The notes below the pieces were generated by a model. The model made no database searches. It was given only the letters and a program-made list of their open reading frames with translations, and had not been told where the DNA came from. Positions 1 through 64,000 of a DNA stretch of 64,000 nt are shown piece by piece. Numbering within the stretch: the first letter of the stretch is position 1; each line of letters begins with the position of its first letter. The DNA comes from Candidatus Marinacidobacterales bacterium (GTDB lineage: Bacteria > Acidobacteriota > Vicinamibacteria > Marinacidobacterales > SMYC01): contig CBDCYI010000009.1 in assembly GCA_965224085.1 (NCBI GenBank), positions 576,001 through 640,000 of the forward strand, read 5' to 3'. The translations under genes were made by a program, and so were the position numbers.

Positions 1-222
1 GAGTCCGGCACGAATGATAGTAGTCGACGTATTTGCGTAGGATTCGCTTCAGGTGCCGCTCGTCGAGGACGATCACATGGTCGAGACACTCACGTCGAAT
101 CGAGCCGATCACCCTTTCGACCAATGGATTCTGCCACGGGGAGCGCGGGGCGGTAAGGACCTGCTCTATCCCGAGACCGTCGACGCGAGTATCGAAGTAT
201 GCTCCGTAGGTCTGGTCTCGAT
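1..222 (-). pseudogene. Integrase-core (rve) transposase fragment
   Basis: Minus-strand translation DRDQTYG...[47 protein letters not shown]; cut at 223 by an element end and runs off the window. Confidence 0.8.
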
Positions 223-290
223 CCCGTCCTGTGCCAAAACTCGGCCCTTTTGAAATAGGCCATAAATTAGCAACTTAGTGTCTGTGTTTG
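223..290. repeat. 68-bp terminal repeat of rve-integrase elements (copy 1)
   Basis: CCCGTCCTGTGCCAAAACTCGGCCCTTTTGAAATAG...GTGTCTGTGTTTG, near-identical to 5268-5335. Confidence 0.75.
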
Positions 291-453
291 CGACCGGGCC
301 AAGGGCCGTGGGCTTTACAATCGTCTTGGGCGGGCGGGTCGTCACCATGCAGATGACCACCTAGTCGAGAGCGAATATCGAAGCGTGTGCCTGAAGCTGT
401 TTTCACGCTACGCCGAGCGGGCCCACCAAGGGGCTACCGTCGCCGGCGACCAT

Positions 454-856
454 CTACGCGGCACGGCAGTAGTAGTTGAGAATGCCCCCAAGTCGCTCTC
501 GCGACACGATGGGGCCAGCGTCATTCGCGCTTGCCGGCAGAGGTGTGAGGAGCTCGTTGCCGAGACCTTGGTGGTTCCGTTCTGTGTGATAGTGCACTAC
601 GTATTCGGTTATCGCTGTCCGCAGGTGTCGCTCACTGAGAGGTACGAAGCGGTCGAGACACTCTCGACGTATGGAGAGAACGAATCTTTCCGCGTATGCG
701 TTCAGATTCGGACTATTAGCGGGAAGGCGGAGGGGCTTCACGCCTGAATCTCTCAACAGCCCACGTACTGCCTCGGTGAATAGCGGGTCCCGGTCGTGGA
801 TGAGGTATCGCTTGCCAAGGAGGAAACCATCCCACATGTCAGTGAGGTTTCTTGCC
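454..856 (-). pseudogene. Integrase-core (rve) transposase, C-terminal fragment
   Basis: [11 protein letters not shown]...[23 protein letters not shown]...[12 protein letters not shown]...RLGGILNYY; 5' part removed at the IS6-type IR at 857. Confidence 0.85.
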
Positions 857-972
857 GGTATTGTCAAGTTGAGGTCTCAAGCTCGAAGCGGGCCGCTAGA
901 TGATGGGGCTTGAGCACACAGCGTTGCCAACATCTTGGGGTCGGATCGGCCCTGAATGCCTCAACTTGACAG
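857..972. mobile_element. IS6-derived MITE (about 120 bp) whose right IR is split by IS110 (last 4 bp TACC at 2644-2647)
   Basis: Left IR GGTATTGTCAAGTTGAGG; right IR CCTCAACTTGACAG|TACC; matches the IS6 ends at 54587 and 3269-3284; no ORF inside. Confidence 0.75.
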
Positions 973-1034
973 CAATGGCATCGCCCGGGCGGGCGAAGGT
1001 AATCGGAGACTGACCCTTTGAGATCTGTGGGAGG

Positions 1035-1200
1035 AAGTAGACTCCGATCGAGTGCAGCCGGGAGTCAAGGCCGAAGGTACGATGGTGCTCAGTGCCCGTT
1101 TGACAGCAAGGTCTGGAGGGTTAGCGGGAGTATCCGTGGTGGCATGTCGCGAGGCATGACCCCGTTCGAAAGAATGTTTTGAATCGCCCCTCTCTCCTGG
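1035..1200 (+). ncRNA. Candidate bridge RNA of the IS110 element
   Basis: About 250-bp non-coding left end with a hairpin (GACTCC/GGAGTC) and two internal-loop modules containing GGTAC + TTTGACAG (target matches) and TCGAAAG (donor right-end match). Boundaries approximate. Confidence 0.6.
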
Positions 1201-1221
1201 TTGCGCCGAAAGGAGCGAGAA

Positions 1222-2610
1222 ATGGCACGTCGCGTCAGGACAAAAAGCAGTCGTCAAGCAAGACGGAAAAAATTGGAGCACGAGCTCGACACGGTAAATC
1301 TAGATGCTGCAGGGATTGATATTGGAGCGGAGTCAATCGTGGCGGCAGTCCCGAAGGGGCGCACTCCTGAGGGCGAACATGTCCGCACGTTTCAGAGCTT
1401 TGTATGCTCGCTGCGAGAGCTGGCCAATTGGCTGAAGGCGTGCGGCGTGTGCACGGTGGCGATGGAGTCGACCGGAGTTTATTGGATTCCACTGTACGAG
1501 TTGTTGGAAGACGAGGGATTTGAAGTCTATCTGGTCGATGCTCGCAAAGTGAAAAACGTATCTGGGCGCAAGTCAGACGTGTCGGATGCGGAGTGGCTGC
1601 AACAGCTGCATACATTCGGGCTACTCCCAAAAACCTTTCGGCCGGAATCGGCGATTTGCGAGCTAAGGGCATACACCCGCCAACGAAGCTCGCTGGTGGA
1701 GTCAGCGGCTCGCCACATTCAGCATATGCACAAAGCGCTCAACCAAATGGGGCTCCAGCTACAACACGTCCTGCGCGACGTGACCGGAGTCACCGGCCTT
1801 GCGATCATCCGAGCGATCTTGAGAGGAGAGCGAGATCCTCGTGACCTAGCAAAACTGAGGCATGAACGTTGCCACAACGATGAGGCCACGATCGCGAAAG
1901 CCTTAGAAGGTAACTATCGGAGCGAGCATGTTTTCGCTCTTCAACAGTCGGTGGAGTTGTACGATTTCTATCAAGAGAAAATGGAAGACTGTGACAAGCG
2001 GATCGAGAGATGCCTGTCCAAATTGGAGACCCGGCCTCAGGACGCTCGGCCTAAGCCGAAACCACGGACACGGCGAGCGCGTAGCGGCAACGGGCCGCGC
2101 TTTCCGCTCGCTGAGTCTCTATTGGGACTCACGGGGGTGGACCTAACCAGGGTTCCCGGCTTAGGTAGCTATGCCGTTCTGCAGCTCGTAGGAGAAACCG
2201 GTTGCGACATGAGCCCGTGGAAAAGTGACAAGCACTTCACCTCATGGCTAGCTCTCGCACCGAATAATAAGGAGTCCGCTGGTCGAATCTTTCGCCGGGC
2301 CACCCCAATGAGCTCCAGTCGTGCTGCAAAACTCTTTCGCCTCGCCGCGTGCGCTGTCCGCAATACCCAAACCGCGCTCGGCGCTTTCTATCGACGAATC
2401 CGATCGCGACGAGGTGCTCCAAAGGCCATCACAGCTACCGCCCGTAAAATAGCGACCATCTACTTCCGCATGCTTGCGACTGGAGAGGAGTTCATTGAGC
2501 TCGGTCAGGACGCCTATGAAAGGCAATACCAGCAACGCCTCCTGAGTAATCTCCGACGCAAAGCTACCCGACTCGGCTTCAGCCTCGTTCCCGATCAATC
2601 CATATCATGA
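1222..2610 (+). CDS. IS110-family DEDD transposase/recombinase
   Basis: AGIDIG, VAMESTGVYW and KSDVSDAEWL (DEDD) motifs; C-terminal ESAG motif; AGGAG SD before ATG 1222. Confidence 0.95.
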   Translation: MARRVRTKSSRQARRKKLEHELDTVNLDAAGIDIGAESIVAAVPKGRTPEGEHVRTFQSFVCSLRELANWLKACGVCTVAMESTGVYWIPLYELLEDEGFEVYLVDARKVKNVSGRKSDVSDAEWLQQLHTFGLLPKTFRPESAICELRAYTRQRSSLVESAARHIQHMHKALNQMGLQLQHVLRDVTGVTGLAIIRAILRGERDPRDLAKLRHERCHNDEATIAKALEGNYRSEHVFALQQSVELYDFYQEKMEDCDKRIERCLSKLETRPQDARPKPKPRTRRARSGNGPRFPLAESLLGLTGVDLTRVPGLGSYAVLQLVGETGCDMSPWKSDKHFTSWLALAPNNKESAGRIFRRATPMSSSRAAKLFRLAACAVRNTQTALGAFYRRIRSRRGAPKAITATARKIATIYFRMLATGEEFIELGQDAYERQYQQRLLSNLRRKATRLGFSLVPDQSIS

Positions 2611-2647
2611 AAAATGCCTTCGGCCGGGAGTGTCAGTCGAAAGTACC

Positions 2648-3284
2648 ATCACGGTTTCCTACGAAGCGATCCGACTTTGGTGCATCAAGTTCGGGCCGGA
2701 ATACGCTCGGCGACTGAAGCGTCGGCAGGGTCGTCTCGGTGACACGTGGCACCTAGACGAGGTCTTCATAAAGATACAAGGTGAACGCCAATACCTCTGG
2801 CGTGCGGTAGACCAAGATGGTGATGTAATTGATATCCTCGTCCAGCCTCGTCGTGATCGGAAAGCCGCGAAACGATTCTTCCGCAAGCTGTTGAAGGGGC
2901 AAGGCCGTCCGCCCTGGCAGCTGGTCACCGACAAACTGAGAAGCTACAGTGCCGCTCACCGCGAGGTCATGCCGTCCGTCGTCCACGACACTGACCAGTA
3001 CAGAAACAACCTAGCCGAAGTCTCGCACGAACCGACGCGACAACGGGAACGACAGATGCGGAAGTTTAAAACTCCTGGGCAGGCGCAACGATTCTTGACC
3101 GTGCACGGACTCGTGCAAAACCTCTTTCGCGTCGGACGGCATTTGTTGCAAGCGCATCATCATCGGGAGCTACGAGACCGCGCTTTCATCGTCTGGCAGG
3201 AGGTAACCTGTGCCGTCCGATGAGAGCAAAGGAAGTCAGCTCGACGCGATAGGTTCGCTCGCTCAACGTCAACTTGACAATATT
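2648..3284 (+). pseudogene. 5'-truncated IS6 transposase (to 3223) with its right IR
   Basis: Nearly identical to 54648-55352 from ITVSYEAIRLWC onward; WHLDEVF and VTDKLRSY motifs; IR TCAACTTGACAATA at 3269-3282. Confidence 0.9.
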
Positions 3285-3795
3285 CTTCCATGCAATATGA
3301 AAGGCGATGAACGTCTTGCCCGTGCCCGTCGCCAGCGTGAGCAGGATGCGATCTTTCTCGGCGGCGATTGCCTCCATCGCCCGTTCGATTGCCAGGTCCT
3401 GATAATAGCGTGCCTGGAAAAATCCTCCCCTGTCCTCAAAAGGGACAGTGGCAAAGCGGTCCCGCCAGGCGTTTGCTTCGGCGAAGGTCAGGTTCCACAG
3501 TTCTTTGGGGGAAGGAAATTGAAGGACTTCGCCCTCCGTCCCCTCCTTCATGTCGATGCCGTAGATGCCCTGGCCGTTGGTGGAGTAGGTATAGCGGATG
3601 GCGAGCTTCCCGGCGTAGCTCTTCGCCTGCCCGACCCCTTCGGTCAAAGGCTTGTCCCAAGCCTTGGCCTCCACCACTGCCAGTTTGTGGTTGCGATACA
3701 CCAGGACGTAGTCGGCTATGTCCGGCTTGGCCCGCTTCCCGTGGCCTTCGATTCGGCCCAGCGTGATGTGATACTCGCGCAGGATGCGGCTGCCT
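3285..3795 (-). pseudogene. hsdR: Type I restriction R subunit (EcoEI-like) N-terminal fragment
   Basis: REYHITLGRI...ADYVLVYRNHKLAVVEAK nuclease motif, RYYQ, LLTLATGTGKT Walker A; truncated by IS6. Confidence 0.85.
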
Positions 3796-3819
3796 CATCC
3801 ACGTGTCAAGGAGTCGACG

Positions 3820-5265
3820 ATCATCCTCACTTGCCAGCATGCCCACACCAGTAGCCGATGGCCGCGGCGACGGCGACGCGAGCATCCTTGGAACAGAACA
3901 TCTTCTGGAGAGTGGCCGGGGGCACCTCTCCTCGAAGACACCACGCGTCGACATGCTGGCGAAAATCTCCCGCCGCATTGAGAGCAGCCGATAGGAGTTT
4001 CCGGGGCGGTGCGGCGTGCGTGACGACAGCGTGTATTCCGAGTGCCCCGGTAATCGTCGGTATCGAGACAGCGATCAACGAGCACGGGCCAGCGTGGGCG
4101 ATTCGTGCTGGCTGCCTGGAGAACAAACGGCCCGACGAGATCGAACGGGAGCCTGTGGTCCATGAAGTTCTCGGCCACGGCGACTGGGTCGGGAACACGC
4201 TTGGCAAGTTCCGCACACAGGTAAGGCGACCAGCGAGGGTAGCGGATACCCGCGAGACCCGCCTCTGACTCGATCCGTGCGAGTGTTCGCGTCATTTCCT
4301 TGAGAGGCTGGCGCTCCCATGCCTCCACAACACTGTCCAGTGGACCAGCTTTCATCATCTTGACCGTTTCGTCCGGACCGAGCTTCTGATGCAGTGCCTC
4401 GAACTCCGGGTCCAGAGTCACGGCGATGTTCAAGCCAGCCCGTTCCCCGGTCACCTTCAGCTCATGCTGGACACCAGGATGCCCACGGGAGACATCGGCC
4501 AAGTCCCGGAGCATGCGGTCGGCGAATGAACGCATTGCGGTTCGTATTTCGTCGGGAACGTGCCCGTGCGGTGGAGCCCAGGGGGCCAACCAGCCGAACG
4601 CGAGTCCCACCAAGTCCGTCCATGGCGCACGGTCCGTCTCGCGCACTGCCTGAGACACCATAGGCCATAGCTTCTTCAGAGATTCGATGTGATGTTGCAA
4701 GAGGAGGTCGTAATGGAGGGTGATCGTCCGCCCGGCTCCTGGGTCGGCGGTGGCGTAGTCGGATCTCGGAGCGAGCGCGATGCACATCGCGCGAATCGCG
4801 GCACTTGGGTCGCCGCCCTGGCGTCGCCAACGGTCCGCGCCACGCAGCAAGGATGACCGCCGGTAGAGCAGGTCTTGTCCTCTACGCGGCGGGCCGGTGG
4901 CCCATCTAGTCAAGATGCCTAACGGCTTCTCAGACAGTGAATCTGCTGCCCGTAGTTCTTCCCCCGCACACACCCGGTCGAGCAGCAACGGAATCACTCG
5001 TTCCGGATCTTGCTCCAGCGCCTCGCGGCCGACTGCCAAGAGCAGATCGGGATGGCGCTCCATCACGTAGCGCGCCTCCGACGGCCCAAGCGACGCGTAC
5101 TTCGACCAGAGGCTTGTGGACCTGTGGTTTGGCAGCCGTCTCGCCACCAGTTCTAGACGAGGTTCAAGGTCGGGAATCGAGGCGCCGCGCGCGCGCGCCC
5201 ATCAACGTATCGAGCGTATCTTCGGCGCTTTCCACGTTCTCCAGAAACGCATCAACGGCGATGCG
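3820..5265 (-). pseudogene. Fragment of a large hypothetical protein
   Basis: Long protein-like helical ORF (3795-5147) continuing in a second frame (3827-4216); both ends cut; family not recognised. Confidence 0.5.
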
Positions 5266-5267
5266 AC

Positions 5268-5335
5268 CCCGTCCTGTGCCAAAACTCGGCCCTTTTGAAA
5301 TAGCCAATAAATCAGCAGCTTAGTGTCTGTGTTTG
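5268..5335. repeat. 68-bp terminal repeat of rve-integrase elements (copy 2)
   Basis: Near-identical to 223-290; lies upstream of the integrase at 5420. Confidence 0.75.
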
Positions 5336-5419
5336 AGGTTCTTGAGGGTTGTGCCTTCTATTTATTCATCCGCACGCACCAAACTTGATTAATCTTCGGT
5401 CTGCCAGCACCATGCCGGC

Positions 5420-6007
5420 ATGATTTCGTCGTTGGTTCCCGCTCTCATCTCTGCCTTCAAGGCTCGTCGCAAGCTGGCTCTCGAGAATGTCGCTCTTCGG
5501 CAGCAGCTCGCCGTGCTCCGCCGTTCGGTGAAACGGACGCGGCTCTCGAAGGTCGACCGCGGGTTTTGGGTGCTGTTGCACAGAATTTTGGACTGACTGG
5601 GAGAGCGTCCTCGTCATCGTGAAACCTGAGACGGTCGTCCGCTGGCACCGTTGTGGGTTCAGACGATATTGGACTTGGAAGAGCCGGCGGCGTAGGCCCG
5701 GACGACCAAGCGTCGCTCCCGAAATACGTGAGCTGATACGGAACATGAGCAGGGCCAACCCTCTCTGGGGAACTCCCCGCGTGCATGGCGAGCTGGCGAA
5801 GCTAGGCATCTCCATTTCCCAGGCCGCCGTCTCCAAGTATATGGTTTGCCATCGCATGCCACCGTCCCATACTTGGCGGAGCTTTCTCGATAATCATGCA
5901 AACGACTTGGTGTCGCTCGACTTTTTCACTTTGCCGACCGCAACCTTCAGAGTTCTGTTCGTCTTCATTGTTCTTCGCCACGACCGTCGCCGTATCGTTC
6001 ATTTCAA
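5420..6007 (+). pseudogene. Integrase-core (rve) transposase, N-terminal part, frameshifted
   Basis: LALENVALRQQLAVL, frameshift near 5588, then VKPETVVRWHR...NPLWGTPRVHGEL...SLDFFTLPT. Confidence 0.85.
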
Positions 6008-6447
6008 TGTGTGCGAGGGAACTCGTAGAAAGTGAGCAGCTGTTTGCCGGCCTCCTCGATGCTTCGAACGACGGCCGGGGCGAGCGCTTCCCATTTGGTA
6101 ACGAACGGTGCTTGCGCCGTTTGCTGTTGGTGATGTGTAGGCATCCCTTCGCAAAAAAGGCGCTTACGCTCCATTTAGCACGCAGCGAAGGTCGTGAGCG
6201 CTATTTTGGCTGTAATTTAGTGCACCGTGTGTGCGAGGGAACTCGTAGAAAGTGAGCAGCTGTTCGCCGGCCTCCTCGATGCTTCGAACGACGGCCGGGG
6301 CGAGCGCTTCCCATTTGGTAACGAACGGTGCTTGCGCCGTTTGCTGTTGGTGATGTGTAGGCATCCCTTCGCAAAAAAGGCGCTTACGCTCCATTTAGCA
6401 CGCAGCGAAGGTCGTGAGCGCTATTTTGGCTGTAATTTAGTGCACCG
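6008..6447. repeat. Tandem duplication, 2 x 220 bp (IS256-like transposase fragment plus a 122-bp dispersed repeat)
   Basis: 6008-6227 equals 6228-6447 with one visible mismatch; minus strand encodes WEALAPAVVRSIEEAGEQLLTFYEFP. Confidence 0.9.
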
Positions 6448-6606
6448 TAAAGTCTTAGTGTGCAGGCGTTGCCATTTGAGGCTGTCTTTCCAACGAGTGA
6501 AAAAGGCGCGAGCGCCGCGTTCGGTGCGGTAATCCCAGAGTTGCCCGAAGGCCTCCTTGAAAATATAGGCGGTGTTCAGGCGCCGGTTGGCCTGGAGCAA
6601 TTTTTG
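6448..6606 (-). pseudogene. ISL3-family transposase fragment
   Basis: Minus-strand LLQANRRLNTAYIFKEAFGQLWDYRTERGARAFFTRWKDSLKWQRL. Confidence 0.7.
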
Positions 6607-6646
6607 GGATTTACAAAGCTAGCTTGACAACTCGCATAAGCATTCA

Positions 6647-6913
6647 TCACGGGAGTCGTTTGTCGAACGCCCGAATTACTTCTTTTCCTACTATTTCCCC
6701 TATATCTTTGCGAATTCGAGTTTCGGATTTCTTGATTTCGCTTTTGATCTCATTAGATACCGTTTTGCGTGTTTTCATCAAGACGGTATCCATTCGCTTA
6801 TTCATCCGCTTTTCCATTGGGATCAAACCACGTTTGACTGAATCCTCGAAAGCGACTCGCATTGCCCGGGCAAGTAAATCATAGCTATCCGCTCTGCCAT
6901 TAGCTTTTTTCAT
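6647..6913 (-). CDS. Small AT-rich hypothetical protein (coiled-coil-like)
   Basis: 88-aa ORF whose start overlaps the stop of the upstream ORF (ATGA). Confidence 0.55.
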   Translation of the reverse strand: MKKANGRADSYDLLARAMRVAFEDSVKRGLIPMEKRMNKRMDTVLMKTRKTVSNEIKSEIKKSETRIRKDIGEIVGKEVIRAFDKRLP

Positions 6914-7191
6914 TTTTTATTCCTTAAATCTATCTGATTTAGATGCTCTTGACTTATGGTGCTCTCATAGATTTCGGCTATCTTTATCCAAGGATTATCA
7001 TAAAAGCTAGCTTTTATGTTTGAGTCCGTGTTAGGGTTGGGCCCTGACTGCAACTTCACGTCCGGCGGAAATTCTACGTCGTCCCGATCCGGCAATAAGA
7101 TCCGCAACTCAGGATCCCATTTGTCGTAGTCCGTCACCGCGTCGATCGGGAAGTACTTGTCCTCGCGCGGCACAGGCCGGTATCCCGCCAT
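6910..7191 (-). CDS. Hypothetical protein, possibly chimeric
   Basis: 93-aa ORF with a GC-rich 5' half and an AT-rich 3' half. Confidence 0.4.
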   Translation of the reverse strand: MAGYRPVPREDKYFPIDAVTDYDKWDPELRILLPDRDDVEFPPDVKLQSGPNPNTDSNIKASFYDNPWIKIAEIYESTISQEHLNQIDLRNKK

Positions 7192-7569
7192 GTTTCGGTA
7201 CTTCTCTTCGAACGAGGCCTGGGATTTCGGCGGGACCTCCGCATGGAACTCTCCGCGCCGAGCTAGGAACCCGAGTGTCCTGAAATACGCCGCCGACTGG
7301 TGGGTGTCCCTTCCATAAACTCGAGCTGCGTGAAATTAGCGAGCTGCCTGCAACCAGGATGCTTGGGTCGTCTTCATGTAGGACGTTTCGAGGATCGGCG
7401 TCGGCTCTACTCAGGGGTATAGGTGTAAGCTGGCGCGAAGTCCCCATCTGGTCAATAAACTCAAACGCGCTCCCGTAGGCCAGTTTGAGAGGGCTTGGCC
7501 TCGGCCTGTTAGACCGGTTGAATCACAGGTCGTGGTCAGGTACTTACTCTAGTTCTCCGGGGAGACACA

Positions 7570-8636
7570 ATGGACTGGAAGACCATGCTGGCGTACATCA
7601 CGGGATCGGTCGACCGAGAACTGCTCCTGCGCAACGAGTACTCGTTACCGAGAATCGTATTCTTCGAGATCAGCTGCAAGGCCGTTTGCGCCTGACCGAT
7701 GGTGAGCGGAGAACCTTGGCGGAGATAGGAAAACAGCTCGGCAAGCGCGCGCTCGAAGAGGTGGCGAGTATCGTCAGGCCCGATACGATTCTCGGGTGGC
7801 ACCGCAAGCTCATCGCCAGGAAGTTCGACGGTTCCAAGAACCGGACGTATCCGGGGCGACCACGAATCGACGAAAAGATCGAACAGCTGATTATCCGCTT
7901 CGCGAGAGAGAACCGATCGTGGGGCTATGATCGCATTGCCGGGGCCATGGCGAACCTCGGGTATCGAGCGAGCGACCAAACCGTCGGCAACATACTGAAG
8001 CGCCACAGTATACCGCCCGCGCCGGAGCGAGAAAAGACAACGACGTGGAACGATTTCATCCGCTCGCACATGGACGTCCTTGCGGCAACGGATTTCTTCA
8101 CCGCGGAGGTGTGGACGAAGTCCGGGCTGGTCACCTACTACATTTTATTCTTCATACACCTAGCTACGCGACGCGTTCATATTGCCGGTATCACACCCTA
8201 TCCAGACGAAAGGTGGATGACCCAAGTGGCCCGGAATGTGACCATGGCGGATGTCGGCTTTCTTTGCTCGACCCGCTACTTGATCCACGATCGCGACTCG
8301 AAATTCTGCGCGTCGTTTCAGCGGACACTCGAAGAGGTGGGTATCAAGACCGTCAAACTGCCTGCGAGAAGCCCGAATTTGAACTCCTTCGCGGAGCGCT
8401 GGGTGAAGTCTGTGAAGGAAGAATGTCTATCGAAGCTGATCTTGTTCGGCGAGCCAGCATTCAGACGGTGTCTGGCTTCCTATCTCGCTCATTATCATGG
8501 AGAGAGGAACCATCAAGGCAAGGAAAACGTCGTTCTCTTTCCGTCTGTAGAAAGCAGCGGCCCCCGCGAAGGGCCAATCCTTTGTCGGGAAAGGCTCGGT
8601 GGGCTGCTGAGATACTACCACCGAGAGGCGGCATGA
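7570..8636 (+). pseudogene. Near-full-length rve-integrase transposase, frameshifted near 7641
   Basis: MDWKTMLAYITGSVDRELLLRNEY / LVTENRILR...AATDFFT...IHDRDSKF...SPNLNSFAERWV...RLGGLLRYYHREAA; GGAG SD. Confidence 0.85.
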
Positions 8637-9095
8637 AAACTGGAGCCACGGCCGGCGAGAAGGAAATTCAGACCACCGGGTTCTTTGTCTTCGGCGCCCT
8701 CACTTTGATCGTGGCACTCCTTAAGCTGGCCGTTTTCAGCGACTGGTCGTGGTGGCGAGTATCACTACCCATCTTGATCTTTGTCGGCTTCAATATCGCT
8801 TACATAGTCACGGGCTTTGGCTATCTGTCCTTTGCTGAGGCCAGGGAAAGACCCTCCCAGGGACGAAGTCAACCCACTCGGTCAGCATCACGGCCCGCTC
8901 TACTGGAGCTCGATGCTCTTCTTCGCGGCGTTTGCCGATAATCTGGTCCGATACCTAGAAGGCACCGAGGACTCATTCTGGTTTTGGGGTCTGTCTGGGC
9001 GCCTTGAAGCGGTGTTCATTTTCGGCAGTCTCAGTATCGTCGGCCTATTCCTGTATTGGTCGGCGATCACACGTAGCCTTGTTGAGCCGGAGTAA
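8633..9095 (+). pseudogene. Membrane protein coupled to the integrase, frameshifted near 8860
   Basis: ATGA overlap; hydrophobic segments continue across two frames (GFFVFGALTLIVALL... / LYWSSMLFF...GLFLYWSAI). Confidence 0.55.
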
Positions 9096-9114
9096 TTCGT
9101 GTAACACGGCCGTG

Positions 9115-9765
9115 TCAACCCGTATTCGGGTCGTGCCACGCGATCGAAGTGACGGACGAATTTCTTGACCAAACGGGCATCGGCATCATGATATGCATCG
9201 ACGCACGGTTGACGTCCCAGTCGACCTCTTCGTGCGTAACGTTTCTTATATAGATGTTGTGGCGCTCCCATAGCATGTCATTGAGGTCCTTCGTGGCGAC
9301 GCCGTTCACCGTGAACGACACCAGGGCGCAACTCATACGCGGATCATCGGAAACGTAGACGTCGGTGCCGTCGATCGCACGGAGTCCATCGCGGAGCTTC
9401 TTCGCGAGGTAACGATCGCGGGCCTCGATGGCGGCTGGAGTCAAGTGGAGAGCTTCGACCTGACGCTCATGAACGTAGCGAGGAGATGGCCCGCGCGTTC
9501 CGGTGTTCATGTACATGAGACCGTCGCGAAGGAGACACTGCGACGCCACCGCCTCCCAGGCCCGCTCGTCATCGGGTGCGGGCGCTTTCGCGAACGCACT
9601 CAAACCGGGGGTGGCAACTGCCGCTTGGGATGCGCTCGTGTCCAAAAGCGGGGCGAAGGGGGCCGATGCCGCCGCCCCGCCCACGACGCCGAGGAATACT
9701 CGACGAGACAGTGTTTTCAATTTTCTCGGGTCTTCTACCAACGAATCGAAATTGAGCTCGCCCAT
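9115..9765 (-). pseudogene. Tat-exported class V aminotransferase-like protein with a large internal deletion
   Basis: SRRVFL Tat motif; YMNTGTRGPSP N-terminal motif joined directly to the C-terminal ALVSFTV...RASMH; the PLP-lysine region is missing. Confidence 0.75.
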
Positions 9766-9789
9766 GGTCGACCTCACGTGCTTTATATC

Positions 9790-9901
9790 CTTGATAGCCC
9801 AGATCATCGCTTATTTTAACTACGCGAACCGTGTTCTCAATGGTCTCGGTGTGACGACGATGGGCGACGTGCTTGGAACATCGCCGCGTACGGAGAGATA
9901 G
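9790..9901 (+). pseudogene. C-terminal remnant of an AhpD/peroxidase-related protein
   Basis: AQIIAYFNYANRVLNGLGV...GDVLGTSP. Confidence 0.55.
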
Positions 9902-9927
9902 GACACGCTCCCTCACAACGCATCGCG

Positions 9928-11418
9928 TCACGACCTCCGCGTGCCATAGACGAATCGCTCCATCTCGCCGTGGATACGCCACACCGTCTCCGCGGAGGGC
10001 GGTTTCGTGAAACGCGACACCGCGGTGGCAACCATCCAGTTGAGCGCAAGGGACCAGACGGCACCGTGGACGCCAAACGGATGCGGTTTTATGACGAGCG
10101 TCCAGAACAGGCAGGCGAGTCCAGCCCCGAGCCCGGCCAAGACGCCGCCTCGGGTCAAAAGAAGCTTCGAGGGAAAGCAGACGTTTACCACACCGGGGGC
10201 GAGTTGCAGTGCGCCCGAGCCCGAAAGTGACACGAGCACGACGAGAGCCTCGAACGTATTGATCGCGAGCACATAACCGATGACGAGAAGCGCTAGGACC
10301 AGGATACGACCGACCCGCACGTAGTGCGCCGGGCTCGCTTCGGGGCGCACGTAGCGTTGATAGATGTCGCGCGTCAGCACGGTCATGTTCGCGTGCAAGA
10401 TCGAATCGAGCGTGGACATGGCGGCGGCGACCGCGCCAGCGAGGATGACTCCCGTCAGCCACGGGGGCGCGTAGCGAAACAAGAGCTCCGGGAATACCTG
10501 GTCGGGGATGGCGAGATCGGGTAGCACGAGCGCGCCCCCGAGACCAATGAGGGCCGCCGGGATATAGAGCGTCATCAAGTATATCGGCGTCGTCGCGCCG
10601 AGCCAGCGGATCGTGCGATCGGAAGCGGCCGTGTAATAGCGGAGCATCATCTGCGGCATGAAGAGAACGCCGCAGAGCGAGATCATCATGCCGAACCACA
10701 TGCCGGGCGTGAAGAAGCCTTTTGGACCCGGCAGCGTCAGCAGATCTGGCCGCTCGACGGCGACGCGGCGCCATAGCTCGAATGGTCCACCAAAAAGCTC
10801 GAAGGCGAGTACGAGCGCGCCGACCCAAATGGCCACGTACATCCATACGCCTTGGACGACATCGGTCCAATAGACCGCGCGCAAGCCTCCGGCCGCGAGA
10901 TAGATCGCGGCCACTACGAGAAGGATGAACGTCCCGACTTCGTAAGGAATGCGCTCGCCCGAGGCGACTGAGATGATATAGCCGAGCCCTTGAGCCTGGA
11001 CCTGAATATAAAGGATAGTGAAGAGCACCGAGACGAGCGCTACAACAACCCTGACGGCCTCGCTTTCGTAGAAGTCCGCGAGCAAGTCGGCCGGCGTCAC
11101 GTAGCCGAATTTCTTGCCGAGCGCCCAAATTCGGGTGCCGAGCACATAGCTGAAGGCGCCGACGAGGATCGTCCAAGTGCCCGCGTCCCAAAAACCGATC
11201 CCGTGGGTATAGAAAAAGCCGCCCGAGCCCAAAAAGGCGAACGCGGAGTGATAGGTTGCCACGACCGTCAGATAAAGAACGCCGAAGCCAGCTTTGCGGC
11301 CATAGAGAAAGAAATCGTCGAGATCGATCGCGAGACGGCGGTTGGCGACGAATCCGAGCACGAAGGTGACGAGGATGTAGAGAAAGATGAGCCCAGTCGC
11401 GATGACCCACGGCTCCAC
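9928..11418 (-). CDS. Sodium:solute symporter (SSS family)
   Basis: DFFLYGR, ATYHSAFAFLG, GGLRAVYWTDVVQG, AAAMSTLDS motifs; multiple TM helices. Confidence 0.93.
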   Translation of the reverse strand: MEPWVIATGLIFLYILVTFVLGFVANRRLAIDLDDFFLYGRKAGFGVLYLTVVATYHSAFAFLGSGGFFYTHGIGFWDAGTWTILVGAFSYVLGTRIWALGKKFGYVTPADLLADFYESEAVRVVVALVSVLFTILYIQVQAQGLGYIISVASGERIPYEVGTFILLVVAAIYLAAGGLRAVYWTDVVQGVWMYVAIWVGALVLAFELFGGPFELWRRVAVERPDLLTLPGPKGFFTPGMWFGMMISLCGVLFMPQMMLRYYTAASDRTIRWLGATTPIYLMTLYIPAALIGLGGALVLPDLAIPDQVFPELLFRYAPPWLTGVILAGAVAAAMSTLDSILHANMTVLTRDIYQRYVRPEASPAHYVRVGRILVLALLVIGYVLAINTFEALVVLVSLSGSGALQLAPGVVNVCFPSKLLLTRGGVLAGLGAGLACLFWTLVIKPHPFGVHGAVWSLALNWMVATAVSRFTKPPSAETVWRIHGEMERFVYGTRRS

Positions 11419-11655
11419 CTAGACGTCCCGACGATGCATCCAGAGAAGCACCGCGATGAGCGCGGCGTAGACGGCGAGGAGGTACGTGTAGAGAAACGGC
11501 ATCCCGAGCACGAAGGGCTCGACGCGGTTCGCGAGGAGCAGAATGGGCGGCTCTGCGAGCGCGAAAAGTATCACGAAGAGCAACAGACCGCGTCGCCCTG
11601 CGGTGGTTCTGGGAACGAAGTGCGACGCGAAGCGCGGGTAGTCTCGGCGATCCAC
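11419..11655 (-). CDS. DUF3311-type small membrane protein (SSS partner)
   Basis: NRVEPFVLGMPFLYTY motif; directly upstream of the SSS gene. Confidence 0.85.
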   Translation of the reverse strand: MDRRDYPRFASHFVPRTTAGRRGLLLFVILFALAEPPILLLANRVEPFVLGMPFLYTYLLAVYAALIAVLLWMHRRDV

Positions 11656-11848
11656 GATGCCCGTATTCTAAACGAAGACGCGCTCGCTTAGTTACGCCAG
11701 CGTCGCGTCCGAATCATGACGTGGCGTTCGGAGCCAGCGAGAGAATGAGGCACAAGCAGAATCGAGGCCACATAACGTCTACCTCCTCGCTTGCAAATAA
11801 AAGATATGACGCTTAATGGGACCGTCGACGCAAGCGGAACGGCGTTCC

Positions 11849-12913
11849 TCACGCGATCCAGTGGATCGAGTGCGTCTTGATGATGAGGTGCACGGGTTGG
11901 CCACGCTCGAGCTCGAGCTGCGCGACCGCCCGATGCGTTAGCCGGACGTAAATCGGGTCGCCTGCATCCACGCGCACCATCGCGACGCCTTCACGTTCTT
12001 CAATGGCGCCAATGGTCCCGGGAACGAGGTTTCTCGCCGAAAGCCCTTCGGGCGCCGTCCGCGCGAGCAAGATGTCCTCCGCGAGAATGCCGACAAGCGC
12101 GCGTTCACCGACAGGCGCTTCCCGGTGCGGCGCGAAGAGCTCGAGGCGAGCCTCCGTCGTGACCCGCGTGAGCCCCTCTTCTGGTGATTGCTCCGCGACG
12201 CGTGCATCGAAGACGTTCTCGAAGCGTCCGCGAAAGAAGGCGCCGCCGGGGCCGGGCTGGGTGAGCACTTCTTTGGGTGCGCCTTTGGCCTGTATCCGTC
12301 CCCGATCGATCAGCACGACTTCGTCGCACAAAGTGAGAACGTCGAAGACGTCGTGGCTCACGACGATGGCCGGGATGGCGTAGAGCTCGCGCACGCGGCG
12401 TAGGTAAGGAAGGATGCGTTCTTTGAGCTCGACGTCGAGAGCCGCGAGCGGTTCGTCGAGAAGCAGAAGACGCGGTCGGGTGAGGAGCGCGCGCGCGAGG
12501 GCGACGCGTTGTCGCTCACCCCCTGACAAACGGCCGGTGTCGCGCTTCAAGAGATGTCCGATCTCGAGCGCTTCCACGACGGAGTCGACCGTAATCTTGG
12601 GGTCTTCACCGTGAGCACCGTAGCGAATGTTGCGAAGGACGTTCAGGTGCGGAAACAGTAGAGCCTCTTGCGGGACGAAGCCGACGCGGCGGCGCTCGGG
12701 TGGCACGAAGACATTGGCGCTCGACGAGAACATCACTTCGCCGCCGAAGCGGATCTCACCCTCGGAAGGTTGCCGTATGCCCGCCAAGATCTCGAGAAGT
12801 GTCGTCTTACCAACGCCCGACGGACCGAAGATTGCGGTCACGCGGCCGTCTAGCTCCGCGGTCACATCGAGATCGAACGACGAGAGAGGAACCCGGACAG
12901 AAACGTGGATCAT
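11849..12913 (-). CDS. modC: Molybdate ABC transporter ATP-binding protein
   Basis: GPSGVGKT, LSGGERQR, LLLDEP motifs; C-terminal TOBE/Mop region (LSARN). Confidence 0.93.
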   Translation of the reverse strand: MIHVSVRVPLSSFDLDVTAELDGRVTAIFGPSGVGKTTLLEILAGIRQPSEGEIRFGGEVMFSSSANVFVPPERRRVGFVPQEALLFPHLNVLRNIRYGAHGEDPKITVDSVVEALEIGHLLKRDTGRLSGGERQRVALARALLTRPRLLLLDEPLAALDVELKERILPYLRRVRELYAIPAIVVSHDVFDVLTLCDEVVLIDRGRIQAKGAPKEVLTQPGPGGAFFRGRFENVFDARVAEQSPEEGLTRVTTEARLELFAPHREAPVGERALVGILAEDILLARTAPEGLSARNLVPGTIGAIEEREGVAMVRVDAGDPIYVRLTHRAVAQLELERGQPVHLIIKTHSIHWIA

Positions 12914-13575
12914 GCCCTGGTCCTGGTGAGCCGCTCCGAGACAAAGATCGCCGTGAACGCAATAAGCACTGTCACGACGGCGAGGCGGTAGGCTTCTGGG
13001 TCGCTACCGAGCTGGACGAGCTGGAAGATCGCGAGCGAGAGGGTTTGCGTTTCGCCCGGGATGTTACCGGCGACCATGATGGTGGCGCCGAACTCGCCGA
13101 GAGCTCTCGAAAAGCCGAGGATGACGCCGGCGAGGATACCGCGCGCAGCGAGAGGTAGCGTGATCGTGAAGAACACGTAGAGTGGCGGTCGCCCGAGCGT
13201 GCGCGCGATGGCTTCGAGCCGGGGATCCACGGCCTCGAAGGCGGCCCGGACCGTGCGCACGAGGAGCGGGAAGGCGACGACCGCCGAAGCAATCACGACC
13301 GCGCGCCATGTGAACGCGACGCTCACGCCAAAGCTCTCGTAGAGAAAGCGGCCGATGGGGCGGTTGCGGCCAAACAGCTCGAGGAGCACGAGGCCGACGA
13401 CCGTAGGCGGCAAGACGAGCGGCAAAGTCGCGAGCGTCTCAATGACGGATCGACCGCGGCGATGGGTCCGCGCGAGCCAGAACCCGAGTGCTACCCCGAA
13501 CGGGAGCGTGATGAGGACGCCGGCAGCGGCTATTTGAACAGTGAAGCGAATGAGCCAGGCGAGATCGATCGTCAT
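12910..13575 (-). CDS. modB: Molybdate ABC transporter permease
   Basis: LPLVLPPTVVG, FSRALGEFGATIMVAGNIPGETQTL motifs; ATG 13575 preferred. Confidence 0.93.
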   Translation of the reverse strand: MTIDLAWLIRFTVQIAAAGVLITLPFGVALGFWLARTHRRGRSVIETLATLPLVLPPTVVGLVLLELFGRNRPIGRFLYESFGVSVAFTWRAVVIASAVVAFPLLVRTVRAAFEAVDPRLEAIARTLGRPPLYVFFTITLPLAARGILAGVILGFSRALGEFGATIMVAGNIPGETQTLSLAIFQLVQLGSDPEAYRLAVVTVLIAFTAIFVSERLTRTRA

Positions 13576-13630
13576 TTCGTTTCCGTTCCGCGCGGGACGA
13601 TCCAAGCCGAGGCCCGAAGCATAACGCGAC

Positions 13631-14689
13631 TCAAGCGACGCTGTGTTCTCCACCCATGTGGCGGACGTCATAGCCCGGGAGATCTTGGAATAGGCGCTTG
13701 AGCGTCGCCTGCTGCATCGTTTTTCGCAGTGACGTGAGGGCCAGACCGCCGCGAAGCTCTTCGGAATAGCAGAGCTCGTAATCCTCTCGTTGGATAGCAA
13801 CGAAGTCGAGGCCTGCTTGTTCAGCGGCAATCCGCACCGCAACGCCCGCTTGCGCAAAACCGCTCCGGATGGCGATCGCGACTTCTCTGTGATTCGACAC
13901 GACGTAGCGAAAACGTTTGCGCGACTTCGAGCCTAGAAGCCGGTCGAGGCAGTGCCGTGCGCCCGAGCCTTCTTCTCGCGCCACCCATCGCAACCGCGCT
14001 TTGGTGATCGAGCTCGCGGTACGCGCCCGCACCGAGGTGGCGAGAGCGACGCCTTCTTGCCATCGCGCGAGATGGAGCAGGCCGTAGCCGGCGCCTAGCC
14101 GCTCTCGCACCATCTTGGCGTTCGCGTCCTTCGTAGCACCTTCTCCCCAGTGGACGCCAGCGGCGTGAACGAGTCCATGTCGCAGGAGCTCGAGCGCTTC
14201 GCTGCTTCCTCGAGTGAGTGCTACGAGCCGCACGCCTTCGCGCCGCGCGAGCTCGGCCGCGAGGAGCCCCACCGCAGGGTCACATCCTGCCACGACGAGC
14301 GTCCTATCCGGCTCACCCCAGACGGCGCTTTCGACCCGGCCGCCACGAAAGGTACCGTCGTGAGGGAGCTCGCCCACGGCCGTGGGCTCGACCGGATAGC
14401 GCAAGACGCGAGCCCCCACCTTCGCTTCCCAAAATCGGCCCGTATCGGCTTTGGGCTTCCAGGCCCACCCGGCTTCGCGATCCACTTCCGCGAGGGTGAA
14501 GAGCTGTTCCACGCTCATCCCGAGCGCTTTTGCGAGCCGTAGCGCGGTCGCGGTCGAGGGCGCGAGTCGCCCGGTCTCGATGGCACTCACTTCGGCCCGC
14601 GAGATGCGGCTTGCGTCCGCGAGGTCGTGCTGCGACCAACTGCGCGCGCGACGGGAGGATGCGAGAGTGTTTCGGATCGATAGAATCAT
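13631..14689 (-). CDS. XRE-HTH + PBP-superfamily (molybdate-binding) transcriptional regulator
   Basis: N-terminal HTH (SQHDLADASRISRAEVSAIETG); AGCDPA, REEGSGAR and LPGYD motifs. Confidence 0.85.
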   Translation of the reverse strand: MILSIRNTLASSRRARSWSQHDLADASRISRAEVSAIETGRLAPSTATALRLAKALGMSVEQLFTLAEVDREAGWAWKPKADTGRFWEAKVGARVLRYPVEPTAVGELPHDGTFRGGRVESAVWGEPDRTLVVAGCDPAVGLLAAELARREGVRLVALTRGSSEALELLRHGLVHAAGVHWGEGATKDANAKMVRERLGAGYGLLHLARWQEGVALATSVRARTASSITKARLRWVAREEGSGARHCLDRLLGSKSRKRFRYVVSNHREVAIAIRSGFAQAGVAVRIAAEQAGLDFVAIQREDYELCYSEELRGGLALTSLRKTMQQATLKRLFQDLPGYDVRHMGGEHSVA

Positions 14690-14700
14690 GTCACCAACAC

Positions 14701-14714
14701 GATAGGATCATATC
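14701..14714. promoter_or_regulatory. Imperfect palindrome, possible autoregulatory operator
   Basis: GATAGGATCATATC, 12 bp upstream of the regulator start. Confidence 0.35.
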
Positions 14715-14907
14715 ATCAAGGAAAAGGTACTTCAGGCCGTAGGCGCGATTCAAAAATTGAGCTTGAAGTTCGGAATACAAGCAGCGTTCTCACAAGCGAC
14801 TCCCCGGGCTGTGTTTCGCTGGGCCTCAAATTCTTCCCGCGAGAAAAAGGAGCGCCCGTGTAAGCTAAAGCAGCTAAGGTTGGACACCCAGGCGGGCGAG
14901 TCGCCGT

Positions 14908-15732
14908 ATGATAGGGGCGATGTGGCGTCGCAATCCGCTCTTACAGTTCACCGCCATCGGCGCGTTGTTGTTCTTCGCCTATGGCTTTCTCCATGACACG
15001 CGGACGGGCGATGCAAACCGTATCGAGCTGACCGCGGCCGACATCGAGCGTATGCGCGAGCTCTGGGCAATGCAGTGGAAGCGCCCTCCGACCGAAACCG
15101 AGCTTCAAGGGCTCGTGGACGCGCATATCCGCGAGGAAGTTCTGTACCGGGAAGCGCTCGCGATGGGCCTCGACGAGGGGGATACCGTTATCCGGCGTCG
15201 CTTGGCGCAAAGGGTCACGTTCATGGCCGAGGATCTGGCCTCGCGCGTCGAGCCCACTCCCGATCAACTGCAGCGGCACTTCGAGGCGCATCTCGATCGA
15301 TATATGCTCCCGGCGCGGGCCAGCTTCTCACACATCTATTTCAGCGTCGATCGTCGCGGGGACAAGGCCGAATCGGACGCGCGTGCGGCGCTCGCCCATC
15401 CGCAGGCTGCTCGAGGAGACCCGTTCATGCTCCAGAGCGACTTCCCTTCGCGCACGGCGCAAGAGGTGCGCGAGCTCTTTGGCGACGATTTCGCAAGGGC
15501 CCTGTTCGCGATCGAGCCTGCCGATTGGCGCGGGCCGATCCCCTCGAGCTACGGGATGCATCTCGTCCGCGTCCGCGAACGTACCGAAGGGCGGAAGCCG
15601 GAGCTCTCCGAGGTTCGGGACCGCGTGCGCAACGATCTTCTGGACCAGCGCCGTCGCGAGGCGGACGCAGCGCTCGTCGACTCCCTCAAGCAGCGCTACG
15701 AGATCGTCGTCGAACGTCGCTCTGAACAATGA
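14908..15732 (+). CDS. PpiC/rotamase-type peptidyl-prolyl isomerase
   Basis: PLLQFTAIGALLF, REEVLYREALAMGLD, FSHIYFS, GPIPSSYGMHLV; the start may be 14920. Confidence 0.85.
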   Translation: MIGAMWRRNPLLQFTAIGALLFFAYGFLHDTRTGDANRIELTAADIERMRELWAMQWKRPPTETELQGLVDAHIREEVLYREALAMGLDEGDTVIRRRLAQRVTFMAEDLASRVEPTPDQLQRHFEAHLDRYMLPARASFSHIYFSVDRRGDKAESDARAALAHPQAARGDPFMLQSDFPSRTAQEVRELFGDDFARALFAIEPADWRGPIPSSYGMHLVRVRERTEGRKPELSEVRDRVRNDLLDQRRREADAALVDSLKQRYEIVVERRSEQ

Positions 15733-16222
15733 GCCGCAACCGGCACGGCATGGTGCGCTGGCACAACCCGGTGCAGCTGCTGCGTACCGGCATCGAAATC
15801 TTTGTGTCCCAAGAGCTCAACGCTCGCGCCGACCTGAGGCTTCTCGAAGTGCAAACCGGTTCCGACCCGGATTTCACGGAGGGCAGCGACCCCGTCGGCG
15901 ACGTCTATCCGGTTGCAAGTCGCGAAGCTTATGAAGAGCGTCTCACAGCGCCTTTCGACGCGGCTTCTGCGGACGCTAATCCGGAACTTCCGCCCCATGT
16001 CTACGCCATACCGGGAATCATGATTGGTATGACGGTCTCATCAGCTTTCTGCGTCTTTTCACCGGTGGCTCACGCGGAAAGGAAGGAAGGCATCTCGGGA
16101 TCTGGCGGACGTGTCAGACCCGCAGCTATTTCTCCATCCACCTCCCCGGCGGTTGGTGGCTCTGGGGGACCGACATCCATTTGGAAGGAGATGTCGACGA
16201 GCTCGTTCTGAAAGGTAATTGA
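15729..16222 (+). pseudogene. Calcineurin-like metallophosphoesterase remnant
   Basis: GDVYPVASREAYEERL...YAIPG, frameshift near 16014, then GNHDWYDGL...QTRSYFSIHLPGGWWLWGTD; internally deleted and truncated. Confidence 0.75.
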
Positions 16223-16228
16223 TCGCTG

Positions 16229-17617
16229 ATGCTGGACGTTGCCGTCATCGGAGGAGGGCCGGCGGGCGCGAGCTGTGCCATGCGGCTCCAACAATTTGGG
16301 CTCGCGGTGGCGCTCTTTGAAAAAGGCGAGGGCCGACGCCAGCACGTCGGTGAGAGCTTGCCTTCGAGTATCCGCGTTGTGCTCGAGAGCCTCGAGCTCA
16401 CCCTGCCCGACGAGGTCGTCGAGCCGCGTCCACAGGAGCACCTCGTCTATTGGGGTCCGATGTCCGGCGGCGGCACTCGAGCGCGTAAGCATCAAGAGAC
16501 TTCGCTTCTCGTGTGGCGCGGGCCCTTCGACGCTTTCTTGCGTGCCACGGCGTCCGAGCGCGGCGTTCACATCGTCGAAGCGCCGGTAGTTCGAGTGCGG
16601 CCTATCGAGGAAGGCCACGCGCTCGACTGCGGCGGGGGCGAAACGCGCGCATGCCGCTTCGTCGTCGATGCCTCCGGCCGGTCCGGAATCGTGGCAAAGG
16701 CCTACCGTCAACGTGTCGAAGGACTGCGCACCCTTGCGCTGACAGGACATTTCGAGGCCGGGGAAGCTTCACCGACAACGCTCGTCGAGACCTTCGCCGA
16801 TGGGTGGGTGTGGTCCGCTCCTCTTCAGAACAGGCTTCGCGACGTCACGGTGATGGTCGACGGGGATGCGGTGCGCGATGGAGACGCCGACGCCGCTTAC
16901 CAGGGCGCCATCGACAGAGCACCTCACATCCGGTCCATGGTCGAGAGCGTCAAGCGTGTAGATCCCGTGCGCGGGACCGACGCGACGCCTTATGGCGCTA
17001 GCCCTTTCTGCGCGCGCGACTTCCTGCTCGTCGGCGATGCCGCGTCCTTTCTCGACCCGCTCTCGGCGCACGGCGTCCACAAAGCGATGGACGGAGCGAT
17101 CGTGGCAGCGGCGGTGGTACGGACCATTCTCGAAAAACCCTGGATGGCGGAGGAAGCCGCGCGCTTTTATGACAGCCGCGAGCAGGACATCTTTGACATG
17201 ACGCGCTCTCGGCTCGCGCGGCTCTACCGTCAGGAGACGCGCTTCGCCGATCGTCCGTTTTGGATGAAGCGCGCCCTTTCGGACGAGCCGCCGCCCGAGC
17301 CCGCGGCTCCCCGCGCGCCCCTGACCCCGACTACACCGCTTCGTGCGGGAGACGGTGTCGAGGTCGTCGAAGCGCCCGTCCTCGACAACGACACGATCAC
17401 GCGACGCGAGGTGCTTGTGGGGCCGGGCCTCGCAGGAATAAAGCGGCCAGTCCGCTATCTGGGCACCATCTTGCTCCCTGATCTGTTCCGCGTCGCTACC
17501 GCCGCGGGAACCGCGGCGGAGGCGGCCCGCGCGGCCGAGGGGGCCTACGAGCCCACCTATGCAGCCATCGACTGGCTCTACCGGCATGGGTACTTGGACG
17601 CGGCGCACCCACACTGA
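16229..17617 (+). CDS. qhpG: FAD-dependent monooxygenase for CTQ biogenesis
   Basis: GGGPAG Rossmann, VVDASGR and VGDAASFLDPLSAHGV motifs; directly upstream of qhpA. Confidence 0.8.
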   Translation: MLDVAVIGGGPAGASCAMRLQQFGLAVALFEKGEGRRQHVGESLPSSIRVVLESLELTLPDEVVEPRPQEHLVYWGPMSGGGTRARKHQETSLLVWRGPFDAFLRATASERGVHIVEAPVVRVRPIEEGHALDCGGGETRACRFVVDASGRSGIVAKAYRQRVEGLRTLALTGHFEAGEASPTTLVETFADGWVWSAPLQNRLRDVTVMVDGDAVRDGDADAAYQGAIDRAPHIRSMVESVKRVDPVRGTDATPYGASPFCARDFLLVGDAASFLDPLSAHGVHKAMDGAIVAAAVVRTILEKPWMAEEAARFYDSREQDIFDMTRSRLARLYRQETRFADRPFWMKRALSDEPPPEPAAPRAPLTPTTPLRAGDGVEVVEAPVLDNDTITRREVLVGPGLAGIKRPVRYLGTILLPDLFRVATAAGTAAEAARAAEGAYEPTYAAIDWLYRHGYLDAAHPH

Positions 17618-17655
17618 TACGATGCCTTCTCGATTTTCTTCGGGAGGTTCGTGCT

Positions 17656-19284
17656 TTGAGACTCCGTTATCTACTCCTCCTCATCCTGATGCCGGCGTCT
17701 GCTAGCGCCGCGGATGAAGGCATCCCCGTTCAGAGCGAGCTCGTCCGCAACGCTTGTGGCTCTTGCCACGCGAGCGACGACGCCGGTCGTATGACGCGTA
17801 TCTCCTACGAGCGCAAGGCCCCCGAGGGCTGGCAGCTGACGCTCAAGCGGATGATCCGTACGAACGGCTTGAATCTGACGCCGGACCAAGCGCGCGAGAT
17901 CGTCCGCTATCTCTCGGACCATCACGGCTTGGCGCCTGACGAAGCGCGTCCTTATTTCTATCGCGCCGAGAAGCGGCCGCAGCTCGAGAACATCGAGGAC
18001 AAAGAGCTCAAAGACACATGCGTGCGGTGCCACATGGGCGTTCGGTTTTTTACCCAGCGCCGTACGGCCGAGGAATGGGATCTCTTGAAGGGGATGCATA
18101 TCGGCTACTTCCCGGTCATCGAGTTCCAAACGTTCCGCGGCGCATCGCCTCTCGGGGGCGATGCGCCGGCCGAAGACGCGGGCTCGGAGTGGCGGGCGGA
18201 CCGGGTTTTGGAGACACTGAAAGCGGACTACCCGCTCGAGACACCGGAGTGGAAGCGCTACAAGGCCAAGGGCACGGGCCGCGGCATCGCAGGCAGATGG
18301 CTTTTGAAAACGCATCAGCCGGGAGAAGGCCCGGCTTCGGGCGTCGTCACTTTCGCGAAAGCAGGTGACGACTACGCCTATAGCGCGGAGATCCTCCTCG
18401 CCGATGGAAGCCGTCACCAGCGCGAAGGCAAGGGGGTTCTCTACGGAGGCTACTCGTGGAGGGGCAGCTCGAACGGCGACGGTTTGGGCGAGCTACGCGA
18501 AGTGCTCATGCTGTCGGATGACGGGTCGAAGCTCGAAGGACGGATTTTCAGCGGCACTTATGGCGAGCTCGGACTCGATGCCACGCTCGCTCGCCTCGGG
18601 GCGGATCCGCGAATTGCGGCCGTCTGGCCTCGCTCGGCGAAGGTGGGCGGGGGAACGGCATCGGTCACCATCACGGGCGCGAACTTCACAGACGACATCC
18701 TCACAGACGATCTCGATTTCGGCCAAGGCGTGTCCGTGATGGGCATTTCCTCTCGCACGGCAACGACGCTCACGGTGGCACTCGAAGTGAGTGACGAAGC
18801 TCTTTCGGGCTATCGCGACGTCGCGCTTGGTCCTACGCAAGCCGTCGATGCTTTCGCGGTCTATGATCGCGTCGACTATATAAAAGTTTTGCCCGACGAA
18901 GCGCTCGCGCGCGTCGGCGGTGGCGCGGTCGCGAAACAGTTCGCGAAGTTCGAGGCGGCTGCCTTTCACCGCGGGCCCGACGATGAGCCGCTCACCGAGG
19001 ACGACGTCGACCTCGGCACGGTCCAGCCCGAATGGAGCGTCGAGGAGTACTACATCCGCCACGAAGATGACGACATCGATTACGTAGGTGCTATCGATCA
19101 GAAGGGCTTCTTCACGCCGGCTATCGATGGTCCGAACATGGATCGCGAGCTGAACGCCGACAATTTCGGAGACGTCTGGGTGGTCGCGAGCTATCGACCC
19201 GACGGCGCAGCGGACGCCCTCCGCGGGCGCTCGCGCCTCGTCGTCACGATCCCCGTCTATGTATTTTGGGAGCTTTTTCCATGA
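17656..19284 (+). CDS. qhpA: Quinohemoprotein amine dehydrogenase alpha subunit (di-haem)
   Basis: Signal peptide; CGSCH and CVRCH haem motifs; RISYERKAPEGWQLTLKRM; ARVGG; C-terminal RLVVTIP. Confidence 0.93.
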   Translation: MRLRYLLLLILMPASASAADEGIPVQSELVRNACGSCHASDDAGRMTRISYERKAPEGWQLTLKRMIRTNGLNLTPDQAREIVRYLSDHHGLAPDEARPYFYRAEKRPQLENIEDKELKDTCVRCHMGVRFFTQRRTAEEWDLLKGMHIGYFPVIEFQTFRGASPLGGDAPAEDAGSEWRADRVLETLKADYPLETPEWKRYKAKGTGRGIAGRWLLKTHQPGEGPASGVVTFAKAGDDYAYSAEILLADGSRHQREGKGVLYGGYSWRGSSNGDGLGELREVLMLSDDGSKLEGRIFSGTYGELGLDATLARLGADPRIAAVWPRSAKVGGGTASVTITGANFTDDILTDDLDFGQGVSVMGISSRTATTLTVALEVSDEALSGYRDVALGPTQAVDAFAVYDRVDYIKVLPDEALARVGGGAVAKQFAKFEAAAFHRGPDDEPLTEDDVDLGTVQPEWSVEEYYIRHEDDDIDYVGAIDQKGFFTPAIDGPNMDRELNADNFGDVWVVASYRPDGAADALRGRSRLVVTIPVYVFWELFP

Positions 19285-20696
19285 CACTCGTTTACCCCTC
19301 AGAACTCAAACGTTTCTCCTCGCCGGAGCGCGAATACGCGTTTCTCATCCCGTCATCGATGGTGCTCGAGCTCGACGATGAAGTCCGCTCCATCCTGGAC
19401 GCTCTCGAGGAAGGTCCGAAGCCCATCGAGGCGCTCGCCACCTCGCCGGGCGCAGAAGGCGCTCTAAGGGAGCTCGCCCGAGTCGGTGCCGTGCATCGCG
19501 ACGGCGCGCCCGATGTGCCGATGACCCAGCTCGCAACACCGCCCGAGCCCCCCCCCCTCAGCACGATCGTGCTCAACGTCACCAATAGCTGCAATTTGAG
19601 CTGCCGTTATTGCTACGAGTATGGCGAGGACCGTCTCGAGAAGTCCGCGCCGGCGGAAGTTATGAGCGAGGAGACGGCGCGGCAATCCGTCGATACGCTT
19701 TTCGCTGAGTCGGGCCGTAATGACAAGCTGCAGATTACGTTTTTCGGCGGCGAGACGCTGTTGAACTTCAAGATCATTCGTCCGACCGTGGATTACGCGC
19801 GCCAGCGCGCGAGAGAAGAAGGGAAGTTCGTCGATTTCAGCTTGACGACGAACGCGACGCTGCTCACCCGGAACATTAGCCAGTGGCTCGCGGATAACCG
19901 CATCGGCGTGACGGTGTCTATCGACGGTCCGAAAGAGATTCAGGACTCGATGCGCGTGTACGGGAAAACGGGCATGGGGAGCTACGACGTCGTCGCCCCG
20001 CGCATCAAAGAGCTCTTGTCGCTCTACAAGACCCGTCCCATCGGTGCGCGCGTCACGCTCACGTCGAAAGTCATCGATGTGACCAAGATCTTCCATCACT
20101 TGACCGAAGAGATGGGCTTTTACGAAGTCGGCTTCGCCCCGGTGACGTCGTCGACGGGTCTCGACTACGCCATCGACGGCGACGGGTTCGACGAGCTTCT
20201 CGAGCAGTTCCGCGCCCTCGGGGAACGCTACGTGGAAGCCGCGCTCGCCGGCAAATATCTCGGCTTTTCGAACTTGAGCGACATGCTCGGTGAGGTCCAC
20301 AAAGGGGTGTCGAAAGCCTATCCCTGCGGCGCGGGCCTCGGCCTGCTCGGCGTCGCCCCCGGCGGCGAAATCGGCCTCTGCCACCGCTTCGCCGGCTCGG
20401 GAGACCACGACTTCGGCCACGTCGAGACGGGCGTCGACGCGAGCAAGCGCGCCGAGCACCTCGAGCGCGGGCATATCGACAAGCGGATCGATTGCAGCAC
20501 CTGCTGGGTCCGGAGCCTTTGCTCGGGCGGGTGTTATCATGAAGCCCAGGTGCGCTACGGTGACCGTTTTCGTCCCAACCTCCACTATTGCGACTGGATT
20601 CGCGAGTGGACGGCGATGGGGCTCGAAGTCTACGCAAAGTTACTGGACGGAAATCCCGAGTTTTTGGACCGCTTCGACGAAAGGAAAGTCGCATGA
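19281..20696 (+). CDS. qhpD: Radical SAM/SPASM thioether-forming maturase
   Basis: CNLSCRYC, FFGGETLLN, CGAG...CHRF...CSTCWVRSLCSGGCYHE; ATGA overlap with qhpA. Confidence 0.95.
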   Translation: MTLVYPSELKRFSSPEREYAFLIPSSMVLELDDEVRSILDALEEGPKPIEALATSPGAEGALRELARVGAVHRDGAPDVPMTQLATPPEPPPLSTIVLNVTNSCNLSCRYCYEYGEDRLEKSAPAEVMSEETARQSVDTLFAESGRNDKLQITFFGGETLLNFKIIRPTVDYARQRAREEGKFVDFSLTTNATLLTRNISQWLADNRIGVTVSIDGPKEIQDSMRVYGKTGMGSYDVVAPRIKELLSLYKTRPIGARVTLTSKVIDVTKIFHHLTEEMGFYEVGFAPVTSSTGLDYAIDGDGFDELLEQFRALGERYVEAALAGKYLGFSNLSDMLGEVHKGVSKAYPCGAGLGLLGVAPGGEIGLCHRFAGSGDHDFGHVETGVDASKRAEHLERGHIDKRIDCSTCWVRSLCSGGCYHEAQVRYGDRFRPNLHYCDWIREWTAMGLEVYAKLLDGNPEFLDRFDERKVA

Positions 20697-21022
20697 AGCA
20701 TTTGAAGGCGAAAAACCGCAAAGCTGAAGCCGTCATGGAGTTCTTGGAAGCGGAAGATGGCGGCGTCAAAGCGTTGCAGGACGACGCTACGCCTCACGTC
20801 CCCCCGGGCTGCACGACGATCTTCTCACCCGGTTGGGAAGTCGACAGCACGGGCGGAACGGCGAACCTCTGCCAGCCGATGGAGCGCGATCTTTATGACT
20901 GCTACAAGACGTGCTTCTGGCCGGCGCAAGTCCCGGACTATCTGAACAACAACCCCGACTGGCACTCCGGCTGCGCCAGCGCGACGCAAGACTGGCGGAA
21001 GATCGATCTGATTTTCCCGTAG
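20693..21022 (+). CDS. qhpC: QHNDH gamma subunit precursor (CTQ-bearing)
   Basis: MKHLK leader; GCTTIFSPGWEVD...LCQPMERDLYDCYKTCFWPAQVPD...QDWRK; ATG 20693 overlaps the qhpD stop. Confidence 0.95.
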   Translation: MKHLKAKNRKAEAVMEFLEAEDGGVKALQDDATPHVPPGCTTIFSPGWEVDSTGGTANLCQPMERDLYDCYKTCFWPAQVPDYLNNNPDWHSGCASATQDWRKIDLIFP

Positions 21023-21027
21023 AGACC

Positions 21028-22113
21028 ATGCGAAAAAAAGCCCTCGTCGTGCTGTTGGGGATGTTGGGCGCGGCCACTCCCTCCTTCGCTCAAAAAGAGC
21101 CCAACGTGTTCATCGCGGGCATCTGGCCCGATCGGATCATCTTTTTCGACCAGACGACCGACGCGTTCACGGACGGGCTCAGACTCCGCCACGGTGTAGC
21201 GACCGGCTCCGCGAACTATACGCCCGACAAACGACGCTTCTATGTGGTCACCGATCGCATGGAGTCGATCGAAGTGATCGACGCTGTGCGGCAAGAGGTG
21301 ATCGACGAGATCAAGCTCTCGACCCCAGAAAAACGCGTCCGTTTTTTCAGCGCCTATCCGAATCACGACGGTTCGAGAGTCTATTTGATCGTCAACGTCG
21401 TCGCGCTCGAGACGGATCGCTTCGTCCAAGACAACGACGTCGACGTCATGGTCTATGACTTCGGCGCACGGAGCGTCGTGGACAGCTTCAAGTTCCCCGA
21501 AGAGATCGTCGGCGCCCGGCGCCCGGCGTTCCACGTCTCTCCGGACGGAACCTCCCTTTATGTCATCGGCCGCGACCTCTACGAGTTCGATGCCGCGACC
21601 CGGGAGATCAAGAGAAAGAAAGTGCTCTCGAAACCGCTGCTGGCGGGCTATGGCGAGTTTCGCGGCTTGAGCTTGACGGAAACGGAGCCCGGCACCTTCT
21701 ACGGCATTTACCGCACCGTCGATCCCGTTCTGAAAAAGCGTATCTTCGGCGTCACCAAGCTCGACCTCTATGATATGAACGTGTCGACTTTCGAGCTCGG
21801 ACCTCAGCTGAAGCTCAACCGCTTTGCCCTCTCCCCTGACGGCAAACGCGGCTATGCCGGCCTCAATGACCTGGTCGTTGTCGACATGGAGAAGCAGAGG
21901 GTCATCCTCAAGAAGGAGAAGTTCGAGCGCGGGCGGACGAACAACTCGATGATCGTCGGCCATGACGGAACGAAGCTATATGTATCGGGCGTGGGCGACA
22001 CCGTATGGATCTACGACAGCGCGACCCTCGAGCTCATCAAGACCGTTTATGCCGGCGGTGATTTCATGATGACTCCCGTCGAGATCCCGAACCCCACCAC
22101 ATCGCAAAAGTAG
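21028..22113 (+). CDS. qhpB: QHNDH beta subunit (beta-propeller)
   Basis: Signal peptide, YVTN-like blades, C-terminal IYDSATLELIKTVYAGGD; position after qhpC. Confidence 0.8.
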   Translation: MRKKALVVLLGMLGAATPSFAQKEPNVFIAGIWPDRIIFFDQTTDAFTDGLRLRHGVATGSANYTPDKRRFYVVTDRMESIEVIDAVRQEVIDEIKLSTPEKRVRFFSAYPNHDGSRVYLIVNVVALETDRFVQDNDVDVMVYDFGARSVVDSFKFPEEIVGARRPAFHVSPDGTSLYVIGRDLYEFDAATREIKRKKVLSKPLLAGYGEFRGLSLTETEPGTFYGIYRTVDPVLKKRIFGVTKLDLYDMNVSTFELGPQLKLNRFALSPDGKRGYAGLNDLVVVDMEKQRVILKKEKFERGRTNNSMIVGHDGTKLYVSGVGDTVWIYDSATLELIKTVYAGGDFMMTPVEIPNPTTSQK

Positions 22114-22117
22114 TGCC

Positions 22118-23872
22118 GTGGGCCACTACCGGCGAGCCTTAGGCTTCGCCCTTCCCTACTGGAAGCGTCTCGGCTTCGTTCTTTTTGTCTCGATGTTTGC
22201 GACGCTGCTCGGGCTCGCGCAGCCTTACTTTCTCAAGGTCCTCATCGACGACGCTTTCTTGGCTGAGAACTTCTCACTACTCGTTCGCGTCTCCTTGCTC
22301 TTGTTCGCCGTCTCGGTCGCGAGCGTCGTGCTGAACGCCATCTCTGGCTACCGCTACATTCAAGTTTCGACGGAGGCGCTCTTCGACATCCGCCTCCGCG
22401 TCTTTCGCCATCTTCAAACACTGTCGCCGCGTTTTTACGCGAAGACACCGATGGGCGACATCCTCTCGAGACTGAACGGAGACGTGTCTGAGATTCAGAG
22501 GATCGCCTCCGATACGCTTTTGTCGTTCTTGACCAACATCGTTTTTCTCTGTGGGACGGTAACGCTTCTGATTTATCTGGAGCCGCGGCTGTTCCTCTTG
22601 AGTATCGCGCTCGTTCCTCCTTCGATCTGGGTTTTGAGGCGATACCGGAAGCAGGTGACGGGCAAGAATCTCAAGCTGCGCGAGCGAAGCGCCGACATTG
22701 GAAGCTTTTTGGTGGAGTCGTTTCTCGGAATGCGCCAGACGGTCGCGTCGCGTCAGGAAGCGCGCGAAGCGGCGCGCTTCCGGGAGAAGAACGATCGCTT
22801 CGTCCGTGCGCTCCTCGACCGACAAATCACGAACTACCTCGCTTCGGGAATCCCGGGCGTTCTGCTTTCGGTCTCGACGCTCGCGGTCTTTCTCGCGGGC
22901 GGCTACCTGGTGCTGCAAGGCAGCTTCAGCATGGGGAGCTTCGTCGCGTTCACAGCCTATCAAGCACGCCTGCTCGGACCGTTGTCGGGATTGATGGGTC
23001 TTTATTTGAGCTTGCGTGCGGCGGGTGCGTCGCTCGACAGGGTCTTCGAGCTCCTCGACGAACCTGCCGAAGTGGAAGAGCGCCCGGACGCAACCGGACT
23101 CACGGGCATGCGCGGCGAGATCGAGCTCCGGCATGTCGGCCTCGACCACGAGCGCGAGACCGTGCTGGACGATGTGAGCTTCAGAGTGACTCCGGCCACG
23201 ATAACAGCCATCGTTGGGCCGAGCGGTGTCGGCAAATCGACCATCGTGGATCTGATCTTGAGACGCCTCGACGTCGCTCGCGGGGAGCTCTTGGTTGACG
23301 GCATCGACGTGAAAGCGCTGCGCCTGGACGATTTGAGGCGCCACGTCGCCGTCGTCGAGCAGGAGACGTTTCTCTGGAACGCTTCTGTTCTGGAGAACAT
23401 CCGCTACGGCCGTCCCGAGGCGAGCGCGCGCGACGTCGAGAACAGCGCCCGACTTGCAGGGATCCATGAGGTCATTCTCAAAATGCCGCAAGGCTATCTC
23501 ACCCAAGTCGGAGAGCGAGGTCTTCAGCTCTCCGCGGGACAGAGGCAACGGATCGCGATCGCGCGCGCGATCTTGCAGGACGCGACGGTGCTGGTTTTAG
23601 ACGAAGCCACGTCGGCGCTCGACGGCGAGACCGAAGCTGGCATCGCGGAGGCGCTCCTGCCGCTCGTCCGCCACCGAACCACCCTCGTGTTCTCCCATCG
23701 CCTGCCGCTCGTCGCCAAAGCTGACCGTGTTCTCGTGCTCGAAGACGGCCGCATCGTCCAGGACGGCACGGTCGCCACGCTCTCACGCGAAGAGGGTACT
23801 TTCCAGAGGATATTCGGAAACGAGGAGAGCCTTTCTCCAGCAGGCAAGAGTCCTAGTGCCCGGACCCGCTGA
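22118..23872 (+). CDS. qhpF: ABC exporter (permease + ATPase)
   Basis: GDILSRLNGDVSEIQR, GPSGVGKST, LSAGQRQR, LVLDEATSALD motifs. Confidence 0.85.
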   Translation: MGHYRRALGFALPYWKRLGFVLFVSMFATLLGLAQPYFLKVLIDDAFLAENFSLLVRVSLLLFAVSVASVVLNAISGYRYIQVSTEALFDIRLRVFRHLQTLSPRFYAKTPMGDILSRLNGDVSEIQRIASDTLLSFLTNIVFLCGTVTLLIYLEPRLFLLSIALVPPSIWVLRRYRKQVTGKNLKLRERSADIGSFLVESFLGMRQTVASRQEAREAARFREKNDRFVRALLDRQITNYLASGIPGVLLSVSTLAVFLAGGYLVLQGSFSMGSFVAFTAYQARLLGPLSGLMGLYLSLRAAGASLDRVFELLDEPAEVEERPDATGLTGMRGEIELRHVGLDHERETVLDDVSFRVTPATITAIVGPSGVGKSTIVDLILRRLDVARGELLVDGIDVKALRLDDLRRHVAVVEQETFLWNASVLENIRYGRPEASARDVENSARLAGIHEVILKMPQGYLTQVGERGLQLSAGQRQRIAIARAILQDATVLVLDEATSALDGETEAGIAEALLPLVRHRTTLVFSHRLPLVAKADRVLVLEDGRIVQDGTVATLSREEGTFQRIFGNEESLSPAGKSPSARTR

Positions 23873-24578
23873 TCCTGTCGTGAATGCCAGGCCCTTTTCG
23901 GCGCTGACTCCGATATCCAAAGTTCGCGTCGGCGTCGCCGATAGCGGGATCAACCCGCATCACAGACATGTCGGTGGCGTGGCTGGCGGTGTGGGGCTGC
24001 GCTTCAGCGACGGTGTCGTCCAAGTCGATGACGCTTGGGAAGACATGCTCGGACATGGTACGGCGGCGGCCGCGACCATCCGCGCCCACGCGCCGAGCGC
24101 CGAGCTCTTCTCGATTCGTATCTTCCGACGGCGGCTCGAGACCCATGTCGACACGCTGCTGGGCGCGATCGAGTGGGCCATTTCAGGTTGTCCGAAGACT
24201 TTGGATCTTCTCAACTTGAGCCTCGGTTGCACGGAAGAGGCGCGCGCGCCGGAATTCGCCGCGGCTTGCGAGCGAGCGCACGAAGCGGGTCTCGTCATCG
24301 TCGCCGCCCATGAGGTATCGGGAGAGCCTTCGCTCCCGGGCCGCCTCGACGGCGTCGTCGCCGTGCGGGAGGATCGCGAGCTGGACGCGGACACGATCCG
24401 CTACGAGGACGGCGTTTTCGTGGCGTCGACATGGGCGCGTGAGCTTCCCGGCCTTCCCAAGGAGCGCAACTTTCATGGAGTCAGCTTGGCGGTCGCGCAC
24501 GTCACGGGCATGGCCGCCGCGCTTCTGGCCGCAGGCGTCGCCAAATCAGAGCTCGCCGAGAGGCTTATGCGCGGCTAA
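23856..24578 (+). CDS. qhpE: Subtilisin-like (S8) leader peptidase
   Basis: Catalytic triad VADSG, HGT, GVSLA; LNLSLG; start codon uncertain. Confidence 0.85.
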   Translation: MPGPADPVVNARPFSALTPISKVRVGVADSGINPHHRHVGGVAGGVGLRFSDGVVQVDDAWEDMLGHGTAAAATIRAHAPSAELFSIRIFRRRLETHVDTLLGAIEWAISGCPKTLDLLNLSLGCTEEARAPEFAAACERAHEAGLVIVAAHEVSGEPSLPGRLDGVVAVREDRELDADTIRYEDGVFVASTWARELPGLPKERNFHGVSLAVAHVTGMAAALLAAGVAKSELAERLMRG

Positions 24579-24587
24579 GCGCCCCCC

Positions 24588-24760
24588 GTTAGGGTCGAAG
24601 GCTGGCGCGGTCCTCCGTAGGTGTGGCCTATCTGTTTCTCCCCGTTTCCTCTGGGAGTGCCTCACTAGCCACACCGAAAGTCCGTTTCCAACCCCCCCAC
24701 CTCGCGCAGCGTGCGGATTTCCCGCACTGCGCGCTCCTGCACACTTCACGCGAAGGGTTA
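24588..24760 (-). mobile_element. Group II intron 3' remnant (domains V-VI)
   Basis: Minus strand GAGCGCGCAGTGCGGGAAATCCGCACGCTGCG...CGACCCTAAC; homologous to 55475-55628. Confidence 0.75.
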
Positions 24761-24859
24761 CGGGACCTAGCGGGCTGGATCGACTTTCGGCGGGGGTACC
24801 ATTCGCGGCGTTGAGAATGCGGAGACGGCTTGTCAGGAAACGAGGCGAGCTCTGATAGG

Positions 24860-25210
24860 GTGCCAGCCGTCGGCAGTTTTTTGTACCAGCGCAACAAGGT
24901 ATCGGGCGTCACGAGATCCGCAATTTCCTTCAGGCCAGCGCTACCCAACGTCCTCGCCTTCGCCACGAGCCGCGGCCGCTGCGCATCGGTAAAACGTAGT
25001 CGGCGTCCACCCAGTTGTTCCCGAACAGCGCGATTCTATTCTTTCAGGTAATCGATCGCGTCCTGTTGGAACCGGTTGACCCCGTAGGGCCAAAAAACTC
25101 ATGCTTCGTCCCGATGATAGAAACGCAGAAGCCCACCGAGCTTTGCCCGGCAACGAAGCGGGTCATTGGTCCGACGTGTATACCCGCTGACGGGGAACAA
25201 CAGTAAGTTG
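24860..25210 (-). pseudogene. Two rve-integrase remnants and an element end
   Basis: [18 protein letters not shown]; KLGGLLRFYHRDEA*; terminus CCCGTAGGGCCAAAAAACTC at 25081. Confidence 0.7.
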
Positions 25211-25347
25211 CCCGTCCCTTGTTGTTTCCTCTCGTGATGAAAATGCGTGATGTAGTGCTTCAGCGCGAGCCGAAGTTAGCTCTCCCCGAACAGAATCAAC
25301 GCCACCCAACGCAAAACCCTTCGCTGACGATGGGCCAACTTGATCCG

Positions 25348-25452
25348 CTTTCATGGAGTCAGCCTGGCAGTCGCGCACCTCACTGGCATGGCCGCCGCGC
25401 TTCTGGCTACAGGCGTCGCTAAATGAGAGCTCGCCGAGCGGCTTGTGCGCGG
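25348..25452 (+). repeat. Diverged duplicate of the qhpE 3' end (24470-24574)
   Basis: 95/105 identical by manual alignment; this copy has an in-frame TGA. Confidence 0.9.
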
Positions 25453-25495
25453 TTCGGGGTAGACATCACGCGGTCCATGGGCGTAGGCTCCGGGC

Positions 25496-26125
25496 GTGCG
25501 TTTATTCGCAGCAGCGTCTCTTGCGCTCGTGCTCGGCGCGCCGTCGGCGAGCCAGAAAGTGGCTCCCACGAAGGGCGTATTTCTGGTCGCGAAACCCAGC
25601 ATCGCCAGCGGCCCATTTTACAAGAGCGTGGTTTTACTGTTGTCGCATGGCGACGAAGGCACCCTTGGCCTCATCGTGAACCGTGCGACCGGGATACCGC
25701 TCTCGGAGGCGCTACCCGATCTCGATGACAGCGCCGCAACGCATGCGCTTCATTTCGGTGGGCCCGTGGCTCTCGAAGGACTCATCTTTTTATTCCGCAG
25801 CGATGAGCCGCCCGAGGGCGTCGACGGCGTTATGGGAAACGTGTATTTCAGCAGAAACACCAAAGTGCTCGAAGCGCTCATCGAAGAGCAACGCGGTCCG
25901 GAAGAGCTGCGGCTTTACCTGGGCCATTCCGGTTGGGCGCCGGGGCAGCTCGACAACGAGCTTCTTCGCGGCGATTGGGACGTCGTGCCCGCGGACGCTT
26001 TCACCGTGTTTCGAAAGAAGACCGAGACGATGTGGGATGAGCTAGCGAAGAGTCAGAAGGTCATCGCGCGTTCTTCCACACCTTCCCGTCCGTCACAACG
26101 AAGCGCACCCGCCGAAGAGAACTGA
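25496..26125 (+). CDS. YqgE/AlgH (DUF179) family protein with signal peptide
   Basis: FYKSVVLLLSHG, GLIVNR, FGGPV, YLGHSGWAPGQLDNEL motifs. Confidence 0.88.
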   Translation: MRLFAAASLALVLGAPSASQKVAPTKGVFLVAKPSIASGPFYKSVVLLLSHGDEGTLGLIVNRATGIPLSEALPDLDDSAATHALHFGGPVALEGLIFLFRSDEPPEGVDGVMGNVYFSRNTKVLEALIEEQRGPEELRLYLGHSGWAPGQLDNELLRGDWDVVPADAFTVFRKKTETMWDELAKSQKVIARSSTPSRPSQRSAPAEEN

Positions 26126-26240
26126 TGTCCTCGAGGGGGTTCCCCTCGACACCGATGAGGTCGGCCGCCATTCCCGCCTGAAGCGTTCCGACCGTTCGGT
26201 CGAGTCCGAGCGACTTCGCGGCGGCTGAATCCGAGGTTGT
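26061..26240 (-). pseudogene. Amidohydrolase C-terminal remnant
   Basis: AAKSLGLDRTVGTLQAGMAADLIGVEGNPLEDISSLRRVRFVVTDGKV. Confidence 0.75.
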
Positions 26241-26276
26241 CGGGCAAACACGCAGTCCCAACCGCGTCGTTGAGAA

Positions 26277-27872
26277 TTAGTCCGTTGTCCGTGCGGGAAG
26301 CGTCTTCGCGAGCGCTGCCGCGGAGCGCAGCGAGAGCGCCGCAAAAGTCAATGTCCCGTTGTTGCATCCGGACGAGACGATCGTCGGCGCCCCTACGACC
26401 CACAAGTTCTCGTGGTCGTGCGATCGGCCGACGGGGTCGACGACGCTCGACGCCGGCTCTCGGCCCATGCGACACCCTCCGCCCGGATGGTCGTGCAAGG
26501 AGTCGACGCGCGTCGACAAGGTCTTTCCGCCGCCGGCACGAACGATCTGATCGAAGACGCCGCGAATGCTGTCTTCCGTGTGCTGACGGAGCTCGGCCGA
26601 CCACTCGCTGTCGGCGAAGTCGATCCGAGGCAACGGATCCCCCCAAGAGTTTTTGCGATCAGAGTCGAGCGTGAGCGTGCTCTCTTTCGCGGGGATGACG
26701 TCGTAATAAGCACGCATGCGCGCGACGCCGGTCGCGGTACGCTTCCTCCAGTCGTCCAAGAGCGCATCGCCGAAAAGCCGCTTACCCCCATCGTCCGTGA
26801 GCCGCGGCCGGCGCCCGGCGTCCGACTCCCAGATACGAAGGTCGTGGCGCACATAACGCTCTGGTCTCTCGCGCTGAAACTTCTTGGAAAGCAAGCTGTC
26901 AGAGCGGTAGACGCCCGGATAGAGCTTCATCGGCACTTCAACATAGGTATTCAGGGAACGGTGCCCGGTGACGAACTTCCCGACCATCCCCGAGCGGTTG
27001 GCGACCCCGTTTGGGAAGCGATCGCTTCTAGAGAGCAGCAGGAGATGCGTACTCCAGCAGTAGCCGGACGCGAGCACGAAAGTGTTGGCGCGAAAATGGA
27101 TAGGCTCGTCCGGCGCGTCGCGGTCGAGTGCGACAGCGTGGTCGATGGCGTCCGATCCCTCCACTAGCTCGAGCTGGCGAACGAGGGTGCGGTCGTAGAA
27201 CTCGATGCGGCCTTCGTTCAATAGTCTTTGAAACGTAAAATCGGGCGTGTACTTCGCGCCTGTCGGGCAGATGCTGCAGGTATCGCAACGCGTGCACACG
27301 TTTCTTCCCTGATAAGGGACAGAGTTCTTCGCGACCGGATTGCGCCAGAACGGAATGCCCGACTTCTCACCCCATTCCTCGAGCTTCGCGAGGTTGTAGG
27401 AGACGGGAAGCGGCGGCAGCGGGTAGTCTTTCGAGCGCGGATCGAGCTCGGTAGGGCCAGGCGATCCCGCCACACCGAGTCGTTCCTCAGCCTGCTGATA
27501 GAACGGGTCGAGATCGTCATAGGTCAGTGGCCAGTCATAGCCGACGCCGTAGATCGAGCGAACTTGAAAATCCTCCGGCGAGTAGCGCGGGGTCGTCCCG
27601 CCCCAATGAAGCGCGAGCCCGCCGACCGCCATCGAACGTGATTGGATCCCCGTGCCGGTCTGGCCGCGGATGTGATCACCGGGCCACGGGTTCTCACGAT
27701 AAGCGAGAAAACGGGCGCGCCTGTCGAACCGTTCCTCGAGGTTGAAAATCTTGTCGCCAGCTTCGATGACGACGATCTTGGCGTCGGTCTCTTCAGTCAG
27801 CTTCTCGGCCACCATGGCGGCGCTGATGCCCGCGCCGATGATGACGACATCGCTCTCGATCGTCGTGGCCAT
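26277..27872 (-). CDS. GMC-family FAD oxidoreductase
   Basis: DVVIIGAGIS, VGGLALHWGG, CxxCxxCxxCP and HPGGGCRMG motifs; ATG 27872. Confidence 0.92.
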   Translation of the reverse strand: MATTIESDVVIIGAGISAAMVAEKLTEETDAKIVVIEAGDKIFNLEERFDRRARFLAYRENPWPGDHIRGQTGTGIQSRSMAVGGLALHWGGTTPRYSPEDFQVRSIYGVGYDWPLTYDDLDPFYQQAEERLGVAGSPGPTELDPRSKDYPLPPLPVSYNLAKLEEWGEKSGIPFWRNPVAKNSVPYQGRNVCTRCDTCSICPTGAKYTPDFTFQRLLNEGRIEFYDRTLVRQLELVEGSDAIDHAVALDRDAPDEPIHFRANTFVLASGYCWSTHLLLLSRSDRFPNGVANRSGMVGKFVTGHRSLNTYVEVPMKLYPGVYRSDSLLSKKFQRERPERYVRHDLRIWESDAGRRPRLTDDGGKRLFGDALLDDWRKRTATGVARMRAYYDVIPAKESTLTLDSDRKNSWGDPLPRIDFADSEWSAELRQHTEDSIRGVFDQIVRAGGGKTLSTRVDSLHDHPGGGCRMGREPASSVVDPVGRSHDHENLWVVGAPTIVSSGCNNGTLTFAALSLRSAAALAKTLPARTTD

Positions 27873-27876
27873 GGCG

Positions 27877-28476
27877 TTAGCTCTCGAGGGGCTCGGGCTC
27901 GTCGGGACCGGTATCGAGTCCGCGGCAGGTTTGCTTCTCGATCGCGGCACCGTAGCCGAGATCGTTCGCTTCGGAGGTTCGGTAGAAATAGGCGAGAAGC
28001 CCGATAGCAACATGAGGTGCGTCGCCCGCATAAGGAAGATCTTGCGGTATCTCGCGCGGGAGCTGCCGGTGAAGGATGGCTTGTTGGAGCGGCTCGTCGA
28101 CGGCGCTGAAAGAGCTCCCGTGACGTTTCCGGGCTTCGAGCTCGAGGGCTTCGAGCTGTGAGCACCAGTTTGGGCTCGGGTCGGGGGGCCCGTAGGCTAT
28201 CTCGTCGTTCCAGAGATAGTGATGATCCAGCTCGGCCACGGGCTCGAACGCGTTGAGCCATTTTACGAAGTCGTCGAGGATACGCGCCACGCCTTCGTCG
28301 CCGAGAGCCCCTTGGGGCAGAACGATACGACCCAGTGCGTCCAACGTCGCTCGATCAAGCGTCGTCGCCGCACCGACGGTTGCGGTCTCTCGCGACGGCG
28401 CGCAGCTCGCCGCCGCCAACCCGGACACGATGGTCGCGGACTTCTTTAGAAAATGGCGTCTATGTTCATGACTCAT
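27877..28476 (-). CDS. Tat-exported gluconate 2-dehydrogenase subunit-3-like partner
   Basis: RRHFLK Tat motif; directly upstream of the GMC gene. Confidence 0.7.
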   Translation of the reverse strand: MSHEHRRHFLKKSATIVSGLAAASCAPSRETATVGAATTLDRATLDALGRIVLPQGALGDEGVARILDDFVKWLNAFEPVAELDHHYLWNDEIAYGPPDPSPNWCSQLEALELEARKRHGSSFSAVDEPLQQAILHRQLPREIPQDLPYAGDAPHVAIGLLAYFYRTSEANDLGYGAAIEKQTCRGLDTGPDEPEPLES

Positions 28477-28734
28477 GGGCCCACTCCTTTGACGAGACGC
28501 TCGAAATATCCCACCGGCTTCTTGAATGCAAATGGCGACCCGGGGTGCGGGAGCGCGTTTTTGTCCGGTTGCAAGTGCCTTTCAGGACGACGATGTTACG
28601 CCGATGGTGGATGGTGGGCAACCCGTGGTCTGGGCTTTGTCAAAACTCCGTGAATACGACCGAGACCCGCAATTTGCCTGGCGAGCCAGAAATCTCTATC
28701 CTGCCAACTTCCTCTTGAAGGAGACGGACTGCAA

Positions 28735-29862
28735 GTGGAAAACGCCAAGCCAACGTCCATCGTATCGCCGGAGCAGCGGGTTACGTTCGTGGAGCTGTTC
28801 TTCGATCTCGTCTTCGTCTTTTCGGTCACCCAAGTCGTCGGGCTGCTCCACCACCACCTGGACTGGACGGGGGTGGGACAGACGGTGCTCATGTTCTGGC
28901 TTGTATGGTGGGCGTGGTCGCAGTTCACGTGGGCCCTCAACGCTGCAGACACGACACATCCCCGGGTCGCGCTCGGAACCCTTGTGGCAACAGCCGTCGC
29001 GTTCTTCATGGCCGTCTCGCTTCCCAGAGCGTTTTCGGGCGGCGCAGCATGGTTCGCGATTCCGTACGTGCTCGTTCGGCTAATCGGTTTGGGCCTCTAC
29101 ATCCAAGTAGCCTGGGTCTCGAGTCCGGCGCACCACATTGCGGTCCGCAAATTCGCCCTGCTCTCCATTGGCGGGCTCGTCGCCGTTCTGATCGGCGGAT
29201 TCGCCGGAGGCGGCGCGACGTATTGGCTGTGGGGGCTTGCGATCGTGCTCGACGTCGTCGCCGCTCTAATAGCTGCTGGGGCCGGAGAATGGGACGTGCA
29301 CCCGGAACATTTCGCTGAGCGACACGGGCTGTTTGTGATCATCGCACTCGGTGAGTCGCTCATCGTGGCCGCCGGCGGCTTTTCGGGCGCCGAGCTCACG
29401 CCGAGCCTAATCGCGGTAGGCACTCTGACGGTCGCTTCCACCTGTTCGCTTTGGTGGAGCTATTTCGGGCGCGCCAAGCCCGCACTCGACGCGGCGCTTC
29501 AAGCGGCGAAGGGGACGGCTCGAGCAACCATGAGTCGCGACGCGTTCACCTTGCTACATTTCACGATGATCCTGGGGATCATTGCGTTCGCCGTGGCGGT
29601 CGAGCAGGCGGTCCTCCACCCGGCGGACGCGCTGTCGTTCGAGATTCGACTGGCGTTCGCGGCAGGCATCGCGCTTTTCACAGGAGGCATGGCGCTGTCC
29701 CTTTGGCGCGCAACGAGCAAGCTCCCCGTGTCAAGATTGCTCCTCTCGCTCGCTACGGCGCTCGGCGCGCTCGCGGCAGGCACCACGCCCATACTGGCTC
29801 TATCCATTGCGTTCGTCGGCGTCACGACGATTGCCGTGGCCGAGCACAAATCTCCAGGCTAG
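28735..29862 (+). CDS. ltrA: Low temperature requirement protein A family
   Basis: VTFVELFFDLVFVF, WWAW, HFAERHGLFVIIALGES motifs. Confidence 0.92.
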   Translation: MENAKPTSIVSPEQRVTFVELFFDLVFVFSVTQVVGLLHHHLDWTGVGQTVLMFWLVWWAWSQFTWALNAADTTHPRVALGTLVATAVAFFMAVSLPRAFSGGAAWFAIPYVLVRLIGLGLYIQVAWVSSPAHHIAVRKFALLSIGGLVAVLIGGFAGGGATYWLWGLAIVLDVVAALIAAGAGEWDVHPEHFAERHGLFVIIALGESLIVAAGGFSGAELTPSLIAVGTLTVASTCSLWWSYFGRAKPALDAALQAAKGTARATMSRDAFTLLHFTMILGIIAFAVAVEQAVLHPADALSFEIRLAFAAGIALFTGGMALSLWRATSKLPVSRLLLSLATALGALAAGTTPILALSIAFVGVTTIAVAEHKSPG

Positions 29863-29908
29863 TCGTTTCGCCTCCCGAGTCTACATGCCTATCCGAATAG
29901 GCTCTCGA

Positions 29909-32002
29909 TCAGGGACCCACCCCTTTGAGGTAACGGTCTAAATACTCCACGAGCTTCTTGAACGCAAATCGCGTCTGGTACAGATTCTCGCGATCCCACG
30001 CGTGGCGCGACGAGGGGAGCGTGACGAGGTCCACGTTCTTCCCGAGCTCCATTAGACGCTCGACGAGCGCGAGCGAGTCTTTGTAGAGCACGATGCGATC
30101 GCGCATACCGTGAATGATGAGCAGCGGATCGCTGAGCCCCGCGGCATGAGAGAAAGCCGACGCGTTCTCGTAGGCGGCGGGCTCGTCCCAAGGCGACATC
30201 ATCACGCGCATCTCACCGGTCAGGGCGTGAAAGACGTTCGTCGCGGGCGCTCCTGCAACACCCGCTTTGTAGATCCCGGGCTTCTTGAAGAGCGACATGC
30301 AAGTCAGAAGCCCGCCATAGCTCGAGCCCCAGATACCCACGCGAGACGTGTCGGCATAGTCGAGCGTCTCGAGATATTTCACGCCGCTATGGAGGTCTTC
30401 GACGTCGATGCCGCCGTAATCCAAGCGGATCCCGCGGCGGAGCTCGCGCCCGTGTCCCCAGCTTCCGCGGATGTCGACGACGAAGAGGATGTAGCCTTGC
30501 TGCAAGAGATATTGCTCGAGGCCCCAGAGCGGGTGGGCGTTGCGCCCGCCCCATTGATTGCGCACGGTGTTGGAATAGACCGAGCCGACAATCACCGGAT
30601 ATTTTCGGCGCTCGGAAAGCTCTGGGGGCAGCAACATCCGCCCGTGAAGCGTGATGCCGTCCACGTGAGACGGGAACGAGACGTATTGCGCAGGCACCCA
30701 AGCGTGCTCGTAGAACTCCGGCCGGGGCGATTGGGTCAAACGGTGCTCGCCCGCGTCGGAGACTAGAAAGAGCTCGGGTGGCATTCGATCGCTCGAGAAC
30801 ATGTCCGCGGCGAAGCGCCCATCCGGAGAGATGACGAGGTCGTGCGTCCCGGCGCGCTCGGTAAGCTGCTCGGGCTCGCCGCCTTCGAGACCGATGCGAA
30901 AGAGCTGGCGGTCTTCCGGTCTCGGAACGTTGGCGACGTAATGGATCGCATCCTTATTGACGGTGAAGTGGGCGACGGCGAAATCGCCGCTCGTGATGCG
31001 TCGCGGCTCGCCGCCGCCATCCGACACCGCCAGGTAGTAGATGTGATAGTCGTCGTCGCGATCCGAAAGAAAGTAGATCCCGCGGCCGTCGGGGCCCCAC
31101 TCGGCTTGCCAATAGGCGGTCACGTTGAGCGCGTCATTCTCGCGATAGAGCTCGCTCACGCTACCGCCGCCCCCGTCGACCAACAGGATGCGACGGGACT
31201 TGACGTAGAGGTCGGATCGATCGACGAGCAAGCGTCTTCCATCCGGCGACCACCGATAGCTAAAGATGGACTCCGTCGGTTTGGCTTCGAGATCGATCCA
31301 TGCGACGGAAGCGTCCGCGACGGTGATGACACCGAGCCGCAAACTTCGCGGCTCTTCGCCGGGAAAGGGCCGCCGCACCGACGCCATCTCGACATTCGTC
31401 GACAGGTAGTTCGGAATGCCGCGAAGCGGTACACGGCGCTCGTCGCTCTCGAGAACAGCGATGTGGCGACCATCGGGCGACCATCGATAGCTGACGACGC
31501 GCAATTCGGCGCGCGCGTCGCCGAGGAGGCGCCTAGGCTCGCCAGGGGGCTGAAGCACCCAGAGATCGCCATCGCGCAGAAAAGCCAGATCTCCGGACGA
31601 CGCGTACGACGCGGCTGTCGCGCCGCCATCGGCGAGGACCTCGGGGGCATCTCCCACACGGAGAGAGTCGAGCGTAGCTTCGAGCTCGAAGACGATCCGC
31701 TCGCCATCGGGGTGCCAGACGACGTCGACGACGCCGCGATCTCCTTCTGCTTCGGAAGCGTAGTTGGTGACGCGCACAGGCGCGACAGGCTCTAGCGCGA
31801 GATCGACGATCCAGACGTCGCGCGCCGGATAGCCCCGGTCGTTCCAGAGAAAGGCGAGCTTGCCGCTGTCTCCGGACCAAGCCGGGCGCGTGGGCGCGGT
31901 GCCGATGAGCGACGGTAGCGAGTAGAGTCCGTCGAGGCTCAGCTGAGCTTCCGAGAGGCAGGGAAGCAGAAAGGAAATGGCGAGCAGGTAGCGTAGTATC
32001 AT
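29909..32002 (-). CDS. S9 (DPP IV-like) serine peptidase
   Basis: Signal peptide, WSPDG propeller repeats, GIWGSSYGG, HGMRD, catalytic His. Confidence 0.92.
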   Translation of the reverse strand: MILRYLLAISFLLPCLSEAQLSLDGLYSLPSLIGTAPTRPAWSGDSGKLAFLWNDRGYPARDVWIVDLALEPVAPVRVTNYASEAEGDRGVVDVVWHPDGERIVFELEATLDSLRVGDAPEVLADGGATAASYASSGDLAFLRDGDLWVLQPPGEPRRLLGDARAELRVVSYRWSPDGRHIAVLESDERRVPLRGIPNYLSTNVEMASVRRPFPGEEPRSLRLGVITVADASVAWIDLEAKPTESIFSYRWSPDGRRLLVDRSDLYVKSRRILLVDGGGGSVSELYRENDALNVTAYWQAEWGPDGRGIYFLSDRDDDYHIYYLAVSDGGGEPRRITSGDFAVAHFTVNKDAIHYVANVPRPEDRQLFRIGLEGGEPEQLTERAGTHDLVISPDGRFAADMFSSDRMPPELFLVSDAGEHRLTQSPRPEFYEHAWVPAQYVSFPSHVDGITLHGRMLLPPELSERRKYPVIVGSVYSNTVRNQWGGRNAHPLWGLEQYLLQQGYILFVVDIRGSWGHGRELRRGIRLDYGGIDVEDLHSGVKYLETLDYADTSRVGIWGSSYGGLLTCMSLFKKPGIYKAGVAGAPATNVFHALTGEMRVMMSPWDEPAAYENASAFSHAAGLSDPLLIIHGMRDRIVLYKDSLALVERLMELGKNVDLVTLPSSRHAWDRENLYQTRFAFKKLVEYLDRYLKGVGP

Positions 32003-33100
32003 TTGAGTTTGGTCACGACAAGCGTCGCATCATCCGCAAAGGGTGTTCCTCGGCGGAACTCGTCGACGCTTCGAAGCAAGCGTTGTTTGATCTCGTTGGC
32101 GGTAAGATGGGCGGCCGATACGAGGACACGCTCCATCTTGTTGTAGCCATAAGGCTCGGCCGACGCGTTCATCGCTTCGCTGATGCCGTCGGTGTAGAAG
32201 AGCAGCACGTCGCCTGGGGCGAGATCGACGTGGGTCTCCTCGAGAAGTCCAGAAAAGCGGGGCCCCTTCTGCATGCCGATCCCGACTCCACCGGGTTTGA
32301 GCCACTCGGTCGTGCCGGTGCGTGCGGAATAGTGAAGAGGGTGGTTATGTCCGGCGCGCGCGAGGACGAGCCCGTTTTTCTGGAAGTCGACAACGCCGAC
32401 GACGGCGGTAATGAAATAGTTCTTCTCGATCCGCTCGGAGATGACGTCGTTCATCTCGACGAGCATGTCTTTCGGCCCGATTGAGCCCTTTCCCAACACC
32501 TCGAACAAGGCCTGGAGCTTCATCGCGTAGAGTGCCGCCGGGATGCCTTTGCCGGATACGTCGCCCAAGATGACCGTGAAGCGTCGATTGCCCTCGAGTG
32601 CGTAATCGTAATAGTCGCCCCCGACGTCGTGGGCCGGCCGGAAGTAACTGGCGACGTCGAGATGCTTGAGCGTCGGGTTCGTGACTGGGTAAAGGCTGAA
32701 CTGGATCGCGCGGGCGATCTCGAGCTCGTCCTTCGTGAGGAGCTTTTCCGCGAGCTCGATCGCGAGAAGGACATTGAGGATGAGAAACCCGACCAAGGCG
32801 CCCGTCCAATCCGCTTGGACGAAGCCCCAAGTAAAAGCCGCGATAGAGGCGATATAGGCTATTCGGCGGGCGGGGCTGAGCTTTCGCAAAAAAACTGAGA
32901 AAAATGGCCTTAGCGTGCGCCGCGTAGCGACCGACGCCCTTTTCCGGGATGGTGGGCGCCTCCGCGTGCCCTTCCTGCTGGTAGAACGAATAGGCCCTTT
33001 GGGTGTCGCGCCGCACCAAAGTATGGATTTCGTCGAAGCCCTTAGCGACGTCGGAGCTCTTGAGCTTTGTGACCCAATCCTTCAGCGGCGGCTCGGACAT
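31999..33100 (-). pseudogene. SpoIIE/PP2C phosphatase with a frameshift in a T7 tract (32888-32894)
   Basis: VGGDYYD, GDVSGKG, YTDGISEA and DDATLV motifs; deleting one T joins ORF 33100 to ORF 32889 (LSFLRKLSPARR). May be a sequencing error. Confidence 0.8.
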
Positions 33101-33248
33101 GACAGGCAGGACTCTAGCATGAGATCCATCTCCCTGATAATGTGTACGCTCGCCCCATCGCGGGAGTTCACCCGGCGGGAATTCTTCGCTAAACTCGTGA
33201 GTAAAGGAGAATTTCCCATCTCGTCCACTTCAGACATCAGAGGCATGC

Positions 33249-34892
33249 ATGATCCCAAACGCGGAGCAACTTAGAGCCATCTCGCAAATGACGAAGGGGG
33301 ATCTCGGAGAGATCCGCTTCCCCGTCCTCCTCCATGCACTCGCCGTGCACACGCGCACGGTGGTTCTCGGCATTGAGCGCCGCCAGCTGAAAAAGGAGAT
33401 CATCCTGGAGAACGGAATCCCCGTGGATTGCCACTCCAATTTATTGCAGGACACACTCGGCAAGTTCATGATCGCCCGAGGGGCCATCAACGACGCTCAG
33501 AACCACGACACGCTCAGCGAGAGCGCGACGGCGGGGAGACCCTTTGCGGACATCCTCGTCGCCGACGGACTCATCAATGCCTCCGAGCTCTACAAGATCC
33601 TTCAGCAGAACCTGGCGAAGAAGCTCCTCGACGCCTTCTCGTGGCGGAGCGGGACGTTCCACGTCTCGGCAAACCTGCCTCCGGTCGACTCCCCGCTGAA
33701 AGTGCGGGCGCCGCAGCTCGTGCTCACGGGGATCTCGAAATTTGCCCCTGAGGACGAAATCGCAGCCGAGATCGAAGCGCTTCGAGGCGAAAAGAAGATC
33801 TTGATCAACCCGCGACCACCTTTTCCCCTCAAGGAGCTTCGTCTGTCGAAGGACCACAAGGAGATTGTGGGGCTCGTCTCCATCGGGAAAACGCTCGACG
33901 AGCTGGAAGCGGAGTCGGGTCTCGAAAAAGCGCGCGTTCTGCGGGCTCTCTATGCCCTTGCCGTCATCGGCGTCGCGCTGCCGGAAGACTGGCTCTTGAC
34001 CGTCGTCGACGCGACCCCCGATATGGATTTTGCCTCCGACGTCGAGGAAAAGTCCGTGGACACGTCGGAGACGCGACCCCCGGGCGAAGACCCCGACGCC
34101 GCCATTACCTCAGCTGTGCAAGCGGCCGAAAAAACGATGACGGCGCAAGATATCGAGACGCTTCGTAACGAGCTCATGGAGGCCTATCTGAGATATCGCA
34201 AACAGGACGCCTTCGACTTGCTCGGTATCGACGCAGAAGCGACGCGGGAGCAAGTTGAGCAAGGCTATCTCGCGTTCAGCGAGCGGTTCGCGCCGTGGAA
34301 GTTCGACCAGCCGGGACTCGAGAACTTTACCGACAAAGCACGCGATCTCTTCATTGCGGGCGGCCAGGCTTTTGGTGAGCTCCAAAACCCCGAAACGCGC
34401 AACTCGCTCGTCGCGCGCCGCAGTAGTGCCTTCGCGAAGCACCAGGCGATCCCCGTAGACGCTCGGAACGCGTTCGCGATCAAATCCAACCTGCTCGATT
34501 CGGAAACGCAGTTCAAAAAAGGGATCAAGCTCATGAAAGCCGGCCAATATGCCGACGCTCTCGAGCAGCTGCAGTTCGCTTATGACTGCGAGCCGCAGAA
34601 TAGCGACTACCGCGCCGAGCTCGCCTTTTGCCGCTACCGTAAGGACCCGGAAATCGAAAAGGCCGACGCCCTTCAAGAGCTCCACGAGACCATTCGCATC
34701 GACCCGGAATGTGGGCTCGCGCTTTGCTACGCAGGGATGATCTTTGGAGAGGCCGGCGAATTCGGCGCGGCGGAGCCGCGGCTTCAAAAAGCCATCAAGC
34801 TCATGCAACCCGATCGGCGGCCCATCGACGCGCTACGCCAGTTCAAAGTCGCGGAGCGGGAACATCCCAAGAAAAAGGGCCGCTTCTTCTGA
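33249..34892 (+). CDS. DUF4388-like + J-like + TPR protein
   Basis: KGDLGEIRFPVLL, TLGKFM, AFSWRSGTF; DAFDLLGI J-like helix; TPRs at the C-terminus. Confidence 0.8.
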   Translation: MIPNAEQLRAISQMTKGDLGEIRFPVLLHALAVHTRTVVLGIERRQLKKEIILENGIPVDCHSNLLQDTLGKFMIARGAINDAQNHDTLSESATAGRPFADILVADGLINASELYKILQQNLAKKLLDAFSWRSGTFHVSANLPPVDSPLKVRAPQLVLTGISKFAPEDEIAAEIEALRGEKKILINPRPPFPLKELRLSKDHKEIVGLVSIGKTLDELEAESGLEKARVLRALYALAVIGVALPEDWLLTVVDATPDMDFASDVEEKSVDTSETRPPGEDPDAAITSAVQAAEKTMTAQDIETLRNELMEAYLRYRKQDAFDLLGIDAEATREQVEQGYLAFSERFAPWKFDQPGLENFTDKARDLFIAGGQAFGELQNPETRNSLVARRSSAFAKHQAIPVDARNAFAIKSNLLDSETQFKKGIKLMKAGQYADALEQLQFAYDCEPQNSDYRAELAFCRYRKDPEIEKADALQELHETIRIDPECGLALCYAGMIFGEAGEFGAAEPRLQKAIKLMQPDRRPIDALRQFKVAEREHPKKKGRFF

Positions 34893-34932
34893 CCCGCCTT
34901 CGCCCGCCTTCGCCCTTCGGGCTTCGGCGGCT

Positions 34933-35495
34933 CCATCTCGAGACGTGATTTCCTGAACGGGGTCGGGGTCGCTCTGACGGGCACCCTCCTCCCCACCTCC
35001 TCGGTCGAAGCGTTTCGCCTCCTGCAGGCGAGCGACGACTACCCTCCCACGCGAACGGGCATGCGCGGCAGCCATCCCGGCTCGTTTGAAATCGCTCACG
35101 ACGTTCGCGACGGGCGAGCCCTCGCCGCCGCGTCGGAGCTTTCCGAGCGTTACGACCTCATCGTTGTCGGCGGCGGTATCAGTGGCTTGTCGGCAGCGCA
35201 TTTCTACCGCAAGCAATTCGGTCCGAGCGCCAAGATCCTTGTCGCGATCGCCGTGAACCGCTGGCCCCACGGCTATGCCTATACCTACAACACGCTGTTC
35301 GATCCCGAGCCGTGGGCTTTTACGACAACATCGGACCGCCCGGCAATCCGCGGGCGTCAGCCGATTGGAAGCCGGATCACGATCGCCAATGCGGACGCAG
35401 CTGCAAGCCCTCACACGCACGCGGCCATCAACGAAGCCTATCGCGCCGTCGCGGAGCTGAAAAGCGCGATTACTAGCGCGCCCCAACCTAATTAG
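34933..35495 (+). pseudogene. Spermidine dehydrogenase-like flavoprotein, start lost and internally deleted
   Basis: ISRRDFLNG...YPPTRTGMRGSHPGSFEIAH...YDLIVVGGGISGL joined in frame to AVNRWPHGYAY...ITIANADA. Confidence 0.8.
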
Positions 35496-37178
35496 TACCC
35501 GTCCTGACAGGTGTAAGAGGTTGAGAAAAAAGGGGTAATCGCAAATTTAGGGCTAGTCTTCTGAGGGGTTGTCGCTTAGAATCGAAGTCGTCAAAAACAA
35601 GAGTCTAAACGACTTAACTCCAAAGGAGACCAGCCCTAAATGCGAAAAACGATCAACCCACAACCAAGCCTTCGCGAGCCCTGGCTGGAGCTGGAGCACG
35701 CACGCGAACTCGAAACGATATCATCGCTGCTCGATGCCCATCCTAAGCTCAATGAGCTGGTACTGCAAGACCTGAGGTCGGTCACCCCATCGGCAGGGAG
35801 CGATGTTGGTCGTGGGGGAATGAGCGCGGAGCAGGTTCTCCGGGCGTTGTTGGTCAAGCAGCTGAATCAGTTCACCTATCGGGAGTTGGCGTTTCACTTG
35901 GCAGACTCTCGAAGCTATCGGACGTTTTGCCAGCTCGGCATCATAGAGCCGAGCCCGTCGAAGTCGACCCTAGCAGCAAACATCAAAGCCGTGAAGTTCG
36001 AAACGCTGGAGAAAATCAACCGAGAGTTGGTGAGTGTTGCCGAGAAGACCGCGATCGAAAAAGGAAGAAAAGTACGAGTGGACTGAACGGTAGTGGAGTC
36101 GAATATTCATTCTCCTACGGACTCCGAGCTTCTTTATGACTGCGTCCGAGTTCTCACTCGCCTCATGTGCCGAACTCGCGAACTGCTGGGTACAGTAGTG
36201 GTCTTCGGCAATCGAACGCGTCGAGCGAAGAGACGTCGACTGGGAGTTCTAAACGCGAAGGATAAGGAACAAAGGCGTCGCGTCTATCGAGATCTACTGA
36301 AGGTGTCGGAAGAAACCTATCGCTCCGCTCAACGCGTTGCAGACCAGTTGGACGAGTCCGGCTTGACCGAGCCGGTGAAGCGAGCGAGTGCGGAGAAGAT
36401 CGCCGCGGATTTTAAGCACTTTCTCGTCCTCACCGAAAAAGTCATCAACCAAACTCGGCGTAGAGTGATTGATGAAGAGCGTGTGCCTGCGGAGGAAAAG
36501 GTCGTTTCGATCTTCGAAGAACACACCGACATTATTCGCAAAGACCGGCGCGAGACTCTCTACGGTCACAAGGTGTGTTTGACTGGTGGCTCGTCCTCGA
36601 TGATTTTGGATTGCGTGATCTTGGATGGGAATCCGTCCGATTCAACTCTCGCGGAAACCATGATCGACCGTCAAGTCGAACTCTACGAACGGGCCCCGCG
36701 CCAGGTTGCCTACGATGGCGCGTTTTCTTCAAAGGCAAACTTGGAAGCCATCAAAGGCAAGGGAGTTGAAGATGTTGCCTTTACCAAGGCTCACTTCGCG
36801 GTGACCGATATGGTCAAGAGTTCCTGGGTCTATCAACGCCTACGGCGATTTCGCTGCGGAATCGAAGGCGTCATTTCGTTCTTGAAACGAGTCTTTGGTC
36901 TCGACCGATGCACATGGCGCTCATTGCCTTCTTTCAAATCCTACGTATGGAGTTCCATCATCACCTGCAACCTGTTGGTAATGGCAAGGCACCTATTACG
37001 ATAATAATGATTGCTCTTACTGCGTTTATAGCCATGGATTGCTGACGATTCGCCTCTCGTTTCGTCCAAGATTTTCATTCGCTTCCGAGCCTACGAGGTG
37101 CCGACTGAAAACGTATAATACCCACATCTTCGATAGGCCTCTCGTACACCACAAGTTATGGTGTTTCTGGACAGGAAC
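35495..37178 (+). mobile_element. IS element (ISNCY/IS5-like DDE), copy 1
   Basis: Imperfect IRs GTACCCGTCCTGA / TCTGGACAGGAAC; 6-bp TSD TAATTA. Confidence 0.9.
35640..37004 (+). pseudogene. Transposase with a premature stop at 36084-36086
   Basis: Identical protein to 40377-41741 except Cys TGC changed to TGA. Confidence 0.92.
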
Positions 37179-37181
37179 TAA

Positions 37182-37904
37182 TTAAGACCCGAAGCGGAGC
37201 TTGTTCTCCACCGACAACACACCGTGCGTTTGCCGGATGATGGACGCCGCTTTTTGCTTGGCCATTTGGTTCCGTACCACGCCCGTCAGGAGGACCCGCG
37301 AGCGATTGACGATGATGCGGATCGGAGGGTGCGCCATCCCCGCGTAGTCGGAGAACATCGAGTCACGGTAGAGGCGATTGGCGAGCGTTTGCCGCAACCG
37401 GCTGTCTTGCAAGGAATTCGGGAGCACCTCGATCTGGTTGCTGAACTCTTGAATGCCGAGGACGTTGTGCATCCTCTTTTCGATGCCCTCTTTCTTGAAA
37501 GGTTCCGTGACGAACCCCATGATGACGATGCTCCCATCCTTCACGATCGCGTTCGCATCGTCGAAGACGGTTAGGTTCCCGTACCTCCGGATCTGTTTGA
37601 CGACTTCCTGGCCGAGCTTGTTGGCGCTCTCCGCCTGAGCGATCTCGATATCGGCTTCGACGTCCTCGATTTCGGGCTGGGCGAGCGCGACCTCGACAGC
37701 CTTGTTCTTCGCGAACACGTTTCGGACTTGGCCGGTGAGAATCGCGGTGGCTCCCTCGAGCTCAACGTTGAGTTTGATCTTTTCCTTCTTGAAGTCTTTT
37801 TCGATCTGTTTCAGGATCTCGCCCGGGCTACGCTGCGCAACCAGTGACGCAGGCAAAGCGAGGAATAGCAGGGCGACCGTAAGCCTTCTGACCTTGTTCT
37901 TCAT
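37182..37904 (-). CDS. BON-domain secreted protein
   Basis: Signal peptide; repeated BON motifs (ILTGQV, VLLTGVV, GVLSVENKL). Confidence 0.88.
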   Translation of the reverse strand: MKNKVRRLTVALLFLALPASLVAQRSPGEILKQIEKDFKKEKIKLNVELEGATAILTGQVRNVFAKNKAVEVALAQPEIEDVEADIEIAQAESANKLGQEVVKQIRRYGNLTVFDDANAIVKDGSIVIMGFVTEPFKKEGIEKRMHNVLGIQEFSNQIEVLPNSLQDSRLRQTLANRLYRDSMFSDYAGMAHPPIRIIVNRSRVLLTGVVRNQMAKQKAASIIRQTHGVLSVENKLRFGS

Positions 37905-37930
37905 ACCTATTCTCCCGTGCCGATTGTAGC

Positions 37931-38761
37931 TTATTTGCGCCGCGAGCTCTTCTTCTGGACCTTGGGCGCGAAGTTCTTCCCGAGCCTAGTCTCGAAACCG
38001 GCCGCTTGGCGGTGGCCGCCATTGTGAAACTGGCGCGCGATCTCGGAAACGTCGAAGTCTTCGCGCGAGCGAAGAGACCACTGACGAATCCCGTCGCCGC
38101 GGTCAAAGTAAATGACGACGAAACGCGCCTCGGGATGACGTCGCAAGAGCTCCTCGCCAACTTCGGAGCCGACCACGGCGCCGTTCACGATGGGCACGCG
38201 ATAGCCCGCGAGCTCCTCGAACCGAACCTGGTCACAGAGAAGCGCGACTTGCTCCTGTTGGTAGCGGAGGATCGGCACACCTTCCTTCGCGAGCGCGGAC
38301 ACGTCGAGCCCGCTCCAGACCTCGAAATCCATAGGGTACGAGCTCAAGGCAGCGTATACTTCGCGGCTTTGTGGAAGCTCGTACCGCCAAAGGTCGTGCT
38401 CCATGACGTAGCGAAGAAGTTTAGGTACGGGCTCCTCTGGATGGAAGTGCTCCCAAGCGAGCACCGCGCCGCTCTTACTGTTGTCGAAAACCGCATAGTC
38501 GAGTCCCTCGAGCGCCTCCTCCGCGGTCCGGTGGTGATCGATTACTCGAAGCTCGGCGAAGCGGTTCCGCATGGCGACGATCACCTCTCGCGGATAGCAG
38601 AAGTCAAGAATGTAGACGGAAGAGCCCTTGGGGAGCACCGGTGCCGGAACCCCGTGGCGGACGGGGAGATAGGTTGCCTCGTCGCCGAGCTTGCGCCAGG
38701 CGGCCCAGGCCGCGCCGAAGCCGTCGGCGCAGTTGGCGTGATAGAGAACGGTGTCGGTCAA
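37931..38761 (-). CDS. DHH/DHHA1 phosphoesterase
   Basis: YHANCADG, ILDF, IDHH, SLRS and GGH motifs. Confidence 0.9.
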   Translation of the reverse strand: MTDTVLYHANCADGFGAAWAAWRKLGDEATYLPVRHGVPAPVLPKGSSVYILDFCYPREVIVAMRNRFAELRVIDHHRTAEEALEGLDYAVFDNSKSGAVLAWEHFHPEEPVPKLLRYVMEHDLWRYELPQSREVYAALSSYPMDFEVWSGLDVSALAKEGVPILRYQQEQVALLCDQVRFEELAGYRVPIVNGAVVGSEVGEELLRRHPEARFVVIYFDRGDGIRQWSLRSREDFDVSEIARQFHNGGHRQAAGFETRLGKNFAPKVQKKSSRRK

Positions 38762-38897
38762 GTCTCTGATCCTATCCCAAGATTTGCCTTCCGATGAACT
38801 CTATTGCTAGAATTACCGCTCTCGCGCCGCTCAATGTTCGGCCCCGCAATGGCTCGGGAAACCCGTTAGCTTTCTATAGGAAATTATGTGTTGTGAC

Positions 38898-39938
38898 ATG
38901 AATCGTGGTCTAGCTCTTTTGCTGTCACAGATTCTTCTCGGAACCCTCACCATCGGCTGTAGCGACAATAGTAGCTCGCCCACCAGTCCTTCAAATCCAT
39001 CGTCGGGTGCGCCCACGGATAGCTCCCTCACTGCCCCAGTAGCGCAGTCGCCCGGCTCTGGAGAACAGATCGAGACCGTACAGCCCGAGCTCGTCGTAAA
39101 TAATGCCACCGGCGGCTCCGGAGCTCGGACCTACAGTTTCGAGGTCGCAACGGACAGCGCCTTTCAGCAAAGTGTCGCTTCGGAGAGCGGGTTGATGGAA
39201 GGGCTGGGGGGCATCACAAAATGGCGCGTTCCGGAAGCCCTTGCAGCCAACGCCCGCTTCTTCTGGCGCGCGCGCGCAAGCACGAGCTCCGGCGCGGGCC
39301 CGTTTTCCGGCACCGCGGAGTTCCGCATCAAGGCCGGTTTTACGCGAGACCGAGCTTCCGAAGTCGTGCTATTCGATCCTCTGACGAGCGGCTCGACCGT
39401 CGGGACCTTGATGGGAGGCCAGTTCGTCGCCGGGGGATGGCAACCGCAGATGAACACCGACTGTATCCGCTATCAGTTGCCGACGCTTCGAGAGGGCTTT
39501 CTCGAGTTCGAGACGACCAATGTCAGCTCGCCGAACCCGTTCCCCGGCAAACGCATGCTCGTCAGCATGTGGGATCCGTCGAAAGGCGAATACACGACAA
39601 ACCCGTTTCGTATGCATCTCCAAAAATTGGACCGGAGCACGGTGACTTTTGGGGACGTGCGTCTGCGCTGGATTTCACGCGGCCAGGAAGCGAATACGAA
39701 TATCAGCTTCTTCGACTTCGACCCCTCGATCGTTTATTCGTGGCGCATCGAGTGGGGCAGCTTCCCTGGAATTTCGTCCCAGCACGTGAAAGTGTTTCTC
39801 GAAGGCTTCGAGATCCTCACACGTAACTACGATCGTGCCTATAGCCCGAACCCGCATTGGCTCGAGCTCGGCAACTGTAGTCGCGCGGAAACCCTCGAGC
39901 AGGCCATCTGGTCCAATATCCGAGTCGGCAGCCGCTAA
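38898..39938 (+). CDS. Hypothetical lipoprotein (Ig/FN3-like N-domain)
   Basis: Lipobox TIGC, Ser/Pro linker, YSFEVATDSAF...FFWRARA. Confidence 0.75.
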   Translation: MNRGLALLLSQILLGTLTIGCSDNSSSPTSPSNPSSGAPTDSSLTAPVAQSPGSGEQIETVQPELVVNNATGGSGARTYSFEVATDSAFQQSVASESGLMEGLGGITKWRVPEALAANARFFWRARASTSSGAGPFSGTAEFRIKAGFTRDRASEVVLFDPLTSGSTVGTLMGGQFVAGGWQPQMNTDCIRYQLPTLREGFLEFETTNVSSPNPFPGKRMLVSMWDPSKGEYTTNPFRMHLQKLDRSTVTFGDVRLRWISRGQEANTNISFFDFDPSIVYSWRIEWGSFPGISSQHVKVFLEGFEILTRNYDRAYSPNPHWLELGNCSRAETLEQAIWSNIRVGSR

Positions 39939-40014
39939 CCTGCTCTATGCCAGGCGAGCGCCTTTGGTCTCTCGCCTGTCGCCAATGAGCTCTGGAACGA
40001 AATCGACAACGGAG

Positions 40015-40144
40015 GGGCATTTTGTTGTTTTTCCCACCCGCGAAAAGTCGAACCCAGTGGAAGGGCCCGTTGGCTGTCGGGAAGGGCTCGGCGGACTCCT
40101 CCGATACCAATATCGGAACGCCGCAAGTTTCTTGACCCTATGGG
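40015..40144 (+). pseudogene. rve-integrase C-terminal remnant with element end
   Basis: GPVGCREGLGGLLRYQYRNAA followed by AGTTTCTTGACCCTATGGG. Confidence 0.65.
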
Positions 40145-40202
40145 TAGAGCAGCGACAGTCGAAAGGTTCGCGCCGTCCGGGCGAGGCGATTCGGTCTACC
40201 TA

Positions 40203-41886
40203 GTTCCTGTCCAGAAACACCATAACTTGTGGTGTACGAGAGGCCTATCGAAGATGTGGGTATTATACGTTTTCAGTCGGCACCTCGTAGGCTCGGAAGC
40301 GAATGAAAATCTTGGACGAAACGAGAGGCGAATCGTCAGCAATCCATGGCTATAAACGCAGTAAGAGTAATCATTATTATCGTAATAGGTGCCTTGCCAT
40401 TACCAACAGGTTGCAGGTGATGATGGAACTCCATACGTAGGATTTGAAAGAAGGCAATGAGCGCCATGTGCATCGGTCGAGACCAAAGACTCGTTTCAAG
40501 AACGAAATGACGCCTTCGATTCCGCAGCGAAATCGCCGTAGGCGTTGATAGACCCAGGAACTCTTGACCATATCGGTCACCGCGAAGTGAGCCTTGGTAA
40601 AGGCAACATCTTCAACTCCCTTGCCTTTGATGGCTTCCAAGTTTGCCTTTGAAGAAAACGCGCCATCGTAGGCAACCTGGCGCGGGGCCCGTTCGTAGAG
40701 TTCGACTTGACGGTCGATCATGGTTTCCGCGAGAGTTGAATCGGACGGATTCCCATCCAAGATCACGCAATCCAAAATCATCGAGGACGAGCCACCAGTC
40801 AAACACACCTTGTGACCGTAGAGAGTCTCGCGCCGGTCTTTGCGAATAATGTCGGTGTGTTCTTCGAAGATCGAAACGACCTTTTCCTCCGCAGGCACAC
40901 GCTCTTCATCAATCACTCTACGCCGAGTTTGGTTGATGACTTTTTCGGTGAGGACGAGAAAGTGCTTAAAATCCGCGGCGATCTTCTCCGCACTCGCTCG
41001 CTTCACCGGCTCGGTCAAGCCGGACTCGTCCAACTGGTCTGCAACGCGTTGAGCGGAGCGATAGGTTTCTTCCGACACCTTCAGTAGATCTCGATAGACG
41101 CGACGCCTTTGTTCCTTATCCTTCGCGTTTAGAACTCCCAGTCGACGTCTCTTCGCTCGACGCGTTCGATTGCCGAAGACCACTACTGTACCCAGCAGTT
41201 CGCGAGTTCGGCACATGAGGCGAGTGAGAACTCGGACGCAGTCATAAAGAAGCTCGGAGTCCGTAGGAGAATGAATATTCGACTCCACTACCGTGCAGTC
41301 CACTCGTACTTTTCTTCCTTTTTCGATCGCGGTCTTCTCGGCAACACTCACCAACTCTCGGTTGATTTTCTCCAGCGTTTCGAACTTCACGGCTTTGATG
41401 TTTGCTGCTAGGGTCGACTTCGACGGGCTCGGCTCTATGATGCCGAGCTGGCAAAACGTCCGATAGCTTCGAGAGTCTGCCAAGTGAAACGCCAGCTCCC
41501 GATAGGTGAACTGATTCAGCTGCTTGACCAACAACGCCCGGAGAACCTGCTCCGCGCTCATTCCCCCACGACCAACATCGCTCCCTGCCGATGGGGTGAC
41601 CGACCTCAGGTCTTGCAGTACCAGCTCATTGAGCTTAGGATGGGCATCGAGCAGCGATGATATCGTTTCGAGCTCGCGTGCGTGCTCCAGCTCCAGCCAG
41701 GGCTCGCGAAGGCTTGGTTGTGGGTTGATCGTTTTTCGCATTTAGGGCTGGTCTCCTTTGGAGTTAAGTCGTTTAGAATCTGCGTTTTTGTCGACTCGAT
41801 ACTAAACGACACTCCCTCAGAAGGCTAGCCCTAAATTTGCGATTACCCCTTTTTTCTCAACCTCTTACACCTGTCAGGACGGGTAC
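40203..41886 (-). mobile_element. IS element (ISNCY/IS5-like DDE), copy 2
   Basis: Inverted near-identical copy of 35495-37178; 6-bp TSD TACCTA. Confidence 0.9.
40377..41741 (-). CDS. Intact DDE transposase (454 aa)
   Basis: VRVDCTVVESNI, AYDGAF and RCGIEGVISFLKR motifs. Confidence 0.92.
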   Translation of the reverse strand: MRKTINPQPSLREPWLELEHARELETISSLLDAHPKLNELVLQDLRSVTPSAGSDVGRGGMSAEQVLRALLVKQLNQFTYRELAFHLADSRSYRTFCQLGIIEPSPSKSTLAANIKAVKFETLEKINRELVSVAEKTAIEKGRKVRVDCTVVESNIHSPTDSELLYDCVRVLTRLMCRTRELLGTVVVFGNRTRRAKRRRLGVLNAKDKEQRRRVYRDLLKVSEETYRSAQRVADQLDESGLTEPVKRASAEKIAADFKHFLVLTEKVINQTRRRVIDEERVPAEEKVVSIFEEHTDIIRKDRRETLYGHKVCLTGGSSSMILDCVILDGNPSDSTLAETMIDRQVELYERAPRQVAYDGAFSSKANLEAIKGKGVEDVAFTKAHFAVTDMVKSSWVYQRLRRFRCGIEGVISFLKRVFGLDRCTWRSLPSFKSYVWSSIITCNLLVMARHLLR

Positions 41887-41893
41887 TACCTAG

Positions 41894-42275
41894 TCACCGG
41901 AGCCCATAAAGGTAGAGGAGCGCTGCATAGCCGCTCGGAAGCGAGATCGGTGGCTCTTCGAGCTCCGCGTAGCGCAACGCCATCTCGAGAAAGAACCGCG
42001 CGTGGAAGAACGCTTCGAGGATAGGGCGCGTGACTGCGGTCCAATCAGCGTTGTCCTCGACCTTGAACGTCTTGTGCGTTCCCAGCGCGACGATCTCGGT
42101 GAACCAAGCGTTCAGCTCGCACTTTGGAGAAAGGCCTTGAAGCGCACTCACGATCGCGACCGTTTTTTCCTGAAGCGCGTAAACTTTGAATCTCTGGTGA
42201 TAGAAGCGGTAGACGGGATCCTCGTAGCACCAATGGTCGTTGCACTTGTCGAGCAGCGACTCTAGCTCGGGACGC
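41894..42275 (-). pseudogene. Hypothetical protein, 5'-truncated
   Basis: The frame extends upstream of 42151 (EDPVYRFYHQRFKVY...TRPILEAFFHARFFLEM...LPSGYAALLYLY) without a start. Confidence 0.6.
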
Positions 42276-42380
42276 TTCCGTCACAGGTTCTGAAGCAGAG
42301 CCCGCTCGACGGGTCGGTCGGACTTGCCCGCGGCCATCGGTGCTTCTCACTGACCGACTTCAATCGACGCTAGAGCGCTC

Positions 42381-43778
42381 CTACTCGTCGGTCGATTCCG
42401 ATTCCTTCGCTTTGACGAGATCGCCGCGCTCGAGGTGGATTTTGTCGAAGCTATCCGCCGAGATCACGTAGTACCATGGAGCGAAGCGTTGCGAAAGCTC
42501 TTCTGCGGTCTCTTGGCCTTTCTTGACGTTGTCTTCCCAGCTTTTGTGCGCGTCGGCGAGGTCTTTGTTCTGCTCGTCCTCGTCGGTCAAATCATCGGCT
42601 TGTTTGTCCTCGAACTCGCGATTCGCTGGACGCGGCGGCTCGAGAAGCGTCGAGCCGTCGAAATCCGCGGTGACGAACAGATAGCGGTTCTCGCCCGGGC
42701 CGCCCCCTTCGTCTCCGGTCGAATCGGCCCCGGCGCTGATGGCCTCGCCCGAGCCGTAGAGGATCTCGCCGAAGCGTAGCGTGTAATAGACGCCTTCATT
42801 CGTCCGCACTTGGAGCTCGCCTTCATTGGATAGAAGGTCGCCCGTGCGCGTCATGTAGTAGCCCCGGCTCTGGAGCGATAAAACATCTTGGCGTGAGACC
42901 GTGAGTCCCGACAGACGGTTGTCGATGCCTTCAGGCTTCGGACGAACGCCGACGATTTTGAGGTTGTCCAACTCGCGCAGCAAGTCGTTCATCTTCGTGG
43001 AGTCGACTTCTTGGTTGGCGCGCATGCGATTCGCGGCCCATGTATCGTCCACTTTCTCGAGAGTGACAGTGTCGCGCTCATCCACCATGAGAGTCCTCTC
43101 GTTGATGGAATAGTCGCGCAGCACGACGTGGTCCATTTTGCTTTGCTCGACTTTGAGAAGGTCGCTCTCGATCCAGTCCTCGAACTTCGTCGAGATATCG
43201 ACGTCCACTTTGGCAGCGTAGACGCGCTTTTGCTCCGGCACACGCACAAAATGAAAGCCTTCACGTCCTTCGATCTCGGAGCCGATGATGATGTCGGCGA
43301 GAACGACGTCGTTCTCGCCGCGCATCGTGACGCGCTTGCCGCGGCCGAGCAGGCTCGCAGCCGTTTCGTCGAGCGGGTCGATGACACCGAGCGCTTCGTG
43401 GTCGGAAACATTGTCGGAGCGGAAGTCGTCCTTGTTGATGGTCATGACACCCGCGGCCGTCTCCGCGAGGCGATCCTCACCATCTGCGGCATAGTTGTGA
43501 TGCGACGGGATCGTCCAGATGCCACTCTGGTTCGTTACCTTGAACGGCCGCGCGGCGGCCGTATCTTCATCGAACTCGATGACCTCGAGCGTCATCGCGA
43601 CGTTCGGGTCGGTGAAGTCTGGAAAAAAAGGCTCGCCTTTATCGAGAAAGGCGCTCGGCGTGATGTTGCGCGGCGCCGTCGCGAAGGCGACGACCGCGAG
43701 AAGCAACGCGGCGCCCGCAAGTGTTTTAGTCAGCTTGAGCTCGGGCTTGGCCTCGACTGGCGTGGTTTCCTCTACCAT
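42381..43778 (-). CDS. DUF4340-type protein
   Basis: N-terminal TM; WTIPSHHNYAAD, FVRVPEQKRVY, ISTKFEDWIESDLL; last gene of the ABC operon. Confidence 0.8.
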   Translation of the reverse strand: MVEETTPVEAKPELKLTKTLAGAALLLAVVAFATAPRNITPSAFLDKGEPFFPDFTDPNVAMTLEVIEFDEDTAAARPFKVTNQSGIWTIPSHHNYAADGEDRLAETAAGVMTINKDDFRSDNVSDHEALGVIDPLDETAASLLGRGKRVTMRGENDVVLADIIIGSEIEGREGFHFVRVPEQKRVYAAKVDVDISTKFEDWIESDLLKVEQSKMDHVVLRDYSINERTLMVDERDTVTLEKVDDTWAANRMRANQEVDSTKMNDLLRELDNLKIVGVRPKPEGIDNRLSGLTVSRQDVLSLQSRGYYMTRTGDLLSNEGELQVRTNEGVYYTLRFGEILYGSGEAISAGADSTGDEGGGPGENRYLFVTADFDGSTLLEPPRPANREFEDKQADDLTDEDEQNKDLADAHKSWEDNVKKGQETAEELSQRFAPWYYVISADSFDKIHLERGDLVKAKESESTDE

Positions 43779-46540
43779 TACGCTCCCTCCCTCAGGCGGT
43801 GGGCTTGAACAGCGCCTTCCCGTTCGCGCTTTTGCCGCCGGATAAAGATGTAGACCCCGAGAAGGAACACGGGAATCGGCGGCAACAAGACGGCCGCTGA
43901 GCGGATGCTGCTCTGGATGAGACGGATCTGAGTTTCCATCCTCTCCTCGCTCGCGCGGATCGCCGCTTCCTTCGCGGTGTCGATATTGGATTTTTGCACT
44001 TCCAGGCGCCGGTTCTCGACCTCTTCGAGGTTACGCGCCATGATTTGCTTCGTCTGCGCGTCGAGATCCGCGCGGTCTCGGACTTCGGCGACCTTCGCAT
44101 CGAGCCGGCTCTGGGCGGCGGCGAGGTTCGCGTCGGCCTCGCGCTCGGCCTCGGCCTCTTCTTGCGCTCGTCGCTCGATGAAGTTGCGCGTCTGGTTCTC
44201 CACGCGCGCGAGCGTCCGGTGGCGCACGCGGCGGTTGCGAAGGGCGACGAACGACTCGTCTCCCACGAGCGTGTCCATCGCGTTCAAGAAGAACGTCACG
44301 TTGTCGAAGTTCAGGTTGCCCGGTCCCATACGCCGAATATCGAAGAACTGCTGGGAAATGAAATCGATATCGGTGATGACGATGACGTGGAGCGGCTTGG
44401 CCGGGCTTGGCTCGGCATCCTCGGATTCGCTCTCGCCCTCGTTCTCGCTACCATCATCGGTCGGCTCGGCATCCTCGGATTCCCTCTCGCCATCGCTGCC
44501 ATCATCGGACGGCTCGGTGCGCCGCACTTCCGCCGCGAGGGTGTAGGTCATAGGGTCCGGACGGTGCGGCAAGTTGCGGTTGAGCGACGCGCCGAGAAAG
44601 TTTCGCTGCACCATCTGGAAGTACGGAAAGCGCCCGGATAGAGGGCCGGTTTGCAGGAGCGGACGGTAGGTCAACCCTTCGCCCGAGGCAGAGTTGATTT
44701 GACCCGGGTAGAGGAAGACGAGCTGCTGGAGCGCGGCGCTCGCTTGGTGGTTCGCATCGAACACGTCCGGGTTATTGTTGCCGTGCCCGAGAAAGACGAC
44801 TTCGGGCGGCAGGTGTGCGAGGTCCGGATGTGGGTTATAGGCATCCCACGTGATGGTGGCCGGGTCCCATTGAAAGCCGAGCTCGCTCAAAAAGCCGCGG
44901 ATATCGCCTTTCGGTTGCGGCGGAGGCTGTTGCTGCCGCATGAACGGATTGGTGTTTTGTCCTGGCTGTTCGGACGGTGCGAGGCCGAGATTCACGATGG
45001 GGAGCGGATCCACGAGGAGGAGCGCCGGCGTCCCTTGCTTGATGAAGTCGGAGACGTTCGTCATCTCTTCCTGCGTCAACGAAGAAGGAAGTGTTATGAG
45101 CAAGCCGTCGACTTCCTCGGTGATCGTGCTCGAGGGCGTTATCTGGACGACCTCGTATTGTTTCCGTAGCTCTTCCACGACCGCCCACGACGGCGAGCTC
45201 TGCATGGTCTGGAAATCGAGGCCGCCGAAAAGCTTCAGCTGCGTGTTGATGACGCCCACCTTCTTCCGCTCGGTATTGGCGACCACGCGAATGCTCCGCG
45301 CGATCTCGTACTCCGCCGGCAGACCTCGGTCGAAGAACGGGATCACTTGCTCTTCGCCCGCGCACGTGAAGGCGAGGCCGAGGAAGACTTCGCTGAAGCC
45401 GGCGCGCGCGCCTTGGAGATTCGGGATTTCCCGCGGCTGGATGCCGAACTTCTCTCGAGCTTCGCGGGCCTCCTCAGTAAAAGGCTCGGTATCGTAAATC
45501 GCGATCTGTACTGTCCCGCCGCTCGCCGACGCCATCTCTCGTAAGAGCCCCACGACGTTAGCGCGCGTTTGTACGTACTGCTCGGGCGCGGTCGGGCTGA
45601 TATAGGCCTGAACGAAGACGGGGCGGTCGCCTTCGAGCTGGCTCAGAAGCGTTCGCGTCTCCGAGCTCAGCGAGTGAAGCCGCTCCGCGGTCGCGTCCAC
45701 ACGTAGGCCAAGCCTACCCAGGATCGAGATGCTCGCAACGAGGATGACGACGACCGAGACGGCGCGCACGAGGTGGTGCGTCGACGTCTTCACGCCGTCC
45801 GCTTCACGAGGCCAGTGCCGCTGGCTTACGAGAAGCACGTTCAGATACAAGAAGACGCCGGTGACCGACGTAAAATAGAGAAGGCCGGTGAAGCTGATGA
45901 CGCCGCGGCCGAAATCTTCGAAGTGGTAGAAGACCCCAAGCGGCTCCACGGCGCGCGAGAGACCTTCGCTGAGAATCCGCGTCATGGGCTCGATGAAGAC
46001 ACCGATGCCAACAAAAACTACGCCGAGAACGAAAGCGATGGTGACGTTCGCCGAGAGCTGCGAAGCGAGCATACCGACGGCGATGAGTGCGGCGCCCACG
46101 AAAAAGAAGCCGAGATAGTTCGCGAACATCAAGCCGAGGTCGGGAGCTCCGAGCCAGAGCAGCACGATGACGTGGCTCAACGAGAGCGCGAGCGCGACCG
46201 TGTAGATGCCGAGAGCCGCCATGTACTTACCGAGCACGACCTCGACGTCGGTGGCAGGAAGCGTGAGAAGAAGCTCGTCCGTGCCTTGCTTTTTTTCCTC
46301 GGCCCAGACCGACATCGTGAGGGCCGGCACGAAAAAAACGAGAAGGTAGGGGAAAATCGCATTGAGCTGGTCGAGGTTCGCTAGATTGTTCAGGAAGAAG
46401 CGGTCCTGCCAAAAGGCGGCCGCCGCGCTCAGGAAGATGAAGAGGGTGATGAAGACATAGCCCGTGGGATTGCTGAAATACATGCGCAGATCCCGCTTGG
46501 CGATGGCGTTGGCGACGTTCCAGTTGATGTTCTTGATCAT
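43778..46540 (-). CDS. GldF/GldG-like fused ABC-2 permease and auxiliary component
   Basis: YFSNPTGYVF, WAEEKKQGTDELLLTLP, DATAERLHSLS, EYEIARSI motifs. Confidence 0.88.
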   Translation of the reverse strand: MIKNINWNVANAIAKRDLRMYFSNPTGYVFITLFIFLSAAAAFWQDRFFLNNLANLDQLNAIFPYLLVFFVPALTMSVWAEEKKQGTDELLLTLPATDVEVVLGKYMAALGIYTVALALSLSHVIVLLWLGAPDLGLMFANYLGFFFVGAALIAVGMLASQLSANVTIAFVLGVVFVGIGVFIEPMTRILSEGLSRAVEPLGVFYHFEDFGRGVISFTGLLYFTSVTGVFLYLNVLLVSQRHWPREADGVKTSTHHLVRAVSVVVILVASISILGRLGLRVDATAERLHSLSSETRTLLSQLEGDRPVFVQAYISPTAPEQYVQTRANVVGLLREMASASGGTVQIAIYDTEPFTEEAREAREKFGIQPREIPNLQGARAGFSEVFLGLAFTCAGEEQVIPFFDRGLPAEYEIARSIRVVANTERKKVGVINTQLKLFGGLDFQTMQSSPSWAVVEELRKQYEVVQITPSSTITEEVDGLLITLPSSLTQEEMTNVSDFIKQGTPALLLVDPLPIVNLGLAPSEQPGQNTNPFMRQQQPPPQPKGDIRGFLSELGFQWDPATITWDAYNPHPDLAHLPPEVVFLGHGNNNPDVFDANHQASAALQQLVFLYPGQINSASGEGLTYRPLLQTGPLSGRFPYFQMVQRNFLGASLNRNLPHRPDPMTYTLAAEVRRTEPSDDGSDGERESEDAEPTDDGSENEGESESEDAEPSPAKPLHVIVITDIDFISQQFFDIRRMGPGNLNFDNVTFFLNAMDTLVGDESFVALRNRRVRHRTLARVENQTRNFIERRAQEEAEAEREADANLAAAQSRLDAKVAEVRDRADLDAQTKQIMARNLEEVENRRLEVQKSNIDTAKEAAIRASEERMETQIRLIQSSIRSAAVLLPPIPVFLLGVYIFIRRQKREREGAVQAHRLREGA

Positions 46541-47301
46541 AGTGCCTGTGCCTCCGTCGCGGCGTCGAGTTGCGTGAGGCGATAAAAAGGCCCTTCCAAA
46601 GAGCCGTCTTCTTTGAGCTCTGCAGGCGTGCCTTTGAAGACCATGCGGCCGTCATGCACAAAGAGCACGTGGTCCGCGATCGCGTCGACTTCTTGAAGGA
46701 TGTGCGTCGAGATGAGGATAGTCTTCTGGCTTCCGAGGTTCCGGATGTTCTCGCGGAATTGCCTGATTTGGTTCGGGTCGAGCCCTGCGGTCGGCTCGTC
46801 CATGATGAGGACCTCGGGATCGTGTAGGAGCGCCTGAGCAAGCCCGACGCGCTGTCGCAAACCTCGCGAGAGCTTACCAATAGGCTTTTCGAGAACTTGC
46901 TCGAGCGCGCACAGCTCGCGCACCGCGGCGATGCGGTCCTTCAATCTCTTGGGGCCGAGCTCGCGCGCTTCACCGAAGAACTCGAGCAGCTCGAGAGGCG
47001 TCATGTCCAGATAAAGCGGGCCGTTCTCGGGCAAATAGCCGAGCCGTTTCGTCGCTTCGAGGCGCTGTTTGTGCACGTCCAGTCCGGCGATCTGCGCGGA
47101 GCCTTCGCTCGGAGCGAGATAGCCCGTGAGCATCTTCATGGTCGTTGTTTTGCCAGCGCCATTGGGACCCAAAAAAGCAACGATCTGTCCTTCCGGGATC
47201 GAGAAGCTGATGTTCTCCGTTGCGACGAAAGGCCCGTAGTACTTGGTCAGGCCCTTCGCTTCTATCATGGTTCTAGAGGGAGCATCTTCCATCGAGCGCA
47301 T
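46537..47301 (-). CDS. ABC ATP-binding protein (GldA-like)
   Basis: GPNGAGKTT, LSRGLRQR, DEPTAGLDP; AGGAGG SD before ATG 47301. Confidence 0.92.
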   Translation of the reverse strand: MRSMEDAPSRTMIEAKGLTKYYGPFVATENISFSIPEGQIVAFLGPNGAGKTTTMKMLTGYLAPSEGSAQIAGLDVHKQRLEATKRLGYLPENGPLYLDMTPLELLEFFGEARELGPKRLKDRIAAVRELCALEQVLEKPIGKLSRGLRQRVGLAQALLHDPEVLIMDEPTAGLDPNQIRQFRENIRNLGSQKTILISTHILQEVDAIADHVLFVHDGRMVFKGTPAELKEDGSLEGPFYRLTQLDAATEAQAL

Positions 47302-47517
47302 ACCTCCTGTTCGATCGGTGAGTGGCTCTGGTCCGTCTTTGGACCGTCGACGCGGGATTGAGGATGGTCGGCTCACCCGCGCGAATCGAGACTAGATTCT
47401 ACTCAAATCGTTTCATCGAGACAAGTTGGTAGTAATTACGTAAGAGTATCTGCCGTCGGGGGTTGTGCGTCGGGCGTGTAATCTTGGCCCGAAAAGGCTT
47501 ACTATTCTGGCTCCGAC

Positions 47518-48515
47518 ATGGCCCGCTCGAAACGCCGTCTCGTCCCAGAGGTCGTCCAGTCTTCGGCTATGGATTGCGGCCCCGCTGCGCTCAAAGCTTA
47601 TGTCGAAGGCCACGGGGTCTCAGTGAGCTACGGGCGCCTGCGCGAGGCGTGCCAGACAGACGTCGACGGGACGGCGATTGAAACGCTCCAGGCGATCGCG
47701 GTCGAGTTAGGCGTGCCGGTCGAGCAAGTGCTCCTCCCGAAAGATCTCGTGCTTCTAGAAGAAGCCGGCTCGCTCCCTTGTATCGCCGTGACGCGGCTTC
47801 CGAACGGCAACACGCATTTCGCGATCATTTGGAGCCTTGCGGCGGACGTCGCCCAGGTGATGGATCCGGCGTCGGGCCGACGGTGGATGACACGCGGCCA
47901 GCTTTTGCACGAGCTCTACGAGCACGCGATGTCGGTTCCGGCAGAAGATTGGCGGGAATGGGCAGGCTCGGAACAGGGGCGAAGTCTGGTCGTGAGCCAG
48001 CTATCTTCACTCGGTATCGCGAAAGAAGCGGCCTCAAAGCTCGTGGAGAGGGCGGCCGCGGACCCGAGCTGGCGCGGGCTTGCAAGCCTCGACGCGGCGG
48101 CGCGAGCGGTGCGCTCGATGGTCGATGCCGGCGCCTGTAAACGAGGCCGGGAAGCCGAAGCACTCCTAACGCCATTATTAAAAGACGCTTCCTCGATTCC
48201 AAAAGGCTATTGGTCCGCTCGGGACGTGGGCGACGGCGAGGTCGAGATCCGCGGCGCGGTCTTACTGCGACCGTCGCGCGACGACGAGTCGCCGGCATGG
48301 TCCCAGGAATCCCGCGAATTATTGTCCAAAGCTCTCATAGCGGCGCGGGACGAAGCCCCGGCCAGGCCCGCGCTCGAGCTGTGGCGGCGGATCCGCGAGG
48401 ATGGTCTCCTGACACCTGCAGTCTTGATCGCGGCGCTGTTCGGAGCCGCTTCTGCAATCGTCATCGAGGCGCTCCTGTTTCGATCGCTTCTCGAGCTCGC
48501 GCCGCTTTTCGGACG
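47518..48515 (+). pseudogene. Peptidase C39-domain ABC transporter, N-terminal part only
   Basis: QSSAMDCGPAAL, THF, VMDPASGRR; breaks after the first TM helix into antisense FN3 sequence. Confidence 0.8.
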
Positions 48516-49062
48516 AGGCGCCGTCCACCACCGCGCTCTGAAGGGTCGGCGCCGGTATCGGCGTGGCGGTCTGGCTCGCCTCAAAGCTATCCCCCACGGT
48601 GTTCACTGCCCGCACCTCGAACGTGTGGACCTGCCCGTTGGTCAGGTTGCGCACCGTCTCCGTGAGGTCCGTGCCGGCGCTCGTCCAGCTTCCAAACGCG
48701 CCGCTCCCCACTTTGTAGCGGTATTCGTAGCGCGTGATGGCCGAGCCGCCGTCGCTCGATGGGGCGGTCCAGCTCAGCGTCACCTGTCCGTCGCCGGGAC
48801 CGGGAACCGCCGACAGGTTTCGCGGCACGCCCGGCACGAGGGTAAGCGTGGTGGAGTTAGCGACGTTCGAAGGCGACCCCGTGCCAACGGAATTGATGGC
48901 CGAGACGCGGTAGTAGCGGGTGGTCCCGGCCGTGAGGCTGCGGTCGCTATACGAGTTGCCGGGACGGCTGGCCACCAGCACGGTCCACGGGTCGCCGCCG
49001 GCCGCCGACCATTCGATGCGGTAGCCGGTGATCGGGCGGCCGCCGGTGTTCGTCGGCGCGTC
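48515..49062 (-). pseudogene. Fragment of a fibronectin type III repeat surface protein
   Basis: DAPTNTGGRPITGYRIEWS...YYRVSAINSVG; VPRNLSAVPG...LSWTAPSSDGGSAITRYEYR...FEVRAVN; ends in APTLQSAVVDG (SwmB-like repeat start). Confidence 0.85.
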
Positions 49063-49324
49063 CCCGTCGGGTCAAAATACTCGAACTCCCGGCGGGTCAG
49101 CAGTTTACACCTTTCCAGGATCGACTACATCGAAAATCGGGAAGCCGCATGAGTATTTTGACCTCACGAGCTCGGGCCATCACATTGATGGCGGCGAGCT
49201 ACCTCGTTTGGGTTGGATCGGCTCTCGCTTACCACGTCCGACCGTTTTCGGAGCCAGAAACATCGTTTCATCTCGTCAGGTTCTCGATCGCGCTGCTTGC
49301 CGGCATAGGAGTCGCGTTCCTCGG

Positions 49325-51006
49325 TCCCTTGTCCCCAATCTCCCGTACCGGAAAACCAATTGACCAGGATGTAGTCGCTGAACAGGGCCGTATTCAGTAG
49401 GGTTTTCATCTCCCGGTACTTTGCGGGTTCCGAGAGGTCATGGTTACGCGCATAACGGTGCATGGCAGCCCATCTGTCGATTATGCCTAAACGGTCGATA
49501 TTGATACCCAACCAACTCTTCAGCCGAGTCGCCACCATAGTACGAAGCGAGAAAACGCCGATCTGGACGCTCCACCGCGTTGTATACGCCCCAGTAAATC
49601 CCGTTCAGATAGAGATGCACAAAAATGCCGCGCGCGGCGTTACCGCTCAAGGAAAGCTGCGAGTCCCGAACATGTTGGTCGCGGACATAGACTGCCTGAT
49701 CGCTGATCTCGCCTCTCGACCAGTTTTCTTGCCCTCCCCCCCGCAGAACGAGGGTGTTGAATTCTTTCACGGCAGATTCGGCATGCTGCACGGCGCTCTC
49801 GAAAAAAGGGTATCTCAGCATTCCCGGACCGAAGTCTTTGCTGAAGACCAAGCGAAACGAGCGCGTTTCCTTGGGAAGCGCCGAACTGTGCATTCTAATT
49901 CCGCAATCAACCTGGAAGCCCTCGAAGTCGGAAAACTTGCTTGGATAGAGGAGCTCAACCGAGGCGGGACGGGTCAGTGGACCCTTTCCAAAGTAGAGCC
50001 CTTGGCTCTCATTAAAGAGATGGTTCACGTCCATGACGATGGAGAGGGTGGGAATCGATGTCAGTCCTTCCACGAACTCCCGCTGGTTGCTCGTATTCAC
50101 AACATCGGGATCGATCTCGAGGTCGAGATCTGCGTACGGAGCCATATTGAAGGAGCGAAACTGGGCTGGATCATCGAATGGCAGAGTTGCCTGCTTCTTC
50201 ACCGTAGTCGGAAACATATAGGTATGGGTGTCGACGTTCGTGCTCGTCGCACCAGCTTTGTACGCCATGGCCCGAAGGACGGTCGTTTTAGCCACAAGAA
50301 CCTTGTTGCCGACGATTCCATGACTCACGCTCGGCTTACTGCCGTCGGTGGTATAGACGATCGTTGCGTCGGGAGTGGCGGTGGTGAGGATCACTTCGAA
50401 AGGGTTCTCATAGAAGCCGCGGTCGTGGCTGAACTTCGTATCGCCTACTGAGTGCGTCCGGCCGGTTCGGCGATGCCAATCATTGAAGAACTCGACCGAT
50501 TGCCCAACCGGTTGCGCAGGGGCGCTCGCAAGAAGAACCGGCTCTCCCCAAACCGGAACCAGTGACTGCCGATGCCCCGCGCCCGTGGCGTCCAGCACAG
50601 GCCGTGCCGTGAAGGTCAACGAGACCGCTCTCCCCTCCCACGGAGTGAGATCAATCATGCGGTCGTTCCAATGATTCCCCTCCTGTGCAGCAAGGGTCTC
50701 GCGAAACGCGCGGCTCCGCTTGTCATCGACTTCGATCTCGATCAGAAACTCTGTCTCGGGCAGACCGGCACTGGGTGTGCCTAATACGGCCATCGAGAAC
50801 TGGAGCACGGCGTTCTGCGGTACCTTTAGCGGGGACACCCACCTCGATCCGTCCAACGCTGTTCGGGACTTTCCTTCCAACTCCACTTCCCTGGAAGGCT
50901 GAGAAGGATCGAGAAGGGAAACAGAGCGCGCTCTCGATGAGTCGCTGCAAGCTGCTCCAGATGCTAGCAGCATCAGGACAAGCGTGCCGATTCGTCTCCC
51001 CATCAT
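49325..51006 (-). pseudogene. CotH-kinase-family lipoprotein, frameshifted near 49520 and truncated
   Basis: Lipobox GAAC; FSHDRGFY, YTTDGSKP, FVHLYLNGIYWGVYNAVERPD; second frame FSDYILVNWFSGTGDW. Confidence 0.8.
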
Positions 51007-51083
51007 AATGTTGCGAGGGCCAGCTGGTGCCGTCGGTAAGACTGAACTGTCCCAAACCAGCGCGACCTTGCTGGTCCACGAGC

Positions 51084-52170
51084 GGCGTTGTTGCACGGCC
51101 CGGAGCAAATCGCTGACCTCCCTGTGCCGGTCGGAGAGTCACCCGGCGCAGTAAGTATCGGGCATGCCGAGCGCGGTCATCTTGTTGAGTATCTCGCACC
51201 CAATTCTGTGTTCAACTCGTTGCCTCGCCAACGTTCGAGCCCGCATCTCGGGCCCCATGATCGCCTTGTAACGATAGACCGCGTTCTCCACCATGCTTCG
51301 CTCGGTGCAGCCTGAGAGCTTGTACCATTCACGTCGGCCGTGTCTTTCGATGGCACGAATATGGCGGTCGCGTTCCCGCATGGCGGTGTTCGAATTCTGA
51401 CTGAGCGTGGCGTTTCGTTGCGGCGGAATCACCACGCGCGTCCTTCGTCCAGGGCTGTGCGCTTCGATGGCTTCGTAGACCGCTTCCTTGTCGTATGCAC
51501 TGTCCGCCGCCACCGACGCTATAGGTGCTTGAATCTGTGTTAGCAAAGGGGGGACTCGCGTTGCGTCGCGAGCTCGTGACGCCGTCAGTTCGGACGCAAC
51601 AATGTTGCCGGTCTTGCGATCAACGGCGATGTGCAACTTGCGCCAGGCGCGCTGCTTTGGCGGTTTGCGGGTGGTTCCAACATGAATCCTCAAGCCCGTG
51701 CTATCGATCATCAGGTGGATTGGTTGATTGCTTGCGGCTTTCCCAATCCGCAGCTTCTTGCGGAGCAGCCTCGACCGCCGACACAATGTCGAGTAGTCCG
51801 GGATCTCGATACACAGCCGGAGAAGCGAGGCGATCGAGTGCAAGAAGCCTTCGGTTTGGCGGTAGGCAAGCTTGTACACCATCCGGACAACCAGGCCCGT
51901 TTCAATCGCCATCTCTGAATAGACCCGTTGACCGCCAGGCTTACCGCTCTTGTCGGCCTTCCAGTTCGCGATTGCCTCCTCGTCAAACCAGACCGTCAAA
52001 TCGCCCCGGCGCCGCAGCCCTTCGTTGTATTCCGCCCAGTTGGAAACGTGGTACTTCTTCTGCTTCGCGTGCTTGTACTGGCTGCGCTTGGGATACTTCA
52101 TGGTCGAACATTACCTCGGCCACCACCATAGGTAGATTTCGCGCTCAGCCAAGAGCGGTGCAACAACGCC
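51084..52170 (-). mobile_element. IS5 family (IS903-like) element, type A
   Basis: IRs GGCGTTGTTGCAC / GTGCAACAACGCC; no TSD seen. Confidence 0.9.
51139..52101 (-). CDS. IS5-family transposase
   Basis: NWAEYNEGLRRRGDLTVW, IDSTGL, WRKLH and ADSAYD motifs. Confidence 0.93.
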   Translation of the reverse strand: MKYPKRSQYKHAKQKKYHVSNWAEYNEGLRRRGDLTVWFDEEAIANWKADKSGKPGGQRVYSEMAIETGLVVRMVYKLAYRQTEGFLHSIASLLRLCIEIPDYSTLCRRSRLLRKKLRIGKAASNQPIHLMIDSTGLRIHVGTTRKPPKQRAWRKLHIAVDRKTGNIVASELTASRARDATRVPPLLTQIQAPIASVAADSAYDKEAVYEAIEAHSPGRRTRVVIPPQRNATLSQNSNTAMRERDRHIRAIERHGRREWYKLSGCTERSMVENAVYRYKAIMGPEMRARTLARQRVEHRIGCEILNKMTALGMPDTYCAG

Positions 52171-52340
52171 GCTCAGCGATGCGAGCGAGAGGGTTGGCGG
52201 CACAGAGAGTCGAGGCAAGGATCGGGTGCAAGATTCTCAACACCATGACGGCGCTCGGGATGCCTGATAGCGAGATGATCGGATGATGGGAGTCGGGGCC
52301 AAGCGAGCTCTCGGCCTCTATCGGAGTTGTGCACCGAGGC
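52171..52340 (+). mobile_element. 3' remnant of IS5 type B element
   Basis: Matches about 61473-61642 including the IR GAGTTGTGCACC(G)AGGC. Confidence 0.85.
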
Positions 52341-53001
52341 AGCGTCGTCTTGCAGCGAAGGCGAAGGTGTTGAGCAGGGATAGCCTGAATGAAATCGCGG
52401 ATCCGGTGACGCCGGACACGTTGTTACGCTGGTACACACGGCTCATCGCGAAGAAATACGACGGGAGCCAGAACCGAGGTCCAGGAAGGCCTCGCGTGGC
52501 AGAAACGATACGCGAACTGGTGGTCCGGATGGCGATGGAGAATTCGATCTGGGGCTATACGAGGATTTGCCGGGCTCTCCGCAATCTAGGCCATGACGTC
52601 AGCCGAAACACTGTGAAGCGCATCCTCGCGGAGCACGGAATTGAGCCCGCCCCAAAGCGCCGAAAGCGAATCCCGTGGAGTACGTTTCTGAAAGCTCATT
52701 GGGGAGCGATCGTGGTGACGGATTTCTTCACGGTAGAAGTACTGACCGCCCGTGGGTTAATTCGCTACTTCGTGCTTTTCGTCATCGACCTCAAGACGCG
52801 CCGCGTGGAGATCGCTGGCATCAGCCCTACGGCGAATGGATGACGCAGCTGGCGCGAAACCTGACCGATGTGCTTGATGGGTTTCTTCGAGACACCCGAT
52901 TTCTCATCCACGATCGCGACCCGCTGTTTTCAGCGACATTCCGCGCGAGAAGGGCCACTAATTAATGATGTCGTTCGGTCGAGTTTTGGCACAATACGGG
53001 G
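52341..53001 (+). pseudogene. rve-integrase fragment, frameshifted, with an element end
   Basis: [10 protein letters not shown]...WGYTRI...TDFFTVEV / WMTQLARNL...IHDRDPLF; end GAGTTTTGGCACAATACGGG. Confidence 0.85.
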
Positions 53002-53258
53002 TCGCCAGTTGGCATAGCGGGTCCCACCCTCCAAGGTTGCATCTGTCTGACCTCAGCTACTGGCATCCTAGTCCATGCACCCGGTCTTCTGAAAGCGCTT
53101 TGTCCTGGCCGGGCAAAGGGCGTAGGATCTAGCGAGCGGACGACTTGTGAACCCGCTGGTTCCCCAAGGGTCCGCGACCCGAGAGCGCGGGGCAGGCGCT
53201 TGTCACTCGGAATCGACCCGAATCGACCGAGTGCGTTGTCGTAGGGAAGGGAGTTGCC

Positions 53259-54425
53259 ATGTCATCGTTACGAGCCGTGAAGTCCGTGTTGTTTGTCTGC
53301 ACCGTGTTCCTGCTGGCCGGCTGCGCGTCGGAATCAGAGGCTCCGGAGGCTACGGCGGAGCCGCCGGCGATGCCCACCGGTAACCCAATCACTGGAGAAG
53401 GGCTGCCGAACCCGGCCCCGACCGTGACGACGAACTGGGGTACGCTGCCCGAGGGGCGAGAGTGGGGCTCGACCGCCGGTATCGACATCGCTCCGATCGA
53501 CGGGCACATCTGGGCGTATGAGCGCTGCGGCGCGGGCACGTTCGGTGCCGGGACTCCCGTCAACTGCGACAACAACCCGGTGGACCCGATCTTCAAGTTC
53601 GACCGAAACACCGGCGAGGTGCTCGCCAACTTCGGCGGCGGCGTCATGGTCACCCCGCACGGCATCCACGTCGACGCCGAAGGCAACGTCTGGGTGACGG
53701 ACTTCGCCGGGAACACCGAGGGGACGAAGGGGCATCAGGTGCACAAGTTCAGCCCCGACGGCGAGCTCCTGATGAGTCTCGGCACGCCGGGGCAGCCCGG
53801 CAGCGGCCCGAACCAATTCAACCAGCCCAACGACGTGATCACCGCGCCGAACGGGAACGTCTTCGTCGCCGACGGCCACAGCGGTCAGGGTATGACGACC
53901 TACCAGGCGATGCAGGAAGGCCTCGAGGCAGGGCAGACGGCCCGCATCCTCAAGTTCTCGCCAGACGGGACCTTCATCAAAGAGTGGGGCCAGATCGGCG
54001 TCCGGCACGGTGAGTTCCGGACGCCGCACGGGCTGGCCTTCGATTCGCAGGGTCGCCTCTGGGTCGCGGACCGCGCCAATCACCGCCTCGAGATCTTCGA
54101 CCAGGAGGGCAACTACCTCGAGTCGCGTTACGCGTACGGGCGCATCAGCGGCATCTTCATCAAAGACGACAAGGTGTACGCGATCGACTCCGAGTCGAGC
54201 CCGACCAACCACCCGAACTGGCGGAACGGTGTCCGCATCGGACCGGTGGACGGGGATTACATCACCGCCTTCATTCCGCCGTTCGAGCGTGAGAACAGGG
54301 TCTATCAGGGCACAGCGGGCGAGGGCGTCGCGGTCGACGTGGACGGCAACGTGTACGCCGCGGAAGGGCCGAACTCGCTGAGCTACGCCGGTGGCGCGTT
54401 TACCAAGTACTCGGTGGGCAGGTAG
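53259..54425 (+). CDS. NHL-repeat lipoprotein (peptidyl-alpha-hydroxyglycine alpha-amidating lyase-like)
   Basis: Lipobox LAGC; PHGIHVD, FNQPNDV, VADGH, FRTPHGLAFD, VADRANHR repeats. Confidence 0.9.
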   Translation: MSSLRAVKSVLFVCTVFLLAGCASESEAPEATAEPPAMPTGNPITGEGLPNPAPTVTTNWGTLPEGREWGSTAGIDIAPIDGHIWAYERCGAGTFGAGTPVNCDNNPVDPIFKFDRNTGEVLANFGGGVMVTPHGIHVDAEGNVWVTDFAGNTEGTKGHQVHKFSPDGELLMSLGTPGQPGSGPNQFNQPNDVITAPNGNVFVADGHSGQGMTTYQAMQEGLEAGQTARILKFSPDGTFIKEWGQIGVRHGEFRTPHGLAFDSQGRLWVADRANHRLEIFDQEGNYLESRYAYGRISGIFIKDDKVYAIDSESSPTNHPNWRNGVRIGPVDGDYITAFIPPFERENRVYQGTAGEGVAVDVDGNVYAAEGPNSLSYAGGAFTKYSVGR

Positions 54426-54647
54426 TAGCCCGGGCCCGCGGGTGCTTCCGCTATTAAGTGTTGGGAGTATGGTGCTAAGGCTTTTGGTTACAACAAATTA
54501 CAGCCCAATTAGCGCTCGTTACCTTTGCTGCGCGCCAAATCGGGCGTAAGCGCATTTCTTGCAAGAGGATGCATGCCATCACCAACGGTATTGTCAAGTT
54601 GACGTTGAGCGAGCGAACCTATTGCGTCGAGCTGACTTCCTTTGCTC

Positions 54648-55352
54648 TCATCGGACGGCACAGGTTACCTCCTGCCAGACGATGAAAGCGCGGTCTCGTA
54701 GCTCCCGATGATGATGCGCTTGCAACAAATGCCGTCCGACGCGAAAGAGGTTTTGCACGAGTCCATGCACGGTCAAGAATCGTTGCGCCTGCCCAGGAGC
54801 TTTAAACTTCCGCATCTGTCGTTCCCGTTGTCGCGTCGGTTCGTGCGAGACTTCGGCTAGGTTGTTTCTGTACTGGTCAGTGTCGTGGACGACGGACGGC
54901 ATGACCTCGCGGTGAGCGGCACTGTAGCTTCTCAGTTTGTCGGTGACCAGCTGCCAGGGCGGACGGCCTTGCCCTTTCAACAGCTTGCGGAAGAATCGTT
55001 TGGCGGCTTTCTGATCACGGCGAGGCTGGACGAGGATATCAATCACATCACCATCTTGGTCTACCGCGCGCCAGAGGTATTGGCGTTCGCCTTGTATCTT
55101 TATGAAGACCTCGTCCAGGAGCCACGTGTCACCAAGGCGACCCTGCCGACGCTTCAGTCGCCGAGCGTATTCCGGCCCGAACTTGATGCACCAAAGTCGG
55201 ATCGCTTCGTAGGAAACCGTGATGCCTCGCTGAGCAAGCAGCTCTTCGACGTTTCGAAAGCTCACGCAGAATCGGTGGTAGAGCCAGACGGCGTGGCTGA
55301 TGATTTCCGGTGGAAATCGATAGCCGTGGTAGCTTGGCGCATCGGTCTTCAT
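54648..55352 (-). CDS. IS6-family transposase (234 aa)
   Basis: YRFPPEIISHAVWLY, LDEVF, LWRAVDQDG, VTDKL, NNLAEVSH motifs. Confidence 0.95.
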   Translation of the reverse strand: MKTDAPSYHGYRFPPEIISHAVWLYHRFCVSFRNVEELLAQRGITVSYEAIRLWCIKFGPEYARRLKRRQGRLGDTWLLDEVFIKIQGERQYLWRAVDQDGDVIDILVQPRRDQKAAKRFFRKLLKGQGRPPWQLVTDKLRSYSAAHREVMPSVVHDTDQYRNNLAEVSHEPTRQRERQMRKFKAPGQAQRFLTVHGLVQNLFRVGRHLLQAHHHRELRDRAFIVWQEVTCAVR

Positions 55353-55386
55353 TGGACCATTCTGTCAGTCACCAGCTCAATTTGAC

Positions 55387-55454
55387 AGCAATGGCACCGC
55401 CCGTGCGGGCGGAGGTCATCGGGGAGTGACCGAAATCGTTCGTTCACTCGAAAG
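55387..55454 (+). mobile_element. Miniature non-autonomous IS110 derivative in the IS6 IR
   Basis: AG cores at 55387-55388 and 55453-55454; first 43 bp are 37/43 identical to the IS110 left end (973-1015); last 11 bp are 10/11 identical to its right end. Confidence 0.8.
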
Positions 55455-55474
55455 TACCCTTCGCGGGAAGTGTG

Positions 55475-55628
55475 CAGGAGCGTGTAGTGCGGGAAAGCCG
55501 CACGCTGCGTGCGATGTGGCGGGGGCTGGAAACGGACTTACGGTGCGGCTAGTGAGGCACTCCCACAGGAAACGGGGAGAAACAGATAGGCCGCGCCTAC
55601 GGAGCACCGCGCCAGCCCTCGACCCTAC
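55475..55628 (+). mobile_element. Group II intron 3' remnant (domains V-VI)
   Basis: GAGCGTGTAGTGCGGGAAAGCCGCACGCTGCGTGCGATGTGGCGGG...CGACCCTAC; 5' part removed by IS6. Confidence 0.78.
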
Positions 55629-55752
55629 CGGGAGCGTAAGCGCCTCTTTTGCAAAGGGATGCGTACACATCACCAACAGTAAACAGCGCAAGCACCAGCA
55701 CCGGCCATCGTGCCTCTCTCCTATCCTAGGAGGGCACCGTTCACGATTTTAC

Positions 55753-55810
55753 TTGACCGACCGACTTAGTCAGACGTAGGATCCTTAAAGTGGTAATGAA
55801 ATTCAATTTC
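55753..55810 (+). promoter_or_regulatory. Putative sigma70 promoter and Fur box
   Basis: TTGACC-18bp-TAGGAT; GGTAATGAAATTCAATTTC (55792-55810) matches GATAATGATAATCATTATC at 14/19; upstream of a TonB-dependent receptor gene. Confidence 0.6.
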
Positions 55811-56063
55811 AACAGTGCCCAATTGCTGCAGAGACGCCGGGCACACGCTCTACAGAGACGTCGCCTGTTACGAACGAACGGTGGAGAGGCTGATGAAGTG
55901 TTCTAAACCCTGAGGCAAAAAACGCTCGCCGGATGTTGCCACACCCGGCGAGCTTGCACGAACGCACGGTCCACAAACCTAATCACACATGAAGATGCGC
56001 GACAACGCTCGCTCACTGCATTTTAGCGGCGAGAGGGTGTGGCGCGCAACTAAGAGGAGTGCC

Positions 56064-57346
56064 ATGACTCATATCGCTCGGCTTCTATTGTGCTCGACCC
56101 TCTTTCTCTCACCCGTCGGCTCGACGCTCGCTGCAGCGGCTGATGAGCAACTCGGCGTGTTGGTCGTGGCTCATGGCTCGACGGCGGCGTGGAATGCCAA
56201 CGTCGAAGCCGTGGGGACGATTATTCAACAACACATGCCATCTAAAGCGGCGTACCTGATGGGTGCGAAGAACCGCACACCGCAGGAGGCGTACGACGAA
56301 CTGGTCGCGGCTGGTGTCCAGCGGATTGTCGTCGTGCCGCTCCTGGTGTCTTCCTACAACTCGCACTACGAACAGGTCCGCTTCATTGGCCGCCTTCGCG
56401 ACGATTACCCGGGCTCCGAACGGATGAAACTCACGCCGCTGCACGGGCCTGCTGACGTTGTCGACGTTACGCCGGCGCTTGATGCAGATCCGATCCTCGC
56501 TGACATCTTGTCCGACCGGGCGCGTGCGCTCAGTCGTGACCCATCCACGGAAAGCCTCGTCATCGTGGCACACGGGCCGAACAGCGCCGCAGACGCAGAC
56601 CGGTGGATGGACGTGATCCGAGAACTTGGTGTCCAAATCCTGTCCCTCGTGCCGTTTAAGGAGGTCGACGTCCGCCTCTTGCGGGACGATGCGCCCACAC
56701 CGGTCAAAGACCAGGCGCTCGCGGAGCTCAGACACTCGGTGGCCAACCGTTCAGCGTCGGGGCGGGTCGTCGTCGTGCCGCTCTTGCTCGGGCCGGGACG
56801 CGTCGTCGACCAGATACCCAATGTACTCACTGGATTGGATTACCTCTGGGACGGTCGACCCGTGCTCCCGGACAGCCGGATCGCTGACTGGGTCATGTTC
56901 CAGGTCGAGCATGTATCGGCGCAGCAAGATGCAGCCAGCCGGCAGTCGACAGATGATTTGCTGACTTTCTTCGATTCCGTGACCGTGACCGCGACGCTCC
57001 GGCCGTCGCCGGTACGGGAGATCCCCGGCATGGTGACGGTCGTCGACAGCGAGGTCATTCAGGCGAGGCTATTCGAGAACCTGTCTGATCTCGTCAAGTA
57101 CGAACCCGGGGTGTACATCGAAAACAATATGACCCGTCTTGGTCTCAACGGATTCAACATCCGCGGCATCGGAAGGGATCGCGTGATGACGCAGGTGGAC
57201 GGCATTCAGACGTCGGAGCAGTTCGACTTCGGGCCTTTCAGCGTGCATCAGCTGGCGCTCGATCTCGATGCGTTGAAATCCGTCGAGATCGTGCGGAGTT
57301 CCAACTCGGCGCTCTACGGCAGCGATGCCCTCGGCGGCGTGGTGTT
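56064..57346 (+). pseudogene. Secreted CbiX/SirB-type chelatase fused to a TonB-dependent receptor plug; truncated by IS5
   Basis: GAGGAG SD, signal peptide, LVVAHGS...IVVVPLLVS...SH, IVAHGP...VVVVPLLL; then DSVTVTAT, YEPGV, FNIRGIG, VEIVRSSNSALYGSDALGGVV. Confidence 0.85.
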
Positions 57347-58431
57347 GCCTTGGTGCACAACTCCGATAGAGGCCGAGAGCTCGCTTGGCCCCGACTCCCA
57401 TCACCCGATCATCTCGCTATCAGGCATCCCGAGCGCCGTCATGGTGTTGAGAATCTTGCACCCGATCCTTGCCTCGACTCTCTGTGCCGCCAACCCTCTC
57501 GCTCGCATCGCTGAGCCCACGATAGCCTTGTAGCGATGGAACGTTGTCTCGACTTTGCTCCGTTTGCTGTAGCCCGATTCTGTGTGCCACTTTCGTTTGC
57601 CGAGCCGAGCTTGTGCTGCAATGTTGCGATTGCGCTGTCGGCTGCTCGCCGGCCCCGATGCGAGCAGGGCGCCCTTGCGCGGCGGTATCAGCACCCTCGG
57701 CGAGCGATGAGCGCTGTGATTCTCGATTGCCTCATAGACGCCGCTGGCGTCGTATGCGGTGTCAGCTCTGGCCGATGAGATGGGACTGTCGCTCTGTCCG
57801 ACAAGCGATGCAACCCGCGATGAATCGCGGGCTCTTTTGCTCGTCAGCTCGCCGGCGACGACTTCGCCAGTCTGCTCGTCGACACACAGATGGAGCTTGC
57901 GATAGTCCCTGCTCTTTTGTGCTCTGCGCAGCTGGCCGGCGTGGACAGCGAGACCGCTGCTGTCGATCAAGATGTGCAACGGCGTCTTCTGCTTGTCTTG
58001 GTAGAAGGGGACCTTACCCAGCTTCGCCTTGCGCCTCGAAATCGTGGTGTGATCGGGCACATCATTGTCTAGCTTCATCAGAGCGAACAACGACCGCAGC
58101 AATCCCTCGCTCTGCCTAGATGACAGATGAAACACCATGCCCAGGGTGACAGCCGTCTCGATGGCGTGGTTCGAGTACTTGCGTTGACGGCCCGGTTTCC
58201 TCCTCCTCGGCCGGGGCGCGTCCCAGTTCACAAGCTTGCCGGCGGTGAGCGAGATCCAGACGGTCAGGCTCCCACGGTTGCGTAGACCCGCCTCATATTC
58301 ACGCCAATTCCTCACGCGATAGGCCTTCTTCACATACTTCCGCTGAGTGCGTTTGAAAATGCTCATGGGGAACCTCGAATCCGTGAGTAAAGGACAATTG
58401 TGGACCGAGATCGCGAGTTGTGCACCAAGGC
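57347..58431 (-). mobile_element. IS5 family element, type B
   Basis: IRs GCCTTGGTGCACAACTC / GAGTTGTGCACCAAGGC. Confidence 0.9.
57401..58366 (-). CDS. IS5-family transposase
   Basis: YRVRNWREYEAGLRNRGSLTVW, IDSSGL, RKLH and ADTAYD motifs. Confidence 0.93.
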   Translation of the reverse strand: MSIFKRTQRKYVKKAYRVRNWREYEAGLRNRGSLTVWISLTAGKLVNWDAPRPRRRKPGRQRKYSNHAIETAVTLGMVFHLSSRQSEGLLRSLFALMKLDNDVPDHTTISRRKAKLGKVPFYQDKQKTPLHILIDSSGLAVHAGQLRRAQKSRDYRKLHLCVDEQTGEVVAGELTSKRARDSSRVASLVGQSDSPISSARADTAYDASGVYEAIENHSAHRSPRVLIPPRKGALLASGPASSRQRNRNIAAQARLGKRKWHTESGYSKRSKVETTFHRYKAIVGSAMRARGLAAQRVEARIGCKILNTMTALGMPDSEMIG

Positions 58432-58674
58432 AACACATTGATGATGCTGTGGATCTACGTTAACGAGGTCAACAAGATGCTCGCATGGAACAACTTTAAC
58501 CTCCTGAATTACCTACCGCCATTGGCCTTCTTCATAAGCAGGGATGGTGTTGACAATTAGGTGGTGCGGACTCCAATTATTTCCGTTTCGTCCATTAACC
58601 CCAATGGTTGGTGTATGACCAACGCATAGTGTAGGGTAGAAGGTGTATATTTTATTCTACCTGGAGAGATGGTG

Positions 58675-58932
58675 ATGGGCCTCAACATCAAGAATGACGA
58701 AACCTGTCAACTTGCTGGCGAACTGGCGCGGTTGACTGGCGAGACCATGACTGGCGCGATTACCGTCGCGCTGCGCGAACGCCTCGAGCGCGAGAAACGC
58801 GAGCGCAGCATCGAGGCTCGAGTTCAAGAACTGCGTGCCATCGCAAAGCGCTGTGCCAAGCTGCTGGGCCCGGGACCCTCGGCCGTGGAGCATGGCGATG
58901 TGCTCTACGACGAGCGAGGATTGCCCAAGTGA
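58675..58932 (+). CDS. vapB: Type II antitoxin (Rv0623-like)
   Basis: MGLNIKN...LAGELARLTGETMTGAI...LYDERGLP. Confidence 0.9.
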   Translation: MGLNIKNDETCQLAGELARLTGETMTGAITVALRERLEREKRERSIEARVQELRAIAKRCAKLLGPGPSAVEHGDVLYDERGLPK

Positions 58933-59315
58933 TCGTCGATAGCTCGGCGGTGCTCGCCGTTCTGTACCGCGAGCCGGACGCGGAACGCTACGAGACGGCG
59001 ATCGCCGCTGCCCTGAATTGCCGCATGTCGGTCGCCAATGTGCTGGAGGCATCCATCGTTGTGGAAGGCCGCGGCGGCGAAGCGGCGGGGCATGAACTCG
59101 ATGTGTTCCTGGACAAGGCCGGGATCGCGTTGACGCCGGTCATGGTCGAACATATTGAAGCAGCCCGCTTGGCTTGGCGGCGCTTCGGCAAGGGCAATCA
59201 CCAGGCGGCGCTGAATTTCGGTGACTGTTTCGCCTACGCGCTCGCGAAAACGACGGGTGAGCCGCTCCTGTTCAAGGGCAAGGACTTCGCCCAAACAGAT
59301 ATCGAGCCGGCATGA
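58929..59315 (+). CDS. vapC: PIN-domain toxin
   Basis: MIVDSSA, FGKGNHQAALNFGDCFAYA, LLFKGKDF; GTGA overlap with vapB. Confidence 0.95.
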   Translation: MIVDSSAVLAVLYREPDAERYETAIAAALNCRMSVANVLEASIVVEGRGGEAAGHELDVFLDKAGIALTPVMVEHIEAARLAWRRFGKGNHQAALNFGDCFAYALAKTTGEPLLFKGKDFAQTDIEPA

Positions 59316-59740
59316 GCGAAAGCCCAGATTATAGCTTCCCTGCCTTGGCGGGCCGCGCGTGCTGGCAGCGCAGGATCTGAACGAGCTGGTCGCGGAACTC
59401 GCCTCGCGACCCGGAGAGACATCGTTTGCTGGCCGCTAAATTAGCGGCGGGCCGAGGTTATCCGCGCCTTGCGCAAGCCGCTTCAAATCCTCGGCCAACG
59501 CTTCGGTCCGCCCCAGCGGCGACTTCCGGAGCCTGTCCCCTTGCTACACGACCAGCTTGTTTTTTGTACAGTGAGTTGTTTGAGTTCCTTGTCCGGTTTC
59601 GTTATTTGTCCCCTTAGAGTTGTTCGAGGTCTGACCGGCGAATCCGCCACCCGCCGGCCTTGATTGCCTTGATTGCCTTGATTTTCCCGCTCTTAATTTC
59701 CCGCACCAGCCACGCTTTAGGCATTCTGCGCCCGAAGGGT

Positions 59741-60557
59741 GGCGTTGTTGCACCGCTCTTGGCTGAGCGCGAAATCTACCCTATGGTGGTGGCCGAGGTA
59801 ATGTTCGACCATGAAGTATCCCAAGCGCAGCCAGTACAAACACGCGAAACAGAAGAAGTACCACGTTTCCAACTGGGCGGAATACAACGAAGGGCTGCGC
59901 CGCCGGGGCGATTTGACGGTTTGGTTTGACGAGGAGGCAATCGCGAACTGGAAGGCCGACAAGAGCGGTAAGCTTGGCGGTCAACGGGTCTATTCAGAGA
60001 TGGCGATTGAAACGGGCCTGGTTGTCCGGATGGTGTACAAGCTTGCCTACCGCCAAACCGAAGGCTTCTTGCACTCGATCGCCTCGCTTCTCCGGCTGTG
60101 TATCGAGATCCCGGACTACTCGACGTTGTGTCGGCGGTCGAGGCTGCTCCGCAAGAAGCTGCGGATTCGGAAAGCCGCAAGCAATCAACCAATCCACCTG
60201 ATGATCGATAGCACGGGCTTGAGGATTCATGTTGGAACCACCCGCAAACCGCCAAAGCAGCGCGCCTGGCGCAAGTTGCACATCGCCGTTGATCGCAAGA
60301 CCGGCAACATTGTTGCGTCCGAACTGACGGTGTCACGAGCTCGCGACGCAACGCGAGTCCCCCCTTTGCTAACACAGATTCAAGCACCTATAGCGTCGGT
60401 GGCGGCGGACAGTGCATACGACAAGGAAGCGGTCTACGAAGCCATCGAAGCGCACAGCCCTGAACGAAGGACGCGCGTGGTGATTCCGCCGCAACGAAAC
60501 GCCACGCTCAGTCAGAATTCGAACACCGCAATGCGGGAACGCGACCGCCATATTCGT
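59741..60557 (+). mobile_element. IS5 type A element with 3'-truncated transposase (from 59811)
   Basis: Near-identical to 51084-52170; cut by the type B element. Confidence 0.9.
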
Positions 60558-61642
60558 GCCTTGGTGCACAACTCGCGATTTCGGTCCACAATTGTCCTTT
60601 ACTCACGGATTCGAGGTTCCCCATGAGCATTTTCAAACGCACTCAGCGGAAGTATGTGAAGAAGGCCTATCGCGTGAGGAATTGGCGTGAATATGAGGCG
60701 GGTCTACGCAATCGCGGGAGCCTGACCGTCTGGATCTCGCTCACCGCCGGCAAGCTTGTGAACTGGGACGCGCCCCGGCCGAGGAGGAGGAAACCGGGCC
60801 GTCAACGCAAGTACTCGAACCACGCCATCGAGACGGCTGTCACCCTGGGCATGGTGTTTCATCTGTCATCTAGGCAGAGCGAGGGATTGCTGCGGTCGTT
60901 GTTCGCTCTGATGAAGCTAGACAATGATGTGCCCGATCACACCACGATCTCGAGGCGCAAGGCGAAGCTGGATAAGGTCCCCTTCTACCAAGACAAGCAG
61001 AAGACGCCGTTGCACATCTTGATCGACAGCAGCGGTCTCGCTGTCCACGCCGGCCAGCTGCGCAGAGCACCAAATAGCAGGGACTATCGCAAGCTCCATC
61101 TGTGTGTCGACGAGCAGACGGGCGAAGTCGTCGCCGGCGAGCTGACGAGCAAAAGAGCCCGCGATTCATCGCAGGTTGCATCGCTTGTCGGACAGAGCGA
61201 CAGTCCCATCTCATCGGCCAGAGCTGACACCGCATACGACGCCAGCGGCGTCTATGAGGCAATCGAGAATCACAGCGCTCATCGCTCGCCGAGGGTGCTG
61301 ATACCGCCGCGCAAGGGCGCCCAGCTCGCATCGGGGCCGGCGAGCAGCCGACAGCGCAATCGCAACATTGCAGCACAAGCTCGGCTCGGCAAACGAAAGT
61401 GGCACACAGAATCGGGCTACAGCAAACGGAGCAAAGTCGAGACAACGTTCCATCGCTACAAGGCTATCGTGGGCTCAGCGATGCGAGCGAGAGGGTTGGC
61501 GGCACAAAGAGTCGAGGCAAGGATCGGGTGCAAGATTCTCAACACGATGACGGCGCTCGGGATGCCTGATAGCGAGATGATCGGATGATGGGAGTCGGGG
61601 CCAAGCGAGCTCTCGGCCTCTATCGGAGTTGTGCACCAAGGC
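60558..61642 (+). mobile_element. IS5 family element, type B
   Basis: Same IRs as 57347-58431. Confidence 0.9.
60623..61588 (+). CDS. IS5-family transposase
   Basis: Near-identical to 57401-58366. Confidence 0.93.
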   Translation: MSIFKRTQRKYVKKAYRVRNWREYEAGLRNRGSLTVWISLTAGKLVNWDAPRPRRRKPGRQRKYSNHAIETAVTLGMVFHLSSRQSEGLLRSLFALMKLDNDVPDHTTISRRKAKLDKVPFYQDKQKTPLHILIDSSGLAVHAGQLRRAPNSRDYRKLHLCVDEQTGEVVAGELTSKRARDSSQVASLVGQSDSPISSARADTAYDASGVYEAIENHSAHRSPRVLIPPRKGAQLASGPASSRQRNRNIAAQARLGKRKWHTESGYSKRSKVETTFHRYKAIVGSAMRARGLAAQRVEARIGCKILNTMTALGMPDSEMIG

Positions 61643-62854
61643 AGAGTCGTTCCGGTTCTTGGGTCAAACGGACGCGTGGGTTTTCATAATGCAGCGAACA
61701 CAAAGGCTCCTTGCATCGTGATCGGACGAAAGGGATCGTTCGGGAAGGTAAACTATTCTGAACGCCCTGTGTTTGCAATCGATACAACTTTCTTTGTGGA
61801 TAACCGTTTTTCATCAGCTCATATTCGGTGGCTTTTTTTCCTCTTTGGTTGGCTTCGTCTGGATGAGGTAACGAGAGACTCAGCGGTACCTGGTCTCGAC
61901 CGGGAGGATGCTTACCAGAAGCTCATAGTAGTGCCTCCTTTTTCAGAGCAAGCCGCCATCGTCCGCTACCTCGACCATGCGGATCGTCGCATCCAGCGCT
62001 ACATCCGCGCCAAGCAGAAGCTGATCACGCTGCTGGAGGAGCAGAAGCAGGCCATCATCCAGCGCGCCGTGACGCGCGGCCTCGACCCCAACGTCCGCCT
62101 CAAGCCCTCCGGCGTGGAGTGGCTGGGGAAAGTGCCGACGCATTGGGAAAGGCGAAGACTGAAGATTCTTCTCCGACCGGTTGACCGACGATCTGCCACT
62201 GGAGCGGAGACACTCCTGTCGTTGCGACGAGACCACGGAATCGTTATTTACGCTGAGCACTTCGCCAGACCTTCACAGAGCAGGTCCTTGGTGGGGTTTA
62301 AGCTCGTTGCCGTGGGTCAGCTAGTCGTCAACCGTCTCCAGGCTAACAATGGGTTGGTCTTTTGCTCGGGTATTAACGGGCTCGTGAGCCCTGACTACTC
62401 TGTGTTCGAGATGAGAAAACCACTCCAGATGCAGTACCTGAGCGATCTTCTTAGAACTTCTCGCTATCGTTCGCACTTCCGGCGAGAGTCCACAGGGCTC
62501 GGTACTGGGACCGCAGGTTTTCTACGACTTTATGACGACAAATTTCTTGAGACGGAAGTGTTCTTGCCGCCAGTACAGGAGCAGATTCTGATATCCAACT
62601 CACTCGCAAACGATATTGCCAAAGTCAAGCGTCTGATGGAACAACAGCAGCGGCAGCTACAGTTCTTTAATGAGTTCCGAACTCGGCTGATTACCGATGT
62701 CGTTACCGGCAAGCTCGATGTGCGGGAGGCGGCCTCCCGGCTGCCGGACGAGGTCGAGGAACCGGAGCCGCTAGACGAGACCGACGCCCTCACCGACGGC
62801 GAGGAAGAGCCCACCGACGATCGCGACGCCGCCCCCGAAGAGGCCGCGGTGTGA
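61643..62854 (+). pseudogene. hsdS: Type I RM specificity subunit, N-terminally truncated by IS5
   Basis: IGRKGSFG, PPFSEQAAIVRYLD, KPSGVEWLGKVPTHWE, RLITDVVTGKLDVR motifs. Confidence 0.9.
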
Positions 62855-64000
62855 CGACCGACACCAGTGAACGCGGCCTCGAACGGCTGATCTGCACCGC
62901 CCTGACCGGTAGTTCCTGCGATGCCGCGTTGGCGCAGGCAGGCTTGGAAGACGAAGCCGCCACCCCCTCGGACGGGGTCGGCTGGATCTGCGGCGCCCCC
63001 AACGACTACGACCGCGAGTACACGGTCGATCTGGCGCAGCTCCTCGCGTTCCTGGTCGAAACGCAACCGGATGCGTTCGAGGGGCTGCGTCTCGAAGACG
63101 ATGGCCCAGCACGCCGGAAGTTCCTGGCCCGCCTCCAAGGTGAGGTCCGCAAGCGCGGCATCATCGACGTACTCCGCAAAGGGGTCAAGGACGGGCCGCA
63201 TCACGTCGAGCTCTTCTACGGCACGCCGTCTTCCGGCAACCCACTCGCCGCTGAACGCTACGCCCAGAACCGCTTCTCGGTCAGGCGCCAGCTCCGCTAC
63301 AGCCGCGACGAGACCCAGCGGGCGCTCGATCTCGGGCTGTTCATCAACGGCCTGCCGGTTGCCACGTTCGAGCTGAAGAACAGTCTCACCAAGCAGACGG
63401 TCGAGGACGCCGTGGAGCAGTACAAGCGTGACCGCGACCCGCGCGAGAAGCTCTTCGAGTTCGGCCGCTGCGTGGCGCACTTCGCGGTGGACGACCGCGC
63501 GGTGCAATTCTGCACGCACCTCAATGGAAAGGGCTCGTGGTTCCTGCCCTTCGACCAGGGCTGGAACGACGGCGCCGGCAACCCGCCGAATCCGAACGGT
63601 CTCAAGACCGACTACCTGTGGAAGCGGATTCTCACCCGCGACGGGCTGACCGACATCCTGGAGAACTACGCGCAGGTCGTCGAAACCAAGGATGAGAAGA
63701 CGGGCAAGAAGAAGAGGAAGGTGCAGATCTGGCCGCGCTACCACCAACTCGATGTGGTGCGACGGCTGCTGGCTGACACGCGCCGACACGGCGCAGGGAA
63801 GCGGTATCTCATCCAGCACTCGGCCGGCAGCGGGAAGTCGAACTCCATCGCCTGGCTCGCCCACCAGTTGATCGGGCTCAGGAAGGACGCCGCCGGGGTG
63901 TTCGACTCCATCATCGTGGTCACGGACAGACGCATTCTCGACCAGCAGATCTGCGCCACGATCAAACAGTTCGCCCAGGTCGGGGCCACCGTCGGCCATG
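62851..64000 (+). CDS. hsdR: Type I RM restriction subunit, runs off the window
   Basis: GTG overlapping the hsdS stop; MTTDTSERGLE, DLGLFINGLPVATFELKN, PRYHQLD, YLIQHSAGSGKSNSIAWLAHQL. Absent from the ORF track because it has no stop in the window. Confidence 0.93.
   Translation, partial: MTTDTSERGLERLICTALTGSSCDAALAQAGLEDEAATPSDGVGWICGAPNDYDREYTVDLAQLLAFLVETQPDAFEGLRLEDDGPARRKFLARLQGEVRKRGIIDVLRKGVKDGPHHVELFYGTPSSGNPLAAERYAQNRFSVRRQLRYSRDETQRALDLGLFINGLPVATFELKNSLTKQTVEDAVEQYKRDRDPREKLFEFGRCVAHFAVDDRAVQFCTHLNGKGSWFLPFDQGWNDGAGNPPNPNGLKTDYLWKRILTRDGLTDILENYAQVVETKDEKTGKKKRKVQIWPRYHQLDVVRRLLADTRRHGAGKRYLIQHSAGSGKSNSIAWLAHQLIGLRKDAAGVFDSIIVVTDRRILDQQICATIKQFAQVGATVGH

Follow-up and report, generated by a model that had tools for sequence, protein, structure and literature searches.

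An IS110-family insertion sequence in the terminal repeats of IS6-type elements and its predicted guide RNA in a Marinacidobacterales genome

How an IS110-family insertion sequence came to lie inside the terminal inverted repeat of another mobile element, and how such a site would be chosen, is the question raised by this locus. It was addressed in a window of 64,000 nt (the whole stretch of DNA analysed) from Candidatus Marinacidobacterales bacterium (GCA_965224085.1, contig CBDCYI010000009.1, positions 576,001-640,000, forward strand). An earlier note on this DNA had proposed that the element targets IS6-type terminal repeats at an AG core, and this is supported by the junctions, by a census of occupied and empty sites, and by the match of predicted guides to the site. 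The element at 973-2643 is very probably an active or recently active insertion sequence whose upstream bridge/seek RNA is naturally programmed to the IS6-family terminal repeat. The features on which the argument relies are listed in Table 1.

Table 1. Features of the window and of the target site, with strand and basis.
Feature	Position	Strand	Details
IS110-family insertion sequence	973..2643	+	1671 bp; 7 copies and flank divergence
Left-end hairpin CGCCCG GG CGGGCG	982..995	+	read in the sequence
Predicted bridge/seek RNA region with two homologous internal loops	1050..1205	+	alignment A1 and consensus fold
Predicted right-target guide GGUAC	1076..1080	+	5' side of loop 1
Predicted left-target guide UUUGACAG	1099..1106	+	3' side of loop 1; follows the invariant CCCG immediately
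Predicted left-donor guide UUCGAAAG	1165..1172	+	3' side of loop 2
Transposase/recombinase gene	1222..2610	+	462 aa, DEDD; ATG at 1222, preceded by GGAG
MITE-like element body	857..972	.	120 bp when rejoined; repeats 857-872 and 961-972 plus 2644-2647
Inner 12 bp of the interrupted IS6-type repeat (target left half and core AG)	961..972	+	sequence read
Outer 4 bp TACC of the interrupted repeat (target right half)	2644..2647	+	sequence read; 12/12 exact right ends are followed by TACC
5'-truncated IS6-family copy	2647..3284	+	IS6 positions 169-806; abuts the MITE end
Complete IS6-family element	54587..55458	-	806 bp after removal of the insert; 16-bp repeats GGTAYTGTCAARTTGA
IS6 transposase	54648..55352	-	234 aa; within the IS6 element 54587-55458
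66-bp non-autonomous derivative	55389..55454	+	about 43 bp of left-end-like sequence; right end ..CTCGAAAG
Target site			AG form TTTGACAGTACC; other form TTTGACAATACC

The IS110-family element and its host repeats

Seven copies of the element in the genome were 100% identical across positions 1-1671, and their flanks part ways right outside ..TTGACAG on the left and TACC on the right. The boundaries 973 and 2643, constant across copies, had therefore been placed exactly. The element has no terminal inverted repeats, and its final two bases (AG) are the same as the two bases to its left (the core). In-silico removal of 973-2643 left TCAACTTGACAG joined to TACC, a continuous repeat that does not differ from empty AG sites; the insertion was thus seamless, with no duplication beyond the shared core. 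As had been expected, the restored repeat pairs as inverted partner with 857-872 except for one base (G vs A), but it belongs to a 120-bp MITE-like element, which hosts the full-length copy of the window. BLAST of the rejoined MITE retrieved four further copies (89-96% identity) and two right-end fragments, giving about five copies in the genome.

The transposase carries an N-terminal DEDD, RuvC-like domain (PF01548, 88.3 bits, residues 30-176) and a C-terminal Transposase_20 domain (PF02371, 34.7 bits, residues 308-390), and scored 259.4 bits against NF033542, 'IS110 family RNA-guided transposase' (cutoff 140). These domains, together with seamless insertion specific in site and orientation, assign the element to the IS110 family. 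According to passages of PMC11208160, the IS110 group has a long RNA-bearing left end and a short right end, while the IS1111 group shows the reverse and has long subterminal inverted repeats; with non-coding ends of 249 nt (left) and 33 nt (right), the element falls into the IS110 group on this criterion. Both the 66-bp derivative and relatives retain the left-end hairpin, with altered bases. A promoter/terminator scan found neither, and the lack of a sigma-70-like promoter is a point against the explanation favoured here. TTGACA of the repeat was considered as a -35 box of the element and rejected, since a spacing of 16-18 bp leads to no -10-like hexamer.

Next to the MITE end, the truncated IS6 copy was identical at 622 of 636 positions (IS6 positions 169-804 of 806 aligned at window 2647-3282) and matched PF13610 with 130.8 bits over 2645-3220; the core of its right repeat (3269-3284) is AA and the tip is altered (..ATATT instead of ..ATACC). 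In the complete IS6 element, the transposase matched PF13610 (126 bits) and NF033587, 'IS6 family transposase' (209.7 bits, cutoff 125). Its right repeat (54587-54602) has an AA core and is empty, while the left repeat (55377-55388 plus 55455-55458) has an AG core and is occupied. All three unoccupied ends, at 857, 3269 and 54587, do read AA, as the earlier note had stated. A single IS6/IS240-type DDE transposase, a length of about 0.8 kb and short terminal inverted repeats starting with GG agree with IS6. As to the 8-bp target-site duplication of this family, none of the 24 full copies had identical flanking 8-mers, the best showing two mismatches. IS6-family copies often lose target-site duplications via intramolecular events. 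The host element is still filed as IS6 because of the protein evidence, despite the 0/24. The 11-mer TCAACTTGACA (at most one mismatch) occurs five times in the window against 0.70 expected, a count reached by 2 of 100 shuffles, and the genome-wide census makes a chance origin of the repeat matches untenable.

A second interrupted repeat had been noticed near 55387. The interruption is real and has the AG core, but its occupant is a 66-bp derivative, not the full element. This copy splits 55377-55388 (TCAATTTGACAG) from TACC at 55455-55458, and its ends resemble those of the IS110 element. The genome holds 19 such 66-bp copies, the one in the window included, every one between TTGACAG and TACC, i.e. 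in the same site and orientation as the full 1671-bp element. Passages of PMC11187229 (section 12) describe a mini-IS with ends of 29 bp and 16 bp that moves in trans. The 66-bp derivative, of which little more than the ends for donor recognition is left, uses the site of the full element and is presumably mobilised in trans. For an element this short, a double-stranded circle is unlikely on physical grounds.

A predicted guide RNA upstream of the transposase gene

According to passages of PMC11208160, the loops of IS110 RNAs pair with both strands, core included. The region between the left end and the transposase gene is described here in these terms. The guide register and consensus fold are based on alignment A1 of 14 rows, i.e. 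the element and 13 relatives. The fold contains 24 pairs, 11 of them with compensatory changes, and the predicted guides fall in two internal loops. The single-sequence fold of 973-1221 gave z = -2.05, and the loops came from the comparative alignment, not from it. An Rfam search of 850-2700 returned no family, its sole match (E = 4.2) being attributable to chance.

In loop 1, GGUAC complements the top-strand G+TACC, made up of the second core base and the four outermost bp of the IS6-type repeat. Over 28 distinct relatives, the complementarity of this right guide exceeded all 2000 shuffles, and C stood opposite the core G in 25 of them; with crude boundary calls, the guide paired at just 0-1 of 4 positions in 13 of the 28. 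The left-target guide UUUGACAG runs in the sense of the left flank and core and would pair with the bottom strand. It matched all left flanks of the element over 7-8 nt, and the 8 nt following the invariant CCCG matched the left flank (at least 6 nt) in 9 of 14 rows, namely the element and 8 of 13 relatives. In loop 2, the last 7 nt of UUCGAAAG (UCGAAAG) are identical to the right end of the element together with the core (2637-2643). A 7-nt match of this kind was present in 12 of 14 rows (the element and 11 of 13 relatives), with a different sequence each time. Among the relatives, the nearest (62-64% identity) differ from the element in both guides and targets. Since the guide positions covary with flanks and ends in relatives with other targets, bridge/seek-RNA-guided recombination is indicated. 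A right-donor guide (complement of G plus the start of the left end) in the register of the target loop was found neither in the element nor in its relatives, which speaks against this mechanism.

Taken together, the two target guides would specify about 12 bp, TTTGAC-AG-TACC, wholly within the 16-bp repeat, and loop 2 carries UCGAAAG, a match to the right end of the element itself. Strand exchange by the DEDD recombinase at the AG core would follow and would place the insertion 4 bp from the repeat tip, in a single orientation and with no duplication. Repeat alleles with AA would be spared by a one-base mismatch to both target guides and to the donor core. Both target guides read the core G, so the guide RNA would explain the AG rule.

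In RNA libraries, contigs (two runs of one study) cover 1039-1346 and 2047-2647, although such libraries can contain DNA; contigs from two libraries begin at 1039 and 1058, which is a weak indication. The RNA is predicted to have its ends within about 1040-1210. A search of sequencing runs found the stretch in 20 rows. The contigs of four runs, a form of data that drops rare forms, contained no circle or excision joints.

Protein-directed targeting is the first alternative to be weighed: the recombinase, or an IS6 transposase bound to the end, might recognise the repeat, with the RNA matches being incidental. Such an explanation would suit a guide RNA that is predicted from sequence, with its existence and binding deduced, and that lacks a right-donor guide; moreover, the conserved hairpin at 982-995 could be a protein site. 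Nevertheless, the free guide positions would match by chance with a probability of 2e-4 (left target), 4e-3 (right target) and 1e-3 (donor). In relatives, the same guide positions vary together with the flanks, the family carries the label RNA-guided in NCBIfam, and MITE and remnant repeats with no neighbouring IS6 gene are also occupied. We therefore regard targeting by protein as improbable.

Occupancy of AG and AA sites

The element and its miniature were found at one position and in one orientation only. In the genome of the window, all 30 left junctions read TTGACAG, TACC followed each of the 12 exact right ends, and all 27 complete copies with both ends showed TACC and AG at both junctions; the 19 miniatures are part of this census. 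Hence, the insertion point is 4 bp inside the IS6-type terminal inverted repeat. A genome of another family (G004) contains six copies of the element, 100% identical. The four inspected there all follow ..AAnTTGACAG, the right side being TACC three times and TACA once. Insertions into unrelated targets, which would have spoken against the earlier proposal, were thus absent from all of these junctions. Both the IS110 and the IS6 elements are common to the two genomes, at 98-100% identity. That the element may immobilise IS6 or travel with it, as the earlier note suggested, is conjectural; occupancy does not track IS6 haplotypes.

Occupancy depended on the core. In the genome of the window, AG sites were occupied in 30 of 40 cases (10 empty), whereas none of the 45 AA sites was occupied (Fisher p = 1e-14). 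Outside IS6 proper, the counts were 12/16 for AG versus 0/13 for AA (p = 6e-5), and in G004 they were 8/31 (23 empty) versus 0/16 (p = 0.038). As the copies are not independent events, each of these p values overstates the case. The AG rule suggested from the window alone therefore holds genome-wide and in a second genome. The 10 empty AG sites here and the 23 in G004 also mean that a matching site is not always used. A T/C difference six bases before the core, which separates left from right repeats, does not discriminate occupancy, because CAAC, CAAT and CAAG sites are all occupied. The 30 occupied sites comprise 18 IS6 left repeats, 4 in a second repeat family and 8 others.

It might be argued that the AG/AA pattern was made by the insertion itself, with the donor core overwriting an AA target, and does not reflect site choice. 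Two repeat families, in which empty sites are mostly AA and occupied ones AG, fit this idea. However, insertion into an AA target, be it by exchange of a single strand or of both, is expected to leave one junction with AA, and AG stood at both junctions of all 27 complete copies. Empty AG sites exist as counted above, and the IS6 left repeat is natively AG (six empty AG copies), its three AA copies being a separate IS6 sub-lineage. Overwriting of the core is accordingly very unlikely.

Least probable of all is hitch-hiking alone, i.e. one chance entry into an IS6 repeat that IS6 or MITE copying then multiplied with the insert inside: it would fit the 13 of 19 miniatures that sit in the left repeat of one IS6 type and the numerous, near-identical IS6 copies, but at least four unrelated contexts share just the repeat, further contexts occur in G004, IS6 copies of identical haplotype differ in occupancy (none, 66 bp or 1671 bp), identical miniature variants are found in different host elements, and the predicted guide RNA matches the site.

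Comparison with known systems and significance

Targeting of other mobile elements by the IS110 family is already known from IS4321/IS5075 and ISEc21. IS4321 and IS5075 were the subject of a 2003 paper by Partridge and Hall. These members of the IS1111 group reportedly resemble the present element in being DEDD insertion sequences that use one position and one orientation in the terminal repeat of another element. Their host repeat, however, is said to be the 38-bp Tn21-family repeat and their non-coding region to lie downstream, whereas here the repeat is a 16-bp IS6-type one and the region is upstream.

ISEc21, of the IS110 group, likewise has an upstream seekRNA region, a target inside other insertion sequences and a mini-IS moving in trans, as described in passages of PMC11187229; its targets are codons in IS3-family transposase genes, not a terminal repeat as here. 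The bridge RNA of IS621 (passages of PMC11208160) is similar in having a target loop and a donor loop, in addressing both strands, and in its 2-nt core and seamless integration. The present element differs from IS621: on the strand of the transposase its core reads AG, its long guide occupies the 3' side, and no right-donor guide was identified. In its RNA the top-strand-complementary segment is 5' and the bottom-strand segment 3'. Both IS621 and ISEc21 have the opposite order in the passages of PMC11208160 and PMC11187229 concerned, the top-strand match of ISEc21 lying 3' of the bottom-strand match, so the analogy to the solved mechanism is less direct. The order seen here is reported, in excerpts of the literature, for IS1111-type seekRNAs. 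Excerpts on ISPpu9 and ISPpu10 likewise describe IS110-family elements with a multi-copy repeat as landing site, but those repeats are host REP/intergenic sequences and not the ends of another mobile element. In the full-text literature searched, no IS110-family element was described as directed at repeats of the IS6 family, and the supplementary target tables of PMC11208160 and PMC11187229, outside that scope, may list one.

A broader reading, which we consider possible but doubtful as a whole, would treat the 16-bp IS6-type repeat as contested ground and the element as a hyperparasite that reversibly disables IS6. Two IS110-family elements with 33% protein identity would each carry a guide for the repeat at different positions, the element here at GGTA^CTGTCA and another element of 1482 bp at TTGTCA-AG^TTGA. 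Together with the 66-bp derivative, both might interrupt two thirds of IS6 left ends, and IS6 lineages with a single core substitution (AA) might escape. The element would spread with the shared IS6 mobilome across bacterial families, driving turnover of transposon-end alleles, and its left-end-encoded bridge RNA would show a guide order hitherto reported for IS1111-type elements alone.

The locus leaves the known principle unchanged, and its value lies in the thorough documentation of the case and in the variants it offers for testing. It is a clean example of a bridge/seek RNA that nature has redirected to the end of another transposon, and it brings its own natural test of specificity: a one-base core difference separates 30/40 from 0/45 occupied sites. 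The natural 66-bp minimal donor marks the sequences sufficient for donor recognition, and the clade gives developers of tools a second arrangement of the loop, with the long guide on the 3' side and an AG core. If interrupted IS6 ends are inactive, the element would limit IS6 activity, one parasite restraining another within the genome.

Insertion of the element in IS6-type repeats

The flanks of every copy of the IS110-family element in the window genome were extracted and compared. All intact left flanks end in ..AAnTTGACAG and all right flanks start with TACC, beyond which the sequences part. Put together, left and right flanks make up the terminal 16 bp of an IS6-type inverted repeat (GGTAYTGTCAARTTGA in the outside-in reading), which the element interrupts 4 bp from its tip. 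The insertion in an IS6-type terminal inverted repeat, proposed in the earlier note, was thus borne out by the joined flanks of all copies, and the repeat at 857 was indeed the partner of the split one. As for the tie to IS6, the repeat is of IS6 type, but its host is a 120-bp MITE-like element bounded by these two repeats, of which the window genome contains four more copies as well as two end fragments. The IS6 transposase gene that comes next is part of an IS6 copy that lacks its first 168 bp and adjoins the MITE-like end.

Features of the element and its surroundings (window positions)
Feature	Position	Remark
rve-type transposase fragments	1-250; 454-867 (-)	integrase core, PF13683
MITE-like end, partner repeat	857-872
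Split repeat, other half of the pair	961-972 + 2644-2647
Element	973-2643 (+)	1671 bp
Hairpin near left end	982-995
GGTAC	1076-1080	complement of G+TACC
TTGACAG	1100-1106	matches left flank + core in the same sense; extends to 8 nt (1099-1106) where the site is CAATTTGACAG
TCGAAAG	1166-1172	matches the right end of the element in the same sense
Transposase gene	1222-2610	sole protein of the element, 462 aa; DEDD_Tnp_IS110 + Transposase_20 domains
Truncated IS6	2647-3282	IS6 positions 169-804, identical at 622/636
ResIII-type subunit, N-terminal piece	3189-3701 (-)	restriction/helicase; PF04851, 39.2 bits
IS6 right repeat	3269-3284
Reference IS6	54587-55458	806 bp minus insert; 234-aa transposase
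66-bp derivative	55389-55454	in left repeat of the reference IS6
Element loci in G004		L152, L163, L172, L176

The element has seven full-length copies, all 100% identical, together with truncated copies in the 6.87-Mb genome. Its transposase scored 259.4 bits against NCBIfam NF033542 'IS110 family RNA-guided transposase' (cutoff 140). With 249 nt of non-coding DNA upstream of the gene and 33 nt downstream, its layout is that of the IS110 group by the criterion in PMC11208160. The reference IS6 encodes a transposase that matched PF13610 (126 bits) and NF033587 (209.7 bits, cutoff 125). On the right of this IS6, the repeat is ..GACAATACC with an AA core, and on the left it is ..GACAG[66 bp]TACC. 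This second interrupted IS6 repeat of the earlier note is occupied and has the AG core, but its occupant is a 66-bp derivative of the element.

The rve-type fragment at 454-867 breaks off where the MITE begins (857), and the start of the window resembles an additional copy. The ResIII-type gene is apparently interrupted by IS6, because its frame runs into the IS6 right repeat. A motif of ~40 nt (..GTGCCAAAACTCGGCCCTTTTGAAATAGGCCATAAAT..), probably the end of yet another insertion sequence, lies beside transposase fragments at 225-285, near 5300 and in the MAG record L046. Among public sequencing runs, 20 rows contain the stretch. Contigs from two RNA libraries of one study cover 1039-1346 and 2047-2647, a coverage that says nothing on transcription, and a junction search in the contigs of 4 runs gave zero joints, which says nothing on circles.

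Occupancy of AG and AA repeats

The core of the target repeat reads AG on the transposase strand and CT on the opposite strand. Uninterrupted exact TTGACAnTACC occurs 58 times in the whole genome (n = A in 45, G in 10, T in 2 and C in 1), while all 30 left junctions, TTGACAn followed by the element, have n = G. Of these junctions, 19 belong to 66-bp occupants, 7 to 1671-bp ones and one to a rearranged occupant of 1733 bp; at the remaining 3, no right end could be recognised. The earlier note's distinction between occupied AG and unoccupied AA repeats held genome-wide, with 30/40 AG sites (10 empty) and 0/45 AA sites occupied (Fisher p = 1e-14), and also in contexts other than IS6 repeats (AG 12/16, AA 0/13, p = 6e-5); the census copies are related to each other and p-values overstate their independence. 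The IS6 left repeat was found occupied in 18 cases, empty with AG in 6 and empty with AA in 3, and the right repeat occupied in none and empty with AA in 29. The other difference between left and right repeats, a T/C position six bases before the core, is irrelevant, since CAAT, CAAC and CAAG sites are all occupied.

We also considered whether the G is written in by the insertion itself. An AA site would keep AA at one junction, by one- or two-strand exchange; AG stood at both junctions in 27/27 copies having both ends. Hence, the G is a property of the chosen sites.

Haplotypes of 24 IS6 copies (74 variable columns) placed the three copies with an AA left repeat in a separate sub-lineage. Empty copies and those bearing the 66-bp or 1671-bp insert were intermixed, some with identical haplotypes; therefore, occupancy changes faster than IS6 diverges. 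Flanking 8-bp direct repeats were found at 0/24 full IS6 copies in the window genome, which has no bearing on hitch-hiking and suggests frequent intramolecular events or recombination between copies.

Predicted guide RNA and minimal derivative

For each loop of the IS621 bridge RNA, PMC11208160 describes a side that pairs with 8-9 nt of the bottom strand and an opposite side that pairs with 4-7 nt of the top strand, the core being included. When 973-1221 was scanned for matches to the site and the element ends, only three long matches were found. Relatives were collected from genomes (53) and metagenomes (80), at protein identities to the element of at most 64%, and 14 sequences were aligned over the guide region (A1). 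The consensus fold contains two homologous internal loops and 24 pairs, 11 of them with compensatory changes. Each predicted loop consists of an outer stem and two variable stretches, one on the 5' side and, past an inner hairpin (..UGGUGC..GCCCG), one of 8 nt with AG at its end.

The 8 nt after CCCG in loop 1 recur (at least 6 nt) at the left boundary, 110-145 nt upstream, in 9/14 rows (the element and 8 relatives), and the last 7 nt of the loop-2 stretch recur at the right end in 12/14 (the element and 11 relatives); each element has its own version of these sequences. In loop 1, the stretch of 5 nt that lies two bases ahead of UGGUG has a final C in 25/28 distinct relatives. With crude automatic boundaries, its other four bases paired with the first four of the right flank at a mean of 1.89 against 1.20 shuffled, above all 2000 shuffles, reaching at least 3/4 positions in 12/28 relatives and 0-1/4 in 13/28. 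No right-donor guide was found.

The two target guides of the window element span TTTGAC-AG-TACC, wholly inside the repeat. The core G would be read twice, once through the final G of UUUGACAG, which faces the bottom strand, and once through the C of GGUAC, which faces the top strand; it would have to match the donor core too. This would directly explain the sparing of AA sites.

Compared with CHARACTERISED systems, the guide order is reversed relative to IS621 and to ISEc21, where PMC11187229 places the top-strand match 3' of the bottom-strand match. The order in the element (1076-1106, 1165-1172; A1) is the one that PMC11187229 gives for IS1111-type seekRNAs, despite an RNA region in the left end.

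The 19 copies of the 66-bp derivative are spread over three or more kinds of host repeat, and different kinds have sequence variants in common. It retains the first ~43 nt of the element with several substitutions, and the last 7 nt and core of its right end match the donor guide. The hairpin near the left end is conserved and also present in the derivative; a role in donor recognition is speculation. A mini-IS with ends of 29 bp and 16 bp is mobile in trans, according to PMC11187229. A double-stranded circle of 66 bp is unlikely; single-stranded circles, copy-out or direct top-strand transfer, as described in two preprints, would each allow the derivative to move.

Relatives, other genomes and a second element

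Both guides and target sequences are different in the closest relatives, L072 and L079 (62-64%), and REP-like ..TCATCCTGAG^CG.. repeats serve as targets for several of the more distant relatives. An IS6 guide was found in 0/65 relatives parsable by script, which argues that IS6 specificity arose by lineage-specific reprogramming. For all relatives in Acidobacteriaceae MAGs (L027-L044) the host sequence is a REP-like repeat, ..TGTCATCCTGAG^CG.., whose core is again AG. Among them are two groups with a common target, different element ends and donor guides matching each.

Of 55 genomes from the order of the window genome, G004, which belongs to another family, holds the element in six copies with 100% identity along all 1671 bp. 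The flanks of homologues also spoke for the IS6-repeat target: all four inspected copies follow ..AAnTTGACAG, with TACC on the right in three and TACA in one, in surroundings that differ from those in the window genome. Its census gave 8 occupied and 23 empty AG sites against 0 occupied and 16 empty AA sites (p = 0.038). G004 carries the same IS6 at 98% identity, its copies having AA at both ends and being empty by coordinates. These identities imply that the mobilome of element and IS6 was exchanged horizontally in recent times. An element fragment with TACC after its right end is present in the record L046, at 100% protein identity.

Elsewhere in the window genome, outside the window (e.g. 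L071, C4:169300-171400), a second element of the IS110 family was detected, 1482 bp long. Its insertion site is TTGTCA-AG^TTGA in this same type of repeat, and its hosts include right repeats of IS6 as well as the MITE; four repeats hold it together with the 66-bp derivative. Its transposase (PF01548 + PF02371) is 33% identical to that of the window element, and for 8 of the 11 left ends detected, a matching right end lies at a distance of 1482 or 1498 bp. Its upstream region contains a conserved CCCG, directly followed by a 10-nt sense match to the site, TTGTCAAGTT; the register of the right guide is taken by a stretch reading UUAAC.

IS4321/IS5075 of the IS110 family reportedly land in Tn21-family repeats. 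ISEc21 lands in IS3-family transposase genes, according to PMC11187229. An IS6-repeat target for any IS110-family element was not found in the full-text literature searched. The observation of an IS110 element in IS6 repeats is thus confirmed and its interpretation supported. Its mechanism is probably of the known bridge/seek-RNA kind, and the element is another case of IS110-family elements landing in other mobile elements. What is unusual is the allele-specific near-saturation of sites, the natural minimal donor, the use of one repeat by two unrelated elements, and a guide order that is reversed.

Follow-up and report, generated by a model that had tools for sequence, protein, structure and literature searches.

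A probable bridge RNA in the left end of an IS110-family insertion sequence, with a guide order reversed relative to IS621

To our knowledge, bridge RNAs and seekRNAs are the only known guides that program a recombinase for both of its DNA partners, and they are under development as genome-writing tools.

In IS621, as described in the published text (PMC11208160, PMC11208158), the RNA is specified by the left end, ahead of the DEDD recombinase gene and in the same orientation, and contains two pseudo-symmetric internal loops, each made up of a closing stem, a guide, an inner stem-loop and a further guide. The guides of both IS621 loops include the CT core, according to the text of PMC11208160, and PMC11208158 describes a 2-nt handshake guide that follows the 3' guide, as well as a core whose second base is almost always T, with more variation at the first. 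By covariance modeling, a bridge RNA was predicted for 85.7% of the IS110 and 93.0% of the IS1111 elements of ISfinder (PMC11208160), and a preprint from 2026 reports 86 bridge-RNA models over 32,190 loci (10.64898/2026.10.21.760802), a catalogue which may already include the variant described here. The kind of system that we describe is already known, and it is not a new kind.

Several relatives of IS621 are relevant for comparison. The seekRNAs of the IS1111 elements ISEc11, ISPa11 and ISKpn4, as presented in the text of PMC11187229, carry the match to the top strand 5' of the match to the bottom strand and are encoded downstream of a transposase gene for 330-350 aa, with a short seekRNA that holds only the target matches; these elements possess subterminal inverted repeats of 7-17 bp. 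The IS110-type element ISEc21, in the account given by the same source, has its seekRNA in an upstream non-coding region, a conserved sequence within another IS family as its target and a transposase of 358 aa; its guides are ordered as in IS621, the bottom-strand match preceding the top-strand match. For ISPpu10, another element of the IS110 type, the available text of 10.64898/2026.03.19.712850 describes a bridge RNA that targets a repeated genomic sequence; its guides are ordered as in IS621, and its core, in gene sense, is CT. According to the same text, a DNA stem-loop near the recombination site, in the target and not in the donor, aids recognition.

Within the window, by which we mean the whole 64,000-nucleotide stretch of DNA that was analyzed, an IS110-family insertion sequence occupies positions 973 to 2643 (1,671 bp, counting one copy of the core; this and all features given below lie on the + strand). 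Its boundaries were drawn from the alignment of all 10 left and 11 right ends in the same genome, which holds seven full-length copies at 100% identity, the window's included, plus fragments. The left junctions read TTGACAG/CAATGG in 10/10 left ends and the right junctions TCGAAAG/TACC in 11/11 right ends, so that the junctions assumed in a sequence-only reading of this DNA proved to be real. Outside these junction words the flanks of the copies differ, and since the shared words end there and the flanks then diverge, we assign the element to 973-2643. The core dinucleotide AG is found at both junctions (971-972 and 2642-2643). The left target half CTCAACTTGAC with the left core covers 959-972, as defined by the 10 left junctions, among which position -8 varies between C, T and G; the right-end donor word TCGAA with the right core, read from the sequence and the right-end alignment, covers 2637-2643, and the right target half TACC (2644-2647) is common to all 11 right ends. 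The target of the element is TTGAC-AG-TACC, and its circle junction, derived from its ends, is TCGAA-AG-CAATGG.

The reconstructed 11-mer target TTGACAGTACC has 10 unoccupied occurrences in the genome of the element, and 7 of these empty sites lie at the end of one repeat family with the same longer end. We therefore conclude that the element seeks the ends of other insertion sequences, a habit that resembles those of ISEc21 and ISPpu10 and also that of IS4321/IS5075, which target transposon inverted repeats (reference 10 as cited in the text of PMC11208160). Because the seven sites have this longer end in common, the constancy of TACC could partly reflect descent of the target sites from a single repeat family. 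The copy in the window sits inside an IS6-like transposase gene (PF13610), which it splits at the 5' end.

The non-coding left end before the ATG comprises 249 nt, and the right end past the stop codon 33 nt. Between them lies a DEDD transposase/recombinase gene (tnp) for 462 aa (1222-2610), with its ATG at 1222 and an AGGAG at 1211-1215. The protein matches DEDD_Tnp_IS110 (PF01548, 5.7e-25), Transposase_20 (PF02371, 2.3e-8) and the model NF033542, 'IS110 family RNA-guided transposase', at 259 bits with a cut-off of 140. Its similarity to the solved IS621 recombinase is distant only (E = 1.2e-5), and the IS621 protein is given in its published text as 326-328 aa long. A scan of one genome per species yielded relatives at 53 loci with 39-53% transposase identity. 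Among the elements used below for the model search, the structure statistics and the guide comparisons, one comes from an unpublished genome (G049, locus L105), and no conclusion rests on it. Recombinases of this clade have 428-475 aa and occur in Acidobacteriota, Chloroflexota, Alphaproteobacteria and other phyla, and clade members are present on plasmids of cultured Dinoroseobacter and Bradyrhizobium.

In the left end, the covariance model R1 identifies a two-module ncRNA, the core of the putative bridge RNA, at 1059-1204 with a score of 90.9 bits, and this match stops 18 nt short of the ATG at 1222. R1 was built from an alignment of 24 sequences, and its consensus fold has compensatory changes. 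In most of the 39-53%-identical relatives the scaffold is found upstream of tnp. Module 1 of this scaffold consists of a closing stem, CCG, 8-9 variable nt, TGGTGC, a loop, CCCG, 6 variable nt, AG, 2 nt and then TGGTC, which completes the closing stem; module 2 of the relatives is built alike and ends in CCCG-T-N5-AG, and the 3' strand of both modules reads CCCG-N5/6-AG. With this rule for both loops, prediction of targets and ends becomes trivial for hundreds of unannotated elements. In the genome of the element, R1 detects nine copies, each with 90.9 bits, a remnant with 79 bits and, with 26.7 bits, nine copies that belong to a second IS110 type. Of 150 further genomes drawn from the phylum, 14 contained matches, and the plasmid elements of Dinoroseobacter shibae and Bradyrhizobium scored 78-80 bits. 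Upstream of the region covered by the covariance model, a 5' stem-loop ATCGGAG...CTCCGAT (1002-1048) is predicted by the MFE and centroid folds only. A scan of 800-2800 with Rfam 15, at E values up to 10, a database that may or may not hold a bridge-RNA family, gave no match to the RNA; the same scan returned only two chance-level matches elsewhere (SNORD66 and Atu_C7).

The fold of this region is conserved. Its consensus comprises five helices, and 14 of the 20 pairs show changes on both sides. Among 46 distinct sequences, standard pairs were observed in 90.1% of the pair cells, compared to 74.2% after shuffling, and in partner-sliding controls at most 46% of the cells were paired. The covariation score of the same sequences (0.405, versus 0.159 for shuffled alignments) was reached by 0 of 500 shuffles. 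In helix 1, 96.9% of cells are paired and 4 of 5 pairs have changes on both sides. Three pairs are mostly G-U (in 41, 40 and 29 rows), and these frequent G-U pairs show that the RNA is read from the + strand. Folded as a single sequence, 973-1222 gave z = -2.19 relative to shuffles, which is weak alone.

Module 1 corresponds to a target-binding loop (1068-1114). It is closed by the helix AGGCC/GGTCT (1068-1072 and 1110-1114) and contains an inner hairpin at 1084-1096, composed of GGTGC (1084-1088), TCA (1089-1091) and GTGCC (1092-1096). The 3' target guide (T)TTGAC-AG, which is TTTGACAG at 1099-1106, is identical to the left flank plus core. The 5' target guide GGTAC (1076-1080) complements the core G and the right flank TACC at 11/11 right ends in the genome, and both target strands around the core are matched by the loop through its 3' and 5' guides. 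The dinucleotide that follows the 3' guide, CA (1107-1108), equals the first two bases of the element. Both bases after the AG of module 1 agree with the first two left-end positions in 15 of 19 elements, with CA, CG, CC and TC as variants, at a chance expectation of approximately 0.35 that was estimated by hand from composition. By analogy, the CA after the AG may act like the handshake guide of IS621.

Module 2 corresponds to a donor-binding loop (1124-1177) with a closing helix at 1124-1126/1175-1177 and an inner hairpin at 1137-1163, within which CATGTC (1143-1148), GCGA (1149-1152) and GGCATG (1153-1158) can be read. The loop carries helices 3-5 of the consensus, and in one of its pairs, columns 105/184, C-G is found in 19 rows and U-A in 14. 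Its 3' guide TCGAA-AG (1166-1172) is identical to the right end plus core. As in module 1, the guide word stands after CCCGT and ends in AG, and all helices, hairpins and guide words named in the sequence-only reading were found at the positions given here for both modules. The donor-loop bases after the AG fit the right flank poorly, as illustrated by AA versus TA in this element.

Whether such short words are meaningful was decided by the relatives. To guard against circularity, each guide was scored against the corresponding zone not only of its own element but of all others as well. For the donor loop, the N5 word plus core was perfectly matched just past the tnp stop in 23 of 26 cognate pairings, compared to 8 of 630 non-cognate ones. 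For the 3' target guide, at least 5 of 6 bases plus the core were present in the upstream zone in 19 of 33 cognate versus 69 of 1,056 non-cognate pairings. The 5' target guide showed at least five contiguous complementary bases in 7 of 31 cognate versus 3 of 920 non-cognate pairs; it fits the right flank in only a minority of the single-copy relatives, and the three G120 copies provide a clean case. In the multi-copy genomes CAWIKA, CAWDTG, G120, G042 and G015, where the element ends were established without recourse to the guides, the left flank plus core recurs as the 3' word of module 1, and the right end plus core as that of module 2. The matches thus exceed chance, because the words occupy the variable positions of the scaffold and track each relative's own junctions. 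The earlier proposal, that of a guide which resembles a bridge RNA and has one loop for the target and another for the donor, for which a covariance model of related left ends had been suggested as a check, is borne out by this conserved structure and by the covariation between guides and junctions.

The core itself varies together in both loops across the relatives, and the L028/L029 clade has AA as the core of each loop and at each junction. On the opposite strand these cores are CT or TT, which fits the IS621 rule of a nearly invariant T.

Taken together, we consider it highly probable that the bridge RNA of the element at 973-2643 is encoded by 1059-1204, to which the 5' stem-loop that starts near 1002 may be added, because of the conserved two-module fold, the guides that track the junctions and the handshake-like dinucleotide. 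We infer that this RNA is produced and bound by the recombinase. It would be encoded on the transposase strand, immediately upstream of the transposase gene, and would present two homologous internal loops, one of which (1068-1114) would pair with the target and the other (1124-1177) with the donor DNA; the recombinase would then exchange strands at the shared dinucleotide, AG in transposase sense and CT on the other strand. The upstream position on the recombinase strand, the pair of pseudo-symmetric loops, the 3' guides that end in AG before a putative 2-nt handshake position and the core dinucleotide common to target and donor, with CT on one strand, are all as in the published text on IS621.

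Evidence bearing on expression came from the metatranscriptome of one sponge study, in which parts of the element were found in four runs. Contigs covering 1058-1346, 1080-1313 and 1039-1234 were obtained in 3 of the 4 runs at a depth of 2-4, with DNA carry-over possible, and 978-1038 had no cover in any of the 4 RNA-library runs. These contigs are compatible with a transcript that runs from the RNA region into tnp; they are no proof of one, because they do not show strand and ends and because of the possible carry-over. A promoter and terminator scan of 850-1300 gave 0 sites, with no sigma-70-like promoter in the integrated context. In a hexamer scan of the computed RE-LE junction, none of the promoter candidates spanned the junction, and the best (8/12) lay wholly in the left end.

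The guide order differs from that of IS621. Read in the direction of the gene, each 3' guide repeats top-strand sequence, that of the left flank in module 1 and that of the right end in module 2, and the 5' target guide is complementary to the top strand. With both systems viewed in transposase sense, this is the opposite of the IS621 order, as the sequence-only reading had suspected. This reversal holds for the element and for every relative examined, with the IS621 order taken from the published text (PMC11208160). Compared to that text, the 3' guide is here identical to the flank next to the RNA-encoding end and the core is AG in gene sense, and the 3' guides are long (5-6 nt plus core) and the 5' target guide short (4-6 nt). 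On the other strand, the 5' guide equals left' + C and the 3' guide is the complement of CT + right', with the putative handshake position unchanged. What sets the element apart from IS621 is how the recombination site is oriented with respect to the genes for the RNA and the transposase. The claim of a distinct programmable subtype is only partly supported: the order as such had already been published for the IS1111 seekRNAs (text of PMC11187229), and viewed on the opposite strand the arrangement is that of IS621, complete with CT core and handshake-like dinucleotide. For a bridge RNA encoded in the left end, this would mean that either polarity relative to the recombination core can be used, and polarity would determine which strand of the element is exchanged first. 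ISPpu10, with its CT core in gene sense, represents the opposite case.

One of the guide-DNA contacts has no counterpart here. By analogy, the 5' strand of the donor loop, GGAGTATCCG (1127-1136), should pair with the left terminus, and it does not. Among the relatives, this strand matched left-end positions 1-16 in 1/29 elements by complement and 1/29 by identity, and it gave 0 matches to the left or right flank. Against the last 30 nt of the right end, complementarity was observed in 0/29 elements and identity in 3/29, compared to 69/798 non-cognate pairs, and earlier tests of the strand by longest common words were negative or marginal as well. A weak match of CCGTGG (1134-1139) to the CCATTG of the left end, offered earlier as the missing donor guide, does not hold up: the word overlaps the nearly invariant TGGTG (1137-1141), which is kept in relatives whatever their left end, and we rejected it as a left-end guide. 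Since the 5' strand has no detectable partner at the left terminus, one of the four guide-DNA contacts of IS621 is missing. Compared to IS621 as published, no 5' donor guide for the terminus was thus detected in these elements, and a subterminal repeat of 6-10 bp is present.

This repeat consists of GACTGAC at 1008-1014 in the left end and its reverse complement GTCAGTC at 2632-2638 in the right end, as found by inverted-match comparison. An inverted match of at least 6 nt connects both ends in 16/16 elements, compared to 14.7% of the non-cognate pairs, with a range of 6-10 bp and a length of 7 bp in the element of the window. Its placement is asymmetric (LE +31 to +39, RE -5 to -13). Closer to the left junction, a GC-rich hairpin CGCCCG-GG-CGGGCG is predicted at 981-996 by the MFE fold, and relatives have by eye a comparable palindrome GCCCG...CGGGC at the same place. 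This hairpin is a possible parallel to the stem-loop of ISPpu10 mentioned above, with the difference of its location in the donor.

Of the relations compared for the 5' strand of the donor loop, a single one was enriched, namely its resemblance in the relatives, on the same strand, to an internal segment of the left end located just outside the left repeat copy. A score of at least 6 was reached in 9 of 29 elements compared to 30 of 798 controls, and the resemblance is spread over about eight clades; it is weak for 1127-1136 in the window's own element. It is conceivable, though rather doubtful, that the donor loop of this clade, instead of reading both strands of a compact RE-LE junction in the manner of IS621, pairs through its two strands with a single DNA strand. 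The 3' donor guide would then bind at the right terminus and the 5' strand at the internal left-end segment, the repeat copies at 1008-1014 and 2632-2638 would form a stem that joins both segments, and the donor would be recognized as a folded single strand or a cruciform. What speaks for such an arrangement is this 9/29 versus 30/798 resemblance and the inverted repeat in all elements; if true, it would mean that RNA-guided recombinases can recognize ends in another way. By eye, the 5' strand in the window is also 9/11 identical to right-end positions 2624-2634, a similarity that is not general in the relatives.

Among alternative explanations, the one closest to our reading is that the element represents an IS1111-type seekRNA system with an upstream non-coding region. 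The two readings would differ in how the system is classified and not in its general mechanism. In favor of this alternative, the guides are ordered as in ISEc11, ISPa11 and ISKpn4, with GGTAC at 1076-1080 located 5' of the 3' target guide at 1099-1106; the subterminal inverted repeat present in all 16 elements is an IS1111 feature, and rare IS1111 members have an upstream non-coding region according to the text of PMC11187229. However, the same source gives 330-350 aa for IS1111 transposases and 395-455 aa for the IS110 subgroup, compared to 462 aa here, and the inverted repeat is asymmetrically placed. Moreover, the protein is only 28% identical over 125 aa to that of an element of the same genome with an IS1111-like layout, compared to 33% over 443 aa for a 428-aa type which, in the same genome, has the same RNA scaffold and the same polarity. 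We thus regard an IS1111 assignment as unlikely. The clade mixes an IS110-like upstream RNA and a large recombinase with an IS1111-like guide order and subterminal repeat, and this combination of features that are used to part IS110 from IS1111 bears on the divergence of both groups.

A bridge RNA being our preferred reading, it should also be weighed against the possibility that the left-end words are subterminal DNA copies which the transposase binds in double-stranded form, with no guide RNA involved. In favor of such copies, the words repeat the left flank and the right end on the same strand, both ends of the element are connected by a true inverted repeat, and transcription is not firmly shown. 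We nevertheless consider this very improbable: the flanking helices keep their pairing by compensatory changes and G-U pairs that are sensible only in an RNA of the + strand, the 5' target guide is complementary rather than identical, as expected for pairing of an RNA with both strands, and every tested member of the family is RNA-guided according to the published texts (PMC11208160, PMC11187229). That the region is merely a structured 5' leader that regulates translation of the transposase, its 5-8 nt matches being due to chance, is so strongly disfavored that it can practically be dismissed, since chance can yield neither 23/26 cognate versus 8/630 control matches nor a core that changes jointly in both loops, even though the region adjoins the ribosome-binding site and start codon and its single-sequence fold is modestly better than shuffles (z = -2.19).

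In the literature, as far as covered by the accessible texts, we found no statement of an IS1111-type order in a left-end-encoded bridge RNA and no description of the bridge RNAs of the large-recombinase IS110 subgroup, although figures and supplements may show them, and the term 'bridge RNA' was not found joined with IS900, IS901, IS117, IS116 or IS1110. Places that possibly already show the arrangement are Extended Data Fig. 10c and Supplementary Table 5 of Durrant et al. and Fig. S12 of the 2026 preprint.

No ISfinder family name was obtained for the plasmid-borne members of the clade, which are annotated merely as 'IS110 family transposase'. Other IS110 types in the genome of the window were considered as possible examples of the IS621 order, but the 487-aa type has ill-defined ends and the 363-aa type the IS1111-like layout. 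The 428-aa type aims at the same repeat as the element described here, on the opposite strand (TTGTCA-AG/TTGA).

The IS110 element (window positions 973 to 2643) splits an IS6-like transposase gene (PF13610), whose two parts lie at window positions 956 to 972 and 2644 to 3223. Judged by eye, the reading frame that starts with the ATG at 956 to 958 and runs through 972 is continued from 2644 onward. The first codons of this gene contain the target word of the IS110 element. On the reverse strand, an open reading frame (3186 to 3701) with a helicase- or restriction-subunit-like N-terminus and a GTGKT motif in its translation is cut off at the IS6-like element. Directly left of the target repeat lies a piece of a different transposase, with an integrase core (rve_3; 454 to 867, reverse strand). 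Over its first 3.3 kb, the window is a heap of IS fragments.

At least five IS110-family types, with 61 matches in total, occur side by side in the source genome, their open frames being 363, 428, 475, 487/496 and 417 amino acids (aa) long; of these, the 363-aa type is laid out like IS1111, its left end being short and its right end long. The 428-aa type (contig C4, 28146 to 29228, and eight other copies) encodes a recombinase 33% identical to that of the window's element, and the two share their RNA scaffold and its polarity. Its insertion site, TTGTCA-AG/TTGA (slash, insertion point), is the other-strand reading of the repeat targeted by the window's element, with related window positions at 859 to 872 and 958 to 971. 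One contig of an RNA library matches window positions 857 to 966 and then runs into other sequence, which resembles the reverse complement of the right end of the 428-aa type.

At L024 and L025, two recombinase loci on Dehalococcoidia chromosomes, one element's right end abuts the left end of another, and L025 is flanked on its left by the right end of an element of the type found at locus L023; this indicates tandem or nested insertions beside the ends of relatives. For the multicopy element of genome G015 (14 copies; loci L113, L122, L126, L128, L130 and L132), every copy is preceded on the left by about 18 nt that nearly match the right end of the element itself, so that its target resembles the right half of its donor.

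In a subclade with an AA core (L028, L029, L106, L134, L135 and a source-genome remnant at contig C9, 848957 to 849099), insertions are preceded by A-runs (...AAAAAA/CC). The flank resembles IS3-family orfA sequence in L028 and in the remnant, and the D. shibae copy adjoins ISDsh1. The subclade may target IS3 elements at their A-rich slippery site.

Follow-up and report, generated by a model that had tools for sequence, protein, structure and literature searches.

The window, the 64,000-nt stretch of Candidatus Marinacidobacterales DNA that was analyzed, contains a 66-nt element (referred to as the mini), which lies in a terminal inverted repeat of an IS6-family insertion sequence, and a full-length IS110-family element (ISx). 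The features are as follows.

857-972, + strand: IS6-type MITE of about 120 bp (GGTATTGTCAAGTTGAGG...CCTCAACTTGACAG), with ISx in its right repeat and its TACC tip at 2644-2647
973-2643, + strand: ISx, 1671 bp with one core AG, comprising left end, bridge RNA, recombinase gene (1222-2610), and right end
981-996, + strand: ISx left-end hairpin TCGCCC-GGGC-GGGCGA
1008-1014, + strand: ISx sub-terminal repeat, left arm GACTGAC
1053-1205, + strand: ISx bridge RNA, predicted from the consensus fold of seven elements
1074-1082 and 1100-1109, + strand: target loop of the bridge RNA, 5' strand AAGGUACGA and 3' strand UUGACAG+CAA, respectively
1128-1136 and 1166-1172, + strand: donor loop of the bridge RNA, 5' strand GAGUAUCCG and 3' strand UCGAAAG, respectively
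2632-2638, + strand: ISx sub-terminal repeat, right arm GTCAGTC, followed by GAA and AG
54587-55388, - strand: IS6-family element, 806 bp when uninterrupted, with its transposase-proximal terminal repeat split by the mini; transposase at 54648-55352 (PF13610)
55387-55388, + strand: core dinucleotide AG, left copy, closing the left target TTGAC-AG
55389-55454, + strand: mini element, 66 nt including the right-hand core AG (55453-55454), subtype A with hairpin loop GTGC; one of 19 full-length copies in the genome
55397-55412, + strand: GC hairpin CCGCCC-GTGC-GGGCGG, element positions 9-24, from folding and a compensated pair relative to ISx
55413-55423, + strand: linker, element positions 25-35, homologous to the left-end site of the clade that the donor-loop 5' guide appears to copy
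55424-55429, + strand: sub-terminal inverted repeat of the mini, left arm GAGTGA, element positions 36-41
55444-55449, + strand: sub-terminal inverted repeat of the mini, right arm TCACTC, element positions 56-61, followed by GAA and the core AG
55455-55458, + strand: TACC, the right target, which is the outermost 4 nt of the IS6 terminal inverted repeat (GGTA on the opposite strand)

At the mini, the window reads TTTGAC-AG-[CAATGG...CACTCGAA-AG]-TACC (in 55380-55460, ...ATTTGAC-AG-CAATGGCACCGCCCGTGCGGGCGGAGGTCATCGGGGAGTGACCGAAATCGTTCGTTCACTCGAA-AG-TACC...). An earlier note on this DNA had described a guide-less element of about 66 bp without an ORF at this place, and the string is present as described; the mini contains no ORF, no bridge-RNA loop, and no recombinase. 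It is built from the first 43 nt and the last 11 nt of an ISx-like element, with a 12-nt filler between them that is not found in ISx. The left module comprises the 8-nt terminus CAATGGCA, the 16-nt GC hairpin, the 11-nt linker, and a sub-terminal arm of 6 to 7 nt, and the right module consists of the second repeat arm, GAA, and the core AG. A consensus scan of 55200-55600 and 850-1300 detected no sigma-70-type promoter or terminator in the mini; one terminator-like site (55586-55600) lies outside it. Rfam gave no match at gathering score anywhere in the window and, within 900-1300 at E values up to 10, only two matches at chance level.

The IS6 element carries the repeats GGTATTGTCAAGTTGA at its far end and GGTACTGTCAAATTGAG at its transposase-proximal end, and the mini lies within the proximal repeat, 6 nt from the tip. 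The earlier note had assigned the mini and ISx to the same IS6 inverted-repeat position. The ISx copy in the window is located in the right repeat of a MITE and not of an IS6 element, whereas three other ISx copies in the genome do lie in the 806-bp IS6, at the repeat end that also holds the mini. The MITE that holds ISx abuts a truncated IS6 (2647-3282).

The full IS110 element reported previously is present as well, although it begins at 973 instead of 965. Its 462-amino-acid protein matches PF01548 (E = 5.7e-25) and PF02371 (E = 2.3e-8) and is thereby predicted to have the DEDD RuvC-like and Tnp domains that define an IS110 recombinase. The match to the IS621 chains in the PDB is weak (E = 1.2e-5); it aligns the GID and E-x-TG motifs as well as the MS(K/S) stretch.

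Other insertion sequences are dense in the window. Two further short repeat families flank the IS6 element with its mini (55456-55632 and 24585-24758; 55631-55696, 6107-6172, and 6327-6392; and 54540-54586), one of which brackets it as direct repeats ending in ATCACCAAC; the summed word depth of these families in public contigs is hundreds of times that of adjoining unique DNA. Besides, there is a 221-bp tandem direct repeat at 6008-6448 (two copies, 99.5% alike), and three repeat pairs of 0.8 to 1.7 kb, about 99% alike and mostly inverted, are found at 35493-37196 and 40187-41888, at 51352-52170 and 59741-60560, and at 57346-58432 and 60557-61643. Part of the stretch is contained in an RNA run labeled sponge metagenome.

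Ends, copies, and origin of the mini

The mini differs from ISx at 6 of 43 positions in the left end (86% identity) and at one position in the right end, where 10 of 11 nt match. The terminal 8 nt on the left and 7 nt on the right (TCGAA with the core AG) are alike, which gives identity across 15 nt at the crossover, TCGAA-AG-CAATGGCA, and the nearest flanking differences, at positions -6 and +9, belong to the two compensated pairs. Indeed, four of the seven changes make up these pairs, namely, T9>C with A24>G at the foot of the hairpin stem (TCGCCC/GGGCGA to CCGCCC/GGGCGG), and C38>G with G>C in its right-end partner (sub-terminal repeat GACTGA/TCAGTC to GAGTGA/TCACTC). In simulations that placed seven random substitutions in 54 nt with 12 pairs, at least two compensated pairs were obtained with P = 8e-4 or, if no pair was allowed to be broken, with P = 1.8e-4. 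Thus, the two pairing-preserving changes pointed out in the earlier note are real, with P of about 2e-4 to 8e-4 by simulation.

As single-stranded DNA, the 66-mer is predicted to form two hairpins, and it folds better than dinucleotide shuffles on both the top strand (z = -3.0; 2 of 300 shuffles equally good) and the bottom strand (z = -4.0; 0 of 300). Common polymorphisms among 60 mini loci were found at loop positions 16 and 18 (8 loci each) and at linker position 35 (6 loci), with polymorphism in positions 36-66 not assessable since part of the loci had been picked by an exact match to that segment.

Six relatives of ISx, with 47 to 55% protein identity to it and with ends fixed from several copies each, have an end layout in common with ISx and the mini: core, left extension of 32 to 36 nt, and arm of 6 to 9 nt at one end, and matching arm, 3 to 4 nt, and core at the other. 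The arms are AGAAAC(T)/(A)GTTTCT in the six relatives; ISx has GACTGAC/GTCAGTC, and the mini has GAGTGA/TCACTC. In the six relatives, the stretch that corresponds to the hairpin is CG-rich and would permit one, but the left extensions of the seven elements, ISx included, fold no better than dinucleotide shuffles (Fisher combined P = 0.64). A hairpin is likely in ISx and the mini, whereas a clade-wide one is unproven, and we make no claim of a conserved hairpin beyond these two elements because of this result. Accordingly, among the cis-elements that the mini had been said to mark, the sub-terminal repeat, its spacing, and the guide-matched linker stand, whereas the hairpin is marked by one compensated pair only.

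Some relatives of ISx occur as head-to-tail tandem copies (loci L085/L103, G033:C1:721250-727193; locus L094 in G211), and the sequence before their left junction resembles their own right end (...GTTTCTTAGGAG). Such right-end-like sequence would favor insertion beside a resident copy.

The earlier note had named a single occurrence of the mini as the mark of a deletion scar, but the mini proved to be multi-copy. In its own genome (6.87 Mb, 12 contigs), BLAST detected 19 full-length copies with 95.5 to 100% identity, two with a common 5' deletion, one decayed, and one partial, and also matched positions 1-43 of the mini to ten ISx left ends (86%). Among 61 Candidatus Marinacidobacterales MAGs, with G000 being the genome of the window, the mini core (one mismatch allowed) was found in 100 copies in nine genomes of six genera and two families (G000, 22; G002, 17; G003, 12; G010, 25; G012, 13; G016, 6; G021, 2; G025, 2; and G033, 1). 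The copies are 94 to 100% identical across the six genera by BLAST, and haplotype A accounts for 8 of 60 distinct loci. On the single contig of G010, 6 of the 25 minis are in forward and 19 in reverse orientation, clustered at 0.1 to 1.1, 3.1 to 3.6, and 7.8 to 8.1 Mb; the orientation of a mini is set by its host repeat.

The ISx copies in the genome of the window are 99.9 to 100% alike. Among the 61 genomes, the left end of ISx is confined to G000, with 10 copies, and G021, with 6, so that seven of the nine mini-bearing genomes lack it in intact form. The protein is 100% identical in G021, truncated in G003, and fragmentary in G002, with no match above 51% in G010 or 42% in G012; the best IS110 relative in G010, the genome with 25 minis, shows 51% identity, and neither its ends nor its target are related. 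Across 401 genomes sampled from the class, we found a 100% match and next relatives of at most 55%. A full-length parent with mini-type ends was found in none of the 61 related genomes, in neither of two metagenome scans (no matches), and in none of 400 other genomes of the phylum.

Between two families of the order, the amino acid sequence of the ISx recombinase shows 100% identity (window 973-2643 versus six G021 loci, e.g., L013). Together with the 94 to 100% identity of minis across six genera, this points to a very recent horizontal spread.

All mini copies have one internal junction and filler in common, as well as the seven differences from ISx, so that the deletion occurred once and its product then spread. 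The other possibility, that each mini is a scar left by internal deletion of a full element on the spot, would account for a composition of left- and right-end sequence of an ISx-like element. However, independent deletions would give differing junctions and ISx-type bases, as the resident ISx copies are nearly invariant, which is contradicted by the single filler and the single set of seven differences. We therefore regard independent scars as scarcely credible, and the in-place deletion that the earlier note had allowed for is excluded for the window copy.

The mini is MITE-like, being short, noncoding, and present in many copies and having ends like those of an autonomous element. It is not a textbook MITE, since the inverted repeat is sub-terminal instead of terminal and there is no target-site duplication beyond the shared core AG, as is expected for the IS110 family.

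Bridge RNA and target site

The consensus fold of the bridge RNA, made from ISx and its six relatives, has 41 pairs, 13 of which show compensatory changes, and its architecture is an outer stem around two stem/internal-loop modules. In the predicted target loop, GGUAC within AAGGUACGA on the 5' strand is complementary to G-TACC, and UUGACAG+CAA on the 3' strand equals the left target, the core, and the first 3 nt of the element. The 3' strand of the donor loop, UCGAAAG, is exactly the right end of ISx plus the core. Across the RNAs of the clade, exact 7-mers were found for the left target in six of seven elements and for the right end in all seven. The 11-mer target read from the ISx RNA is the site of all minis, TTGAC-AG-TACC; the loop strands UUGACAG and GGUAC thus match the target as those of an IS110 bridge RNA should.

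Consistent with this predicted target, TTGACAG precedes the mini at all of 58 distinct loci, which come from G000 and six or more other genomes, and the following four positions are T in 58, A in 55, C in 56, and C in 58 of them. Beyond the target the flanks are variable, with 35 distinct far-left keys among the 58 loci. In the own genome, there are four left contexts, and every mini is followed by TACC and then unique DNA; TACC also follows all 12 ISx right ends. The left neighbor is the 806-bp IS6 for 13 of the 19 minis, a second kind of repeat end for 4, and two further kinds for 2, one of these being the MITE type that hosts ISx in the window. The left context of this MITE likewise carries minis at G000 C5:445433 and in other genomes. 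In G010, an IS6-type element whose transposase is 85% identical to that of the window has a mini in each terminal repeat (L012, G010:C1:290421-293503, positions 650-1578).

Counting exact motifs in the genome, we found 10 empty sites (TTGACAGTACC), 18 mini left junctions (the 19th copy has a variant terminus), 10 ISx left junctions, 23 mini right ends with TACC, and 12 ISx right ends with TACC. Thus, 28 left junctions are occupied by the mini or ISx versus 10 exact 11-mer sites that are empty. A variant with TT as the core, TTGACAATACC, is present at 45 sites, none of which is occupied; three IS6 copies carry it empty, and it is also found at the opposite end of IS6. Comparison of empty (TTGACAGTACC) and occupied (TTGACAG[...]AGTACC) sites indicates no target duplication, with the core at both junctions. 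Around the IS6 flanks, no target duplications were seen by eye; in any case, such duplications would not reveal the order in which IS6 and the mini arrived.

The site bears on a further explanation, namely, that the mini is a REP/REPIN-like repeat or an IS6 regulatory hairpin moved by another enzyme, which ISx has captured or mimics. A 66-nt, two-hairpin, high-copy element with very high conservation across two families would fit this, as would the fact that in 13 of 19 copies the IS6 transposase gene starts 37 nt downstream of it. On the other hand, the insertion site is exactly the bridge-RNA target of ISx with the ISx core, the layout (35-nt left extension, arm, 3-nt right extension, and core) is that of the whole IS110 clade, and the mini was devoid of sigma-70-type promoters and terminators in the consensus scan. 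REP/REPIN repeats are palindromic and linked to Y1 (RAYT) transposases, and for the mini both the insertion site and the homology of the ends point to IS110. We consider a repeat of such other origin very improbable, and an IS110 derivative is the reading pursued below.

The donor loop seems to contain a second guide. In 13 elements of the clade, which have the layout of the ends in common, 7 nt of its 5' strand have the same sense as, and nearly the same sequence as, positions 24-34 of the element's own left end. For a discovery set, self pairs agreed at 37 of 49 positions, compared with a mean of 23.5 for derangements, and the true assignment was the single best of 5040; the register had been chosen after data inspection, and the test was then fixed before six further elements were used. 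These were selected from 20 candidate loci, 9 with the scaffold and 6 of those with at most two junction mismatches, with the left junction placed by the element's own guide. In this validation set, self pairs matched at 30 of 42 positions, again the single best of 720 assignments, and one element matched at all 7 positions in the register that had been predicted. In ISx, the guide GUAUCCG agrees with the left end of the element at 5 of 7 positions and with the mini linker at 4 of 7. The regions concerned are 1128-1136 versus 997-1007 in the window and the corresponding ones at loci L015, L089, L096, L104, L109, L115, L081, L083, L084, L092, L093, and L095. A clade-wide 5' guide in the donor loop that copies a site 24 to 34 nt inside the left end, a site kept by the mini, is thus proposed here as a new feature, although other IS110 guides may show something comparable.

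A right donor guide like that of IS621, complementary to AG-CAATGG, was found in neither ISx nor its relatives. Furthermore, self pairs between the 3' tail of the bridge RNA and the CG-rich left end were weakly above non-self pairs, scores as high being reached in 216 of 5040 assignments for the complement and in 78 of 5040 for the same sense. Both donor guides would read one strand, because RNA of top-strand sense pairs with the bottom strand.

Probable mobility of the mini and a possible mechanism

In the genome of the window, 29 IS6 copies are longer than 700 bp. Their proximal repeat is empty in eight, empty with the TT-core variant in three, and occupied by ISx in two, by mini A in three, by a decayed mini A in one, by mini B in six, by mini C in four, and by a deletion derivative in two. 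The commonest IS6 haplotype occurs in five states, i.e., empty and with ISx, mini A (decayed), B, or C. A divergent IS6 lineage, whose nearest relatives have the TT variant and are empty, holds minis A and B too. We detected no linkage between mini state and host-IS6 haplotype, and the 1.5 kb around 5 of the 19 minis are free of IS6 transposase genes.

Since left contexts are diverse and one IS6 haplotype can be empty, with ISx, or with each subtype, the minis were in all likelihood inserted independently many times, in trans. This pattern implies repeated site-specific insertion and is not expected from clonal spread of one IS6::mini unit. Hence, transposition in trans, beyond passive copying, is inferred from sequence comparison to have made the mini copies.

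Some copying as a passenger has occurred, as four loci have both flanks in common. An inverted IS6 pair in G000 (C5:1101085-1101894 and C5:1103639-1104448, 1.75 kb apart) has one deletion in common, by which 39 nt at the end of IS6 and 18 nt at the start of the mini were lost; both copies end exactly at TACC, so that the composite was copied as a unit. Pure passenger copying would mean that the mini is immobile and entered an IS6-type repeat once or a few times, with all later copies owed to transposition of the host elements, be they IS6, their MITEs, or larger repeats, or to their transfer between genomes. In addition to the common flanks and the inverted pair, it would be in keeping with mini-rich genomes that lack ISx and with the fact that the IS6 tip TACC stays outside the mini, which makes a composite end possible on paper. 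However, there are at least four unrelated left contexts in the genome and 35 far-left keys in 58 loci, identical mini haplotypes reside in different IS6 lineages, and one IS6 haplotype is found in every state; moreover, the mini splits the IS6 repeat 6 nt from the tip, which should disable that end. Copying exclusively as a passenger is therefore judged improbable.

Direct traces of excision were sought in two ways. The Logan contigs of 4 public runs out of 24 contained neither a joint that passes over the mini nor one between its two ends; public contigs break at repeats, so this speaks neither for nor against excision. A junction of right end to left end, as in a tandem or a circle, is absent from the genome and from all mini loci collected.

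Taken together, the 66-bp segment is most probably one copy of a family of miniature non-autonomous IS110-family derivatives that consist of the donor-end module only and are mobilized in trans. Mobilization by a bridge recombinase, as the earlier note had supposed for a non-autonomous element, fits the many copies, the one junction, the site encoded by ISx, and the identity at the crossover, and we hold an IS110-type complex to be its probable agent with good confidence. ISx itself may be the present mobilizer, and may equally well not be.

In the mechanism that we propose, a complex of recombinase and bridge RNA, supplied in trans by ISx or by a lost sister of ISx, would recognize the ends of the mini. 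The donor loop would bind these ends and the target loop an empty repeat tip, strand exchange would take place at AG, and the mini would be inserted into TTGAC-AG-TACC, i.e., the tip of the terminal inverted repeats of IS6-family elements and their MITEs. With 66 bp between the crossover points, a circle or synapse of double-stranded DNA would be under heavy strain because of the stiffness of DNA. For this reason, the mini might travel as a single strand, an intermediate that we regard as possible, if somewhat unlikely. According to the cited parts of two preprints, IS110 elements mainly excise one strand as a circle or transfer the strand directly (10.64898/2026.08.31.748434; 10.1101/2025.10.25.684509). 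Such a single-stranded route would remove the size problem and give the paired arms and the hairpin a role.

A more detailed and more doubtful model can be drawn from the two donor guides. Both are of top-strand sense, one copying the right end plus the core and the other the site 24 to 34 nt inside the left end, so that the donor of the clade would be read on one strand. Pairing of the sub-terminal arms with each other would bring the two guide sites side by side, and the guide-DNA helices, the DNA repeat stem, and the RNA hairpin could then form a four-way junction. The mini would be this module of guide sites and arms closed by a 12-nt loop, moving as a single-stranded circle or by direct strand transfer. 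If true, it would be natural in vivo evidence for the single-strand (copy-out) pathway of the two preprints.

Comparison with known systems

Bridge recombinases are in development as programmable genome editors, and their donor-end needs have been mapped mainly on IS621. The mini family is a natural deletion experiment with about 100 repeats, in which 54 nt of ends and a 12-nt loop were enough to persist and multiply, and it outlines what seems to be the minimum of DNA required by such a recombinase to move something. It also points to features absent from the IS621 description, as far as the cited parts of that description go: sub-terminal repeat arms that pair, a left extension fixed at about 35 nt, and a guide-matched site far from the crossover. 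The size of the mini bears on the question of double- versus single-stranded circles in the IS110 family, as raised in the portions cited of the preprints 10.64898/2026.08.31.748434 and 10.1101/2025.10.25.684509. Besides, the family is a parasite of other mobile elements (a "parasite of parasites"), and it is relevant to research on both bridge recombinases and nested mobile elements.

As described in the cited sections on IS621 (PMC11208160; PMC13626964), ISx resembles that element in its DEDD/Tnp recombinase, in a guide RNA upstream of the gene with a target and a donor loop, in left guides of top-strand sense that include the core, in an 11-nt natural target, and in a core dinucleotide at both junctions without target duplication. 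On the same partial basis, it differs from IS621 in several respects. The core on the recombinase-sense strand is AG in ISx and CT in IS621; the top-strand complement comes first in the target loop of ISx; the ISx clade has a sub-terminal repeat of 6 to 9 nt and a left extension of 32 to 36 nt; and no guide complementary to the top strand beside the core was found in ISx, whose 5' donor guide appears instead to copy the site 24 to 34 nt inside the left end. The ISx protein, with 462 amino acids, matches IS621 weakly.

Sub-terminal repeats characterize the IS1111 group, and in the IS110 group the donor is flanked by short repeats of this kind, according to the relevant parts of two sources (PMC11187229; PMC11208160). 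As characterized there, the IS1111 group is like ISx in its sub-terminal inverted repeats, in a 3-nt extension past the right arm, and in a top-strand complement before the bottom-strand match in the guide, whereas ISx has its noncoding region upstream of the gene, a left extension of about 35 nt versus 7, and arms of 6 to 9 bp versus 11 to 13 bp. We considered and rejected membership of ISx in the IS1111 group: the repeat of 7 bp (6 to 9 in the relatives) fits the range of 7 to 17 bp, but the guide region lies upstream and not downstream, and the left extension is 32 to 36 nt.

IS110-family elements aimed at the 38-bp repeats of the Tn3 family likewise target the terminal repeat of another mobile element, which in the present case is the tip of IS6-family elements. 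We know of no miniature derivative of these Tn3-repeat-targeting elements. In the literature searched, we found no report of a natural IS110 derivative without recombinase and guide, or of an IS110 element aimed at IS6 repeats. The largest survey of natural IS110 sizes covers, in the part cited, only loci with an IS110 domain, the smallest elements being about 800 bp (10.64898/2026.08.14.744561), and it is thus blind to minis by design. An ISfinder MITE labeled ISNme5_IS110 is mentioned elsewhere (PMC11602168).

A natural MITE-like relative is MITEPpu9, which belongs with the IS110-family element ISPpu9 of Pseudomonas putida (PMC12288879). As presented in the cited part of that study, MITEPpu9 and the mini are both short and without a recombinase, have IS110-like ends, and are present in more copies than the master element, and movement of MITEPpu9 with transposase in trans has likewise been proposed. 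In contrast, MITEPpu9 carries the sRNA gene ssr9 and targets REP sequences, whereas the mini is 66 nt long, has no RNA gene, and targets IS6-type terminal repeats.

Laboratory mini-IS constructs that consist of ends only move when transposase and guide are supplied, as reported in the cited part of PMC11187229. Their ends, of 84 bp and 71 bp, enclose several hundred base pairs of cargo, whereas those of the natural mini are 43 and 11 nt in an element of 66 nt in total. The mini is a MITE-like, guide-less miniature of a bridge-RNA element.
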